Assembly (NCBI GenBank): GCA_012212665.1
Contig: GCA_012212665.1_4517.1
Length of the DNA stretch: 64,000 bases
Direction: 5' to 3' (one strand)
Source: a phage
The notes beneath the pieces were generated by a model. That model had not been told where the DNA came from. It did not search any database and saw only the letters and a program-made list of their open reading frames with translations. Below, piece by piece: positions 1 to 64,000 of the stretch. Within the stretch, counting starts at the first letter, position 1, and each line of letters starts with the position of its first letter. The position numbers were made by a program, and so were the translations under genes.

Positions 1-657
1 ATTATTCGTGTAGGTAATCAGGAAAACGGTTACGACCCACAAGCTGTATATGAATTCCATCATAACGGTACTTTTTATGCTCCAAGCTTACTTAAGAGCA
101 GTAGAGTATCAGCTGGTGGTGGTGACCCTGCATGGGGCGGGCCGTGTATTGTACTTGGAGATAACGATACCGGTTTGCTTTGGGAAAACGATGGTATTTT
201 CAACGCATATGCAAACGGCCAAGGTGTGTTTAGTTTTAGACCTGGTTTAGCTCAGACATTCGGTGATGTTAACTTCCACTGTAATGCAGGTATGTATGTT
301 CGTGATAACATTGATGTTAACGACGTTTATATTCGTTCTGATATTCGTTGTAAGTCGGAAATTAAGCTTATTAAGAACGCTCAAGAGAAATCTAAACTAT
401 TGGGCGGTTATACTTATCTGCTTAAAAACTCTGTTACAGACGAAGTTAAACCGTCCGCAGGTTTAATTGCTCAGGAAGTTCAAGAAGTATTACCTGAACT
501 TGTTTCTGAAGATAAAGAGACCGGACTGCTTCGTTTGAACTATAACGGTATTATTGGTTTAAATACAGCTGCAATAAACGAGCATACAGATGAAATCAAG
601 GAATTGAAATCTGAAATTACCGAATTGAAAGCATTAATTAAATCATTGATAAAATAA
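1..657 (+). CDS. 37: Long tail fibre distal subunit gp37, C-terminal part (5' end lies upstream of the window)
   Basis: Frame 1 is open from base 1 to the stop at 657; C-terminal motif GLIAQEVQEVLPELV followed by a coiled coil resembles tail-fibre intramolecular chaperone domains; immediately precedes gene 38. Confidence 0.6.
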   Translation: MIRVGNQENGYDPQAVYEFHHNGTFYAPSLLKSSRVSAGGGDPAWGGPCIVLGDNDTGLLWENDGIFNAYANGQGVFSFRPGLAQTFGDVNFHCNAGMYVRDNIDVNDVYIRSDIRCKSEIKLIKNAQEKSKLLGGYTYLLKNSVTDEVKPSAGLIAQEVQEVLPELVSEDKETGLLRLNYNGIIGLNTAAINEHTDEIKELKSEITELKALIKSLIK

Positions 658-662
658 TAAAA

Positions 663-676
663 GGGCCTTCGGGCCC
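663..676 (+). other. GC-rich hairpin GGGCC-UUCG-GGCCC between genes 37 and 38
   Basis: Perfect 5-bp stem with UUCG tetraloop directly upstream of the gene 38 Shine-Dalgarno (GGAGG); no U-tract follows. Confidence 0.5.
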
Positions 677-687
677 TGGAGGTTTAT

Positions 688-1467
688 ATGGCAGTAGTAG
701 GAATCCCTGGTTGGATTGGGACTTCAGCCGTTGCTGAAACGGGACAAAGATGGATGACGGCTGCTTCAAGGGAACTTCGTTTAGGAAACCCTTCATGGAT
801 GTCCCAATTCGCGGGCCGTTCAAGAGAAATAATTCACACACTTGGAGCAGACCATAACTTCAACGGTCAATGGTTCCGAGATAGATGTTTTGAGGCAGGT
901 AGTGCACCTATAGTGTTTAATATCACCGGAAATTTGGTATCATATAGTAAAGATGTTCCATTATTCTTTATGTATGGCGATACGCCAAATGAATATGTTA
1001 CTTTGAATATTCATGGTGGAGTTCATATGTGGGGACGAGGTGGTAACGGTACTGTAAACGGAAACCCAGGCACTAATGGTGGCGATGTAATCCAAAATGA
1101 TATCGGCGGAAGACTTCGTATTTGGAACTATGGTGTTATTGCATCAGGCGGTGGCGGAGGTGGTGCAGTGTCATTACAGAATAGCTGGGCGCCAAATGCT
1201 ACAGCAGGTGGCGGTGGTGGTAGACCATTTGGCATCGGCGGAGGTGGCGTTAATTGGCCGGGTGGTAATGCTAGTTATGACGCCCCGGGCGGGGCCGGTT
1301 ACACTTCCCAATTCGGCGGAGGCAATGGCGGTGATGCTGGAGGTCGTGGCGGAGATGGATGGGGTAATCACTTATCTAGATCTGGCGGTGGTGCTCCTGG
1401 CAGAGCAGTATTCGGAAGTTCACCGTCATGGGGTGCTACAGGCACAATCTACGGCTCCTGGATTTAA
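688..1467 (+). CDS. 38: Tail-fibre adhesin gp38, T2-type receptor-recognition protein with glycine-rich motifs
   Basis: 259 aa with multiple poly-Gly blocks ([30 protein letters not shown]) typical of T2-like gp38 adhesins; follows gene 37; GGAGG Shine-Dalgarno. Confidence 0.65.
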
Positions 1468-1485
1468 ACGATAATACCTCTCAAT

Positions 1486-1493
1486 TATAAATA
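1486..1493 (+). promoter_or_regulatory. Late promoter (TATAAATA) upstream of holin t
   Basis: Exact TATAAATA about 20 nt upstream of the t start codon; T4 late promoter consensus recognised by gp55. Confidence 0.6.
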
Positions 1494-1512
1494 TTGATAA
1501 ATGGGAGGTAAT

Positions 1513-2172
1513 ATGGCAGCACCAAAAGTATCATTTTCGCCTAGTGATATTTTATTTGGGTTGCTAGACCGCATTTTCAAAGATAACGCCTCTGGAAATA
1601 TTCTTATTTCAAGAGTTGCTGTTGTAGTTCTTTTGTTCCTAATGGCACTAATATGGTACAAAGGGAATATTTTTATGGATTATTACGTGAGGTCGAAATA
1701 TGATACTTACACAGAAGTAATTCAAAAAGAAAGAAATACACGATTTGAATCTGCGGCTTTAGAACAACTACAAATAGTCCACGTCACATCAAGGGCGGAT
1801 TTTAGTTCGGTGTATTCTTTCAGACCTAAAAATCTAAATTATTTCGTCGACCTTATTGCGTATGAAGGTAAGTTACCTAGCACAGTAACTGAAAAATCTA
1901 TGGGAGGATTTCCTGTTGATAAAACGACAGCAGAATATTCGGTCCATTTAAGTGGACTTCACTTTACTTCTAAAACAGATTTTGCTTTCTTACCTACCAA
2001 ATCAAAAACTCCGGAACTGGCGTATATGTATAGTTGTCCTTACTTCAATTTGGATAACATATATGCGGGAACTGTTTCTATGTATTGGTATAAGGGATCG
2101 GATGTGCTAAATGAAGAACGCTTGGCTGCAATATGCAACCAAGCAGCAAGGATATTAGGGCGGGCTAAATAA
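1513..2172 (+). CDS. t: Holin t (lysis timing protein)
   Basis: Strong similarity to T4 holin T (MAAP..SFSPSDILFG..RVAVV..FRPKNLNYFVD..MYSCPYFNLDNIYAG); start taken at the second ATG, which has a GGGAGG Shine-Dalgarno. Confidence 0.9.
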   Translation: MAAPKVSFSPSDILFGLLDRIFKDNASGNILISRVAVVVLLFLMALIWYKGNIFMDYYVRSKYDTYTEVIQKERNTRFESAALEQLQIVHVTSRADFSSVYSFRPKNLNYFVDLIAYEGKLPSTVTEKSMGGFPVDKTTAEYSVHLSGLHFTSKTDFAFLPTKSKTPELAYMYSCPYFNLDNIYAGTVSMYWYKGSDVLNEERLAAICNQAARILGRAK

Positions 2173-2445
2173 TTAGTTGTTAGAATACATCGCTAAATGA
2201 CGATAAATATTTTCAAAACCTTCATTGAATTCACTAATCAGTGTTTTCTTTTCTTCGGCAGTTAAATTTGTAATTAGTTTTCTGAACGAATTCTGATTTA
2301 GCTGCCGACCATCTTTTTTAATTCCAATCTCATTCAAGAATCCGATGAAATTTGCTCGGTCTTCAACAATATCTTCCCTAGAGAATTTAATCAAAATAGA
2401 AGCAATAGTAATAATTTCACGTACGATTTCAATGTCTTTATTCAT
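2173..2445 (-). CDS. asiA: Anti-sigma-70 factor AsiA
   Basis: 90 aa, near-identical to T4 AsiA (MNK.I..VREIIT.ASILIKFSREDIVE.RANFI.FLNEIG...NEGFE). Confidence 0.9.
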   Translation of the reverse strand: MNKDIEIVREIITIASILIKFSREDIVEDRANFIGFLNEIGIKKDGRQLNQNSFRKLITNLTAEEKKTLISEFNEGFENIYRHLAMYSNN

Positions 2446-2491
2446 AACGTTTTATTCATTCCACTTAATTGTTAGGAGTATAGTACCATTA

Positions 2492-2707
2492 TCAGTGTTG
2501 ATTGTAAACGGCTTTTTCTACGCTTTTAACGTAATCAATGTAGTCTTCCTGTTCGTACGAGTGTAAGGCTAAGAACGAGGCCAATAGTTCATTATAGATT
2601 AAAGCCTCACGCTCACGTTCGGCCTCTACTACGTTCTGAAGATTATGACTCATATTGTTCCTTATAACTATCAATGTAGTCCTGTATGTCAAAGAACGAC
2701 ATTTCAT
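2492..2707 (-). CDS. Hypothetical small protein
   Basis: ORF of 71 aa in the asiA-motA interval; start uncertain; partly overlaps the neighbouring ORF. Confidence 0.3.
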   Translation of the reverse strand: MKCRSLTYRTTLIVIRNNMSHNLQNVVEAEREREALIYNELLASFLALHSYEQEDYIDYVKSVEKAVYNQH

Positions 2708-2942
2708 ATTCTAGGACATTAAGAGCCCGTTCTTCAGTATAGTCAGAACCAAAGACGATAGTGATTTCACCAGGCTTCATATGATTGAAATCAACGCTAA
2801 AAGGAATACGAGAACATACTTCGTCTGCCATATCTACGATAACACTACGATACACTTCTCGGTTAACCTGATAAAGCTCTGCAAGTTCTTCACATCGAAT
2901 AACAAGTTCAGTGGCAGGATTTTCTTTGATTTTAGTAAACAT
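2643..2942 (-). CDS. Hypothetical acidic protein, possibly Arn-like anti-restriction protein
   Basis: Position next to asiA as for T4 arn; acidic C-terminus (EYEMSFFDIQDYIDSYKEQYES); start taken at an internal Met. Confidence 0.35.
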   Translation of the reverse strand: MFTKIKENPATELVIRCEELAELYQVNREVYRSVIVDMADEVCSRIPFSVDFNHMKPGEITIVFGSDYTEERALNVLEYEMSFFDIQDYIDSYKEQYES

Positions 2943-3025
2943 AGTCTTTACCCTTATGTTTTTGTTTACGCTTAGATTGAAGTTCTGATTTCTTCTTGTC
3001 CTTATGGACAGAAGCCTTATTGAAA

Positions 3026-3244
3026 TCATGTTTTGCTACAAGATTGTTCATAATGATTTATAACCTCATTTAAACATTTATCGGTAAAAGAAAACTTTTT
3101 AGCCACAGAACATTCGATATTGTGTTCTTTCAAATCTTTAGAGTCAGTATAACCCATCTCAGTAATAAAGTGGCGAATTAAAGCTTTATTCTTATCATTA
3201 ACAGAATTAAAATAATCTGCTTTAGAATCAATTATTCTCATCAT
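3026..3244 (-). CDS. Hypothetical protein
   Basis: ORF of 72 aa, minus strand, tightly packed with neighbours. Confidence 0.4.
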   Translation of the reverse strand: MMRIIDSKADYFNSVNDKNKALIRHFITEMGYTDSKDLKEHNIECSVAKKFSFTDKCLNEVINHYEQSCSKT

Positions 3245-3509
3245 CTAATTTCCTTAATTGATATTGCAACGAGCTAATAATTTCTTCGTTCATTTTAATA
3301 TACATGTCACGCAAGAAAGGTTTTAACCCATCACGAATAATTGCTAACGTATCACCTTTACATAAATTAACCAAATAAGGATGGTCTAAAGCATCCCAAC
3401 CAGGCTGATTAGCATACATACCATAGTTTTCTTCCATCATATGATTAAGGCGTTTGATATCTTGGATACGTGATTCAATAGCATCTTTCTGGAGTTGTTT
3501 AATATTCAT
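3228..3509 (-). CDS. Hypothetical protein
   Basis: ORF of 93 aa, minus strand. Confidence 0.4.
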   Translation of the reverse strand: MNIKQLQKDAIESRIQDIKRLNHMMEENYGMYANQPGWDALDHPYLVNLCKGDTLAIIRDGLKPFLRDMYIKMNEEIISSLQYQLRKLDDENN

Positions 3510-3970
3510 TAATAAAGGTCCTCTGAATAAAGTTCTTTCTCACTTCCGCCACGTTCAATACGTACCTGTCCAGCATACGTTGCAATAATCATTGCTTCTT
3601 CCCGCGTCCAGTAATTAGAGTATTGGTCGATAAAGCCTTGGTCGTCACCACAAACTTGTTGCGAGACTAATTGAGGACCAACTATATCAAGTACTTCAGC
3701 CATATCTTTAGAGTAATGACGAACTCCAGGAATAACCAGAGTTCCACCGCTCTTCAATTTAAACCTATTAGCTGCACATACTATAACACGTTGAACTTTT
3801 TGGTCGTTATTCCAATAGCACGTTTGCCAACAGATTTCAGGAACTTCATTCATTATATCATCAGCAGAATAATTATAACCGTAGGACTGGAATTTTTCTG
3901 CTAGACTTTCAGGAGTCTCACGAGACAAGGCCAAATCTAATAGCTCTAAACGTTCTTTAAATGATTTCAT
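3509..3970 (-). CDS. Hypothetical protein
   Basis: ORF of 153 aa; stop/start overlap with flanking ORFs suggests translational coupling. Confidence 0.45.
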
Positions 3971-4296
3971 TTAAACCATTCCTTAATACGTTGCCAAATA
4001 GATTTTTGTGCTTGTTTATTTACACCAATCGAACGAATAACCGGTTGCGACTGCTGATATTCTTTATAATCTTCTTTATAGATTTCGTAAGCTGCATCAA
4101 CAAATGAACTGATCGCTGCCATGTAGTTTTTACGAAGGCCAAATGGCGCGTCATTATTTTCACGAATAACCGTATATTGGCCTGCTTTAATCTTTACAAT
4201 TGTCCCTAAATAAGCCCCGTGGTACCAAATATCCCATCCTTCCTGAGTAGGTTCTGCACATTTACGAAGTTCGTTAATAATATTCAGCTTATTCAT
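3967..4296 (-). CDS. Hypothetical protein (motA.1 position)
   Basis: ORF of 109 aa directly downstream of motA. Confidence 0.45.
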
Positions 4297-4306
4297 TATA
4301 TATTCC

Positions 4307-4939
4307 TCACAGTACGTTAGTTACAAGGGTAATGATTTCTTTGGACACATTAGGGAAGTCAATGTAAGTATATTTACCACCGATTTTAATCTTAACATCA
4401 TTTTCAAGAGAAGTAAACAGCTTTGATTCAGTTTCTGACATGTTGTATGCAAAGATTCTAAGAGCGCCATCTCGTCGAATTTCAATTTGGCGAATGCCTA
4501 GAACTCGTTTAGCGAATCGAACTTCTAAGTTACTACGGTTTTCACCAATTTCTTTAACTTCAACTTTATCTTTAATATTTTCAAAAACAAAGTTCGCTAG
4601 TTCATGCATTTCAGGAGTAACTCCACGTGCTTTTCTGGTGTTACGTTTCTGGAGAAGTTCTGGAGCATTTTCTTGAGCAAATAGGTCTGCAGCTTTTTGG
4701 ATAATATCCATTGCTTCGCCGGTTGCCACAAGTCCATCACCGGATTTTTCGACTAAACCTTTCTTAATCAATACACCAATGTTAGAGTTAACAACTGACG
4801 CATTGTATTCCGCTTCCAGAGCTTCACGGACATTGGCAGCAGTGGTGAAGTTGTTCTTAATGATATAAACCATTATTGCAGCAGTTTTTTCATTCAGAGC
4901 GTTTTCAGAAGCTTTGATGATGTAAGTAACTTTAGACAT
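4307..4939 (-). CDS. motA: Middle-transcription activator MotA
   Basis: 210 aa, N-terminus MSKVTYIIKAS..NEKTA and internal NSNIGVLIKKGLVEKSGDGL match T4 MotA; synteny with gene 52. Confidence 0.9.
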   Translation of the reverse strand: MSKVTYIIKASENALNEKTAAIMVYIIKNNFTTAANVREALEAEYNASVVNSNIGVLIKKGLVEKSGDGLVATGEAMDIIQKAADLFAQENAPELLQKRNTRKARGVTPEMHELANFVFENIKDKVEVKEIGENRSNLEVRFAKRVLGIRQIEIRRDGALRIFAYNMSETESKLFTSLENDVKIKIGGKYTYIDFPNVSKEIITLVTNVL

Positions 4940-4978
4940 TTTATTTCTCCAATTTGGTTGTTTTGTTTTGATAGGTCT

Positions 4979-5007
4979 ATAATATCATGTTTGAAGCACA
5001 TGTAAAC
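4979..5007 (-). promoter_or_regulatory. Early promoter (GTTTAC -35 / TATTAT -10) for motA
   Basis: Minus strand reads GTTTAC-17 nt-TATTAT about 40 nt upstream of the motA start. Confidence 0.55.
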
Positions 5008-5013
5008 TGTTTT

Positions 5014-5052
5014 GTGAGAAAAAAAAATGCACAAAAGGGAGCTTCGGCTCCC
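5014..5052 (-). terminator. Intrinsic terminator downstream of gene 52
   Basis: Minus-strand hairpin GGGAGC-CGAA-GCUCCC followed by UUUUGUGCAUUUUUUUUU. Confidence 0.65.
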
Positions 5053-5128
5053 TAATCATGTTTGTCTAACCAATACAGCCAAATCACTAGTGCAGCTATT
5101 GCACCGAGAAATCCTAAGGCTAGGGCAC

Positions 5129-6454
5129 TCAAAGTGCCTCCAAGTCTTTAGTGTACTCTGTCACAACATCAGTAGACTTCCAATACTCATTTTCTTCTTT
5201 CTTAGCTTTAGCTTCTTCTGCTAGTTTACGTGCTTCGTCAGAAGTGATATGGAAGATGTTAAGACCTACCAATTTATCGATATGTTCTTTATACATTTCG
5301 ATTTGTGCTAGCTCTTCAGTCAAAGCTTTACGAGTCTTGCCTTGAATCACAATTTCGCCACTGATAACTTTTTTGATGAAGTGTGCCTTAGCAAAAGCCA
5401 GTTTAAATGCTTTTTCAGATTCAATGATTTTGTTATCAATACGTTTCTGAACGTAAGTCTTACGGACTTCAACAAAATCTTTGATTAAGTCCACTACGTT
5501 ATCGTAGACCGTTAATTTACCCTTTTCATTAATCACTGTGATGTTTTGTGAACGACGTTCGATGAGACTAAAATCTTTCATGGTTTTTTCATGACGTAGC
5601 TCTTCATCATCAGGAAGCGAGTACTCTTTACGGAACTTCACCTTAAACCCAAAACCGTGTTCACCACAATCATCTTCCCATGAGATTAGACCTTTGTCTT
5701 CCAACGGGTCAAGAACCTTACTCACATACGTTTCACGGTCGAATTTATATGGGATTTCAGTTATCTGCATTTGAGTGCGAGATGTGAACTTATATGTTCC
5801 GTGAATCTCATAACGCCCATCAACTTCATGCACTTCACCGCGGAATTCCGGGAATTCAACTTTTGGTTTAGTGACATTTTTACCTTGAAGAGCTTGTAAT
5901 ACAGCCTTTTTGACCGATTTAAAACTATGAGGCAGAATATTTGTTGCGTAACCGGTTGCAATACCAGAGACACCGTTCAAAAGAACTGTCGGAATAATAG
6001 GAAGATAGAATTTTGGTGGAACGTGTTCTTTATCTTCATGAGCTGGAGCATATTCGGTATCTTTATAGACATTATAGAAATTTTTGCTTACACGAGCAAA
6101 AATATAACGAGATGCTGCAGCTTTTTGGACTGTTCGAGAACCAAAGTTGCCTTGACCATCTAATAGTGGATAGTTGTTATTCCATGTGTTAGCCATCAAT
6201 GCACCTGCATCTTGTGCAGAAGATTCACCATGGTGATAACCTAAATCTGCAACACCGCCTGCAATTGACGCAAGTTTATGAAATTTTTCTTTATTACCAC
6301 GAGCCAAATCTAATGCACGATGAACCACAAAACGTTGAACCGGCTTAAATCCATCAATCATGTTTGGGATTGCACGGTTTTCAACGGTGTACATAGCATA
6401 TGCTAAGGCTTCGTTATCAATAATACTTTTTAGATTACGAGAATTCAATTGCAT
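5129..6454 (-). CDS. 52: DNA topoisomerase II medium subunit gp52 (GyrA-like)
   Basis: 441 aa; topoisomerase II DNA-cleavage core similarity (GFKPVQRF.., LLDGQGNFGS, active-site region); T4 synteny motA-52. Confidence 0.9.
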   Translation of the reverse strand: MQLNSRNLKSIIDNEALAYAMYTVENRAIPNMIDGFKPVQRFVVHRALDLARGNKEKFHKLASIAGGVADLGYHHGESSAQDAGALMANTWNNNYPLLDGQGNFGSRTVQKAAASRYIFARVSKNFYNVYKDTEYAPAHEDKEHVPPKFYLPIIPTVLLNGVSGIATGYATNILPHSFKSVKKAVLQALQGKNVTKPKVEFPEFRGEVHEVDGRYEIHGTYKFTSRTQMQITEIPYKFDRETYVSKVLDPLEDKGLISWEDDCGEHGFGFKVKFRKEYSLPDDEELRHEKTMKDFSLIERRSQNITVINEKGKLTVYDNVVDLIKDFVEVRKTYVQKRIDNKIIESEKAFKLAFAKAHFIKKVISGEIVIQGKTRKALTEELAQIEMYKEHIDKLVGLNIFHITSDEARKLAEEAKAKKEENEYWKSTDVVTEYTKDLEAL

Positions 6455-6458
6455 ATTT

Positions 6459-6596
6459 TCACCATATTAATGAACGAATAACCATTATAACATCTGAAAT
6501 GAAAAGCACTACTTGGATTAGTCCAAACATCACACCGTAGTACAGAATCGTAAACAACAAGAGCCCGAAGGCTCCTGCTAAGATTTTCTTAATCAT
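6459..6596 (-). CDS. Small hydrophobic peptide (about 45 aa)
   Basis: Unannotated ORF below the 60-aa cut-off (MIKKILAGAFGLLLFTILYYGVMFGL...); occupies the T4 ac/stp position between gene 52 and ndd. Confidence 0.3.
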   Translation of the reverse strand: MIKKILAGAFGLLLFTILYYGVMFGLIQVVLFISDVIMVIRSLIW

Positions 6597-6734
6597 TACT
6601 CGCCTTTTAACACGTTAAGAAGAGCTAAGACCGCTAAGGTACCTTGTGATACGGCCTGTTGAAATACCGTTGTTTCGCCTGTAACTAAAGTGTTAACGAA
6701 TAAAAACGACCAACACAACAATGCAATAATCCAT
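6597..6734 (-). CDS. Small hydrophobic peptide (about 45 aa)
   Basis: Unannotated ORF (MVSWIIALLCWSFLFVNTLVTGE...), stop adjacent to the start of the next small ORF. Confidence 0.3.
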
Positions 6735-6794
6735 GATACCATTTTAATTACCTCACAAATAAATTAAAGGCCTAACTTAATAGGCCTGTATAAA

Positions 6795-7241
6795 TTAATA
6801 ACTCTGCAGAATGAATTTGAAATTATCAGCCAGAAGACGGTTCATTTCGGTGAGTGTTTGATATTCTGATGTATGATTGCGAGTGAATGCCAGAGCCAAT
6901 TGTCCTTTACCATAGCCAGTAGTCAGGGGTTTCATGTTCTTAGCTGCAACAAAGATTACATCGTATTCAATATTGTTAGTGCCCATGGTACGGGCGAGTT
7001 GTGAACGGCCTTGACGAATGTGAGAAAGAATTGCATCCAACCCTTGTTTAGAACGTTGACGACCTACAAAGAATCGTGCTGCCACTTGTCGCCAGTCAGA
7101 TGAACCTTTAACAAAGAAGTAAAAACCTTCACGAGAACGAAACTCTTTAGAAACTTCAGAACCGTATTCACCGTTACGAACTACTGCAACAACTTCACCG
7201 CCAACTGCCAGAAGGTCTTTACGAGTTAAATATTTGGACAT
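6795..7241 (-). CDS. ndd: Nucleoid disruption protein Ndd
   Basis: 148 aa; strong similarity to T4 Ndd (GFYF.V....RFYVGNQRSKQG..A.LSHIRQ.RSQLART...[41 protein letters not shown]). Confidence 0.85.
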
Positions 7242-7285
7242 GCTAATTTCCTCAATTGATTAATGTTTTTGTAATCCATGAGAGC

Positions 7286-7314
7286 ATTATACTCTGCTCT
7301 CAAGAGTTTGTACA
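7286..7314 (-). promoter_or_regulatory. Early promoter upstream of ndd
   Basis: Minus strand TGTACA-17 nt-TATAAT; a near-identical block recurs at 51952..51980. Confidence 0.45.
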
Positions 7315-7317
7315 ATT

Positions 7318-7518
7318 TTATTCGGCCATATCAGAACGTTCAAAAAGCTCTTCAACAGTTAAACATTCAGTGTCATCCTCGATAAAGAATCGGGTCCAAC
7401 ACGTTGGGGCGATGCAGTTATGAGTTTGTCCAGCTATAGAAGCTACACGAATAAGCTGCTGTCCATTATTCAGGACAAATTTTTCACCAATTTCAACATC
7501 TTTAAAAAGCTTAGCCAT
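7318..7518 (-). CDS. Hypothetical protein
   Basis: ORF of 71 aa; start placed at the second ATG, which has a GAGGAA Shine-Dalgarno; promoter immediately upstream. Confidence 0.4.
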   Translation of the reverse strand: MAKLFKDVEIGEKFVLNNGQQLIRVASIAGQTHNCIAPTCWTRFFIEDDTECLTVEELFERSDMAE

Positions 7519-7547
7519 TTTTGTATTCCTCATGTTTAAGTAGGACT

Positions 7548-7577
7548 ACTATACCATAATCCTACTGTGTTGTAAAC
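7548..7577 (-). promoter_or_regulatory. Early promoter, copy 1 of a perfectly duplicated 38-bp promoter block
   Basis: Minus strand GTTTAC-18 nt-TATAGT with TGG extended -10; block 7541..7578 is identical to 8053..8090. Confidence 0.55.
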
Positions 7578-7769
7578 AATTAAATTACATTAAAATATGT
7601 TAAAGCCAACCATGTTCCAGTGAACGAACATGCAATGTAAAAAACCGTATCACAAAATGTTCTTAGTACAATAAGAAGTGCATTTTTCATAAGTACCTCA
7701 ACACAATTGAAAATATTATACAAATCATTGGGATACTAAGCAACCATATTCCTATCCACATTTTAGAGC

Positions 7770-8033
7770 TCATATCTCAACTTCCGTGAGTTCCATATAT
7801 CCTTTGTTGATAACCTCTTTAAGGTCTTTAGAAAGAATAACACCAAAATGGTCGTTCATATGTCCATTAACTAAACGAGTTATTTCGGCTTCAGATGACA
7901 TATAAGGCACGTCTGAGTCCCAATGAGATAGACCTAAATGGGTATAAATCATCCCTTCGTCATCTGCCGTGTTGTACATTGAAACAAATTCGCCTGTTAC
8001 TTTATGTTTTGCGTAGAAAAATTTAAATTTCAT
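7770..8033 (-). CDS. Hypothetical protein
   Basis: ORF of 87 aa with AGAGGA Shine-Dalgarno; preceded by promoter copy 2. Confidence 0.45.
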   Translation of the reverse strand: MKFKFFYAKHKVTGEFVSMYNTADDEGMIYTHLGLSHWDSDVPYMSSEAEITRLVNGHMNDHFGVILSKDLKEVINKGYMELTEVEI

Positions 8034-8059
8034 GGTGTTATCCTCTTTTAGATAGGACT

Positions 8060-8089
8060 ACTATACCATAATCCTACTGTGTTGTAAAC
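8060..8089 (-). promoter_or_regulatory. Early promoter, copy 2 of the duplicated 38-bp block
   Basis: Identical to 7548..7577; GTTTAC -35 and TGgTATAGT -10. Confidence 0.55.
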
Positions 8090-8101
8090 ACTTTTATGAA
8101 A

Positions 8102-8659
8102 TTAAAGATGAAGATACCATCCGTTGTAGTTGCTCTTGCGGACGATTTTCTTTAGGTCTTCATGGTCTCCCACGAACTTTATAGAATAAGAGAAGACGTC
8201 AGGTGAGGTTTCTTTGACATTCAATATAATAATACAGTCAGCGACTCGATGATTCAGGAAGGGCCCTATGTTGATTCCGTTGCCGCCTGGATAATCACCA
8301 CTGTATCCTGTTGTAACAGAAATCCATTTAGAATCCATCTGATGTGTCTTGACTTCTACACGAATTCCACAATATTTGGGATGGGCTAACACATCCCATG
8401 CATATGTGTACGGGTCTTCTACGTCTTCATTACCTTTATTAACATATCCGTCTAGCCAATTTGCTACTACATACTCTGCAAAGACTGCAACCTTACAACG
8501 TCGAACTACATCTTCTTTGTTTTGGTCTGGATTTTGGCTCAGGGAATACCGAGCGGTGTCAGCAATCTTCACTTTCATTTCACTAGTCAAAAACTCATTC
8601 GACAGGATAAATGTCGGAAGATTCTTCAGTCTCAACAGTCCCAAGTTCGTCTTTACCAT
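8102..8659 (-). CDS. Hypothetical protein, possibly DenB-like (endonuclease IV position)
   Basis: ORF between ndd and rIIB as for T4 denB; start ambiguous (M1 at 8722, M22 at 8659, M49 at 8578); no motif confirmed. Confidence 0.35.
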   Translation of the reverse strand: MVKTNLGLLRLKNLPTFILSNEFLTSEMKVKIADTARYSLSQNPDQNKEDVVRRCKVAVFAEYVVANWLDGYVNKGNEDVEDPYTYAWDVLAHPKYCGIRVEVKTHQMDSKWISVTTGYSGDYPGGNGINIGPFLNHRVADCIIILNVKETSPDVFSYSIKFVGDHEDLKKIVRKSNYNGWYLHL

Positions 8660-8879
8660 AGATACCTCTGATGTGTAGTTCACCAAAATAAATGCGGTCT
8701 CCTTCTTCAAGATATTCTGCATCTACAGGTGGGATTTCAATAACAACTTCGTCGCATTCTAACCAGCCGTAGTGTGCATCACCAGGATGTTTTACCAATT
8801 TAGCACAATAAACTGATTTACACTTATGATGACCACGAAGATTAGCAATTTTGGATTCTGATACGTCAAATGGATGAAT
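8595..8879 (-). CDS. Hypothetical protein
   Basis: ORF in the rIIB-denB spacer; start placed at an internal Met; overlaps the preceding ORF depending on start choice. Confidence 0.35.
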   Translation of the reverse strand: MHPFDVSESKIANLRGHHKCKSVYCAKLVKHPGDAHYGWLECDEVVIEIPPVDAEYLEEGDRIYFGELHIRGIYGKDELGTVETEESSDIYPVE

Positions 8880-8894
8880 CATAATTACCCCTAA

Positions 8895-8919
8895 AGAAAA
8901 AAAGGGGACCGAAGTCACC
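8895..8919 (-). terminator. Putative weak terminator downstream of rIIB
   Basis: Imperfect UUCG-loop hairpin (GGUGAC-UUCG-GUCCCC, one mismatch) followed by a U7 run on the minus strand. Confidence 0.35.
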
Positions 8920-8924
8920 AATTA

Positions 8925-9860
8925 TTATTCTGCAAATAATTCAGTAACGTCTGAAATTACTTCATAACGACAAGTACGCATCTTAGCATCACCGTAGTCA
9001 ACCGGGATGGATACAACATCGCGTGGATGAACTTTAACTTTCACAACTTTATCTGAGCTTGAACCAAAGTGGCGAATATAAGATTTAGCACAAACGTGGA
9101 GACCGCGAGAACAGGTTTGAGTATCATCGTCGTTAACTCGAGTACGAGGCATTGAAACAACTTTACCTGGGGAGTTATCAAATGTACCACTATAGCAGTC
9201 TAAATAGTCTTTACGAACTACTTTCCACGCATAGAAATACCCATCTTCAGTGATTTCAATATCGTTTGCAACCAAGAAGTCGAATAAACGTTGTACAGCT
9301 TTTTCGCTTGGGTTTTCTAACAGGTTTTCAAGGAACGGCAGATAGAATTTAAAGTCTTCGCCTTTTTCCATAGAATCAATAATACGATTAACCAGTCCTG
9401 AACGAATTTCTATACCTTGATAAAATAAACTACCACCTTCAATAGTAACATTACCGTCAACAAACTTAGTAATAGCTTTCTTGATGTTAATAAGTTCGAC
9501 AGCTTTACTAAGGTTTCCTGCGACCAGATTAGCTTTAATTTCTTCAAAATTTGCATGACTTGATGGGGTCGCATTGTATGCTACGCGTCCTTCAATGATT
9601 GAAATAAATTTAGATGATGCGTTCCATACGATTTCTGGACGATGTCCGCCGATAATAGGTTCATTATTTTCTTGGACTTGTTCTTCGTCTTCAAATTCAG
9701 CGGCTTTCTCTTCGGCTTTAAAATTCTTAACAATCTTACGAAGAGTGTCAGTGGAAATATTGAAGTAATCAGCAATTTCCCGACGGGTCCATTGGCCTGA
9801 TTTAACCAGATCGTAAGCTTCTAACTGTTCTTCTTGAGACAAGCATTTAATATTGTACAT
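8925..9860 (-). CDS. rIIB: rIIB membrane-associated protein
   Basis: 311 aa; N-terminus MYNIKCL and C-terminal block RTRVNDDDTQTCSRGLHVC.KSYIRHFGSS.D.VVKVKVHPRDVVSIP.DYGDAKMRTC.YEVISDV match T4 rIIB. Confidence 0.9.
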   Translation of the reverse strand: MYNIKCLSQEEQLEAYDLVKSGQWTRREIADYFNISTDTLRKIVKNFKAEEKAAEFEDEEQVQENNEPIIGGHRPEIVWNASSKFISIIEGRVAYNATPSSHANFEEIKANLVAGNLSKAVELINIKKAITKFVDGNVTIEGGSLFYQGIEIRSGLVNRIIDSMEKGEDFKFYLPFLENLLENPSEKAVQRLFDFLVANDIEITEDGYFYAWKVVRKDYLDCYSGTFDNSPGKVVSMPRTRVNDDDTQTCSRGLHVCAKSYIRHFGSSSDKVVKVKVHPRDVVSIPVDYGDAKMRTCRYEVISDVTELFAE

Positions 9861-9869
9861 AATGTTTCC

Positions 9870-12083
9870 TTATTTGGCTGCTTCCACAGCCTTCATGAAT
9901 TTAACGATTTGAGCGACTTGTTCTTTAGAAAGAGTACCACGTCGTCCCATGTAGTCTGACACAATATGATAATTGGTTTCGAATTCAATAACCATTTTAT
10001 CATCATTATCGTAAGCATTATCTTTAAGCTTATCGAAAATTTTAGCACACAATTCTAACTTTTTATTCAGTTCTCTGTTAGTAGCACCTGAGAATCGATT
10101 CCATCCCCAACGATTATTTACTGTTGAGAGTTTTGCAAAATCTTTACTGATTTCTTTGTTTTTAGAGCTAAAATACTTACTAAGGAAGTTAAGCTCTTCA
10201 TTACGAGTAATATGATTCAAATAAGGCTGTGCTCTACGACTTGGTGATACATACTCATCATAATCCACTTTATCGATTAGCGTAATATAGTCATTAATTG
10301 ATTTTTCGAACAAGCATTCTACTTCACCAAGTTTACGAACTTTCTTAGCAATCTGTGGACGAACTACAGTGAACTCTTTAATACCTGACAAATCAGCAAT
10401 ACGGGTCAAGAAATTGGAGTCATAGTTCAACCAACCTTTATCTGCGTCAAGACATTCAGCATTAGAACGATTACGAACTATAGCATAACCTTGGATTTCA
10501 TCTGCTTCACTTGCCGGAATAAAGAGGTCTTCTGATACCCAAACATCGTTTTCATTCTTAAAGAATCGATGAGCACTTGGCGATTTAGGACGAGGCTCAT
10601 TAGTCCGTTTCCTGACTTCAATCCATGGCTTAACGATTTGTAAAAGCTCTGAAGTCTTGTACATGTTAATGTTGTCGCCATCAAAGATAACTTTAAGGCG
10701 TTCCAGAAGTTTCATTGCATCTTCGTCTGTAGGGTCAACGAATAGTACACTTTTACCAAAACCGCGTGGAACTTTACCAGTTAATTTAACCTCGTCTTTA
10801 GACATTTCAATTGAATTAAGAGCTCGCATTAATGGAACGCGTCCCTTAACGTCGTCAATAACAATTTCAACGTTTTTAATGTTAATGCCAATCAAACTGT
10901 TAATTGAAATGGTTGTCGTTGAGCTACCACTTTCACGAATACGACGAAGACGAGGGGATTCAACGATATCGTATACGACGCCAAGATTACACCACTCAGG
11001 CCCCATTTTAAAACGTTTGTACAACTCAGAATAAGTTAGTTGTTCTTTAGAGTATTTCAGTGATTCAATATTGGACCCGGCCTTTTCCATGTATTTACGA
11101 GCGGTATAGCCAAGAGAATCAATTTCACGGAACACATGGCGTGGGTATTTACAATCAATCCATTTCTTAGAATCTTCAGCGAACAATTTAGCATCGATTT
11201 CTGCAACACGTTTATGGATATTTGCTACTGTACGTTTATCAAATGACAATGCTTCACGAGACGGGGCTACATCTAGTTCACCCATAGGGAATTTAATATA
11301 AGCTGTAGTGCATCGCGTCATCATCCATGTTTGTTCTTTAATAACACTTCCGATCGGATATACAATACCGCCATAAACAGCCATGATATTACCACGTTCA
11401 CCCCATGGAGCTTCCTTGGCCAAATATACATCGTCAAATTCCGGGAAGTATTTGATATCTTTAACACCACGAACTTCTGCAATATCACCTAGAGGACGCA
11501 TAACATATGCAATTTCGGATGCAAACTTTTCAAAATCTTCCGGGTTAACCGGTACGACTACTTCTACACCCGTACGGTCATCAGGACCCATCTTATCTAC
11601 AAAGGTCGGCTTAATTTGTGGACCCGTGTCATCTTGGTAGATTACGTAACCACGAACTTCACCATTGTGATAAGACGTAAGGTTAAACGTATCGGTATAT
11701 GCTAGCGGAGCTTTAGAGCCGAGTCCGAATCCACCGATGAAATCGTTACTCGATGTTTTAGTTGAAGCAAAATATGAGTTATAGATTCCTGGCTCTTCGT
11801 CATTACCTCTAATGGTGAAATCACTCATACCAGGACCAAAGTCTCGAACTACAAAACGTGGGTCTAAACGACCTGGAGCCTGAACAATAAACTTATCAGT
11901 GCAACCGTTAAGAATTTGTCCATCGATACAGTTTGTAATTAATTCACGTACACAAGCCAATTCTTTGTTTGTATAAAGGTCATTAGACAAAATCTTATAA
12001 ACTTTGCTATTGCCTTGAATAGTGAATGCTGTGCTCTTACCGCCTGAACCAATAATCGTTTCTTTAGCCGTTTCAATAATCAT
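9870..12083 (-). CDS. rIIA: rIIA protein
   Basis: 737 aa; N-terminal region (LYTNK...VRELITN, PGRLDPRFV.RDFGPGMSDF, NDFIGGFGLGSK, GPQIKPTFV..MGPDD) matches T4 rIIA. Confidence 0.9.
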   Translation of the reverse strand: MIIETAKETIIGSGGKSTAFTIQGNSKVYKILSNDLYTNKELACVRELITNCIDGQILNGCTDKFIVQAPGRLDPRFVVRDFGPGMSDFTIRGNDEEPGIYNSYFASTKTSSNDFIGGFGLGSKAPLAYTDTFNLTSYHNGEVRGYVIYQDDTGPQIKPTFVDKMGPDDRTGVEVVVPVNPEDFEKFASEIAYVMRPLGDIAEVRGVKDIKYFPEFDDVYLAKEAPWGERGNIMAVYGGIVYPIGSVIKEQTWMMTRCTTAYIKFPMGELDVAPSREALSFDKRTVANIHKRVAEIDAKLFAEDSKKWIDCKYPRHVFREIDSLGYTARKYMEKAGSNIESLKYSKEQLTYSELYKRFKMGPEWCNLGVVYDIVESPRLRRIRESGSSTTTISINSLIGINIKNVEIVIDDVKGRVPLMRALNSIEMSKDEVKLTGKVPRGFGKSVLFVDPTDEDAMKLLERLKVIFDGDNINMYKTSELLQIVKPWIEVRKRTNEPRPKSPSAHRFFKNENDVWVSEDLFIPASEADEIQGYAIVRNRSNAECLDADKGWLNYDSNFLTRIADLSGIKEFTVVRPQIAKKVRKLGEVECLFEKSINDYITLIDKVDYDEYVSPSRRAQPYLNHITRNEELNFLSKYFSSKNKEISKDFAKLSTVNNRWGWNRFSGATNRELNKKLELCAKIFDKLKDNAYDNDDKMVIEFETNYHIVSDYMGRRGTLSKEQVAQIVKFMKAVEAAK

Positions 12084-12095
12084 ATTTTTCTCTCA

Positions 12096-12296
12096 TCACA
12101 AGTTACGTTTAAAAATTTCTGCTACTTCAAGAAGTTCTTCTTTAGTAGCTGTATCGGTTTGTATTTTATATCGAATTTCTTTAAAGCGTTCTTTAAAGGA
12201 CTCTGCTGATTCGATATCAAAAAATCTTTGGATAAGCCGGAATTCCCGGAGCACTGCTTTATCAAAAAGTTCCAAGTCCACGTTATACGTTCTCAT
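12096..12296 (-). CDS. Hypothetical protein (rIIA.1 position)
   Basis: ORF of 66 aa immediately upstream of rIIA. Confidence 0.5.
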   Translation of the reverse strand: MRTYNVDLELFDKAVLREFRLIQRFFDIESAESFKERFKEIRYKIQTDTATKEELLEVAEIFKRNL

Positions 12297-12321
12297 AATA
12301 TTCTCTTCAGTAGATTCCTAG

Positions 12322-12372
12322 GGCACTATTACTAAAGACCATATAATCTATCATCTTATGTGTAATAGTGCC
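12322..12372 (-). other. 11-bp perfect inverted repeat (GGCACTATTAC / GTAATAGTGCC) with 29-nt loop
   Basis: Located between the glycosyltransferase stop and the rIIA.1 start; loop contains a TATAAT-like element. Confidence 0.5.
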
Positions 12373-12388
12373 TCAGGCGATTCAGGAT

Positions 12389-13489
12389 TTACGCTGTGAA
12401 GATTTTATCCCACATCGCAACAACTGCATCTCGGTTATACTTCTTCCATACGGCTTCAGCACGTTTAACTCGAGCTTCGTATGTGTCAGTGAATTCTAAT
12501 ACAGCTTTTGTGTAAAGCGCAACTACTTCTTTCTTAGGAGTAGAGGAATCAATTTCTACACGCACAGTATCTGGGTCATATTCGAATGTCGCGTGCGGAT
12601 AATCCTTAAAAACTAACTGAATCACAGGGACACCTTTAGAGATGGCTTCAATAGAACTATTCTCTACCGTACCCGTGTCAGGACACGTATTGATAAGTGC
12701 TTTAGCTGTTTTAAGACGTTCCATGATTTCACTGTGTGGAGCATCAATAATAACAGGATACTTAGCCGGTGGTGCCCATTTACTAGGACAGTATCCTGCA
12801 CCATTTTCGCCTAGTGCTTTAATCGCTTCAAGAGCAACATCAGTACGACGCATTTTAGTGTCATAACGTTGTGCACTAATAATCAGATCAGTCGCCGGAA
12901 GAACTTCAGGTTTCTCATTCAAACAAATAACCGGATAATCTTCGGCTTCAAACAACGGATTTGCTCGCCAATAATCATAATCAATTTTGTCAGTCAGACC
13001 TGAAGTCATATAACAATATTTGCGTTCAAATTCACGGAAGGCTTTAGTAGGAGCATAACTCTTACCACCGTTCTTATGAATTTGAATAGTCTGGTCCCAA
13101 ATTTGAACAATGCCACGAGATACCGGTTCAAATGGTGTTGCCATAAAATTCTTATGAACTTTAGAGAGACCTGCGTCTTTAATTGCCTGAACGGTTAGTT
13201 TGGTCGGTTCCATTGTAACAACGAAATCGTACTCATTAATGCCGGCTAGTTCAACAATCTTACGAGCCATAGTATAACTCATACCTAGACTGAATTTAGT
13301 CAGATGACCAACAGGATGATGATTAACCTTCCAATCACCAAATGTGTCATTATCAAAACCGATATAATCAATATCGGCACCGATAGAAACTAAATATTTC
13401 AACACATTTAAATGTACTGCTTCAAGACCACCTTGTACACGTTCAGGATTAAATGGGACTGCACGAGATGGGATAAACATAACTTTCAT
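12389..13489 (-). CDS. GT-B fold glycosyltransferase (GT4-like), candidate DNA sugar transferase
   Basis: 366 aa; C-terminal motif TGTVENSSIEAISKGVPVI resembles the E-x7-E / EAxxxGxPVI signature of GT4 glycosyltransferases; lies between rIIA and gene 39. Confidence 0.6.
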   Translation of the reverse strand: MKVMFIPSRAVPFNPERVQGGLEAVHLNVLKYLVSIGADIDYIGFDNDTFGDWKVNHHPVGHLTKFSLGMSYTMARKIVELAGINEYDFVVTMEPTKLTVQAIKDAGLSKVHKNFMATPFEPVSRGIVQIWDQTIQIHKNGGKSYAPTKAFREFERKYCYMTSGLTDKIDYDYWRANPLFEAEDYPVICLNEKPEVLPATDLIISAQRYDTKMRRTDVALEAIKALGENGAGYCPSKWAPPAKYPVIIDAPHSEIMERLKTAKALINTCPDTGTVENSSIEAISKGVPVIQLVFKDYPHATFEYDPDTVRVEIDSSTPKKEVVALYTKAVLEFTDTYEARVKRAEAVWKKYNRDAVVAMWDKIFTA

Positions 13490-13500
13490 AATTAAGCCTT

Positions 13501-13533
13501 ATTAAAATTAAAATGAAGCTCCTAAAGGAGCTT
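13501..13533 (-). terminator. Terminator-like hairpin downstream of gene 39
   Basis: Minus-strand hairpin AAGCUCC-UUUA-GGAGCUU overlapping the gene 39 stop, followed by a U-rich tract. Confidence 0.45.
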
Positions 13534-15349
13534 AGGACATCCATTCTTTACGAAGTTCTGAATCATCACCCAACAACATTTCAAAGAGTTCTTTCCAATT
13601 TTCAGGAAGTTTAACTACGTCGTACACAGGGTTCTGAATCATTTCACGATACTCTGACTTTTCAAGGGAGCCTAATCCCTTGATGTATCGAATACTATGC
13701 TTAGGCAGTGTATCTTTAACTTCTTCATACTCAGCTACAGTATAAAACCATTTTTGAGTTTTGCCAATTTGTGCAATAATTACAGGTGTTTTAACAAAGC
13801 GAATACGTCCTTGTTCAAACAATTCAGGCCAATTACTAAAGAAAGCAAGCAAAGCCGGATAGATACTTCCAAGACCGTCATGATCGGCATCGGTCATAAT
13901 TGCAATATTACGATAGTTCGTATTCTCTGCCTTTTCACCAAGAATAAGACCTGTGATAGCACAGATATCGAATAACTCTTTGTTCTTCATCATATCAGCA
14001 TATGACATACCCCAGCTATTCATCACCTTACCACGTAATGGGAATCCACCGTGTAGTTCACGGTCACGAACATCAATGAGATATCCAATTGCCGAATCAC
14101 CTTCTGTTAAGAACAATGTCGTATCTGCATCTTTACCACATTGGTTAGCTTTAATATGCTTATGAACCTTAGCTTTAGTTGCCTTTTTAGCTGCTTTAGT
14201 TTCTGCAGCCTTTTCTGCTGCCAATTTACGAGCTAATGCTGCTTCAACAATAGGCATAATCAAGGCTTCGTTTTTAAGAAGTGCCTGGGCAATTTTCTTA
14301 GCATCTAATTGGATATGATTACGAATATCACCATACGTTGACGTTAAACGTTCTTTAGTCTGAGAATCAAAACGCATGTTGCTCATGTCTCGAATAAACA
14401 TCAACATTGTGAGGCATTCTTTAACACGAGCTTTAGTGACTTCAATACCCTTATATTTCTTTTTAATACCTGGCAAAAGATGTTCGCAGATATCATCCAT
14501 TACACATTCAACATGATGACCACCATTTTTAGTATGGATGTTATTCACATAAGTTAAATGACGGAAGCCATCTGGTGATGTTGTGAATGCTATAGAGACT
14601 TTATCATTTTCTTGAATGATGTTATCTTCACCAAATTGTTTAGCAAATCGTTTAAAATTACCATCGACCTTTTTACCATTAAATGTGAACTTGATATCAG
14701 GATAAACGACTGCCAATGTTTGAAGTCGATCTAAAGTAATATCTAAATAAATTTGAGATAAATTATGCTCTTCAAATGAAGTGAAATCAGGAGTGAAGAT
14801 TACTTTAGTGCCTTTACCTTTAGATTTCTTAGAAGACCATGATTTGTTTTCCATTCCGTTTGAACAGTTAACAGTGATTTCATTTTCGCCATCTGACGTG
14901 ATGCCTGTAAACAACGTAGAGAAGATATTAGTTAAACTACTCCCGACGCCGTTCATACCACCAGTCTTGCGTTCAGAGTCATCACCAAAGTTACCACCGG
15001 CCTTTGGAATAGTCCAGGCTGCTACAGGCCCAGGAATTTGTTCACCTGTTTGGTCGGTAACTAAACCTTGAGGAATACCACGTCCGTTATCTTCCACCGA
15101 AACTTGATTATTTTTAATTTGCACATCAATTTTATTTGCAAACTTAAATGATGTACGAATAGCTTCATCAACCGAGTTGTCAATAATCTCATCGATTAAT
15201 TTAACCAGGCCAGGAACATATTCAACTTGTTGATATTTACCAAACAAAAACCGCTCGTGGGCTTCTTTAGCAGAAGAACCAATATACATACCACTACGTT
15301 TCTTAATATGTTCTACATCTGACAATACCTTAATTTCATTTTTAATCAT
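13532..15349 (-). CDS. 39: DNA topoisomerase II large subunit, single fused polypeptide equivalent to T4 gp39 plus gp60
   Basis: 605 aa continuous ORF with GyrB-like ATPase (GHKL) and TOPRIM regions; T4 encodes this as gene 39 (516 aa) plus split gene 60. Confidence 0.9.
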   Translation of the reverse strand: MIKNEIKVLSDVEHIKKRSGMYIGSSAKEAHERFLFGKYQQVEYVPGLVKLIDEIIDNSVDEAIRTSFKFANKIDVQIKNNQVSVEDNGRGIPQGLVTDQTGEQIPGPVAAWTIPKAGGNFGDDSERKTGGMNGVGSSLTNIFSTLFTGITSDGENEITVNCSNGMENKSWSSKKSKGKGTKVIFTPDFTSFEEHNLSQIYLDITLDRLQTLAVVYPDIKFTFNGKKVDGNFKRFAKQFGEDNIIQENDKVSIAFTTSPDGFRHLTYVNNIHTKNGGHHVECVMDDICEHLLPGIKKKYKGIEVTKARVKECLTMLMFIRDMSNMRFDSQTKERLTSTYGDIRNHIQLDAKKIAQALLKNEALIMPIVEAALARKLAAEKAAETKAAKKATKAKVHKHIKANQCGKDADTTLFLTEGDSAIGYLIDVRDRELHGGFPLRGKVMNSWGMSYADMMKNKELFDICAITGLILGEKAENTNYRNIAIMTDADHDGLGSIYPALLAFFSNWPELFEQGRIRFVKTPVIIAQIGKTQKWFYTVAEYEEVKDTLPKHSIRYIKGLGSLEKSEYREMIQNPVYDVVKLPENWKELFEMLLGDDSELRKEWMS

Positions 15350-15371
15350 GTTGTCTCCTCGTTATGAAGGT

Positions 15372-15397
15372 ATTCTATCATCCGAAATCTAAAGCAA
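15372..15397 (-). promoter_or_regulatory. MotA-dependent middle promoter upstream of gene 39
   Basis: Minus strand TTGCTTTAG (MotA box) -12 nt- TAGAAT; same module as at 49498..49522. Confidence 0.6.
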
Positions 15398-15412
15398 AAA
15401 GGGCCGAAGCCC
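15391..15412 (-). terminator. Intrinsic terminator overlapping the MotA box
   Basis: Minus-strand hairpin GGGC-UUCG-GCCC followed by UUUUUUGCUUU, directly after the stop of the upstream ORF. Confidence 0.6.
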
Positions 15413-15835
15413 TTATTTAAATTTAATTTTCTGAAGTGCATCAATTGCAGCCAAACGCCCTTGTTCACTTTTAACCGTAATGACCACATCACCTGATACG
15501 ATCACTGAACCATCAACAAATTCTATAGAGCCTTTTTTGAAATCGACAGCTGTATCTGATTCCGGAACTTCTTCAAAGAATTTAAATTCTGCACCATAAA
15601 TCAGAATATCACCTTGCATACTAATGATTGTACGTCCAGGTCCATCGGTTTCAGCGGCAATCATTGAAACACCGTAGCCAATCATCTCTTCTACAATAAA
15701 ATCTCTTGATAATAAAACTGTATGCAGAGTAGTGTTAAGACGTTTACCAGTTGTATTAAGAATTCTCAAGAAATTATCTTCTTGGCCTTTGATAATACGA
15801 TATTTCTTACCAACTTCAAAACCTTTAAAAGCCAT
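15413..15835 (-). CDS. Hypothetical protein
   Basis: ORF of 140 aa upstream of gene 39. Confidence 0.5.
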   Translation of the reverse strand: MAFKGFEVGKKYRIIKGQEDNFLRILNTTGKRLNTTLHTVLLSRDFIVEEMIGYGVSMIAAETDGPGRTIISMQGDILIYGAEFKFFEEVPESDTAVDFKKGSIEFVDGSVIVSGDVVITVKSEQGRLAAIDALQKIKFK

Positions 15836-15837
15836 AA

Positions 15838-16017
15838 TTATCCCTTCTTAAGTAAGTCGTAAAAACCACCATTCACATGTTTAGGAGCAGAAACCCGACG
15901 AGTAGACAGACGATGACATTCAGGGCAAACATCGTTTTCTCGTTCAGAAATCCTTTTAATTTTTTCATATTCATGGCCACAATCTTCAGATTGACATTTA
16001 TAGTCGTATAACGGCAT
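15838..16017 (-). CDS. Small zinc-ribbon protein (FmdB-like CxxC...CxxC)
   Basis: Unannotated 59-aa ORF MPLYDYKCQSEDCGHEYEKIKRISERENDVCPECH..., two CxxC pairs; tightly packed between flanking genes. Confidence 0.45.
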   Translation of the reverse strand: MPLYDYKCQSEDCGHEYEKIKRISERENDVCPECHRLSTRRVSAPKHVNGGFYDLLKKG

Positions 16018-16019
16018 TA

Positions 16020-16442
16020 TTATTCCTTAAAATGTGCTTTCAACATTTGATACAAAGACCATGCCTGGTCGTTATTTTCGATAGTAACTTTCATTACTGG
16101 GAATTCTGTGAAATCTTCTATCTGTTCTTGCTCTTCAGATGCTTGATACGGATTTCCCACTTCATCAAAAAACTCTGCTTCACTAGTAGAGAGCCAGATA
16201 AAGTTTTCATCAAGAATATCACCGCCTGTTGCGTATCCAACCATGCCAGTAGATGTCACAATTTTAGTAGGACGACCAAGATGGTCAACATCTAATACTT
16301 TAAATGGTTCCAGGCCAAGACGTCGCGCATAAATCCCATTATCAGTGTGGTCTTTAATAAACTCTTCTTGGGCACGTTTATCTTTAAATTTGTACCATGA
16401 GTTAACGCGGAATTTATTAGCCATTAGTAAGTTTCCTTCCAA
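16020..16442 (-). CDS. Hypothetical protein
   Basis: ORF of 140 aa. Confidence 0.5.
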
Positions 16443-16651
16443 TAAGTTGTACCGTTTTCAGTGATTTCACGGAAGATACCATAGATAGGCATTTCATCAC
16501 CGAGTTTTTCGTAAACGTAAACCACTTCAGTGTAGCATAAAAATTCAGTCCAGTTTTTCTGTACAACAACTAAATCAGGATTAAACAGAACATCTTCAAA
16601 CTCATCGATGTTTGAATCAGTAGTTACGTTTTTAATGATTTGACGTTTCAT
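16424..16651 (-). CDS. Hypothetical protein
   Basis: ORF; start placed at the internal Met preceded by a GAGGAG Shine-Dalgarno. Confidence 0.4.
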
Positions 16652-16679
16652 AATATTCTCCTCTTGTTTTGATAGGTCT

Positions 16680-16708
16680 ATAGTATCATAGACCATAGTT
16701 GTTGTACA
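16680..16708 (-). promoter_or_regulatory. Early promoter
   Basis: Minus strand TGTACA-17 nt-TACTAT embedded in the GGTCTAT/ATAGACC inverted repeat. Confidence 0.45.
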
Positions 16709-17233
16709 TCATTTTAGCAAAATAAAATCAACTTGTTCTGCCAATGAACGTCTAAACATTAATTGACAACTTCCGAGGATGAAATCAGGTGCTTCATAGA
16801 CCGCGATGTAGTATCCTTTAGCTTTCAAGAGTTCAACATCTACCTGGTCATCAAACCATGCATAAACAGCGTCAACACTTTCAAATCCAAAATAGAACCC
16901 TTGAGCCCAATCTTCGTTCAATTCAAATGTGTGCTCAATTCTATAGTATCTTAAGATATTTTGTTCAAGGAGTTTGTCTTCATTTACTGTAGGACGATTA
17001 GGGACATTATAGTTGTCGCCGTGATGGTAGAAGTTACCTGAGAGTATTCCATGCTTATCAAGGAACTCCCATGTTTCTTCAGAGTTGTCGGTGCCTGACC
17101 AACCGTAAGGTGAGCGAGGTTCTTTATTCCAGGAGATTTCCCAAATTCTGACGGCTTTACCATCTTCGATAGCAACTCCTGGTAAAGATTCACGTTGGGT
17201 ACAAAAACTACGTTCTACGCGGTAAACTAACAT
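16709..17233 (-). CDS. Hypothetical protein
   Basis: ORF of 174 aa with AGAGGAG Shine-Dalgarno. Confidence 0.5.
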   Translation of the reverse strand: MLVYRVERSFCTQRESLPGVAIEDGKAVRIWEISWNKEPRSPYGWSGTDNSEETWEFLDKHGILSGNFYHHGDNYNVPNRPTVNEDKLLEQNILRYYRIEHTFELNEDWAQGFYFGFESVDAVYAWFDDQVDVELLKAKGYYIAVYEAPDFILGSCQLMFRRSLAEQVDFILLK

Positions 17234-17259
17234 ATTATTCTCCTCTAGTCGATAGATTT

Positions 17260-17288
17260 ATAGTATCAAAACTAGAGGAGAAGTAAAC
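17260..17288 (-). promoter_or_regulatory. Early promoter inside a Shine-Dalgarno-sequestering inverted repeat
   Basis: Minus strand GTTTAC-17 nt-TACTAT; 12-bp arms UUCUCCUCUAGU / ACUAGAGGAGAA flank the -10, and the 3' arm contains the Shine-Dalgarno of the downstream gene. Confidence 0.55.
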
Positions 17289-17292
17289 AACT

Positions 17293-17712
17293 TTATGCGA
17301 AAGCAGCTGGGCTATATTTTTTAATTTGGAATTCAGGAACTACCATGAACTGACCAGCGAAAACGATGTTATAAAGCTTAACACCATCTTCAACCCATTG
17401 GTCACTAATAAATCCGGCGATTTGCTTAGTTTTCCATGGCGTTCCATCAGTTGCCGCAGCAATAGTGAATTCATGGTCTTTTTCAACAGAAACTGATCTG
17501 CATAGTCCCCATTTGAACGCTTTTTCTTCTGGCTCAATGAACTGGCTTGAGACGTAGCCAATATTACCGTTAGCATCACGAACTTTAACTTGGTTACGAC
17601 CAAAAACCGGATCACTCACAGAAAGAACTTCAACCAACTTCCCGGCAACTTTAGAGCGAGAAGCAACAGATACATATACGTAATCACCTGTAGAGAGATT
17701 TACAATATTCAT
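17293..17712 (-). CDS. Hypothetical protein, member of a tandem paralogue family (shared C-terminal SDQWVEDG..LYNIVF motif)
   Basis: 139 aa; C-terminus GFISDQWVEDGVKLYNIVFAGQF.VV shared with the next two ORFs. Confidence 0.55.
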   Translation of the reverse strand: MNIVNLSTGDYVYVSVASRSKVAGKLVEVLSVSDPVFGRNQVKVRDANGNIGYVSSQFIEPEEKAFKWGLCRSVSVEKDHEFTIAAATDGTPWKTKQIAGFISDQWVEDGVKLYNIVFAGQFMVVPEFQIKKYSPAAFA

Positions 17713-17721
17713 AATAATTCC

Positions 17722-18207
17722 TTAAGCTTTACGAGGAGACACATAGCGAGTGATTTCAGATTCTTTAACAACTCGGAAGTCACCTAAGAATACGATATTG
17801 TATAACTTTTCACCATCTTCAACCCATTGGTCACTAATGAAGCCACACATAGTATCAGTTTTGTTTGGATAACCGTATTCATCGATGAAGTCAAATTCTT
17901 TATCAGTCTGGAATTCAACACCTTTACACAAGGCCCATTTGAACTGTGCATTAGGCTCTGTGGATTCAACTTTTTCTCTTGAAGCAAAAGCACCACTCAC
18001 AGGAGTTTCCAAGAACTTTGCACGAACATAAGCAAATTGGGTGTCCTGTGTCCCATGACTAGGAATAATACGAACTTTTACCTCAGAATCTTCATCTTTA
18101 ACGCCTTCTTTAAGTTGAATACTTACAACTTCGACCAATTTTCCTGCTGCTTTAGAACGAGATTTGTTAGATACGCGAACGATTTCACCAATAATACCAA
18201 GATTCAT
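17722..18207 (-). CDS. Hypothetical protein, tandem paralogue family member
   Basis: 161 aa; C-terminus GFISDQWVEDGEKLYNIVFLGDFRVV; N-terminal region also resembles the 17293..17712 product (KSRSKAAGKLVEV.S). Confidence 0.55.
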   Translation of the reverse strand: MNLGIIGEIVRVSNKSRSKAAGKLVEVVSIQLKEGVKDEDSEVKVRIIPSHGTQDTQFAYVRAKFLETPVSGAFASREKVESTEPNAQFKWALCKGVEFQTDKEFDFIDEYGYPNKTDTMCGFISDQWVEDGEKLYNIVFLGDFRVVKESEITRYVSPRKA

Positions 18208-18236
18208 AATTTTCTCTCTTTGTTTAAGTTGAATTC

Positions 18237-18266
18237 ATTATACTCCATCCGTCCTTGGATGTACAA
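18237..18266 (-). promoter_or_regulatory. Early promoter (variant of the TTATACTCCAACCATCCTTGGTTGTAAAC family)
   Basis: Minus strand TTGTAC-18 nt-TATAAT upstream of the 17722..18207 gene. Confidence 0.45.
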
Positions 18267-18268
18267 CA

Positions 18269-18763
18269 TTAATTAAGGATATTAACCACAGCACTACGTG
18301 GAACTACACTAAAATCACCTGCATGAACAACGTTCAGAAGTTCAACACCGTCTTCAATCCACTGGTCAGTTACCCATCCATTTACTGGACCTGCGAACGG
18401 GCGTCGAATTGAAACATATTTACACAACAAATCAGTAGGCTCAATAGGCTTAATCAGAGTACCGTACATACAAGCGATATCCATATCAATACAGATGTCT
18501 TTAACGGGTTCTACTTCTTCAATCAACAGTTCAAAGTCGGTGCTTGGAAGGGCGGTAGTAGAAATTGTACCATATGAATTTTTAATTTCTAAGAATAACC
18601 AAGGGCCTTCAGCTTGTTTGATGAAGTTAACAATAGTGAAACTATTGCCTTGAGTGGCACCTAAAATTTCACAAAACTTTTCGTAAGCTCGCACTGAAGC
18701 ACTGTACCAGTTGATTTGTTTTTCGTCTTTCAGGATGTAAGTAGCCGTAGTATTGATATTCAT
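18269..18763 (-). CDS. Hypothetical protein, divergent tandem paralogue family member
   Basis: 164 aa; C-terminus GWVTDQWIEDGVELLNVVHAGDFSVV. Confidence 0.5.
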   Translation of the reverse strand: MNINTTATYILKDEKQINWYSASVRAYEKFCEILGATQGNSFTIVNFIKQAEGPWLFLEIKNSYGTISTTALPSTDFELLIEEVEPVKDICIDMDIACMYGTLIKPIEPTDLLCKYVSIRRPFAGPVNGWVTDQWIEDGVELLNVVHAGDFSVVPRSAVVNILN

Positions 18764-18794
18764 AATGTTTTTCCTGTTTGGTTAAGATAGAAAG

Positions 18795-18824
18795 ATTATA
18801 CTCCAACCATCCTTGGTTGTAAAC
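18795..18824 (-). promoter_or_regulatory. Early promoter (conserved family block)
   Basis: Minus strand GTTTAC-18 nt-TATAAT; 30-bp block nearly identical to 60774..60803 and 61794..61822. Confidence 0.55.
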
Positions 18825-18829
18825 TGATT

Positions 18830-19507
18830 TTATCGCTGTTTTACACTTATCGGGTCAGGATTCTCAGGGACATCTTCAAGGCCAAGCGCATAACGCTGAG
18901 CATATTTTAACATCAAAATATCTTTAGCACAATCATGAACACTATCATGGGCAACGAATCCTTTTAGCGTACCCATCGGTAATGGACACATACTTAATCC
19001 TCGTGTCAACGAGTAAGCTTCGATTGCCGTACGAATATCGCGTTGAGCCCAGAATTTAACCGGTTCTAATTTATCAGTATCAATATCTGGTTCAAGAACA
19101 CCTTCATCACGATAGAGATCACGAATCAAATCGACCAATATCGGGAAGTCAAAGCTCATACCACGGCACCACATCTGTGATTTCCATTGGTCAACTTTAT
19201 TAGCTCGACAATAATCTAAAAAGATTTTAATGCCTTCAAGCGTAGTGACATCGTCTTCAGACGGGGCCAGGTTTTTACGTGCTTCTGCCGATTGTTCTTT
19301 CCACCATTTCATAGTGGATTTAGCGAAAACTCGCTTCCCTTTTTGAGAAGCTAAATTAAATTTAATTCGCTTACCTCGTTGAACAAGTTCTTCGAATGAT
19401 TCAACAACTTCAGGGTCTGAATTATATGCAATAACCGCAAGGTCAATAACAGCCGCTTTTGATGTATTGCCGAATGTTTCAAAATCTATAATAACATCAG
19501 TGCTCAT
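18830..19507 (-). CDS. dexA: Exonuclease A (DexA), DEDD-type 3'-5' exonuclease
   Basis: 225 aa; N-terminal D.E motif (VIIDFETFG); T4 synteny with dda. Confidence 0.8.
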   Translation of the reverse strand: MSTDVIIDFETFGNTSKAAVIDLAVIAYNSDPEVVESFEELVQRGKRIKFNLASQKGKRVFAKSTMKWWKEQSAEARKNLAPSEDDVTTLEGIKIFLDYCRANKVDQWKSQMWCRGMSFDFPILVDLIRDLYRDEGVLEPDIDTDKLEPVKFWAQRDIRTAIEAYSLTRGLSMCPLPMGTLKGFVAHDSVHDCAKDILMLKYAQRYALGLEDVPENPDPISVKQR

Positions 19508-19516
19508 AATTTTCTC

Positions 19517-20830
19517 TCAAATAAAATGGACGTCAAAACGACCACGAGTTGTGCCGACATACAATAACTGTTTAGCTAATTCTGAATCAGCATAATGGAT
19601 ACACGGTGTATAAACAAAGGCCGTGTCAACAGACATACCCTGGGCCTTATGGAAGGTTGATACTGGTAGTGCCTTTACCTTAGTGAACATACGTTTAGCA
19701 TCCCAGAATTCACTCCATGGAGCTTTACCACCTTTATTCCAGAATTTGTATGTTTCTGCAGTCTTAGCCAAAAACAAATTGAATTTATAAAGCTCTTCTT
19801 CAGAAGAAATAACCTTTATATCCTCGCGGACATATTCTTCGTCATCCCCATATGTTTCTACTGTAAGATTCCAGTATCGTATCATATATTCGCCTGAAAC
19901 ACCACGCGCTTTAACGAATGTAGTCGTTTCTACAGCATCTCGAATACGAACGAATTGCCCGTTATTGAAAAGCATTTCAGTCATATTTTTGCCATCTAGC
20001 TTATACGTCTTGGTAAACGGCTCTTGTAGAACAATGACTTCATCTTTAATAAATGGCTTTTCTGTTTCGAGAAGTTTTCGGCGAATAATTGAATTTAACT
20101 TGTCCACCGACTTATTTGTGAATGCCATCATTCGATTTTCGAAAAGGTCTTCAGGAGTTTTAACGACATTAAAATAGTTCATCATATACGATTTAAGGTC
20201 TGTATATCCATGAACACCATGCCCGTCAACTACTTTATCATAAATCCATTTGCCATTACGAATATCGGTCGCAACATCAATAATTGGTGCATTGCTACGT
20301 TTAACTTCTGTAAGGTCGCATTGCACGAAGTCTTTGTGCGTGAAGAAAGGACTTAGATACGCAGTGGATTCGCCGGGGTCGACCGGACGAATCTGACATC
20401 GGTCACCGATTCCAATTACTGTACACCATTTAGGGATACTAGCTAACATTATTTTAAACAGAGAACGGTCACACATTGACGCTTCATCAAATAACAGTAC
20501 ACGACACAAGGCTAAGTCGGGAACCTTTTTCTGTTCAAATAATACGTTTTCTTCGTATGTAGTTGGGTTGATTTTAAGAATGCTATGAATAGTCGATGCT
20601 TCTTGACCCGCAAGTTTGCTTAGAACCTTTTTAGCAGCATGTGTAGGGGCTGCTAAAATAATACCTGATTCTCCGGCGGAAATAAGAGCTTCAACGATGA
20701 ATCTAGTAAGAGTTGTTTTACCTGTACCAGCAGGCCCGTTAATAGTTACGTGATGTTTCTTTTCTTTAATAGCTTTCATAACAACGTTGAAGGCGTTTTT
20801 CTGGCCTTCGGTCAAATCATCAAATGTCAT
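19517..20830 (-). CDS. dda: Dda DNA helicase (SF1B)
   Basis: 437 aa; Walker A GPAGTGKTT and SF1 motifs; matches the T4 Dda N-terminus. Confidence 0.9.
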   Translation of the reverse strand: MTFDDLTEGQKNAFNVVMKAIKEKKHHVTINGPAGTGKTTLTRFIVEALISAGESGIILAAPTHAAKKVLSKLAGQEASTIHSILKINPTTYEENVLFEQKKVPDLALCRVLLFDEASMCDRSLFKIMLASIPKWCTVIGIGDRCQIRPVDPGESTAYLSPFFTHKDFVQCDLTEVKRSNAPIIDVATDIRNGKWIYDKVVDGHGVHGYTDLKSYMMNYFNVVKTPEDLFENRMMAFTNKSVDKLNSIIRRKLLETEKPFIKDEVIVLQEPFTKTYKLDGKNMTEMLFNNGQFVRIRDAVETTTFVKARGVSGEYMIRYWNLTVETYGDDEEYVREDIKVISSEEELYKFNLFLAKTAETYKFWNKGGKAPWSEFWDAKRMFTKVKALPVSTFHKAQGMSVDTAFVYTPCIHYADSELAKQLLYVGTTRGRFDVHFI

Positions 20831-21138
20831 CGTAAAGTCCCTGCAATTGGAATACTAACAATACGGCCAGTATCTAGAATTCGTTGATACAATCTTTGCG
20901 TCTCCGCATCTAGTTTAATGTGTTTCATTTCAAGCTTATTAAACCAGAACTTACGCGGAGTTTCGACCATTCTTAGAACTCCCATTTTTAAATCTGTTTT
21001 ATACTGTGTTTTCAAAGTATCGAAAACTTTATCTGCAATATCCTTTCTAAAAAATACTGCAGGACGATGTTCATCAAGTGGAACTGGGACAGTAAATCCT
21101 TCCATATCTCGATAAACTATTGCATATACATAAACCAT
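20827..21138 (-). CDS. Hypothetical protein (dda.1 position)
   Basis: ORF of 103 aa; ATGA-type overlap with the dda start. Confidence 0.5.
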   Translation of the reverse strand: MVYVYAIVYRDMEGFTVPVPLDEHRPAVFFRKDIADKVFDTLKTQYKTDLKMGVLRMVETPRKFWFNKLEMKHIKLDAETQRLYQRILDTGRIVSIPIAGTLR

Positions 21139-21140
21139 AA

Positions 21141-21887
21141 TTAACCTTTAATCAGTTGGAATAATGATGCGCTAAGTGGTAGGCCACGTTTCAATTTTAA
21201 TTTACCAATGAAACCAATCTTTTCAAAACGTTGCAAACCTTGGATAACTTTATCATATGTATCGAAAAGCGATTCAGCGTCAGTTAATTTAGTTTTAGTT
21301 TTCCAGTCAGAGCCTTTAAGAAGAACGTTGAGTTTAGTAAGTTCATGTCCTTCTGCTTGATGTGAGCCATTAATGCGTGCTTTCAAAGCAACAATTCTAA
21401 GTTTAGACTCGTTGGATAAAGGTTGATTTTTCATCATGTTCGCCATATGCTTAACACGATTTTCACGTTTTGCTCGGATTTTTAAAATAGTACCATAAAC
21501 CTTTTTAATTTGGGCCCATTTCTTCTCGTCGAGATTAAGTTTCTCTACTTTGCGGGCAGAAGGATTAGCGATACGTCTTGCAATGGCATCACGTTTCTCA
21601 ATAAGTTCTTCTAATGTTAAATCAGAACGAGCCGTGTTATATTTTTTCTTAACTGGGATAACATTACCTTTAATGTAGCCGATATCATTATTAAAACGTT
21701 CTAAGGATAATTTCTCACCTTCAACAGAGTTATTGAAAGATTCACCTGAGTAAGCGCAGACCTTTTGATCAAGAATGTTTTTAAGGTAATTAAAGTCTAA
21801 GTTAAAATCCTTAGAGCGCCTCTTCGCAGAAGCTCTGGTGTGGTCAAGACGACGATTGATTTTGTTAATTTTATTATTTGATACCAT
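21141..21887 (-). CDS. Hypothetical basic protein, possibly Srd-like (by position)
   Basis: 248 aa, Lys/Arg-rich; sits between dda and modA where T4 srd lies; no motif confirmed. Confidence 0.4.
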   Translation of the reverse strand: MVSNNKINKINRRLDHTRASAKRRSKDFNLDFNYLKNILDQKVCAYSGESFNNSVEGEKLSLERFNNDIGYIKGNVIPVKKKYNTARSDLTLEELIEKRDAIARRIANPSARKVEKLNLDEKKWAQIKKVYGTILKIRAKRENRVKHMANMMKNQPLSNESKLRIVALKARINGSHQAEGHELTKLNVLLKGSDWKTKTKLTDAESLFDTYDKVIQGLQRFEKIGFIGKLKLKRGLPLSASLFQLIKG

Positions 21888-21936
21888 AATATTTTCCTCT
21901 GTCTTACGGACGTTAGGTCATTTAGCTGATAAGTTT

Positions 21937-21965
21937 ATAATATCATGCCCTCAGGTAGTGTACAC
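21937..21965 (-). promoter_or_regulatory. Early promoter upstream of the 21141..21887 gene
   Basis: Minus strand GTGTAC-17 nt-TATTAT. Confidence 0.4.
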
Positions 21966-22039
21966 TCCTTTTTCATAAAATGCTTTAATTTTTTATGTGT
22001 TATAATGGTTCTGAGTTCCATCCGGTTATTCCAATCCAG

Positions 22040-22648
22040 TCAGTAACTGACAATAGTCAGATTCCAGATTGTATAATTTCCATCTTGAATAATAGAATCT
22101 ACACGCAGTGTAGTCCCTATAGGGAGCATAAATTCACATTCGTCAGATATAAGTCTAGCATTAGACCGTCTTGTCGCTTCAGGGAAAGCTCCATTGAACT
22201 CACAAGATGGCGCAGCCAGAATCATGTTAAGCATATGTTCACGGAAGTTGAAAGCAAACGGTGCATCTTTGATGCAGAACATATTAAATGTTCCATAAAA
22301 ATTATATGAAGCGAAGTTACGTGCTACACTGAACACCGGGCTGAAGCTCATTACTCTATCAAATTTAATAATACTACCAATGCCTTTATCATCGAGTGTG
22401 GTCATAGTTTTCTTAGAGATTCCACGATACATTGTCTCTGGAACTGAAGACGTCCAATTTCTACGAACAATTGCACTTAAATCTTGTTGAATGCTATCAG
22501 GCTTGTTTTCCATACATTGCCATAGTACACTTTGTTCAATGTCGCTGAATTGCTCATCGATTTTGTACTGAAGCATATCTTGATAATCTGGGCATTGAGC
22601 ACGACGAACCATTTCTTCAATTTCACACTCGTTATACGGCATAAACAT
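22040..22648 (-). CDS. modA: ADP-ribosyltransferase ModA-like
   Basis: 202 aa; R-S-E ADP-ribosyltransferase signature candidates (YRGIS, SFSP, ECEF); paralogue of the adjacent gene; T4 synteny srd-modA-modB. Confidence 0.65.
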   Translation of the reverse strand: MFMPYNECEIEEMVRRAQCPDYQDMLQYKIDEQFSDIEQSVLWQCMENKPDSIQQDLSAIVRRNWTSSVPETMYRGISKKTMTTLDDKGIGSIIKFDRVMSFSPVFSVARNFASYNFYGTFNMFCIKDAPFAFNFREHMLNMILAAPSCEFNGAFPEATRRSNARLISDECEFMLPIGTTLRVDSIIQDGNYTIWNLTIVSY

Positions 22649-22676
22649 TTAGGTTTCTCCTGTGGTTGATAAAGGT

Positions 22677-22705
22677 ATAGTATCATCATCGGAAGAGTTT
22701 GTACA
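22677..22705 (-). promoter_or_regulatory. Early promoter upstream of modA
   Basis: Minus strand TGTACA-17 nt-TACTAT. Confidence 0.4.
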
Positions 22706-23287
22706 CTAAAAATTCAACATTTTCAAATGAATGATTTTGTATAACCGAGATAAAGGGTCATATTCTAAGTCTTCAATTTCTACAATCTCAAATCTAGAGA
22801 TACTTGAGACCATGTATTCTTGTTCAGATTCAATCATATCTAGGACGTCAACACGTTTTTCTTCCATAACATGCTTAGGGTTCTTTCCGGCGAGTACAAT
22901 GTTAACCATGTTTTGGTAGTAATCGAAAATGAACGGAGCATTCCTGAGACTAAGAATAGTGTACGTTTGATATTCCCAACTCCCAGAGAACTGTCTGGCC
23001 GTACCAAAGTCTGTTGTAAACGATGTTACTCGTCCGGGAGACCAATGACATCCAACAGAAAGAAGGGAAAGACGTTCTACTTCTTCTGGAGTTACACCAC
23101 GGTAGAGTTCTACTGGTACTGTAGAAGTCATATGCTTACGAACAAGATGGTCTAATTCATAGTGGAAATCTGGGTCTTCCTTAGAATCAGTGCAAGCCCA
23201 GAGAATGTTTTGTTCTTGTTTAGTGAATTTATCATCAATTAGTGCTGCGAGATATTCGCGTTCTTGAAGTTCAGATTGACATGTCAT
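22706..23287 (-). CDS. modB: ADP-ribosyltransferase ModB-like
   Basis: 193 aa; shares architecture with ModA-like (NILWAC, LYRGV, SFTTDFG, E-rich C-terminal half). Confidence 0.65.
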   Translation of the reverse strand: MTCQSELQEREYLAALIDDKFTKQEQNILWACTDSKEDPDFHYELDHLVRKHMTSTVPVELYRGVTPEEVERLSLLSVGCHWSPGRVTSFTTDFGTARQFSGSWEYQTYTILSLRNAPFIFDYYQNMVNIVLAGKNPKHVMEEKRVDVLDMIESEQEYMVSSISRFEIVEIEDLEYDPLSRLYKIIHLKMLNF

Positions 23288-23342
23288 GATAGACCTCCAT
23301 TTAAAGATAAGCCTATCATAACACGAGAGGAGGGAATGTAAA

Positions 23343-23507
23343 CTACTTTTTAAGCTTTCCTACTAAAGGTCCATCAGGGCCAGGTTGTTCTAACATGAAT
23401 AACGATGCTTTAAAAAGCAATGTCAACCCTTTCACCATTCGATACCATGTCTCAAAGTCTTTTTCCTTGATTTCTAGTAAGAATTTCTCTTTAAATTTCT
23501 CTTTCAT
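23343..23507 (-). CDS. Small hypothetical protein (54 aa)
   Basis: Unannotated ORF whose ATG overlaps the TGA of the upstream gene (ATGA coupling). Confidence 0.3.
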   Translation of the reverse strand: MKEKFKEKFLLEIKEKDFETWYRMVKGLTLLFKASLFMLEQPGPDGPLVGKLKK

Positions 23508-23692
23508 TTCCAAGGACTCCATGGTGGAGGGTCGTCATAATAAGAGGCAAGGTCTTTCAGGGCTTCAACAGGTAAACTAAAGCCGTGTCGTTGTATAATA
23601 CTATCTAGTTCATCAACAAGTTCACTACGATGCACTTTAGGAGCCTTGACTTCAGGCTCATCAAACATACTCATAAGGTCCATATTATTCAC
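23504..23692 (-). CDS. Hypothetical acidic protein
   Basis: ORF of 62 aa. Confidence 0.45.
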   Translation of the reverse strand: MNNMDLMSMFDEPEVKAPKVHRSELVDELDSIIQRHGFSLPVEALKDLASYYDDPPPWSPWK

Positions 23693-24149
23693 CTAAATAA
23701 AAACTAGCAGGTTCAGAGAATGTTTCTAGTGCTACACCTTTTGTCTTAAAAAATTTCCAAATAGCTCGTTGCAAATGGATTAAATCTGCTAATGATGTAA
23801 TAAAGTATTTTTTGGCAAAATACGTATGGTCTCGCTTTTCAAACAGGTCTAAACGCTTTTCAGGATTCACATAAACAGCATTTTCTGTAGATTCATAACC
23901 TAAGTCCTTTATGCCTTCTTCAAGACTAAACGGAGAATTTTTAGAATGAGTAATAGCTCCAACTCGCTCTACACGAATTTTGTAACCTTTAGGAATCTGC
24001 AATTTGCAGAATTCTTCTACGATATATTGCGGATTATTTAGACTTTTGTTAATGAGAATAGCTATTTCTAGTGGAGTCTTATCTTCTACTGGTATATGTT
24101 TAAATGACTTGGCTTCAAGCAAATACATTTTAAATAACATAGCATCCAT
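23685..24149 (-). CDS. Hypothetical protein
   Basis: ORF of 154 aa. Confidence 0.5.
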   Translation of the reverse strand: MDAMLFKMYLLEAKSFKHIPVEDKTPLEIAILINKSLNNPQYIVEEFCKLQIPKGYKIRVERVGAITHSKNSPFSLEEGIKDLGYESTENAVYVNPEKRLDLFEKRDHTYFAKKYFITSLADLIHLQRAIWKFFKTKGVALETFSEPASFYLGE

Positions 24150-24355
24150 TATAATTTCCTCGATGGTTCACCCATATAAAGTTTTACAATACGTTCGCCT
24201 TCATCTTCGACGAGCTTTTCTTCATGTTTCTGGAATTCTTTAGCCATATTCTCTTCAAGAACATCTAACCAATCTTCTGGACCGACACCATCGTCCCAGC
24301 TTTTAAACCATTTAACTATCTTGTTCATTCGCAGCTCCCTGAGCTTGAACCACAA
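24149..24355 (-). CDS. Hypothetical protein
   Basis: ORF of 68 aa; start overlaps the stop of the upstream ORF. Confidence 0.45.
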   Translation of the reverse strand: MWFKLRELRMNKIVKWFKSWDDGVGPEDWLDVLEENMAKEFQKHEEKLVEDEGERIVKLYMGEPSRKL

Positions 24356-24513
24356 TCAGAATAACTTGACCCGGAATCACCAGGCCAAGACGATACGTAT
24401 GAATGATTATAACTTGAAGAGCTTGAAGCAGACTTAGGACGAATAACTTCTTCCATCATGCCGTCACCAATGTATTCCCAACTTTTTTCGTGTGTATCAG
24501 GAATAGGCATCAT
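24325..24513 (-). CDS. Hypothetical Ser-rich protein
   Basis: ORF with Ser/Gly/Cys-rich C-terminus (SSSSSYNHSYVSSWPGDSGSSYSDCGSSSGSCE); start placed at an internal Met to avoid overlap. Confidence 0.3.
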   Translation of the reverse strand: MMPIPDTHEKSWEYIGDGMMEEVIRPKSASSSSSYNHSYVSSWPGDSGSSYSDCGSSSGSCE

Positions 24514-24526
24514 ACCTTCGCCTGGT

Positions 24527-24754
24527 TTAACAGCAAATAACTTCTTCAGTATCGTAAGCATTAATTGTTCCTCGAACAAAACGAACACCACCATCATCCC
24601 AACGGATTTCGGCATTAAATTTGACGTCTTCACCATCCATCATGAATGAGTGTACGACTACGTCATCATAATATCCAAGTCCGTATTTCAACGAAACTTC
24701 TTGTGCAATCAAAGCGCCTAATGTGTTATTAGGTTTAATCCAACGATTTAACAT
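24527..24754 (-). CDS. Hypothetical protein
   Basis: ORF of 75 aa with GAGGAG Shine-Dalgarno, promoter upstream. Confidence 0.45.
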   Translation of the reverse strand: MLNRWIKPNNTLGALIAQEVSLKYGLGYYDDVVVHSFMMDGEDVKFNAEIRWDDGGVRFVRGTINAYDTEEVICC

Positions 24755-24782
24755 AATGTTCTCCTCTTGAGTAAGTAAGAAT

Positions 24783-24812
24783 ATCTTAACATAGTTTTTA
24801 GTGGATGTAAAC
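24783..24812 (-). promoter_or_regulatory. Early promoter
   Basis: Minus strand GTTTACATCC-...-TAAGAT; same GTTTACATCC start as the promoters at 30411..30440 and 53380..53408. Confidence 0.45.
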
Positions 24813-24820
24813 TCTAGAAA

Positions 24821-24846
24821 CGAAAAAAGGAATCCCGAAGGATTCC
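24821..24846 (-). terminator. Intrinsic terminator downstream of soc
   Basis: Minus-strand hairpin GGAAUCC-UUCG-GGAUUCC followed by UUUUUUCG. Confidence 0.65.
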
Positions 24847-24855
24847 TTAAATTAT

Positions 24856-25092
24856 TTAACCACTTACTGGTGTAGGGGTAAACATTGCAGCGTTCTTAGT
24901 ACGCCAATCTGCTGCGTCAGTCACCACAGTAGTGTAAGCAGCTTTTTCAGACGGGAAAGTCTGATAATGAGAATCTGCAATCCGATGTTCGTTTGAATAA
25001 ATCTCAAACGGAACAGAAACTTCCATACCTTTAACTTCTTTGCCTTCACCAGCAGGATGCGTAAAGGTTTTGATGTTTACATAACCACCCAT
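24856..25092 (-). CDS. soc: Small outer capsid protein Soc
   Basis: 78 aa; matches T4 Soc (GYVNIKTF, HYQTFPSEKAAY.TV). Confidence 0.85.
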   Translation of the reverse strand: MGGYVNIKTFTHPAGEGKEVKGMEVSVPFEIYSNEHRIADSHYQTFPSEKAAYTTVVTDAADWRTKNAAMFTPTPVSG

Positions 25093-25123
25093 AATTAACT
25101 CCTTTGTTGTTTAATTACAGGTG

Positions 25124-25131
25124 TATTTATA
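25124..25131 (-). promoter_or_regulatory. Late promoter (TATAAATA) upstream of soc
   Basis: Exact TATAAATA on the minus strand about 30 nt upstream of the soc start; soc is a late capsid gene. Confidence 0.6.
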
Positions 25132-25137
25132 ACTTAA

Positions 25138-25659
25138 TTAGTAACCATTATCCTGACGTTCAAAGTTGTGTTGGTTTTTCAAGTAGTAAAGTTTAAAGAT
25201 TTCTTCAGCAGAAAGACCAAGACCTTGGAACATATTTAGAACGAAATGCAGAATATCAATCATTTCAAATTTAATTTCAAGCTGGTCTTCAGGAGACAGT
25301 TCATCGATACGACGATTTCGATATTCAGCATGTTGTGCTTTCCATGGCTTCCATACACTGCTAGCGGCTTTTTCACCATTGCTCATACCACCAAGTGAAG
25401 TCAGCAGTTCACGGAATTCATCATCAATATAATCTTTCTGATTACGCAGCCAATCAACAACATCACCAGCAGTAGCCAATTCATCAGGATGTTTGTTATG
25501 TTCAGGCTTGTCATTTGCCAGACGAACCTGTAAAGATTTCTGCATATCAAGCATTACCTGCAGTGGGTCTTTATCTTCGTGAATCAGAGCATTAAAATAA
25601 GCTTCTTCTGCTTTATCAACACCAGAAATAAGTTGTGAACATTCATTAAAGTGCGCCAT
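25138..25659 (-). CDS. 56: dCTP pyrophosphatase gp56 (MazG-like dCTPase/dUTPase)
   Basis: Near-identical blocks to T4 gp56 (MAHFNEC, DPLQVMLDMQ, ETAGDVV.W.R.QKD.IDDEFRELLTSLG, SPEDQLEIKFE..DI.HFVLNMF.GLG); start at MAHF. Confidence 0.9.
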   Translation of the reverse strand: MAHFNECSQLISGVDKAEEAYFNALIHEDKDPLQVMLDMQKSLQVRLANDKPEHNKHPDELATAGDVVDWLRNQKDYIDDEFRELLTSLGGMSNGEKAASSVWKPWKAQHAEYRNRRIDELSPEDQLEIKFEMIDILHFVLNMFQGLGLSAEEIFKLYYLKNQHNFERQDNGY

Positions 25660-25747
25660 TATTTTTCCTTTCAATTCAGTATAAGAGAGTTAATTCTAAT
25701 ATTAATTTTATAAAGCGTAATAAATAATAGGTAACTAAGGAGATATT

Positions 25748-25945
25748 ATGTTTAAACTTCCATCGTTAATCAACGCTATTAAAGGCAATAAAAAGAAAAC
25801 TGCTATCGCCGCAATAGTTGTAGGTGGCATTATTTCATGGAACTTCGGGATTGCACCATTGTTAGTTGCCCATGGTATTATAGTTCCTTCTGTTCCATTG
25901 GATACTGTAGTTGATTTGGCCTTTGCTATTATAGGGCTTGTTTAA
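25748..25945 (+). CDS. Small membrane protein (plus strand)
   Basis: 65 aa, two predicted TM segments, strong AAGGAG Shine-Dalgarno 7 nt upstream of the ATG; convergent with gene 61. Confidence 0.45.
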   Translation: MFKLPSLINAIKGNKKKTAIAAIVVGGIISWNFGIAPLLVAHGIIVPSVPLDTVVDLAFAIIGLV

Positions 25946-26964
25946 ATCTTCGAATAACGAGATAATCTCATTTTAGCATGCAACCCACTTGAAATATTCT
26001 GTTTCATATATTCTAAAATTTCTTGTGGTGTTGCATTTTCTTTCATTACCATATCATTCACATCCTTTGAACTCCATGGAGCTCGGTCCCAGAACATAAC
26101 ACGTTCGCCTGCATCTACTAATCGCTTCATACGAGCTATAGTATCCGGATGCCTAGGTTCATTATCCATCACCCATACCCGACGTTCTTTAAATGGTACC
26201 ACATCTAAATCTATTGAACCGCCTGTAATAGCGATTGCATTGGGTATGAATAAACTATCAATAGGGCCTTCCATTACCCAGACGTCTCCTTCCTTAACAC
26301 GTTCAACACCATAAATTTTTGTTGCAGACTCAAACGCTTTAATAGTTATATATTTCTGAGGAGCATCTTTGCGAAGTGCACGTCCTTGAAATGACTCAGC
26401 CTTCCCGTCTTTATTAAAAATAGGAATCACTAAACGCGGTTCTGGAATCTCTTTCTTATACGTGCCTGGTTGAATCTTGTTGACCAATTTAGGCCATTCT
26501 AATGTGAACCATAATCTGTTCCACGATTCTTTAGGAATACACCGAGACTTAACATATTTCACAATAGGATGCTCTTCAGGCAACTTGTCCAGACGAGAAC
26601 AAGACGGCAAAGAATTTATAGTCTTTTTCTCCGGTTCTGGTTTATGTTCAGGAACCTTTTCAATCTTTGGTTCCATTCTAGCTTTTTCTTTACGAACTTC
26701 CATTAGATATTCACGATAAAGCTCTTCGTCATACTCTTTTAAGTATCCGGAAATCGTATTATGATATTGACAGTTATAGCAATGCACATTACCTGGAGTA
26801 CCGCCATAATACCATCCGCGGGCTTTCATTGCATCTGTCTGAGAGTCGCCACAAACTGGACAACGAAACGTTAATTTAAATGTGCTTGAATTATTGATTT
26901 GTCTAAAACGAGGGAGGTGAGAAAACGCACGATAAGCAAATTCATTATCTATCCATTCAGCCAT
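25942..26964 (-). CDS. 61: DNA primase gp61
   Basis: 340 aa; N-terminal zinc ribbon CPVCGDS...CYNC and TOPRIM-like core; T4 synteny 61-41. Confidence 0.9.
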   Translation of the reverse strand: MAEWIDNEFAYRAFSHLPRFRQINNSSTFKLTFRCPVCGDSQTDAMKARGWYYGGTPGNVHCYNCQYHNTISGYLKEYDEELYREYLMEVRKEKARMEPKIEKVPEHKPEPEKKTINSLPSCSRLDKLPEEHPIVKYVKSRCIPKESWNRLWFTLEWPKLVNKIQPGTYKKEIPEPRLVIPIFNKDGKAESFQGRALRKDAPQKYITIKAFESATKIYGVERVKEGDVWVMEGPIDSLFIPNAIAITGGSIDLDVVPFKERRVWVMDNEPRHPDTIARMKRLVDAGERVMFWDRAPWSSKDVNDMVMKENATPQEILEYMKQNISSGLHAKMRLSRYSKI

Positions 26965-27003
26965 AGTATTCTCCAGAGGCCTTAAATTAATAAGGCCATC
27001 ATA

Positions 27004-27498
27004 TCACAACTTATTGATATTTACTTTAATTCGCTTTCTTTTCTTGGAAGGAATTTGTTCTGGACCTTTATTTACGACTGCACCTGTAGTTGTTCCTGAT
27101 GCAATAGCTTGAGGGCTGCCACCTGAATCACCGGCCACCATATCCTCAAATAAAGGGAGTTCTTTAAATATTTCTTTCTGCTGTTCTTCCGTAATGTTAT
27201 AGCGTGAAGCTACAGCACTCCAGGCAGACATCATTGAGGCCATTCCATTAAGACCTGGAACAGTACTCATCATTCGCTTCATTGAACGAACTGAAGCGTG
27301 AAAAGGTGTATAAGCCGCTTTCTCTTCGGGAGTAGAAGGACGTTTAAGAACACTTCCACGTTCGTCGATTATTTTGGCTTCGTACGCTTTCCATTCGGTA
27401 AAAGGTTTTTGCATTAGTCGAATAAACTTATATGCGTAAACAGAATCTATTGCAGTGTTAATAATACCCATAGGTACCTCCTGAGTATATTTAATCAA
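27004..27498 (-). CDS. Hypothetical protein (61.1 position)
   Basis: ORF of 164 aa with basic C-terminal tail. Confidence 0.5.
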   Translation of the reverse strand: MIKYTQEVPMGIINTAIDSVYAYKFIRLMQKPFTEWKAYEAKIIDERGSVLKRPSTPEEKAAYTPFHASVRSMKRMMSTVPGLNGMASMMSAWSAVASRYNITEEQQKEIFKELPLFEDMVAGDSGGSPQAIASGTTTGAVVNKGPEQIPSKKRKRIKVNINKL

Positions 27499-27688
27499 TC
27501 ACAAAGATCGCTTTATCACCGTTCGCATCTGTGACTTCATATGTAGTGTCTTCATAGTGTGGAATATTCCAAATTACACCATCATTAGCTTTTACGCTAA
27601 TATGGTATTGGTGTTTTGAAACAACTTCATAATCTTCAAAACTTGTAAAAACACTAATTTTAGAACCAGTGCAAATTGCAGTAGTCAT
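27491..27688 (-). CDS. Hypothetical protein
   Basis: ORF of 65 aa. Confidence 0.4.
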   Translation of the reverse strand: MTTAICTGSKISVFTSFEDYEVVSKHQYHISVKANDGVIWNIPHYEDTTYEVTDANGDKAIFVID

Positions 27689-27689
27689 T

Positions 27690-28349
27690 TTAACCTCGAT
27701 TCATAAATGCATTAAATATTTGGTCATCAACAGAAATTTCTAATTCGGCTTCAATTGCTTCAGCCTTTTCTTCAGGTGGTAATTCGTATCCACACACTAC
27801 AATTTTTTCATCGATATCAAAATATACAGAAGCAATACGATTAATGTTACTTTCAGTTAAGTCTAAATCAACATCAACATCTTTTTGACCTACACTTAAA
27901 GGATAACTAATACGGGTTATTTTATTATCTTTAACAAAGAGTCCACCAACATACTCTGTACTACGTTTGAAGTTTACACGTTTCCGAATTGAAAGATATG
28001 ATACATCTTTACCGTGAGCTCGGCTCATAGGACATAATGAATAGCTAGAATAAGAGATGTCAAATCCTACACCTTCAATATGAGCCAACGTGTCATGAGT
28101 AAACCAATTATAATCATATGCCAAATCCATTAAATTATAATATGTGAAAGGCACTGGATTAACATCATATGTTGTACCTTTAAAATCAGCCCAGGCAACG
28201 ATTTCGTTATCTTTAACAATTACAAAAATTACACCAATATGGTATCCGTTATTATTTTCATTCGGCGTTATATTATAACATTGTGCATTAGGAAATTTAC
28301 CATATTTAAATGGTGCGTTTTTGTGCATGTAATAAATCATATTATTCAC
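27690..28349 (-). CDS. Hypothetical protein
   Basis: ORF of 219 aa. Confidence 0.5.
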   Translation of the reverse strand: MNNMIYYMHKNAPFKYGKFPNAQCYNITPNENNNGYHIGVIFVIVKDNEIVAWADFKGTTYDVNPVPFTYYNLMDLAYDYNWFTHDTLAHIEGVGFDISYSSYSLCPMSRAHGKDVSYLSIRKRVNFKRSTEYVGGLFVKDNKITRISYPLSVGQKDVDVDLDLTESNINRIASVYFDIDEKIVVCGYELPPEEKAEAIEAELEISVDDQIFNAFMNRG

Positions 28350-28635
28350 CTGTGATTTCGGTTACGATATCTTTGTTATCGAAATTAGGGTCACAATACA
28401 AAACATAGTTGTACTGCATGATACCGCCAGACTTAAGTTGTTCAACAACTTTATTAACCATATTAGGACGGTCTCGTTTAGTGATGTTCATGATATCAGA
28501 GAAGATTTGTTGTTCAACATCTTCTTGATTTGCAGTCATTGACCACTCACAGAGGTCTTTATCATAACCTGCTGTAACTGGAGCTGGTGCACATGATACT
28601 GCGAGTAAGATTGCTGCCAATGATAACTTTTTCAT
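28342..28635 (-). CDS. sp: Spackle periplasmic protein (superinfection exclusion, lysozyme inhibitor)
   Basis: 97 aa with signal peptide; GYDKDLCEWSMTA and KSGG.MQYNYVLYCD match T4 Sp (gene 61.3). Confidence 0.8.
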   Translation of the reverse strand: MKKLSLAAILLAVSCAPAPVTAGYDKDLCEWSMTANQEDVEQQIFSDIMNITKRDRPNMVNKVVEQLKSGGIMQYNYVLYCDPNFDNKDIVTEITGE

Positions 28636-28663
28636 TTTAACTCCTTAGTTGATTTGATAGGAC

Positions 28664-28694
28664 TACTATACCATAGTCCATCTATAATGTAAAC
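28664..28694 (-). promoter_or_regulatory. Early promoter upstream of sp
   Basis: Minus strand GTTTAC...TGGTATAGT; shares the GGACTACTATACCATA block with 7541 and 8053. Confidence 0.5.
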
Positions 28695-28698
28695 AAGT

Positions 28699-28947
28699 TT
28701 ATTCTTTTTCGCGAATAATAATTACTTGTTGAGGCTGCTGAGCAGATTTCTTTTCGGCAACGATAGACCAAATTAAAGTTCCAATCCAACCAACCATCGT
28801 CCAGTTAAAGAGTAAAGATACAAAGAAGATTGCTGTTGTGCTTTTTGTGCCACGAATAAGTGCGATTACCCAAGGCAACATGTAAATGATGATCGAACCA
28901 ATACCTGCGATTAAAACTGCTACTGAACTAGCTACGAATAATTCCAT
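28699..28947 (-). CDS. Small membrane protein, superinfection-immunity-like
   Basis: 82 aa with two TM helices; motif WVIALIRG resembles the superinfection immunity protein family. Confidence 0.45.
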   Translation of the reverse strand: MELFVASSVAVLIAGIGSIIIYMLPWVIALIRGTKSTTAIFFVSLLFNWTMVGWIGTLIWSIVAEKKSAQQPQQVIIIREKE

Positions 28948-29008
28948 GTTAATTTCCTCTTGATTTGTTATGTTTATAGTATCTTGTTTTAACTTTGGCG
29001 TAAACCAA

Positions 29009-29377
29009 TTAATTAAATTTGTTTAAACGTTCAATACACTGGACGTAGTTATTCGCGATTTGTTTCTGGGTAGGCTCTTTACCAGTTGTTTCAACATAGC
29101 GAATGAATGCGATTTCAGTAGCCTGTAAGCAATGTTCTTTAACGCGTTGTTCTTTTGACAATGCTACAGTATCAGAGTCACGATAACGTTGAGCATGGGC
29201 ATCAGCTTGAATCATTCGATTACCTACAGTAACCGGGTCTTCTACTTCAACTTTAGGTTGGTTGTACTGTTTAACATTCGGGTTATAAATCAATTGGCCA
29301 ACATTATTAGGGATAAAGCCGTGAGCACCACATCCAGTTAATCCAAATACCATTGCTAAAGCGATTAATTTTTTCAT
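29009..29377 (-). CDS. Putative lipoprotein
   Basis: 122 aa; signal peptide with lipobox LTGC. Confidence 0.5.
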   Translation of the reverse strand: MKKLIALAMVFGLTGCGAHGFIPNNVGQLIYNPNVKQYNQPKVEVEDPVTVGNRMIQADAHAQRYRDSDTVALSKEQRVKEHCLQATEIAFIRYVETTGKEPTQKQIANNYVQCIERLNKFN

Positions 29378-29448
29378 TTCAATTTCCTCTGTAGTTGATA
29401 GAAAGATAGTAACACAGTATGCGGTGCTTGTAAACAGTTATTTTAAAA

Positions 29449-29637
29449 TTATCGAAAATCTGCTTCGAAAACTTTCTCGTCATTAATAAATGCTTTAACT
29501 AATGCATTGTTCACTTCAGCAAGTTGTACCGTAACCCACTCGATTTCTTCGCGATCACCTGATAATATGATATCTTTAGTGAACATCTCGCCGCTTTTAA
29601 ACCAGCCAATAAAAGTAACTTTAGTTAATTTGCTCAT
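29449..29637 (-). CDS. dmd: Dmd antitoxin (inhibitor of host RnlA/LsoA toxins)
   Basis: About 62 aa; matches T4 Dmd (V.F.GWFK...MFTK.I......V....AEVN.ALVKAFI.D.KV.E.D.R). Confidence 0.75.
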   Translation of the reverse strand: MSKLTKVTFIGWFKSGEMFTKDIILSGDREEIEWVTVQLAEVNNALVKAFINDEKVFEADFR

Positions 29638-29951
29638 ATTTCCTCGCAAAATGCCCATTCAGCATGATAAACTGTAGCACCTTTAGTATCATTCATTTGA
29701 ACTACATCTACCGGAGAAATTACTCGATAGAGACGTGGTTCACCTCCATAAGAGCGTGCTGCTCGTCCTGCGTAAATCTTTGCTAAACCGATATCTTCAG
29801 TAAAGAATACACGATTCAAGTTTTTCTTACGTCCGGTTTCAGACAGAACTCCTGTTTCTTCAGGAGGACAAAGCATGTTTTCGATTTTAGCTGAACTACT
29901 TGAACCGTGATAAAAAATCTTAAATTCTGCTTTACAATCGATGGTTTTCAT
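29634..29951 (-). CDS. Hypothetical protein
   Basis: ORF of 105 aa with GGAGAA Shine-Dalgarno. Confidence 0.5.
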   Translation of the reverse strand: MKTIDCKAEFKIFYHGSSSSAKIENMLCPPEETGVLSETGRKKNLNRVFFTEDIGLAKIYAGRAARSYGGEPRLYRVISPVDVVQMNDTKGATVYHAEWAFCEEI

Positions 29952-29978
29952 TTTGTTCTCCAGTAGTTGATAGGTCTA

Positions 29979-30006
29979 TAATAACACAACTACTGGAGAA
30001 GTAAAC
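29979..30006 (-). promoter_or_regulatory. Early promoter inside a Shine-Dalgarno-sequestering inverted repeat
   Basis: Minus strand GTTTAC-17 nt-TATTAT; 12-bp arms CUCCAGUAGUUG / CAACUACUGGAG flank the -10 and the 3' arm carries the Shine-Dalgarno. Confidence 0.55.
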
Positions 30007-30381
30007 TTAAAAACGTAATTTAGATATATCTGCGTTGATTTCGTTTTGGTTTGCGTCGTATGCAATTAAACGAACCGCTTTAGATGGGTCATTCAATGCA
30101 TAGAAATGATGGAACATTGCTCGAACGATATCACCATTTACGAGTTCTACCTGGATAGGAGAACCTTTTTCGAGTTGGAAATGTTCATAAGCTTTGATGG
30201 TTCGCAGATAATCAAGTTTTTGATTTCCAGCTCCAACTATTTGTACGATACGTTTGCCCATGTTTTCCATACGAGATACAATAGTTTTAGGAGCAAGAAT
30301 AACGTAGGTTGCCAGTGGAGAAACTACTTCAACAGTTGTGTTTTCGGTGATTGCAGTAAAAATTGCTTGAGACATATTCAT
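30007..30381 (-). CDS. Hypothetical protein
   Basis: ORF of 124 aa. Confidence 0.5.
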   Translation of the reverse strand: MNMSQAIFTAITENTTVEVVSPLATYVILAPKTIVSRMENMGKRIVQIVGAGNQKLDYLRTIKAYEHFQLEKGSPIQVELVNGDIVRAMFHHFYALNDPSKAVRLIAYDANQNEINADISKLRF

Positions 30382-30410
30382 AATGTTTTCCTCTTGGTTG
30401 GTGTAAGTTC

Positions 30411-30440
30411 ATCATATCATGCCTAGAGGAAGATGTAAAC
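30411..30440 (-). promoter_or_regulatory. Early promoter
   Basis: Minus strand GTTTACATC-...-TGATATGAT. Confidence 0.45.
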
Positions 30441-30447
30441 CCCGAAA

Positions 30448-30463
30448 GGAGACCGAAGTCTCC
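30448..30463. terminator. UUCG-tetraloop hairpin downstream of gene 41 (terminator-like, strand ambiguous)
   Basis: GGAGAC-CGAA-GUCUCC; a T-run follows on the plus strand and UUUCGGGG on the minus strand. Confidence 0.4.
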
Positions 30464-30469
30464 TTTTTA

Positions 30470-31912
30470 TTAAAATTTTAACTCATTGGCTAAGCTATCT
30501 AGGTCCGCCCGTGTTGCTTTGGCTTTACCTACGCGTTCCGTGCGATTCACCTCTGCCTGACGCATCTGAGCACCTGCGTTTTCATTTACCGTGTTAGGTG
30601 TGTTCATGCCTTCTTGCTCAATCTCAACCCATTTCTGATTGCCTTTACGTACACCCATCAAGAACTTGTTCCACTTATTCTTATCACCGTATCGTGATTT
30701 GATTTGTTTGATAAGTTGTTGTTCAGCTTGTGCAAGTTCTTCGGTTTCAATTACAGCCAACATGAAATCTGCCGTTGCTGGTAAACCTGCTGATTCTGCG
30801 ATATCACTCATGTTCATGTCTGAAGCATCCCATGCTGCACGTCCTACTTGAGCTGCAGTCCATAGAACTGTTTCAGATTCTACTGCTAATGCACGAAGTT
30901 CTTCTGCGATAGCTTTAACTAATGTGTAGCTATTTTCAGTGTAAACTCTGATACGACAAGACCCACAAATACCTAAGTAATCGACTATGATTACAGACGG
31001 CACAAAGTTCTTCTTGAGTTTCAATTCATTAAGCAATGCACGGAATGTATTAGCATTAGCTCCACCAGTAGGATACTGTTTGACTACTAAACGTCCTAAT
31101 GTTGATTTTGAACGCCATTTTTCCATCTTGGCTTTATATTCAGCATAAGATACATTACCATCATCGATATCATCGAGTGATACGTCAAGCATGTTTGCAT
31201 CTATACGCTTAGCACAAACTTCTTCAGCCATTTCCATGGAAATATAAAGAACATTATGTCCTGTTTGAAGATAATCTGCAGCAAGTGAACAAAGGCCTAA
31301 AGATTTACCAACGTTAACACCGGCCATTAAAACGTTCAGTGTACCTGTTTCTGCACCGCCTTTGGTGATTTTATTCAAAATGTTTAATTTGAACGGGACC
31401 TTACGTGCTTTATTTAGATAAGAAAGCCAGCGTGCTTCATAGTCTTCCATCCAGTCATGACCAACATAACTATCAAACGAAATTGAAAGTGCTTGACGCA
31501 TAATATCAGGAATAGCTCCTACGTCAGGCATTTTCTTGTTACGTTGTTCTGGAGGTAGTTCAGCATTAGACTGAATCTCAATGATTTTGGATGTAGCATT
31601 ATACATCGCTTTTTGCTGAACATATTTCTCAGTTTCTTTAACCAACCATTCATGGTCTTCAGGAGTGTCAGCCAATTTTTCAATTAGGTCTGAAGTTCCT
31701 TTATATTCGGCTTCAGTTAAAGAACTGTTATCTAAAGCCACCTTTAATGCATTGATAGATGGCATTGCATTATATTCGTTAACGTGGCTCTTTATAATTT
31801 TAAAGACATTTTTTGCCGGTCCACGCTCAAAATACTCAGAATCCATATAAGGCCAGACCTTAGAAAAATAAGCCTGGTCATATACGAGATGAGACAAAAT
31901 AATTTCTACCAC
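30470..31912 (-). CDS. 41: Replicative DNA helicase gp41 (DnaB-like)
   Basis: 480 aa; Walker A GVNVGKS and DnaB-family motifs; T4 synteny. Confidence 0.9.
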   Translation of the reverse strand: MVEIILSHLVYDQAYFSKVWPYMDSEYFERGPAKNVFKIIKSHVNEYNAMPSINALKVALDNSSLTEAEYKGTSDLIEKLADTPEDHEWLVKETEKYVQQKAMYNATSKIIEIQSNAELPPEQRNKKMPDVGAIPDIMRQALSISFDSYVGHDWMEDYEARWLSYLNKARKVPFKLNILNKITKGGAETGTLNVLMAGVNVGKSLGLCSLAADYLQTGHNVLYISMEMAEEVCAKRIDANMLDVSLDDIDDGNVSYAEYKAKMEKWRSKSTLGRLVVKQYPTGGANANTFRALLNELKLKKNFVPSVIIVDYLGICGSCRIRVYTENSYTLVKAIAEELRALAVESETVLWTAAQVGRAAWDASDMNMSDIAESAGLPATADFMLAVIETEELAQAEQQLIKQIKSRYGDKNKWNKFLMGVRKGNQKWVEIEQEGMNTPNTVNENAGAQMRQAEVNRTERVGKAKATRADLDSLANELKF

Positions 31913-31921
31913 GATAACTCC

Positions 31922-32263
31922 TTAAAAGAATTTAAATTTTTTCTTGGTTCGTTCATTAAAAGCTTGTTGTACCTGCATTGTAACACATTTTTCAACATGT
32001 GGTGCAAGTTCTGCTTTTCTGTCCTGGTCAAGAACTGCAAAGTCCATTACGATTTTACCATCAACCCAATCTAGTTTTGTAATATAGACTATATGATGGG
32101 AACCATCTTCAAGTGTAATCAGAATCTCTTGAATGACATTTTCCATTGCTGAACGGATAATTTTAAGAGATTCATTAAACACTCGTTCTTTGCGAATGTC
32201 TTCCCCTTCCGAAGAAGGGGATTCATCAACGATTTCTAGATTTAAATCATCGAGATTATTCAT
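31922..32263 (-). CDS. 40: Head vertex assembly protein gp40
   Basis: About 113 aa from internal Met MNNLDDLNLEIVDES; position between 41 and uvsX. Confidence 0.55.
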   Translation of the reverse strand: MNNLDDLNLEIVDESPSSEGEDIRKERVFNESLKIIRSAMENVIQEILITLEDGSHHIVYITKLDWVDGKIVMDFAVLDQDRKAELAPHVEKCVTMQVQQAFNERTKKKFKFF

Positions 32264-33428
32264 CGAAATCTTCCATTTCGTCAAGGTCGTTTTCAATATC
32301 TGCTGCAGACGGAGCATCAGAAGCTTTAACCGGAACTTTAGTTGTTGCTTTGCAATTAATAAGGTCGTTAACAGCGTCATCAACTTCTTTAATAGAAGAG
32401 ATAGCGCCTAGTTTATATTTAGTTTCAATTGCATCTCGGAAAGGTTTGTGTTTAAACAACGGTCCCCAGAATTCTACACAATCAGTAGCTTTAGCACGCC
32501 ATGATTTCTCTTCACGAACCATTTCGCCTGTTTCTTCGTCAAGAAATTCGCGAGCATACCAACCGGCTTTAGGTTTAACTACAAAACCAATTTCAGTTGC
32601 CATTTCTAGCAAGCCACTGAATGGGTCAATACCGCCATCAAAATTAACCGTGATCGGGAAAGTAGATTTCTCTTTAACTGTACGAGATTTTTCTGCTTTC
32701 AACGTGAAGTCATAACCGGTCAATTCTGTACCTTCTTTAACCTGACGTTTAGAGATAAAGAATACAGTGTTAGCAGAGTAAAGAATACCTGTACCACCAC
32801 CCATAATCTCTTTAGGATATAGTCCGCCGATTTCCATTGCTGTATGGTTGATTGCAACACATGGAATATCTTTAATAGTCAGATACGGGGTTACAATACG
32901 GAAAAGAGATTTAAGTGCCTTAGCACGAGACATATCACCTACGACTTTCTCGTTCAATGCATCTTCGGTTTCTTTCTTAGATGCAGTATTACCGATTGAA
33001 TCGATAAAGATAATAACTTTATCACCGCGTTCAATAGCGTCAAGCTGATTAGTCATATCAACTTTAAGTTGTTCGACGGACTGAATTGGTGTGTGAACTA
33101 CACGGTCTAAATCAACACCCATTGAACGAAAATAAGATTCTGAAGCACCAAATTCCGAGTCATAAAACAAACAGATTGCATCTTTATATTTCTTCATATA
33201 CGCTGCAACCATAGTCAGCCCAAACAATGTTTTAAAATGTTTAGAAGGTGCAGCAAAAATAGTCAAGCCTGATTGCAATCCTGCATTCAGAGCACCACCT
33301 AGTGCGATATTCAACATCGGAATACGAGTAGGGACTTCATCACGATTATTAAACAGCTTAGACTTAGTCAAGTCTGCAGTCATTTTAGAAGTAGAAGCTT
33401 TAATCAGACGAGATTTTAAATCAGACAT
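32256..33428 (-). CDS. uvsX: Recombinase UvsX (RecA-like)
   Basis: 390 aa; RecA-fold Walker A (AAPSKHFKT) and T4 UvsX N-terminus MSDLKSRLIKASTSK. Confidence 0.9.
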   Translation of the reverse strand: MSDLKSRLIKASTSKMTADLTKSKLFNNRDEVPTRIPMLNIALGGALNAGLQSGLTIFAAPSKHFKTLFGLTMVAAYMKKYKDAICLFYDSEFGASESYFRSMGVDLDRVVHTPIQSVEQLKVDMTNQLDAIERGDKVIIFIDSIGNTASKKETEDALNEKVVGDMSRAKALKSLFRIVTPYLTIKDIPCVAINHTAMEIGGLYPKEIMGGGTGILYSANTVFFISKRQVKEGTELTGYDFTLKAEKSRTVKEKSTFPITVNFDGGIDPFSGLLEMATEIGFVVKPKAGWYAREFLDEETGEMVREEKSWRAKATDCVEFWGPLFKHKPFRDAIETKYKLGAISSIKEVDDAVNDLINCKATTKVPVKASDAPSAADIENDLDEMEDFDE

Positions 33429-33526
33429 TGTATTTTTCCATAGGCATCATTATATTTTACTCATGTTTAAAAGATAAGACGATTATATACTAAGGGTTAT
33501 ACAGCATTTAAAACTTTAAATGGCTC

Positions 33527-34075
33527 TTAACGAGCCCATTTGATGATTTCTGTAATCAAACCATTACGTTCGCTTGCATTAAATCCTATAACTTTGTTAG
33601 CACCATCATGATTAAGTAATTGATATGTTTGGATTTTGTTATGAATTGCAAACTCTTCAAAATGTGAAATGACTGTATTAAAACCGAATGAAGACAAAGT
33701 AATAAGGTCGTCTTCAAAACTTTCAGTCATTTCATTACGTGTTAAAATAATTGTGAACACATCATGGTTTTGGCAAAGACGAACATAGTCCTGTTCATAA
33801 ACGTCAAGAACCGAGTCCGCATCTTGTCGAATACGTCCATAAACCCAGTTACTAATATATCCACGGTCTAACAGATAAATCTTAGTAGGGTCTAAATAAT
33901 TCAACATCGTTTCGAAACAGCCAACTTCATTTCGAGACTTAACATCGAAACGTCCATCAACTGTTCGTTTAGGGAAATCAATCTTTACATATCTTTCACT
34001 AATTTCCATTATGTCATTAATGAAAGTTGTTTTACCAGCATTATCTGGGCCGTCTACTAAAATAATTTTAGCCAT
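33527..34075 (-). CDS. P-loop nucleotide/nucleoside kinase-like protein (thymidylate kinase / dNK fold)
   Basis: 182 aa; Walker A GPDNAGKTT and LLDRGYIS (DRY/DRH-like) motif; part of the uvsX-43 insertion. Confidence 0.5.
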   Translation of the reverse strand: MAKIILVDGPDNAGKTTFINDIMEISERYVKIDFPKRTVDGRFDVKSRNEVGCFETMLNYLDPTKIYLLDRGYISNWVYGRIRQDADSVLDVYEQDYVRLCQNHDVFTIILTRNEMTESFEDDLITLSSFGFNTVISHFEEFAIHNKIQTYQLLNHDGANKVIGFNASERNGLITEIIKWAR

Positions 34076-34076
34076 T

Positions 34077-34976
34077 TTATTCCTCGATTACGACATCTTC
34101 GTATTTAGGTATATTATACGGTGAAGAAATTAAAGCATTAAAGTAGATGAACTCACCAAGACCTGGATGGAATACTTCTTCAGGATTTTCGAAATATTGA
34201 ATCTTCGGACGTCCTTTAAGAATTTGATAGTACTCAGTTTTAGTTGGATTAAAAATTCGAATCAGCGCTTCTTCAGGATACTTATTTCTGTCGAAGCTAT
34301 TATTTGGATCGGTTATATAAAGCGGTTGACCTAATTGAATTGCACATTCAACCACTTGTTCAAAACGATAACATGGGTCACTAATTCGAAATGGATGAAA
34401 AATACCATCTAGATGAATAGGAGCCAAATCACCTACAAGACGCTGCATGATGGAAGGACGTATAACTTTCTGAGTTACGATAATCTTATTACCATCTGCA
34501 CCTGCGTTAACCAGCACTTCCTTTTGACGTTCATTCAACACAGTAGTTTGAAGTGAACGATTAACTGACAACATATCGGTTTTTAAGAATTCATCAATAT
34601 AAAAGCGTGGTTTATTAGGGTCTGCAGTGATATTGAAATTGAATTCTACGTCAAAAGCGCCATCATATCCAGTGATATCTGTGATTAGAAAATCACAATC
34701 ATAATAAGCAATTAATGAATCAACAACAAATTCATTTTCAGACCAGAAATATTTACGAGTGTTATACGCGTTATCTTTATACCATAATGGAACAAACTTA
34801 AATTCTGGGAAAAGACGTTCACATTCTTTAATATCAGATGCATTACGTGGATATGTAATCACATCACCCGGATTAGCACGGTGCAAATGAAGTTGGAAGT
34901 TGCCATCCTTAAGGATAGCATACTGTCCAGTTTCATAAGACCGCATACTCAAGATTGGTACGCGGAAAATAGCCAT
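34077..34976 (-). CDS. Hypothetical protein at the T4 beta-gt locus; candidate modification transferase
   Basis: 299 aa, no recognisable motif; occupies the position of beta-glucosyltransferase between uvsX and gene 42. Confidence 0.4.
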   Translation of the reverse strand: MAIFRVPILSMRSYETGQYAILKDGNFQLHLHRANPGDVITYPRNASDIKECERLFPEFKFVPLWYKDNAYNTRKYFWSENEFVVDSLIAYYDCDFLITDITGYDGAFDVEFNFNITADPNKPRFYIDEFLKTDMLSVNRSLQTTVLNERQKEVLVNAGADGNKIIVTQKVIRPSIMQRLVGDLAPIHLDGIFHPFRISDPCYRFEQVVECAIQLGQPLYITDPNNSFDRNKYPEEALIRIFNPTKTEYYQILKGRPKIQYFENPEEVFHPGLGEFIYFNALISSPYNIPKYEDVVIEE

Positions 34977-35692
34977 TAGTCAAGGAATCCTTTAACATAA
35001 TCAAAATCACGTTCAAACACATGGGCACTTACCATGGTATGAGTATAATCACCAACTTCTACACCGCATTCGTTAGCGATATAATGAAGTAATTTTCCTT
35101 GGAGATAAAAATCCAACTGCATAACAACAGCACAGTTCTGAGAACGCATATGGCAGTGGGTATAAAGCTTACCATCACGAATATAATAAGTCACTGAGTC
35201 AGTACATGGATATTCAAGTGTTTCGTCCGAATCAAGCAAAGCCTGATCAGAACTTTCTAGAATTTGGAACACAACTCTTCGAGAGTTAGGTTTCTCTTTA
35301 AGTTCTTTTAGAAGAGCTGGTAATTGGGCCGCAATGCGAGGACCATAGAAAGTGTTGAAGTTCGCCGGCAAAGCGTCTGATTTAGGTTTAGAAATAAATT
35401 TAGCGACATTAGGATATGCCTTAAACGCTTCTTCTGCATCAGTACCACCAGAAATCATAAACTTCCAGAAGTCTTCGGCATATTCATAAGAGATGCGGTT
35501 AATACGTGGGTCGGTCATTTTGAATGATGATGGATTGTCAACAACTACTGTCATGGACCCAATTTCATTACAACGTCCAATACGAGAATCAGTTACGAAT
35601 TCAGGGTTTTCTAAAATTTCACGATTGACTGCTTTAAATGCGGTTTGAAAATCTGCGGCTTTGATATATTTCATTGTGTTATGTTTTCCCAT
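34976..35692 (-). CDS. 42: dCMP hydroxymethylase gp42 (thymidylate synthase family)
   Basis: 238 aa; active-site region YPCTDSVTYYIRDGKL...HMRSQN aligns with T4 gp42 (FMCTNTVQYLIRD...NMRSND). Confidence 0.85.
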   Translation of the reverse strand: MGKHNTMKYIKAADFQTAFKAVNREILENPEFVTDSRIGRCNEIGSMTVVVDNPSSFKMTDPRINRISYEYAEDFWKFMISGGTDAEEAFKAYPNVAKFISKPKSDALPANFNTFYGPRIAAQLPALLKELKEKPNSRRVVFQILESSDQALLDSDETLEYPCTDSVTYYIRDGKLYTHCHMRSQNCAVVMQLDFYLQGKLLHYIANECGVEVGDYTHTMVSAHVFERDFDYVKGFLD

Positions 35693-35734
35693 GTTTACCT
35701 CAATACAATTTATTATATACTCAATTCATAAAGC

Positions 35735-35974
35735 TTATTTGAATTTCTTGGCAATGTTGATATAACGTAAAGCTTCAGAATCTATACTTCCAAGAACACT
35801 ATGAAGGAATGCATCAGTGTAGTATTCCAATTGAACAGGTTCTTTAATCACTTTAGCCGCTTTGGTTTCAAACAGGCCCATAAGGGCCTTTTTAAGAATT
35901 TGTTCGTTAGTGTTCAGTTTCATAGTCAAAATCTCTTCGTTAAGTTTATAATTAAAACTTTTTCTAGAAATCAT
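35735..35974 (-). CDS. Hypothetical protein (imm position, but not hydrophobic)
   Basis: ORF of 79 aa between gene 42 and the Cys-rich protein. Confidence 0.4.
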   Translation of the reverse strand: MISRKSFNYKLNEEILTMKLNTNEQILKKALMGLFETKAAKVIKEPVQLEYYTDAFLHSVLGSIDSEALRYINIAKKFK

Positions 35975-37131
35975 TCCGGGTACCTCAAAGCGTCATCAGA
36001 GTTAGTTATATCAATAATAGATATGGAGTTTTCTGCTAACCCGTTTTTAGATAATTGACGTTTATAATACCTTTCACAATATGTACACGTTGACCCACAG
36101 ATTTCATTAGCACAATCAAAATCTGGGTGTCTGAACCACCTTTTTTCTAAAAAGCCATCTAACAAAGAGGTTTCAATATTTACTGTATGTGAAAACTCAG
36201 TCTCATTTTCAAGAGTGAAAATAGTCTCTAAAGGCTTCCACAGTTCTAACAAATTACCTTCAAACTTTTCAGAAGCGTATGCTTCAAGAACTTTCAAAAT
36301 GTAGTCTGTGCTACCTGTACGTCCTGAAACTTTGAATTGAGTGATACCAATATCATTATAAAGTTTCAAATCTTGAGGACGAACAAAACGAGTTCTCAAC
36401 CAGTTAAATGGGTCTGTATCACGAGCTTTAATACAGTGCTGCATAGGATATCCATTTAAGGATTTAGCATCGTCAGCGGTAACATCAGTACTATGGAAAA
36501 TATAGCAAGAGTCACGATAGCTACAATGTGTTGTATACCCTTTACCAGCATTAGAACAGAACTCATTTACAAGAACTTCAAATATTATATTGTTCTTATT
36601 GCAAAACTCTGCTGCACGCTTCAGGAAAGAAACTGAACGGTTCTTATGAATTCCGCAGCAGACCTTTTTGATGTTATATTGGTCATGTAAGTATTTGATT
36701 TGAGTTACAGCATCGACATGTAGAATTGTTGAAACTTCAATCTCAATATCTTTATTGACTTCACGAACAATTTCCATAACAACAGGGTTAGCGATAGTAA
36801 TACGCCATACGCCTATTGACCAAAGATACTGAACATAATCCTGAATAGCTTTCTTCTTCCACTCAACTAGTTCTCTTTTTGAACCAGGATTTATCGTGTT
36901 GAGTGTATAGTTAAAGCAAATACCTAATTCGTTACAACGTTTAACGTAGTCTTCTAACATCTTTTTGTCAACGTCAGGAAGCCTAAAATCAGGTCTGGCT
37001 GCTACAAAAGCCATTTCTCTTGTAGAGCCATATACTTCGTTTATCAAGCTATTAGGATAGGTTTTATTGAGCTCTACGATTTTATCAAGAAGAGCTAAAT
37101 CAAAATTCGTTCCGATTTTAAAAGTATTCAT
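35971..37131 (-). CDS. Cys-rich putative metalloenzyme (possible peptidase U32-like / Fe-S protein)
   Basis: 386 aa; C-terminal CANEICGSTCTYC cluster (C-x4-C-x3-C-x2-C) and EVLVNEFCSNAGKG block loosely resembling the U32 family signature; assignment tentative. Confidence 0.45.
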   Translation of the reverse strand: MNTFKIGTNFDLALLDKIVELNKTYPNSLINEVYGSTREMAFVAARPDFRLPDVDKKMLEDYVKRCNELGICFNYTLNTINPGSKRELVEWKKKAIQDYVQYLWSIGVWRITIANPVVMEIVREVNKDIEIEVSTILHVDAVTQIKYLHDQYNIKKVCCGIHKNRSVSFLKRAAEFCNKNNIIFEVLVNEFCSNAGKGYTTHCSYRDSCYIFHSTDVTADDAKSLNGYPMQHCIKARDTDPFNWLRTRFVRPQDLKLYNDIGITQFKVSGRTGSTDYILKVLEAYASEKFEGNLLELWKPLETIFTLENETEFSHTVNIETSLLDGFLEKRWFRHPDFDCANEICGSTCTYCERYYKRQLSKNGLAENSISIIDITNSDDALRYPE

Positions 37132-37191
37132 TTTTTTTGCATCTCGCGTTAATTGATGCGATGGTTTTTTTTGCAGGTCTTACTTAAATTA

Positions 37192-37593
37192 TTATAGATT
37201 CGGTTTATACGATTTAAATGTTTCGAATTCGCCTTTATTCATAAGAGCTTTGAATTCGTCAGGACGCATAGCTTTGTCGTCGATAATCCAATCATATACT
37301 GGTTTATGTGTTAGCAAATTATGGTACTTCAAGCCAATGTTTGCCAAGTTCTGAATCAGACTTGGGAGAATGTCAATTGCTATACGACCAGGACCTACTG
37401 ACTTCATACCGCGAGCAGTGTAAAGCGTTATGGTATGCCCTGCATCATACAGGGCATTAATGGCGGTCACCATTTCGACGTCTGGTTTGAAGTTCACATA
37501 ATCACGATTGTTATTCCACTCTGTTATACAATCATCGACATCAAAACAAAGATTAAGCATGTTTTCTACACGGTGCATTAGATTCGTTCCCAT
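37192..37593 (-). CDS. HAD-superfamily phosphatase (KdsC-like small sugar-phosphate phosphatase)
   Basis: 133 aa; motif I FDVDDCIT (DxDx[TV]) near the N-terminus. Confidence 0.55.
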   Translation of the reverse strand: MGTNLMHRVENMLNLCFDVDDCITEWNNNRDYVNFKPDVEMVTAINALYDAGHTITLYTARGMKSVGPGRIAIDILPSLIQNLANIGLKYHNLLTHKPVYDWIIDDKAMRPDEFKALMNKGEFETFKSYKPNL

Positions 37594-39266
37594 TGATGAG
37601 TGATATCGCCACCGATTGGACGATAGGAAACACCAGTTTCTTTATCAGTTAGTACCCATTTACCAGGATTTTTTGTAATCAGAGTAGCCGTTACAGGTTC
37701 TGCTACGTCATAACTAATAGAGCCGTCTTGAAGTACACGGCCCATGTTACGTAATTGCTTAGTCAGAAGTTCCATACCTTTATAATATGCGGCAACCGCT
37801 TTAAGTGGATTATTCTTGAAATAACCACCTAATGCAATCCAGATAATTGCTACTGCCAAATGATGATACTCGTTAAACGAACTCATCTTTCCATATTTGT
37901 AAACTAATGGATTGATGTTAATAGTCACATTACAAGTTGTTTCATCAATAGTAAACTGACCCCAGGTCGGATTAGCATTGAATTCATCATAACCTGAAAC
38001 AGCATAAAGCACTTTAGCTTCATCATACAATTTTGGCCCGTAAATCTTGGTTTCACCAAAATATCCACGAGGGTCGATAAACTTGACTTCGCCGTTATCG
38101 GTAATCATAGTATTACTGAAGTTCGGGTCACCATGAATAACAGAGTACTGTCCCTGAGAACGGTTATGATAACGAATAAGATGTTCTAAAGCTTGTTTCA
38201 ACATTGGCTTCAGACGTCCAATCTTAGTGTAGTTCACATGTGTGATTTTACCAAATGAATCAATCAATGGCTGAATGCTTTCACAACGATCAATAACTTT
38301 CGTATAGAACTCTTTAGTGAAATCACGGCGAACAGTTTCAGGACTTACAAAATAAGTGTCCGTGCTGAATTTCAGTGCATCTAAAATTGCATCAACAATT
38401 TGTGGACGAGCAAGACTTGATTTGGATTTAATATATTCAAATGCCGGCTTACCTTTAATGCGTTCCATAATAAAGTGGCCGCCAGGATGATAACTTACAA
38501 TCCGTGGAACTGAATCTGATTTAACTTTCTTATACCAATTGACTTCATCTTTTTGAAGTGCAACGCCCTGTTCTGTTAAAGCAATCTTTGTTACAGTTTC
38601 TTCGCCAATTTCAACTGCATTAAAACTACGATTCAGTTCACGAACTTCATGAGCCTTTTCAAGTTTAGGCATATCACCTAAATCAATTAGATTCATAAGC
38701 TCTGATTTATTGAATGCACTGCCGTAAAGGAATTCTACGAAATCACGACCTTTGCAGTATTCGTGAATTTCCTCATCAGTAGAACCCATGTAGAATTCCC
38801 AGTCTTTGAACTGATAAATTCCTACAACATTACCACCTGTTGAACCTACGTTAGTGATATTTTCACCATCGAAATTATATCGACATTCATCACCCTTAAC
38901 ATAGATTGCGTTAACATTCCAAGACCATGAACCAAAGTCAGGAATAATATCACACCAGTTAACAATTACGTTATGGCCATCTAAATCTTTGTATAATTTA
39001 GCAAGAGCATAAGCAGAACCATACGCTTCATCAACTGTACGAATAGTCACATTGAACCCTTCTTGCTCGCAATAAGCTCGAACAGTTTCAGCAAATTTTG
39101 AATGAACTACTACAATAATTTCATCTGCGCCAAGGTCAGAATAAATTGTATACAAATTGCTCAGAATAGTGTCTTGTTTATAGTTAACAAGCACCTTAGG
39201 AATATGGTGCGTTATTGGATACAAACGAGTTGCCAGTCCAGCACCAAGAATAACAGCTTTTTTCAT
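37578..39266 (-). CDS. Bifunctional sugar-1-phosphate nucleotidyltransferase / anomeric sugar kinase (APH/choline-kinase fold)
   Basis: 562 aa; N-terminus KAVILGAGLATRLYPIT (G-x-G-T-R-L nucleotidyltransferase); C-terminus VIHGDPNFSN...FIDPRGYFG (APH/ChoK catalytic motifs). Confidence 0.7.
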   Translation of the reverse strand: MKKAVILGAGLATRLYPITHHIPKVLVNYKQDTILSNLYTIYSDLGADEIIVVVHSKFAETVRAYCEQEGFNVTIRTVDEAYGSAYALAKLYKDLDGHNVIVNWCDIIPDFGSWSWNVNAIYVKGDECRYNFDGENITNVGSTGGNVVGIYQFKDWEFYMGSTDEEIHEYCKGRDFVEFLYGSAFNKSELMNLIDLGDMPKLEKAHEVRELNRSFNAVEIGEETVTKIALTEQGVALQKDEVNWYKKVKSDSVPRIVSYHPGGHFIMERIKGKPAFEYIKSKSSLARPQIVDAILDALKFSTDTYFVSPETVRRDFTKEFYTKVIDRCESIQPLIDSFGKITHVNYTKIGRLKPMLKQALEHLIRYHNRSQGQYSVIHGDPNFSNTMITDNGEVKFIDPRGYFGETKIYGPKLYDEAKVLYAVSGYDEFNANPTWGQFTIDETTCNVTININPLVYKYGKMSSFNEYHHLAVAIIWIALGGYFKNNPLKAVAAYYKGMELLTKQLRNMGRVLQDGSISYDVAEPVTATLITKNPGKWVLTDKETGVSYRPIGGDITHQWERI

Positions 39267-39307
39267 GTTGTGGTCCTCATTGGTAAGTAGGTGTATCGTA
39301 CACTATT

Positions 39308-39451
39308 CTAGTTAAAGCATTCATACTTTGCTTGTAGTCCAATCATAATCCATCCGATTATAAGAGTCGGAATCATTACTGGAGCCGTTAAGCTCCAGTA
39401 GATAGTCATGACAAGCATCAATAGTAAAAGTCCTATTGTTATTGCTTTCAT
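39308..39451 (-). CDS. Small hydrophobic peptide (47 aa)
   Basis: Unannotated ORF MKAITIGLLLLMLVMTIYWSL...; its ATG overlaps the TGA of the SIS gene (ATGA). Confidence 0.3.
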   Translation of the reverse strand: MKAITIGLLLLMLVMTIYWSLTAPVMIPTLIIGWIMIGLQAKYECFN

Positions 39452-40083
39452 TGTTCGCCTCGTAACATGGCACCTAGTGCACCACCAGGGTGGAACTTAA
39501 GGAAGTCATTAGAGGTAAATCCACGTTCAGACGAAAGGTTGATAGCAAACGTATCGATAAGCGCTAACAACAATGTAGTGGACATGGTCGGAGCCAGAGA
39601 ATTCTCATCAACCTCTACCGCGATGCCTGTACAGAACGTATAATCAAAAAGAGCTTCGTATTCTTGCGGAATGTCAGGGTTACAATGTAACAGAATCTGT
39701 TTAACCTGAGGACGAATCATACGAAGATGTTTAGCAACACCTATCATTTCTTCAGTCTTACCAGAACGACTGATGTGAACTAATACATCATTAGGCGCAA
39801 TGAATCCTGCATCACCGTGAGAATAATGCCCGGTGTTCAAATACATGCTAGGAATACCTAGTGAAGCAAAAGTCTCGGAAGCTTTAGTTGCGATATTAGC
39901 GTTCTTACCAACACCTGTAATAATTACTCGGCTTTCATAATTACTCAGTCCAGGGCGACGAAGAGTTTCAAGAATAGCATTATATCGGGCAGAGTTTTGA
40001 CTAATTACTTTAGCCATAGTGGCAAGAGATGAAGCTTGTTTTACGATTGCGTCAATAGCGATAGTGATTGGTGTAGTTTTCAT
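39448..40083 (-). CDS. SIS-domain sugar-phosphate isomerase, arabinose-5-phosphate isomerase (KdsD/GutQ)-like
   Basis: 211 aa; motifs ITGVGKNANIA, HGDAG, SRSGKTEE, APTMSTT, FHPGGALG align with the KdsD SIS domain; no CBS domains. Confidence 0.75.
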   Translation of the reverse strand: MKTTPITIAIDAIVKQASSLATMAKVISQNSARYNAILETLRRPGLSNYESRVIITGVGKNANIATKASETFASLGIPSMYLNTGHYSHGDAGFIAPNDVLVHISRSGKTEEMIGVAKHLRMIRPQVKQILLHCNPDIPQEYEALFDYTFCTGIAVEVDENSLAPTMSTTLLLALIDTFAINLSSERGFTSNDFLKFHPGGALGAMLRGEQ

Positions 40084-40123
40084 ATTTCTCTCATTTAATT
40101 AGTTTACCGTCCATGGCATTATA

Positions 40124-42835
40124 TCAAAAATCGAACATATCGAACAGAGATGCTTTCTTCTCGTAATCGAGTTTCGCTGCTGATGTGAATCCTTCAAGTG
40201 GTTTAATAAATGTCTTCTCAAGGAGAACAGTGTAGTCCATCCAATGAAGTACGTCGTCTTTAATTAAATCTGTGATTTCAGTACCAGAAGGCCATGCGAT
40301 ACATTTATCACCGAATGGGTTTCCTTCACGTAAAGGCAGAACATATACTTTTTCACCTTCTACAACTTGTGGAGCATCAATATTACCTTTGATAGCTCTG
40401 TTATATGTCAGAATTCCACGAATATGGAACGGGCATTTAGGACCAGGGAATCCACCAACGTCGTATTTAGCAATGTTATTCGCAGAAGATACTGACGCGA
40501 TGCTAATATAATTCAATTGACGGAATTCTTTTTCAAACTCTTTAAAATATTCTTGTAATGATTCTTCACCTTCCTGAAGCATACGACGAATACATTCCTT
40601 AAGAGCTTTCTGTACTGCTTTAGGAGTCGAAGATTTCTGTGTTTCGAGACCCATGATTTTGAGTTTAGGCTCAGCGTAACGAGTACCTTCCATATCCCAC
40701 ACGTTTAATGCATAACGTTTCTTACCTGTCCAAAATCCGCCAATACCTTTAGAACCAAGCGGAGGACCAGCGATAGCTTCTCGGTCCATGAACATTAAGT
40801 GTTGTTTATTGTTCATGTATTCACACATTTCACAGAAACCTCTATCAATAGCTGGTTCCATACGTTCACGTGCAAACTTATCTAAGAAGTCTACCCAATG
40901 GTTGGTATCACGGAATTTAGATTCACCAACCTTATCGATAATTTTATCAGCAGATACGTAAATAGAGTCTGTATCACCATAAAGAACGAAAGCTTCACCT
41001 TCTGTACCGCAAACTTCGTTCAGATATTCATTAACTTTACGTTCAATCCACTGTAAAGCCATTTGCCCGAATGTTGTGATTGCAGTTGCATTACGCAAAT
41101 CATAATAACGGAACCAAACGTTTCCAAGTGCACCATAAAGCGAGTTGATGAGCAATTTACGGTTAATCTGTGCAGTCATACCTGCAACTTCAGTACGTTG
41201 AGCTCTAAACAACATTTCATTAAGAGATTTAGCAGACAACTTTTTAATCTTTTCTTTAATCTCATCACTGAAGTCAAAACGATAATCAACGTCTAATGGT
41301 TCATCAACAGAAAGATTAGGATTATGTAAGGCTTCTTTAATTATTTCACCATTACGTTGAGCTGCAAGCATGTAACCTTTATGTTCTTTACGTTGATTAA
41401 AGACCTTAGTGATTTCAGTTGGAACTACACCATCACGGTCTTTATAATACATCATGCCGTTAGGAGAGCAACTGTACACATCTGAAGGACGTTCAGCGAT
41501 TGCGTTAATATAATCATGCAATGGAGCTACTTTAAACGTTCCTGCTATTGTTTCTGGGCTAATATTCACTTGGCGAATAATACTTGGATACAGAGATGTA
41601 AGGTCGAAACTCATTACATATTTGTATCGATTTGGAATAGGTTCCTTAACAAAAGCGCCAGGATAAGGTTGAACCGGGTGAGAACGACCTTGTGGAATCA
41701 CCTTGTTCTGCTCTTTAAGGCTATTAAAAATAATAGCATCCCATGTTTTAATTGGACTGAACACGGATTGAATCTGAATTTTAGCATAATAACCCATGTC
41801 CAAACTCAAGTTAATGAACTGGCGTTTAGCATCAATTTGCAATACACGATATACGTCGATGATGTTATAAGAAATATATCGTTGATGATTGCTTTCACGA
41901 AGTTTAGAAATAGGACCGTCATATTTCAGTTTACCAACGTTCAATTCAAATTCTGAAATGTAATCCAGAGAATATGACGGTTGGTTCGTGAAAGAGAACT
42001 TTTTGTAAAGGTCAATATAATCAAGAACAGAGATACCAAACAATGTAATGATTTCACGAGAACCATACATGTTTTCGATAACTTTAACACGAGTTTTACG
42101 ATGTGGTGATAAACGTTTCGCAGTAGATTCGCCAAAAATATTCTTGATTCGGTTATACACATATGGAATATCAAATGACTCAACGTTCCATCCAGTCAAA
42201 ATGACAGGAGTTTTCTGTTGCCAGAAGTTGAGATATTCCATCAACAATTCTTTTTCATTATCGAATGGCATATAAATGATTTTATCGATAATTTCGGATG
42301 GAACTTCATCACCACCTTGTTCTTGAAGCTTAGCCGCAATTTCGATAGACCATTCTTCCACATTACCGTATGGAGAATTCAATAGATCAAATACGTAGAA
42401 CCTGTCGTCAATTGAGTCATAATGGGTGATAGCATCAATCGGATGTTTTGCTTGTGACGGCTCAGGGAACCCATCCGGAGATGTTACTTCGATGTCGAAG
42501 TTAGCCACACGAATTTTTGTATGGTCGTATTTGATTTCATAGTTATAAGTGTCAGACAAATACGCCAATTTGAAATCGTCCATGCCAAGTGCTTCAAGTC
42601 CGATATCTTCCATGCGTTTAATCCATTGGGAGGCATCACGCATATTAGCGAACAACTTACGAGTACACGGTTTACCGTAGATATCGAAATATTTCGTAGC
42701 CTGGCTTTCTGGACAATGAGCAAACAGTGATGGTTTATATTCTACTTCACGAGTACGTTCACGACCATTAGAATCGATGTAACGTTCAAAAATTGAATCA
42801 CCAATCTGTTCAACCGTTAAGTAAAATTCTTTCAT
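40124..42835 (-). CDS. 43: DNA polymerase gp43 (family B)
   Basis: 903 aa; exonuclease and polymerase motifs (FDIE, YGDTDS, K.KK.YA); T4 synteny regA-43. Confidence 0.95.
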   Translation of the reverse strand: MKEFYLTVEQIGDSIFERYIDSNGRERTREVEYKPSLFAHCPESQATKYFDIYGKPCTRKLFANMRDASQWIKRMEDIGLEALGMDDFKLAYLSDTYNYEIKYDHTKIRVANFDIEVTSPDGFPEPSQAKHPIDAITHYDSIDDRFYVFDLLNSPYGNVEEWSIEIAAKLQEQGGDEVPSEIIDKIIYMPFDNEKELLMEYLNFWQQKTPVILTGWNVESFDIPYVYNRIKNIFGESTAKRLSPHRKTRVKVIENMYGSREIITLFGISVLDYIDLYKKFSFTNQPSYSLDYISEFELNVGKLKYDGPISKLRESNHQRYISYNIIDVYRVLQIDAKRQFINLSLDMGYYAKIQIQSVFSPIKTWDAIIFNSLKEQNKVIPQGRSHPVQPYPGAFVKEPIPNRYKYVMSFDLTSLYPSIIRQVNISPETIAGTFKVAPLHDYINAIAERPSDVYSCSPNGMMYYKDRDGVVPTEITKVFNQRKEHKGYMLAAQRNGEIIKEALHNPNLSVDEPLDVDYRFDFSDEIKEKIKKLSAKSLNEMLFRAQRTEVAGMTAQINRKLLINSLYGALGNVWFRYYDLRNATAITTFGQMALQWIERKVNEYLNEVCGTEGEAFVLYGDTDSIYVSADKIIDKVGESKFRDTNHWVDFLDKFARERMEPAIDRGFCEMCEYMNNKQHLMFMDREAIAGPPLGSKGIGGFWTGKKRYALNVWDMEGTRYAEPKLKIMGLETQKSSTPKAVQKALKECIRRMLQEGEESLQEYFKEFEKEFRQLNYISIASVSSANNIAKYDVGGFPGPKCPFHIRGILTYNRAIKGNIDAPQVVEGEKVYVLPLREGNPFGDKCIAWPSGTEITDLIKDDVLHWMDYTVLLEKTFIKPLEGFTSAAKLDYEKKASLFDMFDF

Positions 42836-42889
42836 TTAATTTCCTTTAGACGAGTTATTGTCTTTTGTTTGTTGATGAACTTATTATAC

Positions 42890-42907
42890 TCCAAATGGGA
42901 CCGAAGT
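42890..42907 (-). promoter_or_regulatory. Hairpin upstream of gene 43 (candidate translational operator)
   Basis: Minus-strand AUGGGAC-UUCG-GUCCCAU, about 55 nt upstream of the gene 43 ATG, between regA and 43. Confidence 0.35.
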
Positions 42908-42916
42908 CCCATTGCT

Positions 42917-43285
42917 TTAATTACCAATTGTATATTTTGCTTTCAAAGTCCAGTCATCTTTCTGTTTAAAAGAGATAACACGGAAGTTATTAGTCAGGCC
43001 AAACAGATCTTCACGAGCAGAGTCTTCAATAACAATCAATCCCCAGTCTTCAAGCAACTGAGCAATCGAATCACGTCGCTGATAGTCTTCACCGTCAATA
43101 TCAACCTGACGTCCGTCCATACGCAGCATTTCTTTAAAGTGGACGATGTAATATTTACCTTGCTTTTGGAGGATATGACAGGACTGATAAAGAACTTTAT
43201 CCTTGTTATTAGCGATGCCCATACGGGTTAGAGTCTCTTTGACTTTCAGAAAATCTTCGGGGTTCTTCAATTTAATTTCGATCAT
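42917..43285 (-). CDS. regA: Translational repressor RegA
   Basis: About 122 aa from MIEIKLKNPEDFLKVKETLTRMGIANNKDKVLYQSCHILQK; matches T4 RegA. Confidence 0.85.
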   Translation of the reverse strand: MIEIKLKNPEDFLKVKETLTRMGIANNKDKVLYQSCHILQKQGKYYIVHFKEMLRMDGRQVDIDGEDYQRRDSIAQLLEDWGLIVIEDSAREDLFGLTNNFRVISFKQKDDWTLKAKYTIGN

Positions 43286-43287
43286 TT

Positions 43288-43851
43288 TTACCATTCCAAT
43301 GCTAATTTTTTAAATTGTTTTTGTTCTTTCACGTTTTTGGTAACTTCTTTGAGAAATTCATCAGTGACCATGGCCTTCAGTTCTTTAAGGACTATTGGCA
43401 GCTTGTTATTTTTTTCAAGGAGCCGCTTATACTCAGTAGCATCATTCATGTCGATTGTGTAATGTTTCATCAACAGTTTGATAACTAGTAACTCTGAAGT
43501 GTCTTCGACTAGTTTAGCCCATTTAGAGAATCGACGACCACGAGGAATTGCCGCCATCATATAGTTGAAGTGCGCTTCATCACTTAATTCAGAACCGACT
43601 AAGTTCATCATGTAAACAGCTGGCATACATTCTGGGAACTGGGATAATGAGTTCTCAACCATAAATTTTGAGTAGTCGACCTGAGCAATTGACATAGATT
43701 TCTTTTCATTAATAGCATTAATGATTTTAAAGAATTCATTCTCAGGTTTTTCTTTAAACATATCAGCACATTTTTGAATCGCATCGGCGTCATTAGACTT
43801 CCATGCAATTTGGTGCTCGTTAAGCTGGACGTCATCATCAAATAAGTTCAT
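43288..43851 (-). CDS. 62: Clamp loader small subunit gp62
   Basis: 187 aa; blocks [29 protein letters not shown] and VKEQKQ.KKLALEW match T4 gp62. Confidence 0.9.
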
Positions 43852-43852
43852 A

Positions 43853-44815
43853 TTATTTCCAAGTCAGTTCGCAGGTCAGTTGAAGAAGCATATACATAAC
43901 ATGTAATTCAATATTACTTGCTAATCCATGAAACTTATTATTTTCGCCTGCGATTTCATAAAGCGAAATAATACTTTTACCAGGTGCAACTTGGTCATAA
44001 CATTCTGAAACTAATTTATCGATGAACCATGAATAATCTGCGGCATATTTTGGAGCTAATGCACGAAGCTGTTTGATATCTTTGTTCTTCATTGCTTCGA
44101 TAACATCAGAGACTGTGCCACGGTCATTAGTTACGATAGACAAAATACCCGCATCAAGAACACCTTTAGACGAGTACTGGTCTAATTGACCAATTGTACG
44201 ACGAAAGTCCGGGAAGTTCTTTTTAACCAGAGCTGCAACAACTTTCATATCAGCGATTTCGATATTTTCGTTCTTACAGATTTCAACCATACGATGAATC
44301 ATTTTCTTCATCATCGAGATTTTATCTTCTTCGGTTGGACGTCCGAATTCGATAACTCGACAACGACTACGTAATGGTTCAATAATTCCATCGATGTTGT
44401 TAGCAGTAATAACAATAGAGCAGTTACTAGAGAATTCTTCCATAAACGTACGAAGATGGCGTTGTGATTCGGCGAGGCCACTACGGTCGAATTCATCAAT
44501 AACAATAACTTTAGGCTTGCCTTCCATTGAGACCGAACGAGCGAATGCAGTTAACGGACCACGCACAAAATCAATCTTACAATCAGAACCGTTGACGAAC
44601 ATCATTTCGGCATTGATATCATTACATAGTGCTTTTGCTACGGTTGTTTTACCTGTACCAGGAGAAGGAGAGTGCAAAATAATATGAGGAAGTTTTCCTT
44701 TAGATACTAAAGACTTGAATGTTTCATGGTCATACGCAGGCAGAATACATTCGTCAATGGAAGAAGGACGATATTTCTGTTCTAGAATGTGTTCTTTGGA
44801 ATTGATAGTAATCAT
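43853..44815 (-). CDS. 44: Clamp loader large subunit gp44 (AAA+ ATPase)
   Basis: 320 aa; Walker [11 protein letters not shown], Walker B VIVIDEFD. Confidence 0.9.
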
Positions 44816-44841
44816 GTAATTTTCCTCATTATCATTAAACT

Positions 44842-44857
44842 GGAGGATTTCTCCTCC
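44842..44857 (-). other. Hairpin GGAGGA-UUUC-UCCUCC in the 45-44 intergenic region
   Basis: Perfect 6-bp stem about 27 nt upstream of the gene 44 ATG. Confidence 0.45.
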
Positions 44858-44890
44858 ATAATCGTACTACATTAAACGTAAAGCTTTGAC

Positions 44891-45577
44891 TTAGAAGTCG
44901 TGGGTAGAATCGGCTTCCATCGCAATAACATAACTTACTTGAGAGCTTTCAAACTTGGCTGCAACTTTATCACCAGCTCCCCACAACATTACTTTATAGT
45001 TACCTGGCTGGATTTTCATATTAGCCATATTGATTACGAAGTTAAAGTTGTTAGAACCATCATAATCGGTAAGAGTCAAAGAGTACTTAGGACGAGTTAG
45101 TCCAGAATCTTCAACTTTATTATAGCCATTGATAACAATTTTACCATCTTTATTTGTAATAGCAATTGTATCAATCTGAAGACCACGTGAAACTCGAAGC
45201 AATTGTTGAAGGTCTTCAGCTTTAATTTCAGTAATCACAGAAGCCACTGGGAATTGAATTGGCTTATTAGGAAAAACAATGGTGCTCTTGTCGGCAGCAG
45301 GCCAATAAACTGTGGAACGTGTATCTGCAATTTTAATATTGCCATCAGTGTGCATTGAAATTTCAGCATCATCAGACACTAGACTCAAAATGCTTAAGAA
45401 GCTATTCAAATCATAAAGTGCTACGTCAAAATCAATTTCATCAGAGATATTTGCTTCCGCATAAGTGGTGCCATTAACTGCACGGGTCATAATAAATTTA
45501 CCTTGACTCAGCAGAATACCGGAGTTAATAGAGGCAAAGTTTTTCAGAATAGCGATAGTATCTTTAGACAGTTTCAT
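44891..45577 (-). CDS. 45: Sliding clamp gp45
   Basis: 228 aa from MKLSKDTIAILKNFASINSGILL; matches T4 gp45. Confidence 0.9.
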   Translation of the reverse strand: MKLSKDTIAILKNFASINSGILLSQGKFIMTRAVNGTTYAEANISDEIDFDVALYDLNSFLSILSLVSDDAEISMHTDGNIKIADTRSTVYWPAADKSTIVFPNKPIQFPVASVITEIKAEDLQQLLRVSRGLQIDTIAITNKDGKIVINGYNKVEDSGLTRPKYSLTLTDYDGSNNFNFVINMANMKIQPGNYKVMLWGAGDKVAAKFESSQVSYVIAMEADSTHDF

Positions 45578-45617
45578 TTTATTTCCTTTCAAGACAATTC
45601 AAAGTATAACAAATTTA

Positions 45618-46034
45618 TTACGCAGCAACCATCTGCTTTTTAATAGCTTCAGGCAGCGATTCAATATATTCTGGAATTTTAGAAGCAACAATTTCGCCGG
45701 CTGCAATTAATTGTTCGTCGGCATCAACACAGTAGAAATCTTCCAGACGCTCAGAACCATCTTTATCAAGAACGATTTTTCCACCAGCTTCAATAGAATC
45801 TTTATAGTGCTTACGCATCAGATGAATCCACATATCAGATACATCGTTATCAATAAAACCATAAATCATAAAACGAGTTTCTTGTGGCAAAGATTGAAGC
45901 TTTTTAGCACTTGCGTCATCACAATGCAGGACCCATGCTTTACGAACACGATTATGGTTATGTGGGTTAGCGTCAGTACGGATAGAAGTAACTTTCAGAT
46001 CAGCAGCAGTGAAACCTTTAGCAGTAGTAAACAT
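45618..46034 (-). CDS. rpbA: RNA polymerase-binding protein RpbA
   Basis: 138 aa; position between 46 and 45 as in T4. Confidence 0.6.
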   Translation of the reverse strand: MFTTAKGFTAADLKVTSIRTDANPHNHNRVRKAWVLHCDDASAKKLQSLPQETRFMIYGFIDNDVSDMWIHLMRKHYKDSIEAGGKIVLDKDGSERLEDFYCVDADEQLIAAGEIVASKIPEYIESLPEAIKKQMVAA

Positions 46035-46046
46035 ATTATTTCTCTC

Positions 46047-46247
46047 TTATTCGTAGAAGTCAGTAACTGTCCATGCGGAATTGCGATTAGACATTATTTT
46101 ATTATACTCATCTTTAAAAGCAGATTTGAGCATTTGTTCAGTAACAATATGTTCTTCACCTGAAAACGTATTGGTCAAAACATATTTTTTAATTTCAGGG
46201 ACAACGAGAAGATGTTGACCGGTTGAATACTCCATGTTGTTCTCCAT
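46047..46247 (-). CDS. Hypothetical protein
   Basis: ORF of 66 aa. Confidence 0.45.
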   Translation of the reverse strand: MENNMEYSTGQHLLVVPEIKKYVLTNTFSGEEHIVTEQMLKSAFKDEYNKIMSNRNSAWTVTDFYE

Positions 46248-46289
46248 TTAATTTGATGTGGTCATTATAACCACATCGTGTTAAAGCGT

Positions 46290-47978
46290 TTATGAAACAG
46301 ACATTACAGTAAATCGTCCAACTTTACTCATCTGAAGATGTTGTCCATAAGCTTGTGGGTCATGGTCTCTGTGACTAATTATAAACACGTTTGCATCGGT
46401 TAGAGAGTTAAGAATTGTTGAAATAGCTTTAATACCTTCAGAATCAGTCGCGGAATCCATGACTTCGTCCATAATTAATGTATTGATTCTAACACCAGAG
46501 ACCTTTTCAGCAATATCTCGCCATGTAAACAACAATGCGATATCGATACGTGCCTTTTCACCTTGACTAAATGAAGCATAACTAAAATCTTCACGACCAC
46601 GTGATTTTATAGATTCATTGAATTCTTCATCAATAGAAAACACGTAATCGGCTTCCATGATTTTAAGATAATGGTTAATCTGCTTGTTGAACAGAGGCAC
46701 ATATTTTTTAATGATAGCACCTTTAATACCAGAATCTTTTAACATATCTGTGATAATACCACGATGGTATTTTTCAAGAACGATATCTGATTTTGTTTTA
46801 ATGATTTTATCAAGTTCTTTTTGAAGCAAAGCTATCTCATCGGCATGGTCGATAAATTCCGCCGAGGCTTGCTCTATTGCAGCTTTAACTTTCTTAGCTT
46901 TATCAATAGTGGCAATCATTGCTTGTTTCTTGGTACGGATATCGGATGCAAGGTCCTGTTTAGTCTTAACATTAGCTCGATATTCGTCCACTAGGACACT
47001 CAGATTATCTCTGTGGCAGGTAAGTTGCTCGAATGAGTGATTACATTCATGAAGCTTATCGGTAATCTTAGAGACAATAGGGTCACCCTGGTGCAACTGT
47101 GATGCGCAAGTAGGACATGTACCGCCATCATGATACATCTTAATAACTTTGTTATATGAGTCAATTTTAGATTTAATCAAGAATGCTTCTTGTCCGATCT
47201 TGTTGAATGCCTCAGTAGGGTCTTCGTCAAGAACGATATTAAGTAGACGCTCGTTAGCTTCTTCAATTTCTGCTTTTAATGAACGAGCTTCTTTGGCTAG
47301 GTCGTCATACATATTCTGTAGACGCGCTACATTATCGCCAGATAATTTCTTTTGACGTTCGATATTCTCGTTATAAATCTTAATTTGTTGGATAATACCA
47401 TCTTTCTTGGCATCGAGAACTTGTCCCTGGGAATTAAGTTCTCGAACTTGAGACTTATTGATTTTATCCATTTCAGCTAGTGTTCCAACTTCTAATAAGT
47501 CTTCAACAAGCTTTCTGCGAGCAGGGGTGCTAAGAGCCATGAAAGGGGTATACCCTGCCGTCCCAAGCACAACGATTTGTTTAAAAGACGCGTATGACAT
47601 TCCGATGCTACGTTCAAATTCTTCTTGGAAGTCCCGACTGCTGGCAGATTCATCAAGACGAACACCGTCAACGGAGATTTCGAAAATATTGGGCTTTTGG
47701 CCGCGTTTAATGAAGTATTTTTTACCATCGAATTCCATCCAAAGCTCAACTAAGAGCTCTTTCTTGTTCGTGCTATTAATGATTTGTCCTTTCTTAACAT
47801 CACGAAATGGTTTACCGAAAAGTCCGAAAGTAATGGCTTCTAACATCGTAGATTTACCACCACCATTTTTACCAGTGATTAATGTCTTTTGGACTTTATC
47901 TAATTGGATATCAATAGGATTCCCACCTACCGACATGATGTTTTGATAACGAACACGATTTAATTTAAATGATTTCAT
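46290..47978 (-). CDS. 46: Recombination nuclease subunit gp46 (Rad50/SbcC-like ATPase)
   Basis: 562 aa; Walker A GKNGGGKST, coiled-coil middle with CxxC hook (CPTC), signature/Walker B near the C-terminus. Confidence 0.9.
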   Translation of the reverse strand: MKSFKLNRVRYQNIMSVGGNPIDIQLDKVQKTLITGKNGGGKSTMLEAITFGLFGKPFRDVKKGQIINSTNKKELLVELWMEFDGKKYFIKRGQKPNIFEISVDGVRLDESASSRDFQEEFERSIGMSYASFKQIVVLGTAGYTPFMALSTPARRKLVEDLLEVGTLAEMDKINKSQVRELNSQGQVLDAKKDGIIQQIKIYNENIERQKKLSGDNVARLQNMYDDLAKEARSLKAEIEEANERLLNIVLDEDPTEAFNKIGQEAFLIKSKIDSYNKVIKMYHDGGTCPTCASQLHQGDPIVSKITDKLHECNHSFEQLTCHRDNLSVLVDEYRANVKTKQDLASDIRTKKQAMIATIDKAKKVKAAIEQASAEFIDHADEIALLQKELDKIIKTKSDIVLEKYHRGIITDMLKDSGIKGAIIKKYVPLFNKQINHYLKIMEADYVFSIDEEFNESIKSRGREDFSYASFSQGEKARIDIALLFTWRDIAEKVSGVRINTLIMDEVMDSATDSEGIKAISTILNSLTDANVFIISHRDHDPQAYGQHLQMSKVGRFTVMSVS

Positions 47979-48229
47979 ATGTATTCTCTTCGAATGAAGT
48001 CCTCTACATATTTTAACATGTCATCCCTATCAGCAAAATATTCATCTAGTTCTGCATACATAACAACACCTGGTGCGTACTCACAGGTAACATACATTGT
48101 TCCAAAGAAACGAGGAGTTGATTCCTCGTAATTCTCAGTCCATTCAACGATACCAATATAACCGTCACCAATACTAAATTCGTGACGATGGATTTCATAG
48201 TCAGTCTTCGTTATTATACGCATCCTCAA
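47975..48229 (-). CDS. Hypothetical protein
   Basis: ORF of 84 aa between 47 and 46. Confidence 0.45.
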   Translation of the reverse strand: MRMRIITKTDYEIHRHEFSIGDGYIGIVEWTENYEESTPRFFGTMYVTCEYAPGVVMYAELDEYFADRDDMLKYVEDFIRREYI

Positions 48230-48458
48230 TACACGCTTCAGCCATTTTAAGAATAGAGCCAGGAGTATCGTTGTCCATTATATTAAAGCTAAATTCAATA
48301 GCCCAGTCGGTACAGACATGAACGGCTTTAACTTCATTGCCTTCAACGCGTAACGGCTCAATCCAATACTTGATAGTGTTCTCGAATCCATCATCATCTT
48401 TAACGTCTATTTCAACTTCAAGCCCAAGCCCAGCATTGTTAAATTCATCTAAAGTCAT
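48201..48458 (-). CDS. Hypothetical acidic protein
   Basis: ORF of 85 aa. Confidence 0.45.
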   Translation of the reverse strand: MTLDEFNNAGLGLEVEIDVKDDDGFENTIKYWIEPLRVEGNEVKAVHVCTDWAIEFSFNIMDNDTPGSILKMAEACIEDAYNNED

Positions 48459-49474
48459 TGTGTTGCCTCAATATAAAGTTCGTTGGAATATTTGACCAGC
48501 GCTTCTCTGTCTTCGTCTGAGATATCTGGAATCGCGTCAATATATTCTTTAATGATATCTTGAAGTGATTTAATCTCGATTTCCTGGTCGTCATCAGATT
48601 CAACACTGTTATCAACTTTAGAAACCATACGAAGAGAGTGAACTACTTTTTCAAGTTCAGATTCAAACTTAGTCAACTCTGAATCAATTTCTGATACTAT
48701 AACACGTACGGCTAGATTAGTATAATCAGAATAATTGATTTTGCCTTTAAATGGATAAGTGATTCGTCGATGCCATGTCGTTTCATTAGGAATAAATTCC
48801 ATACGTTCAACATCAGTGTCAAATACCCAGAATCCACGTGGGTCGTTCTCGTCACCTGCAGTAAGGGTCCATGGTGTCCCAATATATTTGACGTTAGCAG
48901 CTTCAGAGATTGTGTGGAAGTGGCCGGACCAGACTTGTTTATAGGTCTTTAAGAAATCAGGTTCAAGCCCATGAGACTTCATTCCTTTATAGAAATAAAA
49001 GCCATTCAGTTCCCAGTGCCCAACACAATACGCAGCAGAAGAAGTCTTGATATGCTCTAAGATTTCACCTGTATTTTCTTCACACATCCATGGAACGATA
49101 TCAATCAGACATCCATCAAAATCTACAGTAGTTGGATGTTCGTAAATAGTAAAGTTTTCAAATTGAGTTAACAATTCAGAAACAGTGTTAGGTGTTATTG
49201 TATTCTTAAACGCCATGTCATGGTTTCCTATCGTGACATGAACGTGAATGCCTGCTTTAGAAATCATATCAACGATTTCACGATTGAATTCCATTGTACG
49301 ATGTGTTATTGCTTTACGGACGTCGAACCAATCACCGTACTGAATCCAAGTTTTAATCCCGTGTTTCTTAGAGTATTCAATTGCTTGACGAATACCATCA
49401 CGTTGAATATCTTGAACCCATGGGTCATCTTGTTTGACTCCGATATGGAAGTCTCCTAAGTGCAAAATTTTCAT
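48455..49474 (-). CDS. 47: Recombination nuclease subunit gp47 (Mre11/SbcD-like phosphoesterase)
   Basis: 339 aa; calcineurin-like motifs (HLGDFH, GNHD, GHFH). Confidence 0.9.
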   Translation of the reverse strand: MKILHLGDFHIGVKQDDPWVQDIQRDGIRQAIEYSKKHGIKTWIQYGDWFDVRKAITHRTMEFNREIVDMISKAGIHVHVTIGNHDMAFKNTITPNTVSELLTQFENFTIYEHPTTVDFDGCLIDIVPWMCEENTGEILEHIKTSSAAYCVGHWELNGFYFYKGMKSHGLEPDFLKTYKQVWSGHFHTISEAANVKYIGTPWTLTAGDENDPRGFWVFDTDVERMEFIPNETTWHRRITYPFKGKINYSDYTNLAVRVIVSEIDSELTKFESELEKVVHSLRMVSKVDNSVESDDDQEIEIKSLQDIIKEYIDAIPDISDEDREALVKYSNELYIEATQ

Positions 49475-49497
49475 ATTATTTCCTCATTAGTTAATTC

Positions 49498-49522
49498 ATT
49501 CTATCATCCGTTTATAAAGCAA
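49498..49522 (-). promoter_or_regulatory. MotA-dependent middle promoter upstream of gene 47
   Basis: Minus strand TTGCTTTAT (MotA box) -11 nt- TAGAAT; GGATGATAGAAT identical to the gene 39 middle promoter. Confidence 0.6.
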
Positions 49523-49544
49523 AAAAGGAACTCCGAAGAGTTCC
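49513..49544 (-). terminator. Intrinsic terminator overlapping the MotA box
   Basis: Minus-strand hairpin GGAACUC-UUCG-GAGUUCC followed by UUUUUUGCUUU. Confidence 0.6.
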
Positions 49545-49717
49545 TATCCACATAGTACACCGTACAGAGGCTCATTTGGACTTTTAAATCGAATGGGCTT
49601 GTACGTAATAGTTCCTTCGGCTTTAGCTTTATCATAAGACTCTTTAAAACGTCTCATTCTTTCTGCTTTGCCTTTACGGATTTTATCGAAATTTTCAGAA
49701 GTCGGGATGTTCATCAT
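49544..49717 (-). CDS. Small hypothetical basic protein (57 aa)
   Basis: Unannotated ORF with GAGAGGTG Shine-Dalgarno-like sequence; its stop abuts the terminator hairpin. Confidence 0.3.
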   Translation of the reverse strand: MMNIPTSENFDKIRKGKAERMRRFKESYDKAKAEGTITYKPIRFKSPNEPLYGVLCG

Positions 49718-49756
49718 GCATAAGCACCTCTCGGAAAATGCCTAAATCGATTTCTC

Positions 49757-49978
49757 TCATCGTTTCCACCATTTCTTAACTTGAAATGAATCAACCCACA
49801 CGAGTTGTTTTGGGTCTGCCTTTACAATAGGCGGACAAATTTCTGTAATAGAACCGTCGTGATATTCCTTTTCAGAAATTTTAACACAAAGAGGACCACC
49901 CAATTTAACGGTGAACCCTGCGTTCAGCTTCAGACGTTTAAACTTTGTTTGAACTAGCGCCATTAATGATGTCCTCAA
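49757..49978 (-). CDS. Hypothetical protein
   Basis: ORF of 73 aa in the interval where T4 carries alpha-gt. Confidence 0.4.
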   Translation of the reverse strand: MRTSLMALVQTKFKRLKLNAGFTVKLGGPLCVKISEKEYHDGSITEICPPIVKADPKQLVWVDSFQVKKWWKR

Positions 49979-50261
49979 TAGCCTGACGAGTAGTAACCCA
50001 CTGGATTTTAATTAACTTGTCATTATATGGTTGTCGTAGAATATCCCGAGATTTCTTAATAGCGTATTCGTAAGCTTCGAAGTTGTTTTGAATTGCTGCT
50101 TCTTGAGCATGAGCATAAAGACGGTTTAGTTCAAAACGATTCTTTTTAAGAATCTTTTCGGATTTTTTACGTGCTTCAGCTTCGTTTTTCTTTTGGATTT
50201 CTTGTAGCATTTTAGCTACTGCATCTTCTGCTTCTTTATTTTCAATAATCTCGGTAGTCAT
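49938..50261 (-). CDS. Hypothetical protein
   Basis: ORF of 107 aa, Lys/Glu-rich, in the alpha-gt interval. Confidence 0.45.
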   Translation of the reverse strand: MTTEIIENKEAEDAVAKMLQEIQKKNEAEARKKSEKILKKNRFELNRLYAHAQEAAIQNNFEAYEYAIKKSRDILRQPYNDKLIKIQWVTTRQAIEDIINGASSNKV

Positions 50262-50262
50262 A

Positions 50263-50478
50263 TTATCTCATTAAATTAAAATAAAAACGTCCGTCCTCTT
50301 CAATACAGAACTCGTACTCAACTGGAGTCCCATTTATCGAAAATGACACGTCATGTGGGTTCAAAGGGTCGATGTCAAAATTAATTTTAAATTCTCGGCC
50401 CAACAGTTTTACCAAATAAGGGATTGCTTCGTCAAAAGGTTCTTCTAAGTAGTTAGAGATGTCAATTGTCATCCTCAT
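50263..50478 (-). CDS. Hypothetical protein
   Basis: ORF immediately downstream of gene 55; start placed at an internal Met to limit overlap. Confidence 0.4.
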
Positions 50479-51037
50479 ATAAAAAATCCAAACTAGGTGA
50501 ATCGCTAACAACTTCCTTCTTTTCAGCCCCAGGAGCTTTATAAGCGGATTCTTCATAATGCGTCATTTTATCGTAGATGTCTTGAATAAACGTTTCATCT
50601 ACCAACGCTACCATATCATCGTCATGACTGTCGTAGACATTATGAACGAAGTAACTATATTTCTTTGCAACTTCCTTACGTTCTTTTTTGATACGTTGGA
50701 CAAAAGCATTAAAACAAGCTCGAGTTATGTATGCATGTGGGTTATTGTACTTAGTTTCGTCGAAATTATGAAGTCCCTTAATAGAGGCTTCAATCCCATC
50801 TGCAATCATCTCCTGCTTCCAAGACTGGGTATATCCTGAAAAGTTGAAACGTTTGGACAGGCCTTCGGCGATAAGCATAATTGCTAAACCGATGGTATCA
50901 TTCTGACGAATAATTTTGTTTGGGTCTTTATTATTTAAGAGCTCCTTTTTCCACTCGATTATAGCAGCGAGAAGCTCTTTATTATTCACATAGTTATTTT
51001 TAGGTTTTTGTTCAGTCATAAGTACCTCTTGGCTCAA
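50462..51037 (-). CDS. 55: Late sigma factor gp55
   Basis: 191 aa; long identical blocks to T4 gp55 ([77 protein letters not shown]). Confidence 0.92.
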
Positions 51038-51091
51038 TTCATAGGTCTATTATATCATAATATTTAGAGACCTATCTTAAAGCACGAGATA

Positions 51092-51361
51092 CTATCGGAG
51101 CAAACAATAAGCCTGAAACACTTTTTCCATTAAACGTTTGAACTCATGGATATCGATATAAAGCTCAGTAAGACCGGCGTTATAAAGAAAATCTAAAAAG
51201 TTCTCATGTGTTTCGTTATAGTCGCCTTCGTTTAATTGAGATACATGAGATTCCCAAAAACCGACACCTTTAACAAATGGAAAATACGTAACTTTCATAA
51301 AGTTGTCGACGTAAAATTCGCCCAGCTTTTCTTCAGTTATACTGATTCGAGTTAATTTCAT
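51092..51361 (-). CDS. Hypothetical protein (55.x)
   Basis: ORF of 89 aa. Confidence 0.45.
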   Translation of the reverse strand: MKLTRISITEEKLGEFYVDNFMKVTYFPFVKGVGFWESHVSQLNEGDYNETHENFLDFLYNAGLTELYIDIHEFKRLMEKVFQAYCLLR

Positions 51362-51585
51362 TCTAGTTCCTTTGCTGCAAATAAGGCAGCATCCAATGAA
51401 TCAAATTGGTCAACGAAATCAATATTCAACGCATCGTCAACCGTAGCATATAACCACCATTGTTTGAATTCGTATTCTAGAATAAATCCAGGACCTTCAA
51501 TCTGAGGAAGACCTAGGCTATTTGTACCAACTTCGTAACCAGCTAGACGCAGGTCATTAATCAAAGTTTCTGTTAATACGCTCAT
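51358..51585 (-). CDS. Hypothetical protein (55.x)
   Basis: ORF of 75 aa; ATGA overlap with its neighbour. Confidence 0.45.
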   Translation of the reverse strand: MSVLTETLINDLRLAGYEVGTNSLGLPQIEGPGFILEYEFKQWWLYATVDDALNIDFVDQFDSLDAALFAAKELE

Positions 51586-51914
51586 TTTACCGCCTTAACA
51601 ATTTTCAGGTCAACGAATTTTTTCTTACGTTGATTTTTCATACGACGGATAGTCTTTTCAGAGATTTCATGTTTCTGATAAGCTTTAGATTCAACACCAA
51701 ATGCAGCAACGTCAAATTCAGAAAGAATATATTGTACTAGAATTTCGCGAATAGAATTACGTCCAATTTTCTGGTCGTGTTTTTGCATGATTTCATAAAG
51801 ACGGAATTCCCACGCGTCAAGAACTTGAGGAGTAACAATATTGCCGGATTCCAGAAGAGCAACAACTTTATCGAAAGCGAAAGAATTAACTACGTTTTTG
51901 ATTTTAGTAGACAT
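51582..51914 (-). CDS. Hypothetical protein (55.x)
   Basis: ORF; start placed at the internal Met preceded by a GAGGAAA Shine-Dalgarno. Confidence 0.45.
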   Translation of the reverse strand: MSTKIKNVVNSFAFDKVVALLESGNIVTPQVLDAWEFRLYEIMQKHDQKIGRNSIREILVQYILSEFDVAAFGVESKAYQKHEISEKTIRRMKNQRKKKFVDLKIVKAVK

Positions 51915-51951
51915 ATTATTTTCCTCGGTTATTTTATTATCCAATGAGAGA

Positions 51952-51980
51952 ATTATACTCATCTCTCAAGAGTTTGTATA
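51952..51980 (-). promoter_or_regulatory. Early promoter (copy of the ndd-type promoter block)
   Basis: GAGAATTATACTCATCTCTCAAGAGTTTGTA closely matches 7281..7315. Confidence 0.45.
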
Positions 51981-52220
51981 TTATTTTTTAAGCATGAAAA
52001 GTAAGTAATTTGTATCACGTGGAGTAATATCAACACCCATATCAAAGATGCCTTTATAGATTGGGTATTTGTTTTCGGTTGTATCGAAGCTGAAACTATT
52101 TCCATCACAACTAACAGTAATAGCATCTGTTAAAATGTCATACTCAATCCTAACAATTGAATTACCAATTTTAACGTCGAGGTGTTTTTTGAATTTGATA
52201 AAATCTAATTCTTGGGCCAT
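51981..52220 (-). CDS. Hypothetical protein (55.x)
   Basis: ORF of 79 aa. Confidence 0.45.
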   Translation of the reverse strand: MAQELDFIKFKKHLDVKIGNSIVRIEYDILTDAITVSCDGNSFSFDTTENKYPIYKGIFDMGVDITPRDTNYLLFMLKK

Positions 52221-52283
52221 GATATTTTCCTCATTTTAAGACGATAGGAAGATAATAACATGTCTTCCTATCGTTGTACATTA

Positions 52284-52496
52284 TTAACCGAACTTTTTAG
52301 CGCCTTTCCAGCCTTCGTACATAGTTGCGCAAGTCAATAGCACAGCATGTTGACATTCTTTGTATTTGTAAATCCAGAACCAACGTAAAAAGTCTTCATC
52401 CTCAACACCGTTGAGTTTCATATTGGCAAAGAATTCGGCACGTTCTTCACGAAGTTGCCATGACACAATATTTTCAGGATTCATTTTGTGTTCCAC
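52284..52496 (-). CDS. Hypothetical protein (55.x)
   Basis: ORF of 70 aa. Confidence 0.4.
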   Translation of the reverse strand: MEHKMNPENIVSWQLREERAEFFANMKLNGVEDEDFLRWFWIYKYKECQHAVLLTCATMYEGWKGAKKFG

Positions 52497-52615
52497 GCCC
52501 CGTTTTCGTCGATGAACTTAATCCAGTCATTTACAGACCATTTAGTTGTATCACCCTTTGGATTAGCATTTAAAGTATATAATCCCTGCTTAAAAAGCAT
52601 TCGTTTGATATTCAT
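52481..52615 (-). CDS. Hypothetical small protein
   Basis: Start placed at the internal Met with a GAGGAAA Shine-Dalgarno; the longer ORF would overlap its neighbour. Confidence 0.35.
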   Translation of the reverse strand: MNIKRMLFKQGLYTLNANPKGDTTKWSVNDWIKFIDENGAWNTK

Positions 52616-52622
52616 AATTTCC

Positions 52623-52916
52623 TCAACTATAACGATAACATTCATTAGCTTTACGTTTGGCTTCAGTATGAGAAGTATTATAATCATAATCTTCTTTACT
52701 GTAAACATCTTTTTTCAACTTACGAACTTCTTTGCGGAGTTGTCGATTCATTTCGTTCTTGACTTCGGAATCAACGCCTTTCATACGTTTCCATTTATCT
52801 GAGCGGAAAATGTTTTCAACCATGTCTTTGTGGCTAACACCGTCAGGAGCTTTACGTTTACCAAAATAGTCGTAATCACGAACTTTCAAATCTTTACGAC
52901 GATACGTTTTACCCAT
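52623..52916 (-). CDS. Hypothetical basic protein
   Basis: Lys/Arg-rich ORF; start placed at an internal Met. Confidence 0.4.
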   Translation of the reverse strand: MGKTYRRKDLKVRDYDYFGKRKAPDGVSHKDMVENIFRSDKWKRMKGVDSEVKNEMNRQLRKEVRKLKKDVYSKEDYDYNTSHTEAKRKANECYRYS

Positions 52917-52923
52917 AAGTACC

Positions 52924-53172
52924 TCAGAGGTTGATTGATACGACACGTTTGATAAAATTCACTTCACTTACTGAAAGGTCTTTGAGACCGATTGATTCTA
53001 AACGCTGAGTAAGCGTCAACATCGGGATATAATCCCATTGTGTTTTAGTCGTTTGATAAGTACGGACGCCATTAGCAATTTCAACATGTAAATCGGAAAT
53101 GGTAATGAATACCAGTCGCTCGTCATTAACTTTAAGGGTTAGAACAACTTTCTTTGAATCTAAACTAATCAT
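52924..53172 (-). CDS. Hypothetical protein (55.x)
   Basis: ORF of 82 aa. Confidence 0.45.
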   Translation of the reverse strand: MISLDSKKVVLTLKVNDERLVFITISDLHVEIANGVRTYQTTKTQWDYIPMLTLTQRLESIGLKDLSVSEVNFIKRVVSINL

Positions 53173-53351
53173 GGCTTAATTTCCTTCGCAATTGAACAAA
53201 AGATACCACGGTCACAAAGCATTTCACCAATTTCTGGATATTTGATTGAACGGTACCAAACATCCAGGCTTGAAACTCTGGTTATCTGTACTGCATTACC
53301 GTTGACAGAATAGTACTGGTCAACCTTAATTTCTTTATCTTCAATTGTCAT
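53169..53351 (-). CDS. Hypothetical protein
   Basis: Start placed at the internal Met with a GAGGAAAA Shine-Dalgarno downstream of a promoter. Confidence 0.4.
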   Translation of the reverse strand: MTIEDKEIKVDQYYSVNGNAVQITRVSSLDVWYRSIKYPEIGEMLCDRGIFCSIAKEIKP

Positions 53352-53379
53352 TTTATTTTCCTCTATAGTAGATGGTTTA

Positions 53380-53408
53380 ATCTTAACACATCTATTGAGG
53401 ATGTAAAC
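53380..53408 (-). promoter_or_regulatory. Early promoter
   Basis: Minus strand GTTTACATCC-17 nt-TAAGAT. Confidence 0.45.
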
Positions 53409-53485
53409 TGTTTTATGAAAATATTTTTGATTTGAGAGGGGCACAAGGAGATAGTGAAGTGAAGATTCCAATGGATTATATTAGA

Positions 53486-53518
53486 AATGAGATAAAGAAG
53501 ACCAGGCGGCACCTGGTC
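53486..53518 (-). terminator. Terminator-like hairpin downstream of the nrdH-like gene
   Basis: Minus-strand GACCAGG-UGCCG-CCUGGUC overlapping the stop codon, followed by a U-rich tract. Confidence 0.45.
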
Positions 53519-53840
53519 AATCTTCTATGATATCGGAGTCATATCCTAATGAAATCAAGGACTTTTTAAACTCTGCAATATTCTTTTGTTTCTTATCATT
53601 TAAAAATATGACAGGATAACGAATATTAAGTGAAGTGAATCCTGCACGTTTAGCAAGAGATACGATTAAAGGACGGTCATATTCAATCTTACCATTATTA
53701 GTGAGGACTTTATAAAATGTATAAGGAGCATTGAGCTCCTTTAAAAGTTTTGTAACAGTATAACATCCCGGACAACGTCCTACTTCTTCAGGGATGCCAT
53801 AAATTTCAATCTTGTTCTTTAAGTTCGAGTTTTGTTCCAC
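53517..53840 (-). CDS. nrdH: NrdH/glutaredoxin-like small redoxin (CPGC motif), probable GTG start
   Basis: KIEIYGIPEEVGRCPGCY...GKIEYDRPLIVSLAKRAGFTSLNIRYPVIF; no in-frame ATG near the N-terminus, but a GTG with AAGGAA 9 nt upstream. Confidence 0.5.
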   Translation of the reverse strand: MEQNSNLKNKIEIYGIPEEVGRCPGCYTVTKLLKELNAPYTFYKVLTNNGKIEYDRPLIVSLAKRAGFTSLNIRYPVIFLNDKKQKNIAEFKKSLISLGYDSDIIED

Positions 53841-54123
53841 GAGAAATAATTCCTTGGTAAGCCCAATAAGGAGGATTAACAGAATCCTCGCCAGAGTTTT
53901 CTTCAGGAAAATAAACCTGGATAACAAATCCAGATTCATCAAAGGTAAAATAAACTGTAGGCAGTTCACCTAACAATTCGGCACGAGCATTAATTTCTTC
54001 GAGATCTCGTTCACGTCCAGCCCAAAAACTAGGATTTAGACTACATTCGTAAAAATAATAGTCATTACCGAACATATCAAACCCCTTCCAACTCTCTACC
54101 ACATACCGCTCAAAACTAATCAT
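53806..54123 (-). CDS. Hypothetical acidic protein
   Basis: ORF of 105 aa; its 3' end overlaps the 5' end of the nrdH-like gene in another frame. Confidence 0.45.
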   Translation of the reverse strand: MISFERYVVESWKGFDMFGNDYYFYECSLNPSFWAGRERDLEEINARAELLGELPTVYFTFDESGFVIQVYFPEENSGEDSVNPPYWAYQGIISRGTKLELKEQD

Positions 54124-54125
54124 AA

Positions 54126-54365
54126 TTAAGCCTTTTTATCAAGAACAGAATTCAGTTTATTAGTAATTTTGTCCAAACGTTCATTGAATTCGCTGGAGGA
54201 TAAACCCTTTTCCGGAGAAATTAAACTAATCACGAAAAATACAACAGTAAAAGGAATAAGAAAAATAGCTCCAACTGCCATAAACAAAAAGAACGTTACA
54301 GTTGTAAGAAAATCAGCTAAACCTTTACGAAATTTATACATATTTACCCTTAATTGGTTAACCAA
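54126..54365 (-). CDS. Small membrane protein
   Basis: 79 aa with a hydrophobic central segment. Confidence 0.45.
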   Translation of the reverse strand: MVNQLRVNMYKFRKGLADFLTTVTFFLFMAVGAIFLIPFTVVFFVISLISPEKGLSSSEFNERLDKITNKLNSVLDKKA

Positions 54366-54455
54366 GCATTGATAAGCACTAAACTACACTGTGAATAAAA
54401 TTCTGGACCAAAATGAAAAATCATATCATTTATAGTATCCATAATATAATTCAAT

Positions 54456-54926
54456 TTAATCATGTTTCCACACCCCATCGGTATTTGACCAAAGTCGCTG
54501 ATTATCTGATCCTCGCCACAACTTTTTGGTCGGAAGATTTTTCTCATACTTCCCATCAATAATAACATCAACATATTTAAGCATTTCTAGTTGTTTAATA
54601 TCTTCAAACTTATATCCTGTCCACAACCAAATGCTTTTATTGGGATAAAGATTTTTAATAGTTTGTACCACAGAGTGAATCACGTCTCTGTTATCAGGAT
54701 AAAGAGGGTCACCTCCAGTTATAGTTAATCCTTCTATATAATCATTATTCAAACATTCAATTAATTGTTCTAGTGTTTCACCAGTGAATGGAATACCATT
54801 TCTAGCATTCCATGTTGATTTATTATAACACCCTTCGCATTTATGCAAACAACCTGTAACGAAAAGAACGACCCTGCAACCAGGGCCATTCACAAAATCA
54901 CAAGGATAAAATCTATCATAATTCAT
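54456..54926 (-). CDS. nrdG: Anaerobic ribonucleotide reductase activating protein NrdG (radical SAM)
   Basis: 156 aa; N-terminal Cys cluster (CRVVLFVTGCLHKCEGC) typical of NrdG; T4 synteny. Confidence 0.9.
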   Translation of the reverse strand: MNYDRFYPCDFVNGPGCRVVLFVTGCLHKCEGCYNKSTWNARNGIPFTGETLEQLIECLNNDYIEGLTITGGDPLYPDNRDVIHSVVQTIKNLYPNKSIWLWTGYKFEDIKQLEMLKYVDVIIDGKYEKNLPTKKLWRGSDNQRLWSNTDGVWKHD

Positions 54927-56740
54927 TGGTGTTTAACCCTATGCATTATTTCTTTATTTTTACCGAGATTAAATCCGCGTTCGTTCGGATTTCCCAGATA
55001 GCCGCATGTTCTTCTTATTGTGTTCATCTTTTTAGGATCAGTTTCTCCACAAACTGAACAAACAAATCCATTTTCAGTAGGAGTCATTTCATGGGTACTT
55101 CCGCATGTAAAACATTTATCTACTGGCATATTAACACCAAAATAATCTAAATGCTGTGCAGCATAATCCCATACAGCCTCAAGTCCCTTTAAGTTATTTT
55201 TCATATCAGGAAGTTCAACATAAGAAATGTGACCACCCGTCGCAATGAAATGATATGGCGCTTCACGAGAAATTTTTTCAAACGGAGTGATATTTTCTTC
55301 TACTGAAACGTGGAAACTGTTAGTGTACCATCCTTTATCAGTAACATCCTTTACACTTCCATATTTTTCAGTATCGAGTTTACAGAAACGATAACACAAG
55401 TTTTCAGCAGGAGTAGAATACAAGCTAAAAGCAAATCCGGTTCTTTCTGTCCACTGTTTAAGACGGGCATTCATTTTAGTTAAAATTTCTTGTCCGATAT
55501 CACGACCAACAAGAATATTCAATTCGTGAATACCAATGTATCCTAAGGACACTGAACTTCTGCCGTTTTTAAATAACTCAATTATATCGTCATCGGGTTT
55601 AAGACGAACCCCGAATGCACCTTCTTGGTAAAGAATAGGAGCAACAGTCGCTTTAACTCCTTTTAAGGAACTAATTCTACACATCAATGCTTCAAAACAC
55701 AAATCCATTCGTTCATTGAACAATTCAACAAATTTCTGTTCGTTAAATTGTGTTCCAACATAAGAATCTAACGCAATTCGAGGAAGATTCAGCGTTACAA
55801 CACCAAGATTATTACGTCCATCAAGAATTTCATTACCAGTCGAATCTTTCCATACGCTCAAGAAACTACGGCAACCCATCGGAGAAACAGGAATAGATGA
55901 ACCAGTGATAGCTTTATTATTCTTAACTGAAATAATATCAGGATACATCCTTTTACTTGCACACTCTAGAGCAAGCTGCTTAATATCATAGTTCGGGTCG
56001 TCTTTATAAAGATTAACACCTTCTTCAACGAACATGACAAGCTTAGGAAAAATAGGAGTTATCCCATCACGGCCAAGACCTTTAATACGATTTTTCAGAA
56101 TTGCTTTCTGAATCATTCGCTCGGCCCAGTCAGTTCCCGTACCAAATGTAATCGTTACAAAAGGCGTTTGCCCGTTTGAACTAAAGAGAGTATTTACTTC
56201 ATATTCATAAGCTTGGAATGCATCATATACATCTTTTTCTGTTTTAGATTGAGCATAATTCAGTGCATCAGCGATTTGCCATTTTTCCGCGTCCTCGATA
56301 TGTTTTGCATAGGTGCGTTTAACATAAGGAGAAAGTACTTTATCTACATTCGCAAAAGTCGTTCCGCCGTATTGATGAGAAGCAACTTGCGCAGTAATTT
56401 GTGCCATAATTGCAGTAGCAACACCGATTGATTTAGGTGTTTCAATCTGCGCATTACCAAGCTTAAACCCGTTCTCAAGCATTCCTTTTAAATCTACTAA
56501 ACAGCAATTAGTAAACGGAAGAGCAGGAGAATAATCAATATCGTGGAAATGGATAATTCCGCTTTCATGCGCTTTCATAATAAAAGACGGGACCATATTT
56601 TTGGCAATGTGTTTAGACACAATACCAGCCATAAGGTCCCGTTGAGTTGGAAAAACACGAGAATCTTTATTAGCATTCTCGTTCAAAAGATCTTTATTAG
56701 TTTTACGAATTAATCCTTCAATTTCTTTTTCAATTTTCAT
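54923..56740 (-). CDS. nrdD: Anaerobic ribonucleoside-triphosphate reductase NrdD (intronless)
   Basis: 605 aa continuous ORF; C-terminal zinc ribbon (CFTCGSTH...CSVCG) and glycyl-radical motif RRTCGYLG. Confidence 0.92.
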   Translation of the reverse strand: MKIEKEIEGLIRKTNKDLLNENANKDSRVFPTQRDLMAGIVSKHIAKNMVPSFIMKAHESGIIHFHDIDYSPALPFTNCCLVDLKGMLENGFKLGNAQIETPKSIGVATAIMAQITAQVASHQYGGTTFANVDKVLSPYVKRTYAKHIEDAEKWQIADALNYAQSKTEKDVYDAFQAYEYEVNTLFSSNGQTPFVTITFGTGTDWAERMIQKAILKNRIKGLGRDGITPIFPKLVMFVEEGVNLYKDDPNYDIKQLALECASKRMYPDIISVKNNKAITGSSIPVSPMGCRSFLSVWKDSTGNEILDGRNNLGVVTLNLPRIALDSYVGTQFNEQKFVELFNERMDLCFEALMCRISSLKGVKATVAPILYQEGAFGVRLKPDDDIIELFKNGRSSVSLGYIGIHELNILVGRDIGQEILTKMNARLKQWTERTGFAFSLYSTPAENLCYRFCKLDTEKYGSVKDVTDKGWYTNSFHVSVEENITPFEKISREAPYHFIATGGHISYVELPDMKNNLKGLEAVWDYAAQHLDYFGVNMPVDKCFTCGSTHEMTPTENGFVCSVCGETDPKKMNTIRRTCGYLGNPNERGFNLGKNKEIMHRVKHQ

Positions 56741-57210
56741 TTTAAACTCTTTCTAAGCTGCTTTTTGAATGAAGCTATTAATTGTGTTTTAGTATCAGAT
56801 TCATTATATTCAAATCCTCTTTGAAGCATCTCGGCCATCATTTCATCTTTACCTAGTCTTGAGAACTCTTTAGTTTTGTCTGGAACAAAATTAGGATGGA
56901 TATTATTATCAGAATAATCTTGTTTCAAATAATCAAGAAGAGATTCAAGCCATTCTAGGTAGTCAACGTTTTGACCTTTCAAACCGGAACGGTTGAACTT
57001 ATGCTTCATTTGACCTTCTGCTGCGTTGCACAGATTACAGAGTAATCCACGAACTCTACCGGCTTTTGGCCCATTTAATTCGTGGTCATGGTCAAGATGG
57101 TTACCTTGAACATCAGGGTCTAATTCACGGTGGCAAATAGGACACTTACCGTTCTGTGCATCATAAAATTTTTGTTTTTCTTCTTTATATTTTGCGCCTG
57201 ATAATAACAT
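56737..57210 (-). CDS. 49: Recombination endonuclease VII gp49 (Holliday junction resolvase)
   Basis: 157 aa; near-identical to T4 endo VII (KYKEEKQKFYDAQNGKC.IC.REL.PDVQ.NHLDHDHELNGPKAG.VRGLLCNLCNAAEGQMKHKFNRSGLKGQ). Confidence 0.92.
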   Translation of the reverse strand: MLLSGAKYKEEKQKFYDAQNGKCPICHRELDPDVQGNHLDHDHELNGPKAGRVRGLLCNLCNAAEGQMKHKFNRSGLKGQNVDYLEWLESLLDYLKQDYSDNNIHPNFVPDKTKEFSRLGKDEMMAEMLQRGFEYNESDTKTQLIASFKKQLRKSLK

Positions 57211-57239
57211 GATAAACCCTTACCTTAAATAGATAAGGG

Positions 57240-57247
57240 TATTTATA
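57240..57247 (-). promoter_or_regulatory. Late promoter (TATAAATA) upstream of gene 49
   Basis: Exact TATAAATA on the minus strand about 30 nt upstream of the gene 49 ATG; T4 gene 49 is known to have a late promoter. Confidence 0.55.
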
Positions 57248-57248
57248 A

Positions 57249-57428
57249 TTTAGTAAACGTTATAAAAGTCTCGATGGAAACGCTTATACTGTCGAATCAT
57301 TCTTTTAGTAGGACGAGTTTCTGAAATAATTGAAGTCCTCATATTTGGATTGTTTGGGGCCCCAATCATAATAAATTTCCAGGATTTTTGCCCATTTTTT
57401 CTTTCACCATAAAATAATTCAGTTTTCA
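57249..57428 (-). CDS. Small basic protein (59 aa), paralogue of 57854..58051
   Basis: Unannotated ORF; C-terminus SETRPTKRMIRQYKRFHRDFYNVY parallels FTVRPTKRQLRKAKRSHRNFYRGY. Confidence 0.35.
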
Positions 57429-57438
57429 TAATAAACCT

Positions 57439-57852
57439 TTAACTTAAACGTCTTTCTAAATATTCAATGTATTCCGCTGCGGCTTGCATCAGATTACCTT
57501 CATAGCCATCGTTATTTTCTTGTCCAGCTAATTTAGCTAACGCATAAGAAATACGTTCACCTTCGAATTCGCCAAGTCCACCATCACAAACTACTCGGTC
57601 AATTTCTTCGAGTTCATCTATTGAATGGGATTCCCAGAAGCACCAAAGAGAAGTATCACGGTCATAGATGCAAAGTTTCTCACCTGTGTTCAACATCACT
57701 TCGATAATGCCATGGTCGCCATAACCATCTTCGGTAGTAGTACCAATTACCTTGATGATCGTATCTTTCTTTAATTCAGGAAACTTGTCTTGTAGTTCTT
57801 CATCTTCTTTAACAATCTTGAACCATTTACCGCGAGTTTCAGAAATATTCAT
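57439..57852 (-). CDS. Hypothetical acidic protein (pin-region)
   Basis: Start placed at internal Met MNISETRGKWFK; the upstream part of the ORF looks like non-coding read-through. Confidence 0.4.
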   Translation of the reverse strand: MNISETRGKWFKIVKEDEELQDKFPELKKDTIIKVIGTTTEDGYGDHGIIEVMLNTGEKLCIYDRDTSLWCFWESHSIDELEEIDRVVCDGGLGEFEGERISYALAKLAGQENNDGYEGNLMQAAAEYIEYLERRLS

Positions 57853-57853
57853 A

Positions 57854-58051
57854 TCAATATCCTCTATAAAAGTTACGATGAGAACGTTTAGCTTTGCGAA
57901 GCTGACGTTTAGTAGGACGAACTGTAAATGGTTGCCCAGAGAAAAAATTCGGATCGGTTTTAATAAGCAAATACCAATCATGTTTGCCATTTTTTAATAA
58001 ACGGTACAATAATTTAACTTGCATAATAATCTCTTCCAATTTCCATATCAA
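57854..58051 (-). CDS. Small basic protein, paralogue of 57249..57428
   Basis: 65 aa; shared C-terminal RPTKR...R.HR.FY..Y motif. Confidence 0.4.
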   Translation of the reverse strand: MIWKLEEIIMQVKLLYRLLKNGKHDWYLLIKTDPNFFSGQPFTVRPTKRQLRKAKRSHRNFYRGY

Positions 58052-58152
58052 TTAATTCATTTATTGAAGGTTCATCATAACATGGTTCTTCGTCGTTGTA
58101 AACCGTTTCGACGTCTGGCTCGACAGTCTCCCATCGAGCAGAATACCACGGT

Positions 58153-58509
58153 TTAACCCCGGAGTTTATTGAGCTCTTCATAATCAATCCAGGATTCTAG
58201 CCCTGACGGCAGGTCACATTCAATGTTCCACAGAAGCTCTTCAATGGCTTGCAGGCGATTATATTCTTCAACGGTAATGGTAACCATTGGTGCAACCGGT
58301 TCTGCCTTTTTAACAATCATATCGTTCATCAGGATGTAAAGGTCATCACGAACGACAGTGTCGTTCCATCCCCATGATTTGGCTTCGTAAGCTAATGTTG
58401 AAGGTAGCACATTTAAAACTTCAATAATAGTTGGAGCATCAGGACCAAGTTCATTGGCACAAACTTCGTATACATCCTGGAAATCTTTAAGATTTAATGA
58501 ATATGTCAT
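58153..58509 (-). CDS. Hypothetical acidic protein
   Basis: ORF of 118 aa. Confidence 0.5.
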   Translation of the reverse strand: MTYSLNLKDFQDVYEVCANELGPDAPTIIEVLNVLPSTLAYEAKSWGWNDTVVRDDLYILMNDMIVKKAEPVAPMVTITVEEYNRLQAIEELLWNIECDLPSGLESWIDYEELNKLRG

Positions 58510-58527
58510 TTAAAATTTTCTCGCAGG

Positions 58528-58824
58528 TTATTGTTCTACCCATGAACAAGAGACTTCAAAATCAGGACCACCGTATTCCCAGTGATATTCACCAACAGGA
58601 ATCCAGTCACCGTGCTCGTTTTCTTCATAGTCCTCAGGCTCAAGGCCAACGAATCGCCATTGGACACCGATGATTCGATTACCCATCATTACTCGAAATT
58701 CGCCCCATGGATTATCGATAGCATACTGAATATCGTTCTTGGCACGAGAGCACATTTCTTGATATAATAAAGCTTCTAATTCACCCTGGTCATAAGGGCC
58801 AGGGAAAGTTAAATCAATACTCAT
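58528..58824 (-). CDS. Hypothetical acidic protein
   Basis: ORF of 98 aa. Confidence 0.5.
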   Translation of the reverse strand: MSIDLTFPGPYDQGELEALLYQEMCSRAKNDIQYAIDNPWGEFRVMMGNRIIGVQWRFVGLEPEDYEENEHGDWIPVGEYHWEYGGPDFEVSCSWVEQ

Positions 58825-59084
58825 TTAAAATATTCTCGTAGTTGGTCAAATCCACCAATGTGACTTCCGTCAGGAGCAAACACCTGAGGCATCGTCAATC
58901 CAACATGTGTTTCACGTCCAAGCTTAGCCAGAAGCTCAGCAATTTTCTCATCATCAAAAACACCTTTTTCCGGCATAACATTAATGAATTCGAATGGCTG
59001 TTTCTTAACAGTCAGCAATCGTTTCGCATTATCGCAATAAATGCATTTATGAATAGTAGAGTCGTACCCGTACACTTTAAACAT
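58821..59084 (-). CDS. nrdC: Thioredoxin/glutaredoxin NrdC
   Basis: About 87 aa from MFKVYGYD; CIYC active site; near-identical to T4 NrdC (KRLLTVKKQPFEFIN.MPEKGVFDDEKIAELL.KLGR.T..GLTMPQVFAPDGSHIGGFDQLREYFK). Confidence 0.88.
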   Translation of the reverse strand: MFKVYGYDSTIHKCIYCDNAKRLLTVKKQPFEFINVMPEKGVFDDEKIAELLAKLGRETHVGLTMPQVFAPDGSHIGGFDQLREYFK

Positions 59085-59490
59085 TATTTTTCCTTTCATC
59101 GATTAAATATGCAACGCCAAATACAATACATGTAATAAAACCTGTGATACAGATAGAAACCAACAACACTGTACCAAAGAACCAAATCAAGTTATCTTTA
59201 GTAGTTTGTTTGATATCCATCTCACGAATTTCTATAGCTATCGTATCACCTTTATTCAGAAGCGTATAAAACGACGGTGATACACGCCTGTCAAAAACTC
59301 GTCCTTGCTCATCTTTATAGACTGCAATAAATTCCAATTTAGAATATTTTCCTGTAGATTGTCCTGAGATTAATTCCACTACCTCCACAGGAATTACTTT
59401 AGTTTCCATGTAAGTATTCTGGCTGTTCCAAATGAATGGAATAATAGCAAAAACTAAAGCTGCGATAAAACAACGAAGGCTATATCTCAT
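59077..59490 (-). CDS. Membrane protein
   Basis: 137 aa; N- and C-terminal hydrophobic helices. Confidence 0.5.
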   Translation of the reverse strand: MRYSLRCFIAALVFAIIPFIWNSQNTYMETKVIPVEVVELISGQSTGKYSKLEFIAVYKDEQGRVFDRRVSPSFYTLLNKGDTIAIEIREMDIKQTTKDNLIWFFGTVLLVSICITGFITCIVFGVAYLIDERKNNV

Positions 59491-59795
59491 TATAATGTTC
59501 TCTCAAAATTGTGGAAGCATTTACGGCATTTCAATTTCAAGTTATCAGTGGTCCAGTTAACCAGTTGGACTTGGATAGTTCCACATTCCGGACATGGGTG
59601 TTTTGCTGCCGATTTGGCAGCATTTTCACGTCGTTCAACCATTTTCATGATTTCGTTCCATGCTGGAGGAACGAACTCTTCTTCACCGTGGATTTTATCT
59701 CGCTGAACAAATTCAATCTTTGAACTATCGTCAATAAACTTAACCAAGCTGTGATTAGTGTTCATATCAATATCCTCTAAAAGACGTAGTTTCAT
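59490..59795 (-). CDS. Hypothetical protein with C-terminal zinc ribbon
   Basis: 101 aa; CPECG...CRKC. Confidence 0.5.
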   Translation of the reverse strand: MKLRLLEDIDMNTNHSLVKFIDDSSKIEFVQRDKIHGEEEFVPPAWNEIMKMVERRENAAKSAAKHPCPECGTIQVQLVNWTTDNLKLKCRKCFHNFERTL

Positions 59796-60745
59796 TATAA
59801 AACCTCAATGGCATTTCGTAAACCATCCGCTTTCGCATTCAGAGCTTTTAACGATTTAGTTTGTTCTGCAATCTGGGCTTCGACTTCTTTCAGACGAGAT
59901 TTGAGATATTCGCGTTCTTCTCTTAAGTTATCAACTTTTTCTGCTTTAGGCTCTTTAATAGTCTTAAGTTTATACTCGTTAGGGGACTTCAGCTTAATTC
60001 GGGTACGAGAACTGTATAACATTGAACCGTTATCTTCGGATTCGTCGAACGTTTCAACAACATCCATAGTCTCTAACAATGTAATAAGTTTATAAGACAA
60101 CGAACGAACGGTTTTGTTATGCTTATTAATTTCTTCAGCTTTCATGGTACCGAGATTACGTGAGTAGTAATAAGGAACCTGGATATCAATTGATAATGAT
60201 GCGTTACCATTACCGGTTGGTTTGAATACTGCAGTAACCCAATCTTTAACATGAACTTTATTTGTACGACCATCGCCACCTGTGAATAATTTACGAGAAT
60301 GTTTAAAAAGCATATTCACTTGGTTATTGAATTCACAAGCAAATTTATCAGCAAATTTAGTTTCAGGAATGGTAGATAACCAATCAGCCAAATGAGTCTT
60401 TTTAACATCATTAACAATAGTGAATTCAACCAAATCGGTTTTAGATGTCACAGATTTAATAAAGCTCGGCTTCATAAAGTTTTTGATGTTATCACGAGCT
60501 ACAGTAGAAGATAATAAACGAGAACGTTTGAACCATTGAAGCAGTGTCCCTAATGAATGAGAATATGCATTTTGAGTATCTTTACAGATATGATTTTCTT
60601 GGCCTGTGTATGTACCAAAATCGCGAAGAATACCACTTACTACATCTCGGTGTGGAACATCAAATCCTAGTGCACCAGAAGCGCGCTGAGCATGAACGTT
60701 AGCGATAAGACCGGCAAAGTATTCAATGTAATGTGAACGTGTCAT
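59795..60745 (-). CDS. Hypothetical protein with C-terminal coiled coil
   Basis: 316 aa; C-terminus LREEREYLKSRLKEVEAQIAEQTKSLKALNAKADGLRNAIEVL; own conserved early promoter. Confidence 0.5.
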   Translation of the reverse strand: MTRSHYIEYFAGLIANVHAQRASGALGFDVPHRDVVSGILRDFGTYTGQENHICKDTQNAYSHSLGTLLQWFKRSRLLSSTVARDNIKNFMKPSFIKSVTSKTDLVEFTIVNDVKKTHLADWLSTIPETKFADKFACEFNNQVNMLFKHSRKLFTGGDGRTNKVHVKDWVTAVFKPTGNGNASLSIDIQVPYYYSRNLGTMKAEEINKHNKTVRSLSYKLITLLETMDVVETFDESEDNGSMLYSSRTRIKLKSPNEYKLKTIKEPKAEKVDNLREEREYLKSRLKEVEAQIAEQTKSLKALNAKADGLRNAIEVL

Positions 60746-60773
60746 AATATTTTCCTCTCGTTAAGATAGGTTC

Positions 60774-60803
60774 ATTATACTCCAACCATCCTTGGTTGTA
60801 AAC
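60774..60803 (-). promoter_or_regulatory. Early promoter (conserved family block)
   Basis: TTATACTCCAACCATCCTTGGTTGTAAAC on the forward strand, i.e. GTTTAC-18 nt-TATAAT on the minus strand; near-identical to 18795..18824. Confidence 0.55.
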
Positions 60804-60807
60804 TGAT

Positions 60808-61767
60808 TTATGATTTTAACGCATTCATTGCGTTAAAAAGTTTAGAGTACTGCAACTGGAGCTTAGTAACTACTTGTTGAGCATCACGAAGCTTAGCTTG
60901 TGCTTTGTCAAGTTCAACAGACAGTTGGTCCATAGTGGCCTTGATTTGATTGTAATGGTAATCTTCGACCGGAAGAAGGTCATTAGAAACATTTAGTTTT
61001 ACTGCAGACAGTTTGCACACATTTGGCAAACCTTTAAACATTGATTTACCCGAAGTAGAATAAGCACTTAGGACTTCGGCCTGTTCAATTGGGGTCCCAG
61101 TAAGCGATGCTTCAAACAATGCATTTTCCTTTTTAAGATTTTGATAATATTCGGAGTCTTTGTGCCACCATGGCGCAGGAACCTTTTTACCAATAGATAC
61201 ACGAGCCTGGATAGCGATATGGCCCTTATTCTTGATAGGGTCGATAATATTAAGCTCACGAGAATAAATTGCTTTAATCTGGTGGATATTATCACCTAAC
61301 ACTTCCAACGCTTGGTGGAATACACGAGCAACGTTATCATTCTTAGGTTTATACGTAAGAGTGAACTCATTCTCACTGATAACCATGATTTCCAACTTAT
61401 CGTAAGTATATTTCAAATGTTTCATGTTAATTGCTTGAGGACGAATACGAGAAGCAATGGCCATCAGATTGTTAAGGTTATTCCGGAACTGCTTAGCGAA
61501 ATATTGTCCTTCACCGCCAATACAAAAATTACGAAGTTTCTGTTTGGCTAATAAACGGCTGAACTCACCATTTTTAATGAACTCTTTAACGGGTGTGTTA
61601 GTAACGCATTCAAATTGGGTAAACATACGAGAAGTAATCCCATAATATGAACAGATTTCCTCAATCTCTTCAGGAGTCTTTACAGGCATACGGATAGGAT
61701 TAGGTCCTGGAGTATATGCGTTCGAGGTAAATTCTTTGATAAGTTCTCTACGTGTAATAAAAGCCAT
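60808..61767 (-). CDS. Hypothetical protein with C-terminal coiled coil
   Basis: 319 aa; C-terminus QLSVELDKAQAKLRDAQQVVTKLQLQYSKLFNAMNALKS. Confidence 0.5.
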   Translation of the reverse strand: MAFITRRELIKEFTSNAYTPGPNPIRMPVKTPEEIEEICSYYGITSRMFTQFECVTNTPVKEFIKNGEFSRLLAKQKLRNFCIGGEGQYFAKQFRNNLNNLMAIASRIRPQAINMKHLKYTYDKLEIMVISENEFTLTYKPKNDNVARVFHQALEVLGDNIHQIKAIYSRELNIIDPIKNKGHIAIQARVSIGKKVPAPWWHKDSEYYQNLKKENALFEASLTGTPIEQAEVLSAYSTSGKSMFKGLPNVCKLSAVKLNVSNDLLPVEDYHYNQIKATMDQLSVELDKAQAKLRDAQQVVTKLQLQYSKLFNAMNALKS

Positions 61768-61793
61768 TTTATATTCCTCATGTTGAAAAATTT

Positions 61794-61822
61794 ATTATAC
61801 TCCAACCATCCTTGGTTGTACA
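61794..61822 (-). promoter_or_regulatory. Early promoter (conserved family block, -35 variant TGTACA)
   Basis: TTATACTCCAACCATCCTTGGTTGTACA block upstream of the 60808..61767 gene. Confidence 0.5.
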
Positions 61823-62818
61823 TCATTCCTTAAGAAGTTTTACTACCTGAATAAGATTAGCTCGTTCTGTTTTATTTTTACCATTTAAGCCTGCTAATCG
61901 TGAGATTTCATCGTCAGTCTGTTGAATAGTTACATTAAGTTCATTAATCAAAGCTTCAAAGTATTTGATTTGCTCAGCATGTTTTGATTCAAATTTCTGA
62001 ACCGGAATAACGTCTTGGTTTAGTTCGTCAATAAGGTCTTTAAGAGCATCTTCTTGGTTGATATCATATTCAACTTCTTTTATTTCTTCAACGAGCTCGT
62101 CTTTATATCTAACGTCTTTTAGTCCTGGTGCTGGTCCTGAAATCTCTTCTTTAAGAGTACAAACATACCCAATACGGTATCCAATGCCGTCTCGCTTAAT
62201 ATCAACTTCGTCGATAAATCCACAATGTTTAAGACCAGAGCCGATTATGTCAAAATATCCTTGACGTCGTCCTTCAAACGTTACACGAACTACTAAGACA
62301 GTTTTGCCACCAACCTTTTGAAGCTCACATTTATAAAAGTCTGTTGAACCTGAATAACGTGGATGAGTTTTAAAGTTCATCTGACGATCTAGGCCCATTT
62401 GTAAACGTGCTGTTACGGCCATAAAACGTGTTTGGTTCTCGTTAAGATGAGCAACAATCCATTTCAAAGGCATTTTACACTGTTCACGACCGAACAAATC
62501 AGTACGTCCTAGATTACGCAGGATATTGTTAGAGTTAATCATCGACAGAACGTTAAGTTTATTCAGCGCGCTGAAGATTCCATCAGCCATTGATTTTCCA
62601 TAACCTTTACACGCTTTAATAAGTGCTCGCGGCAGATTAGTATAGATTTCAGACGGCATATGAAAATCAAATTTACTAGTCAGTAATTGATGAACTTGGA
62701 TAGCAATTTGCTCATAATTAAGTGCTCTGCGATCGTTATGGTCTTTAAACCACACTTTAATCTGTGAAGCACATAAACCGTTAATTTCATGTTTTACCGC
62801 ATCAGATGTAATGCTCAT
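61823..62818 (-). CDS. Hypothetical protein with acidic region and C-terminal coiled coil
   Basis: 331 aa. Confidence 0.5.
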   Translation of the reverse strand: MSITSDAVKHEINGLCASQIKVWFKDHNDRRALNYEQIAIQVHQLLTSKFDFHMPSEIYTNLPRALIKACKGYGKSMADGIFSALNKLNVLSMINSNNILRNLGRTDLFGREQCKMPLKWIVAHLNENQTRFMAVTARLQMGLDRQMNFKTHPRYSGSTDFYKCELQKVGGKTVLVVRVTFEGRRQGYFDIIGSGLKHCGFIDEVDIKRDGIGYRIGYVCTLKEEISGPAPGLKDVRYKDELVEEIKEVEYDINQEDALKDLIDELNQDVIPVQKFESKHAEQIKYFEALINELNVTIQQTDDEISRLAGLNGKNKTERANLIQVVKLLKE

Positions 62819-62880
62819 AACTATTTCCTCAGATTGAATTGGAACTCAAAACCATTATAACCCGTCCTTGGGTAAAGCGT

Positions 62881-63408
62881 TTATGCGTGAACCGTCTTTA
62901 AACGTTCTTCAAATTTCCGAAGAGTACTAATACGTTCTGCTTTCTGTTTTGTATAGTTTGCAATACGTTCTGAAGTGAGAGCGTATCGTTCGTTTACTGT
63001 TTCTTTCATGAAGTCAGGGATTTCACGAGAAGCTTTAATTTCATCAAACTTGTCGAGTACTGCCTGGTCTTCAGCGATTAAATTTTCATACATCTCGATA
63101 TCTTTCTTGATAAACTCGATATCTTCCTGGGTTACTTTGGATAAACGAGACGCTTTATCCTTTTTGTACTGCTCGTTAGTTTCACGAGACCAGAATAATG
63201 TACGTTTTTTGTTAGTGTTTTTGTAGACTTCCACAATTCCAACTGAATCGATGATAACAATCCAATTCCAGCGAGATTTGAAAATCTGACCTCCGTCAAC
63301 GGTAATCTCGTTATCATAAGCAACGTCATTAAAGAACTTGCTTTGTGCTTCAGATTTAAATTTACCGTCGTTATAATTTACCAGGTTGAAAATATCTTTA
63401 GCGTTCAT
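62881..63408 (-). CDS. Hypothetical protein
   Basis: 175 aa with GGAGGT Shine-Dalgarno and upstream early promoter. Confidence 0.5.
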   Translation of the reverse strand: MNAKDIFNLVNYNDGKFKSEAQSKFFNDVAYDNEITVDGGQIFKSRWNWIVIIDSVGIVEVYKNTNKKRTLFWSRETNEQYKKDKASRLSKVTQEDIEFIKKDIEMYENLIAEDQAVLDKFDEIKASREIPDFMKETVNERYALTSERIANYTKQKAERISTLRKFEERLKTVHA

Positions 63409-63435
63409 GTTTTACCTCCAGTAGTTGATAGGTCT

Positions 63436-63464
63436 ATAATAACATAACCATAGACCTTGTAAAC
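63436..63464 (-). promoter_or_regulatory. Early promoter
   Basis: Minus strand GTTTAC-17 nt-TATTAT with the GGTCTATAATA block shared with 4971 and 29971. Confidence 0.5.
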
Positions 63465-63466
63465 AA

Positions 63467-63754
63467 CTAAAAGAAACTTTTTTCAGTATTTTTTCCACTG
63501 AACCAAACAGACTTCGGGATTTTTTGTAATTTTTCAGATTTAAGTTTCTCTTCCTGTTCTTTCTTATATACACTCTTGTCGTACTGGAGCATCTCTATGG
63601 CATTCTTTTGCAAATGATCTAAGGTAATTAAGGCTTTAGTTTTTCCTTTCAAGGAAGAGTCCTGGCGAACTTCCTCGCTATATTGCATCGTAGAACTAAC
63701 CATACGATGTGCATACAGTTCGACTGCGGCTTTGATTTTTTGCATAAAATCCAT
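63467..63754 (-). CDS. Hypothetical protein
   Basis: ORF of 95 aa. Confidence 0.45.
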   Translation of the reverse strand: MDFMQKIKAAVELYAHRMVSSTMQYSEEVRQDSSLKGKTKALITLDHLQKNAIEMLQYDKSVYKKEQEEKLKSEKLQKIPKSVWFSGKNTEKSFF

Positions 63755-64000
63755 AACATATCCTCTTTGATTTGTACATCATTATTTTTAAATATTTCTA
63801 TGCCCTCAGTAGGTTCCTAGTGTCCTTCTTTGAGGTAAGCCATATGATTATTCATCTTTATGGCTTTTGTTACCTCAGGACTTCCTGTAAGCTTATTTCA
63901 GTAAAGTTACTTCAGAGATTTCCTCCCAACCATCTTTATCAGTTGAAATAAAATCTGCTACATAAAGAGCCGTACGTAATGATACATTGCGAAGACGAGA

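Follow-up and report, generated by a model that had tools for sequence, protein, structure and literature searches.

What occupies the last 250 bp or so of a 64,000-nucleotide stretch of phage DNA (the whole stretch is hereafter the window), where no long open reading frame had been listed: a new RNA gene, or something more familiar? The preliminary description, made from the letters alone, took positions 63755-64000 for an ORF-free, highly structured region that could hold a small non-coding RNA, a processing site or a complex terminator. Our analysis indicates that the flagged region is ordinary, half of it an artefact of the window edge and half a T4-like intergenic spacer, and that it is not a new RNA gene. 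For the spacer we favour, at a probability of roughly 0.6, a degenerate cassette of the PeSL type (defined below) at a recombination-prone junction, its stem-loop intact and its promoter decayed.

The window edge and its hairpin

Over positions 62800-64000 the window shares 99% identity with Mosigvirus genomes such as those of Shigella phage SSE1 and Escherichia phage S143_2 (T4-like, Straboviridae). On a crude ORF map the minus strand carries 97 of the 104 ORFs of the window, whose end falls, by its position in annotated relatives, in the nrdC-mobD hyperplastic block of small early genes. Close to half of the flagged interval belongs to a gene truncated at the window edge: 63896-64000 encodes the C terminus of NrdC.10, is annotated as such at the equivalent place in S143_2 and SHSML-52-1 and is ~99% identical here, and only 63755-63892 is non-coding, not 250 bp (Table 1). 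The gene is absent from the ORF list because its reading frame extends beyond the end of the window, and the preliminary description overlooked it for that reason too.

Table 1. Coordinates of the features discussed, all on the minus strand of the window.
Feature	Position	Strand	Remarks
NrdC.10 homologue (T4 y05F, 36.7 kDa; phrog_1250), last 35 codons	63896..64000	-	translation ...DKDGWEEISEVTLLK; PHROG match
nrdC.10 stop codon TAA	63893..63895	-	
nrdC.10-nrdC.9 intergenic spacer, 138 bp, truly non-coding	63755..63892	-	
Imperfect hairpin	63822..63881	-	dG -18.5 to -21.4 kcal/mol, z -5.2
-35-like GTAACA	63868..63873	-	15-nt spacing to the loop AATAAT; T4 has A(A/T)GACA in this place
Hairpin loop, 14 nt	63845..63858	-	contains -10-like AATAAT at 63852..63847
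15-mer CTAGGAACCTACTGA (Y at one position; also given as CTAGGAAYCTACTGA)	63806..63820	-	exact in the paralogue at 12307-12321
AT-rich 39-nt segment	63767..63805	-	absent from the paralogue and T4; holds part of the site scoring 5.7
Shine-Dalgarno AGAGGA of nrdC.9	63761..63766	-	6 nt before ATG 63754..63752
NrdC.9 homologue, 95 aa	63467..63754	-	33% identity to T4 NrdC.9, E 7e-8
Paralogous spacer	12297..12388	-	upstream of the 66-aa rIIA.1 homologue; hairpin 12318-12377

The NrdC.9 homologue and T4 NrdC.9 share a C-terminal WFSGKNxExSFF; tblastn with the T4 protein returned near-identical Tequatrovirus copies only, and a related-locus search with NrdC.9 only two loci. Copies of the spacer were found by blastn against phages in 144 records, all Mosigvirus or unclassified and at least 94.7% identical, and none outside this Mosigvirus-type set. 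Many nrdC.x ORFs, including NrdC.8, NrdC.9 and NrdC.10, are labelled 'thioredoxin' in the records of relatives and are of unknown function in PHROGs; the label appears to be name propagation from the adjacent nrdC gene, not homology. A further 'gap' of the crude ORF map, at 52485-52622 on the minus strand, holds a small ORF (MNIKRMLFKQGLYTLNANPKGDTTKWSVNDWIKFIDENGAW...) similar to the one immediately after nrdC.10 in IMG/VR loci L014 and L015 (MNIKKMLFKQGLYEVKTPKGDTTKWSINDWIDYIDKNGTWLF); it looks like a small gene moving between junctions.

The nested inverted repeat lies where the preliminary description had placed it: TGAGGTAA (63831-63838) pairs with TTACCTCA (63870-63877), and GCCATA (63839-63844) with TATGGC (63859-63864); there is a 5-nt bulge at 63865-63869, and outer arms GTCC/GGAC (63822-63825 and 63878-63881) lengthen the helix. 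Read as minus-strand RNA, the order is GUCC-UGAGGUAA-(CAAAA bulge)-GCCAUA-(14-nt loop)-UAUGGC-UUACCUCA-(AAGAA)-GGAC, giving an irregular helix of 4 + 8 + 6 bp (4 + 7 + 7 as folded; ~19 bp) with a bulge and an internal loop. The loop and adjoining stem bases make up the motif AAGATGAATAATCATATGG, whose form is AAGATGATAGATTATATGG in the paralogue and ATAGATTATATGG in T4. A 57-nt piece folds at -18.5 kcal/mol (z -5.2) as minus-strand RNA and with z -4.5 as plus-strand RNA, none of 200 shuffles folding as well on either strand, and the fold of the whole spacer has z -3.1 on the minus and z -2.3 on the plus strand. The hairpin starts 11 nt past the nrdC.10 stop codon; the Shine-Dalgarno sequence of nrdC.9, 55 nt downstream of the outermost stem of the hairpin, has no pairing partner in the predicted fold.

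Of the 'stable RNA structure or small non-coding RNA' put forward earlier, the stem-loop stands, being stable beyond chance, and the small RNA lacks support from Rfam, a promoter or a terminator. ARAGORN found 0 tRNA or tmRNA genes in the window, in agreement with the earlier remark that no cloverleaf was evident. The covariance-model scan that had been suggested as a check was run with Rfam and gave no significant match: there were 0 matches in the whole window at gathering thresholds, and in a permissive E-value search of 63300-64000 every match had E > 2 and a score far below the gathering threshold. A scan of 63300-64000 for intrinsic terminators yielded 0 sites on either strand. Rho-independent terminators of the same genome (4940-5128, 24637-24855, 30382-30469 and 42836-42916), and the T4 nrdC.11-nrdC.10 spacer, likewise have a hairpin right after a stop codon, but all of these combine a G/C-rich stem, a UUCG-type tetraloop and a T-run, whereas the loop of the focal hairpin is 14 nt long and its 3' flank on the minus strand is AAAGAAGG; because it has no U-tract, intrinsic termination is unlikely. 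A plus-strand terminator, made of the inner hairpin and the TTTTGTT that follows it, was rejected: its stem is weak, its loop has 14 nt, the scan gave 0 sites and there is no plus-strand gene here. A processing site or complex terminator, both raised in the preliminary description, is a possible role for the hairpin as modelled.

Promoters and homologous spacers

Promoters were scored with a simple sigma-70 weight matrix (PWM), with random 151-nt pieces of the same strand as the null. A consensus sigma-70 scan of both strands found no promoter within the spacer, and on the sense (minus) strand the PWM found no site over background: the top site, CTGAGG-N17-AATAAT (63809..63804 and 63786..63781), scores 5.7, equal to the random median, and 55% of random pieces score as much or more. 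Neither a middle (MotA) promoter, searched for as GCTT-N13-17-TAnnnT, nor an exact late promoter TATAAATA occurs on either strand of 63740-63910. The hairpin holds the degenerate GTAACA-N15-AATAAT (PWM 0.6), and TGGCTT-N17-TAGGAA, the counterpart of a second T4 site, is without T-7 and has its TAG changed to CAG in 10 of the 12 aligned Mosigvirus copies.

Other spacers nearby in the window show a promoter-in-hairpin design with scores of 8 to 10.8. The typical minus-strand spacer of the window is 55-70 nt long and follows one of two designs: a G/C-rich tetraloop hairpin with a T-run, then GTTTACA...TATAAT; or a GTTTACA or TGTACA -35, then a hairpin with the -10 in its loop or 3' arm (63409-63466, 8034-8101, 28636-28698 and 52221-52283 are examples). 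Judged by their sequences, spacers of both designs match PeSL cassettes. Several promoters also have a small hairpin in common, ACCAAGGATGGT (CCAAGGATGG), placed between their TATAAT and the -35 or MotA box; it is seen at 60746-60807, 61768-61822, 18764-18829 and 18208-18268 of the window and in the spacers upstream of T4 nrdC.3, nrdC.4 and nrdC.7, and is conserved between Mosigvirus and T4.

Three spacers can be aligned: the focal one, its paralogue at 12297-12388 and that between nrdC.10 and nrdC.9 of T4. All three have CCTGAGG and the loop motif AAGATGA(TAGATT or ATAATC)ATATGG, and the T4 counterpart of the 15-mer in Table 1 is ACTAGAATTAAACTG, which contains the T4 -10 TAGAAT; at up to 3 mismatches the 15-mer has 6 matches, a number that 0 of 100 shuffles reach. 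The focal spacer and the paralogue are alike in the loop motif and its flanking motifs and differ in stem sequence. Around the loop motif the hairpins have z of -5.2 (focal), -6.1 (paralogue) and -4.9 (T4), with stems of different sequence and register. What the alignment of the three homologues supports is that a hairpin is kept, not that pairs covary one by one, since the stems are not positionally homologous. Searched with an nhmmer profile of the three spacers, the window, 12 kb of T4 and 19 related loci yielded no more members; within the 64-kb window, nhmmer and a motif search agree on one paralogue only. Exact 14-mer scans of IMG/VR with GATAGATTATATGG and AATAGATTATATGG returned chance matches in unrelated AT-rich contigs and one true homologue. 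The stem of the paralogue has 11 bp (GGCACTATTAC/GTAATAGTGCC), its loop holds TGaTAGATT, an extended -10-like motif, and the paralogous spacer is present in all 155 Mosigvirus records, the RB69 type included.

By alignment, then, the spacer is shown to be homologous to the T4 nrdC.10-nrdC.9 spacer, and the homologous hexamers and spacings score as poor here. Among nine Tequatrovirus spacers, chosen mostly from the divergent end of the ranking, a hairpin-bearing block of 41 nt, GACAAAAAGGCAGTTCAGAAATAGATTATATGGACTGCCAT, is invariant in 9/9 and its flanks are variable. The Tequatrovirus spacer contains ATGACA-N17-TAGATT (PWM 8.6; ATGACA in five of the nine, AAGACA in T4 itself) and TGGACT-N17-TAGAAT (PWM 9.6, just above the null 95th percentile of 9.5), so scored, good sigma-70-like promoters that the predicted T4 spacer hairpin overlaps. 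At the same junction, the Serratia phage CHI14 group has TTTACA-N17-TATGAT (PWM 10.3) inside a hairpin, AGCCATCATA/TATGATGGCT, that resembles the focal AGCCATA/TATGGCT, and the Kosakonia/Enterobacter/Edwardsiella group has TTTACA-N17-TATAGT within a hairpin. The published literature searched gave no transcription-start or promoter coordinates for the T4 nrdC.9 region.

Two side observations concern terminators. In the IMG/VR T4-like contigs L020-L022 a classical terminator, GGGAGGAgaaaTCCTCCC with a T-run, replaces the promoter hairpin just past nrdC.10. In phage ASO78A (L275, MZ726795.1) the 'rho-independent terminator' assigned by WebGeSTer at 388-431, overlapping the nrdC.10 stop codon, is a weak hairpin distinct from the conserved one; that record annotates no promoter in the spacer and has T4-type promoters annotated elsewhere.

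Variation at the junction and kinship with known elements

An alignment of 12 Mosigvirus copies included eight taken from the divergent end of the 144-record ranking. TH12 lacks exactly the 5-nt bulge, so that its stem pairs perfectly over 14 bp (dG -24.4 kcal/mol); the deletion also takes away part of the -35-like hexamer. Single uncompensated stem mismatches occur in 3 of the 12 copies (dG -13.9 to -15.7 kcal/mol), which points to weak, if any demonstrable, constraint on base pairing; substitutions are about as dense in the hairpin as in the rest of the spacer. RB69, phiE142 and phiC120 have no spacer: the nrdC.10 stop codon overlaps the nrdC.9 Shine-Dalgarno sequence (TGAGGAAATTATG), the first ~25 codons of nrdC.9 differ, and identity then returns to near 100%. 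Since the spacer is gained, lost or swapped along with the 5' end of nrdC.9, it travels with nrdC.9 as a cassette; the element is also dispensable. In T6 (L274, NC_054907.1) a 239-aa 'DNA endonuclease' ORF (2293-3012, minus strand) lies between nrdC.10 and the spacer, as it does in Lv5cm, SHFML-11 and SYGD1; Pfam yields no match to it at E <= 0.01. The T6-type insertion has its break precisely at the cassette's -35-like hexamer, which the stop codon of the ORF overlaps. As far as these alignments tell, the spacer sits at recombination breakpoints. A variant of another kind is that of phage SQ17 (L267, MW882907.1), where NrdC.9 is annotated through the spacer as a protein of 130 aa (128-517), likely an annotation artefact produced by one inserted nucleotide, private to SQ17, beside the Shine-Dalgarno sequence.

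PeSLs (promoter-early stem-loops) are described by Arbiol et al. 2010 (PMC2839356) and Comeau et al. 2014 (PMC4122927) as intergenic cassettes of a sigma-70 promoter and a stem-loop, found in hyperplastic regions of T4-type phages and associated with indel and replacement breakpoints, 'degraded' copies that retain the stem-loop being known. For T4/PST the same papers give the promoter consensus TTTACW-N17-TAYWAT and put the stem-loop immediately upstream of the promoter instead of around the -10 (PMC2839356, PMC4122927). In the terms of Comeau et al. 2014 (PMC4122927), the 'degraded (1/2) PeSL', with its stem-loop kept and its promoter lost, is the category to which the focal copy corresponds. 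The focal spacer resembles PeSLs in being intergenic among small early genes of the hyperplastic nrdC-mobD region, in its stable stem-loop followed by the Shine-Dalgarno sequence and ATG of the next gene, in its position exactly at insertion, deletion and replacement breakpoints between close relatives, and in having orthologues whose sigma-70-like promoters fit TTTACW-N17-TAYWAT. Its homologous copy at another junction of the window, the paralogue, may be a further likeness. The focal spacer differs from PeSLs in that the focal copy has no promoter above background, that its stem is AU-rich and bulged, not G/C-rich, and lacks a U-run, and that hairpins of this family carry the -10 in the loop or beside it, not downstream of the stem-loop.

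Other elements offer partial likenesses. Hairpin-embedded promoters were reportedly described by McPheeters and colleagues in 1986, and in related work, for T4 e, soc, 49 and I-TevI. In these genes the internal promoter is a late one, and the 3' arm masks the start codon with its Shine-Dalgarno sequence. Common to them and the focal spacer are promoter hexamers within a stem-loop, with read-through RNA holding the whole hairpin and internally started RNA not; in the focal spacer, however, the Shine-Dalgarno sequence is far off and unpaired, as noted above, and the internal promoter is of the sigma-70 type and degenerate. Intercistronic hairpins for mRNA processing or stability are also known, such as T7 RNase III sites and REP-type 3' stabilisers. 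Like them, the focal element is an irregular bulged helix between two cistrons of an early polycistronic mRNA, with neither promoter nor U-tract, but it has no sequence similarity to the T7 R site, and the resemblance is of form only.

Alternative readings and possible roles

The main rivals of the degenerate cassette are a weak surviving promoter and a functionless relic. On sequence alone the former is possible: the spacer would keep a weak non-consensus promoter for nrdC.9, either GTAACA-N15-AATAAT with its -10 in the loop or CTGAGG-N17-AATAAT, and the hairpin would be part of that cassette. In its favour, orthologous spacers of the T4, CHI14 and Kosakonia types have good promoters at the corresponding position, and nrdC.9 and the cassette move together. 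The loop AATAAT agrees with TATAAT in five of six bases (A-11 and T-7 included) and GTAACA with its own consensus in four of six, and the AT-rich tract could serve as an UP-like element. We nevertheless consider this reading unlikely, given a strongly unfavourable 15-nt spacing, scores of 0.6 for the hairpin site and no better than the random median for the other, the empty consensus scan, the five bases that TH12 lacks in or next to the -35-like hexamer, the loss of the TAG of the T4 -10 equivalent in 10 of 12 aligned Mosigvirus copies, and RB69, which expresses nrdC.9 without any spacer. Ranked after it, and likewise doubtful, is the view that the hairpin is neutral, a palindromic remnant of earlier recombination or of promoter-cassette decay that is functionless in RNA and DNA. 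The absence of the element from RB69, phiE142 and phiC120, the uncompensated mismatches in three variants and a substitution density like that of the remaining spacer all fit such a relic, and with all copies at least 94.7% identical its persistence could reflect recent common ancestry. Harder to square with neutrality are the strong stems that the focal spacer, the paralogue and T4 each keep around the same motif despite their differing sequences, the sole stem indel (TH12), which takes out exactly the bulge to give the perfect 14-bp helix, and the T4-type hairpin, invariant between variable flanks.

An sRNA gene or a micro-ORF is unlikely. As an independent small RNA gene the spacer would have in its favour a stable fold, significantly better than shuffles on both strands; no Rfam match and no tRNA or tmRNA was found, no sense-strand promoter rises above background, the both-strand scan found none in the spacer, and there is no terminator on either strand, so that such a gene is unsupported. 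The element moreover sits between two annotated genes inside a co-oriented early polycistronic array on the minus strand, is missing in three close relatives and has promoter regions as its homologues, all of which makes this reading extremely improbable. We give the lowest standing, a negligible one, to a coding spacer, whether through a micro-ORF (MNNHMAYLKEGH followed by a stop codon; minus strand, from 63856) or through an N-terminal extension of NrdC.9 such as the 130-aa form annotated across the spacer in SQ17. The ATG in the conserved ATATGG does open short ORFs in all three homologues, but no Shine-Dalgarno sequence precedes these ATGs, the peptides (MAYLKEGH, MDCHQKDD and MVFSNSALGIY) are unrelated, the stop codon TAG is CAG in 10 of 12 aligned Mosigvirus copies, which shifts ORF length and frame, the SQ17 extension is due solely to its private insertion, and T4 NrdC.9 aligns from its N terminus with the 95-aa form. 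Both coding forms were rejected, since frames and peptides are not conserved among the homologues and copies compared.

For the degenerate cassette, we infer that nrdC.9 is expressed here mainly by read-through from an early/middle promoter that precedes nrdC.10 (GTTTAC...TATTAT with a TGCTTTA box), located in a 48-nt spacer beyond the window edge, as seen in S143_2; the hairpin would therefore lie within a bicistronic minus-strand nrdC.10-nrdC.9 mRNA. Its most likely role there would be to punctuate the transcript: as modelled, it may pause or weakly attenuate RNA polymerase, or, once the nrdC.10 message is cut in the AU-rich tract downstream, may shield its 3' end. At the DNA level, the cassette could provide a short homology patch for module exchange. 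A bolder proposal, to which we assign very little probability, is that the hairpins of this family (focal, upstream of rIIA.1 and upstream of T4 nrdC.9) form an unrecognised cis-regulatory RNA operator, in which a protein-bound AAGAUGAUAGAUUAUAUGG-like loop is presented on stems of unrelated sequence; if it were true, a phage or host protein would regulate small early genes at the level of processing, stability or translation, without regard to any promoter function.

Altogether, at least five different arrangements occur at the nrdC.10-nrdC.9 junction: a promoter intact in the hairpin (T4, CHI14 and Kosakonia groups); a hairpin kept and a promoter decayed (most Mosigviruses, this window included); a terminator hairpin with a T-run (the three IMG/VR T4-like contigs); complete loss (RB69); and an endonuclease-like gene inserted at the cassette edge (T6). 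Annotations here call for caution, one record having the spacer as coding and another a 'terminator' on a different weak hairpin. The finding is of little import for biology at large and is a tidy example of how a promoter and stem-loop cassette evolves at a single junction.
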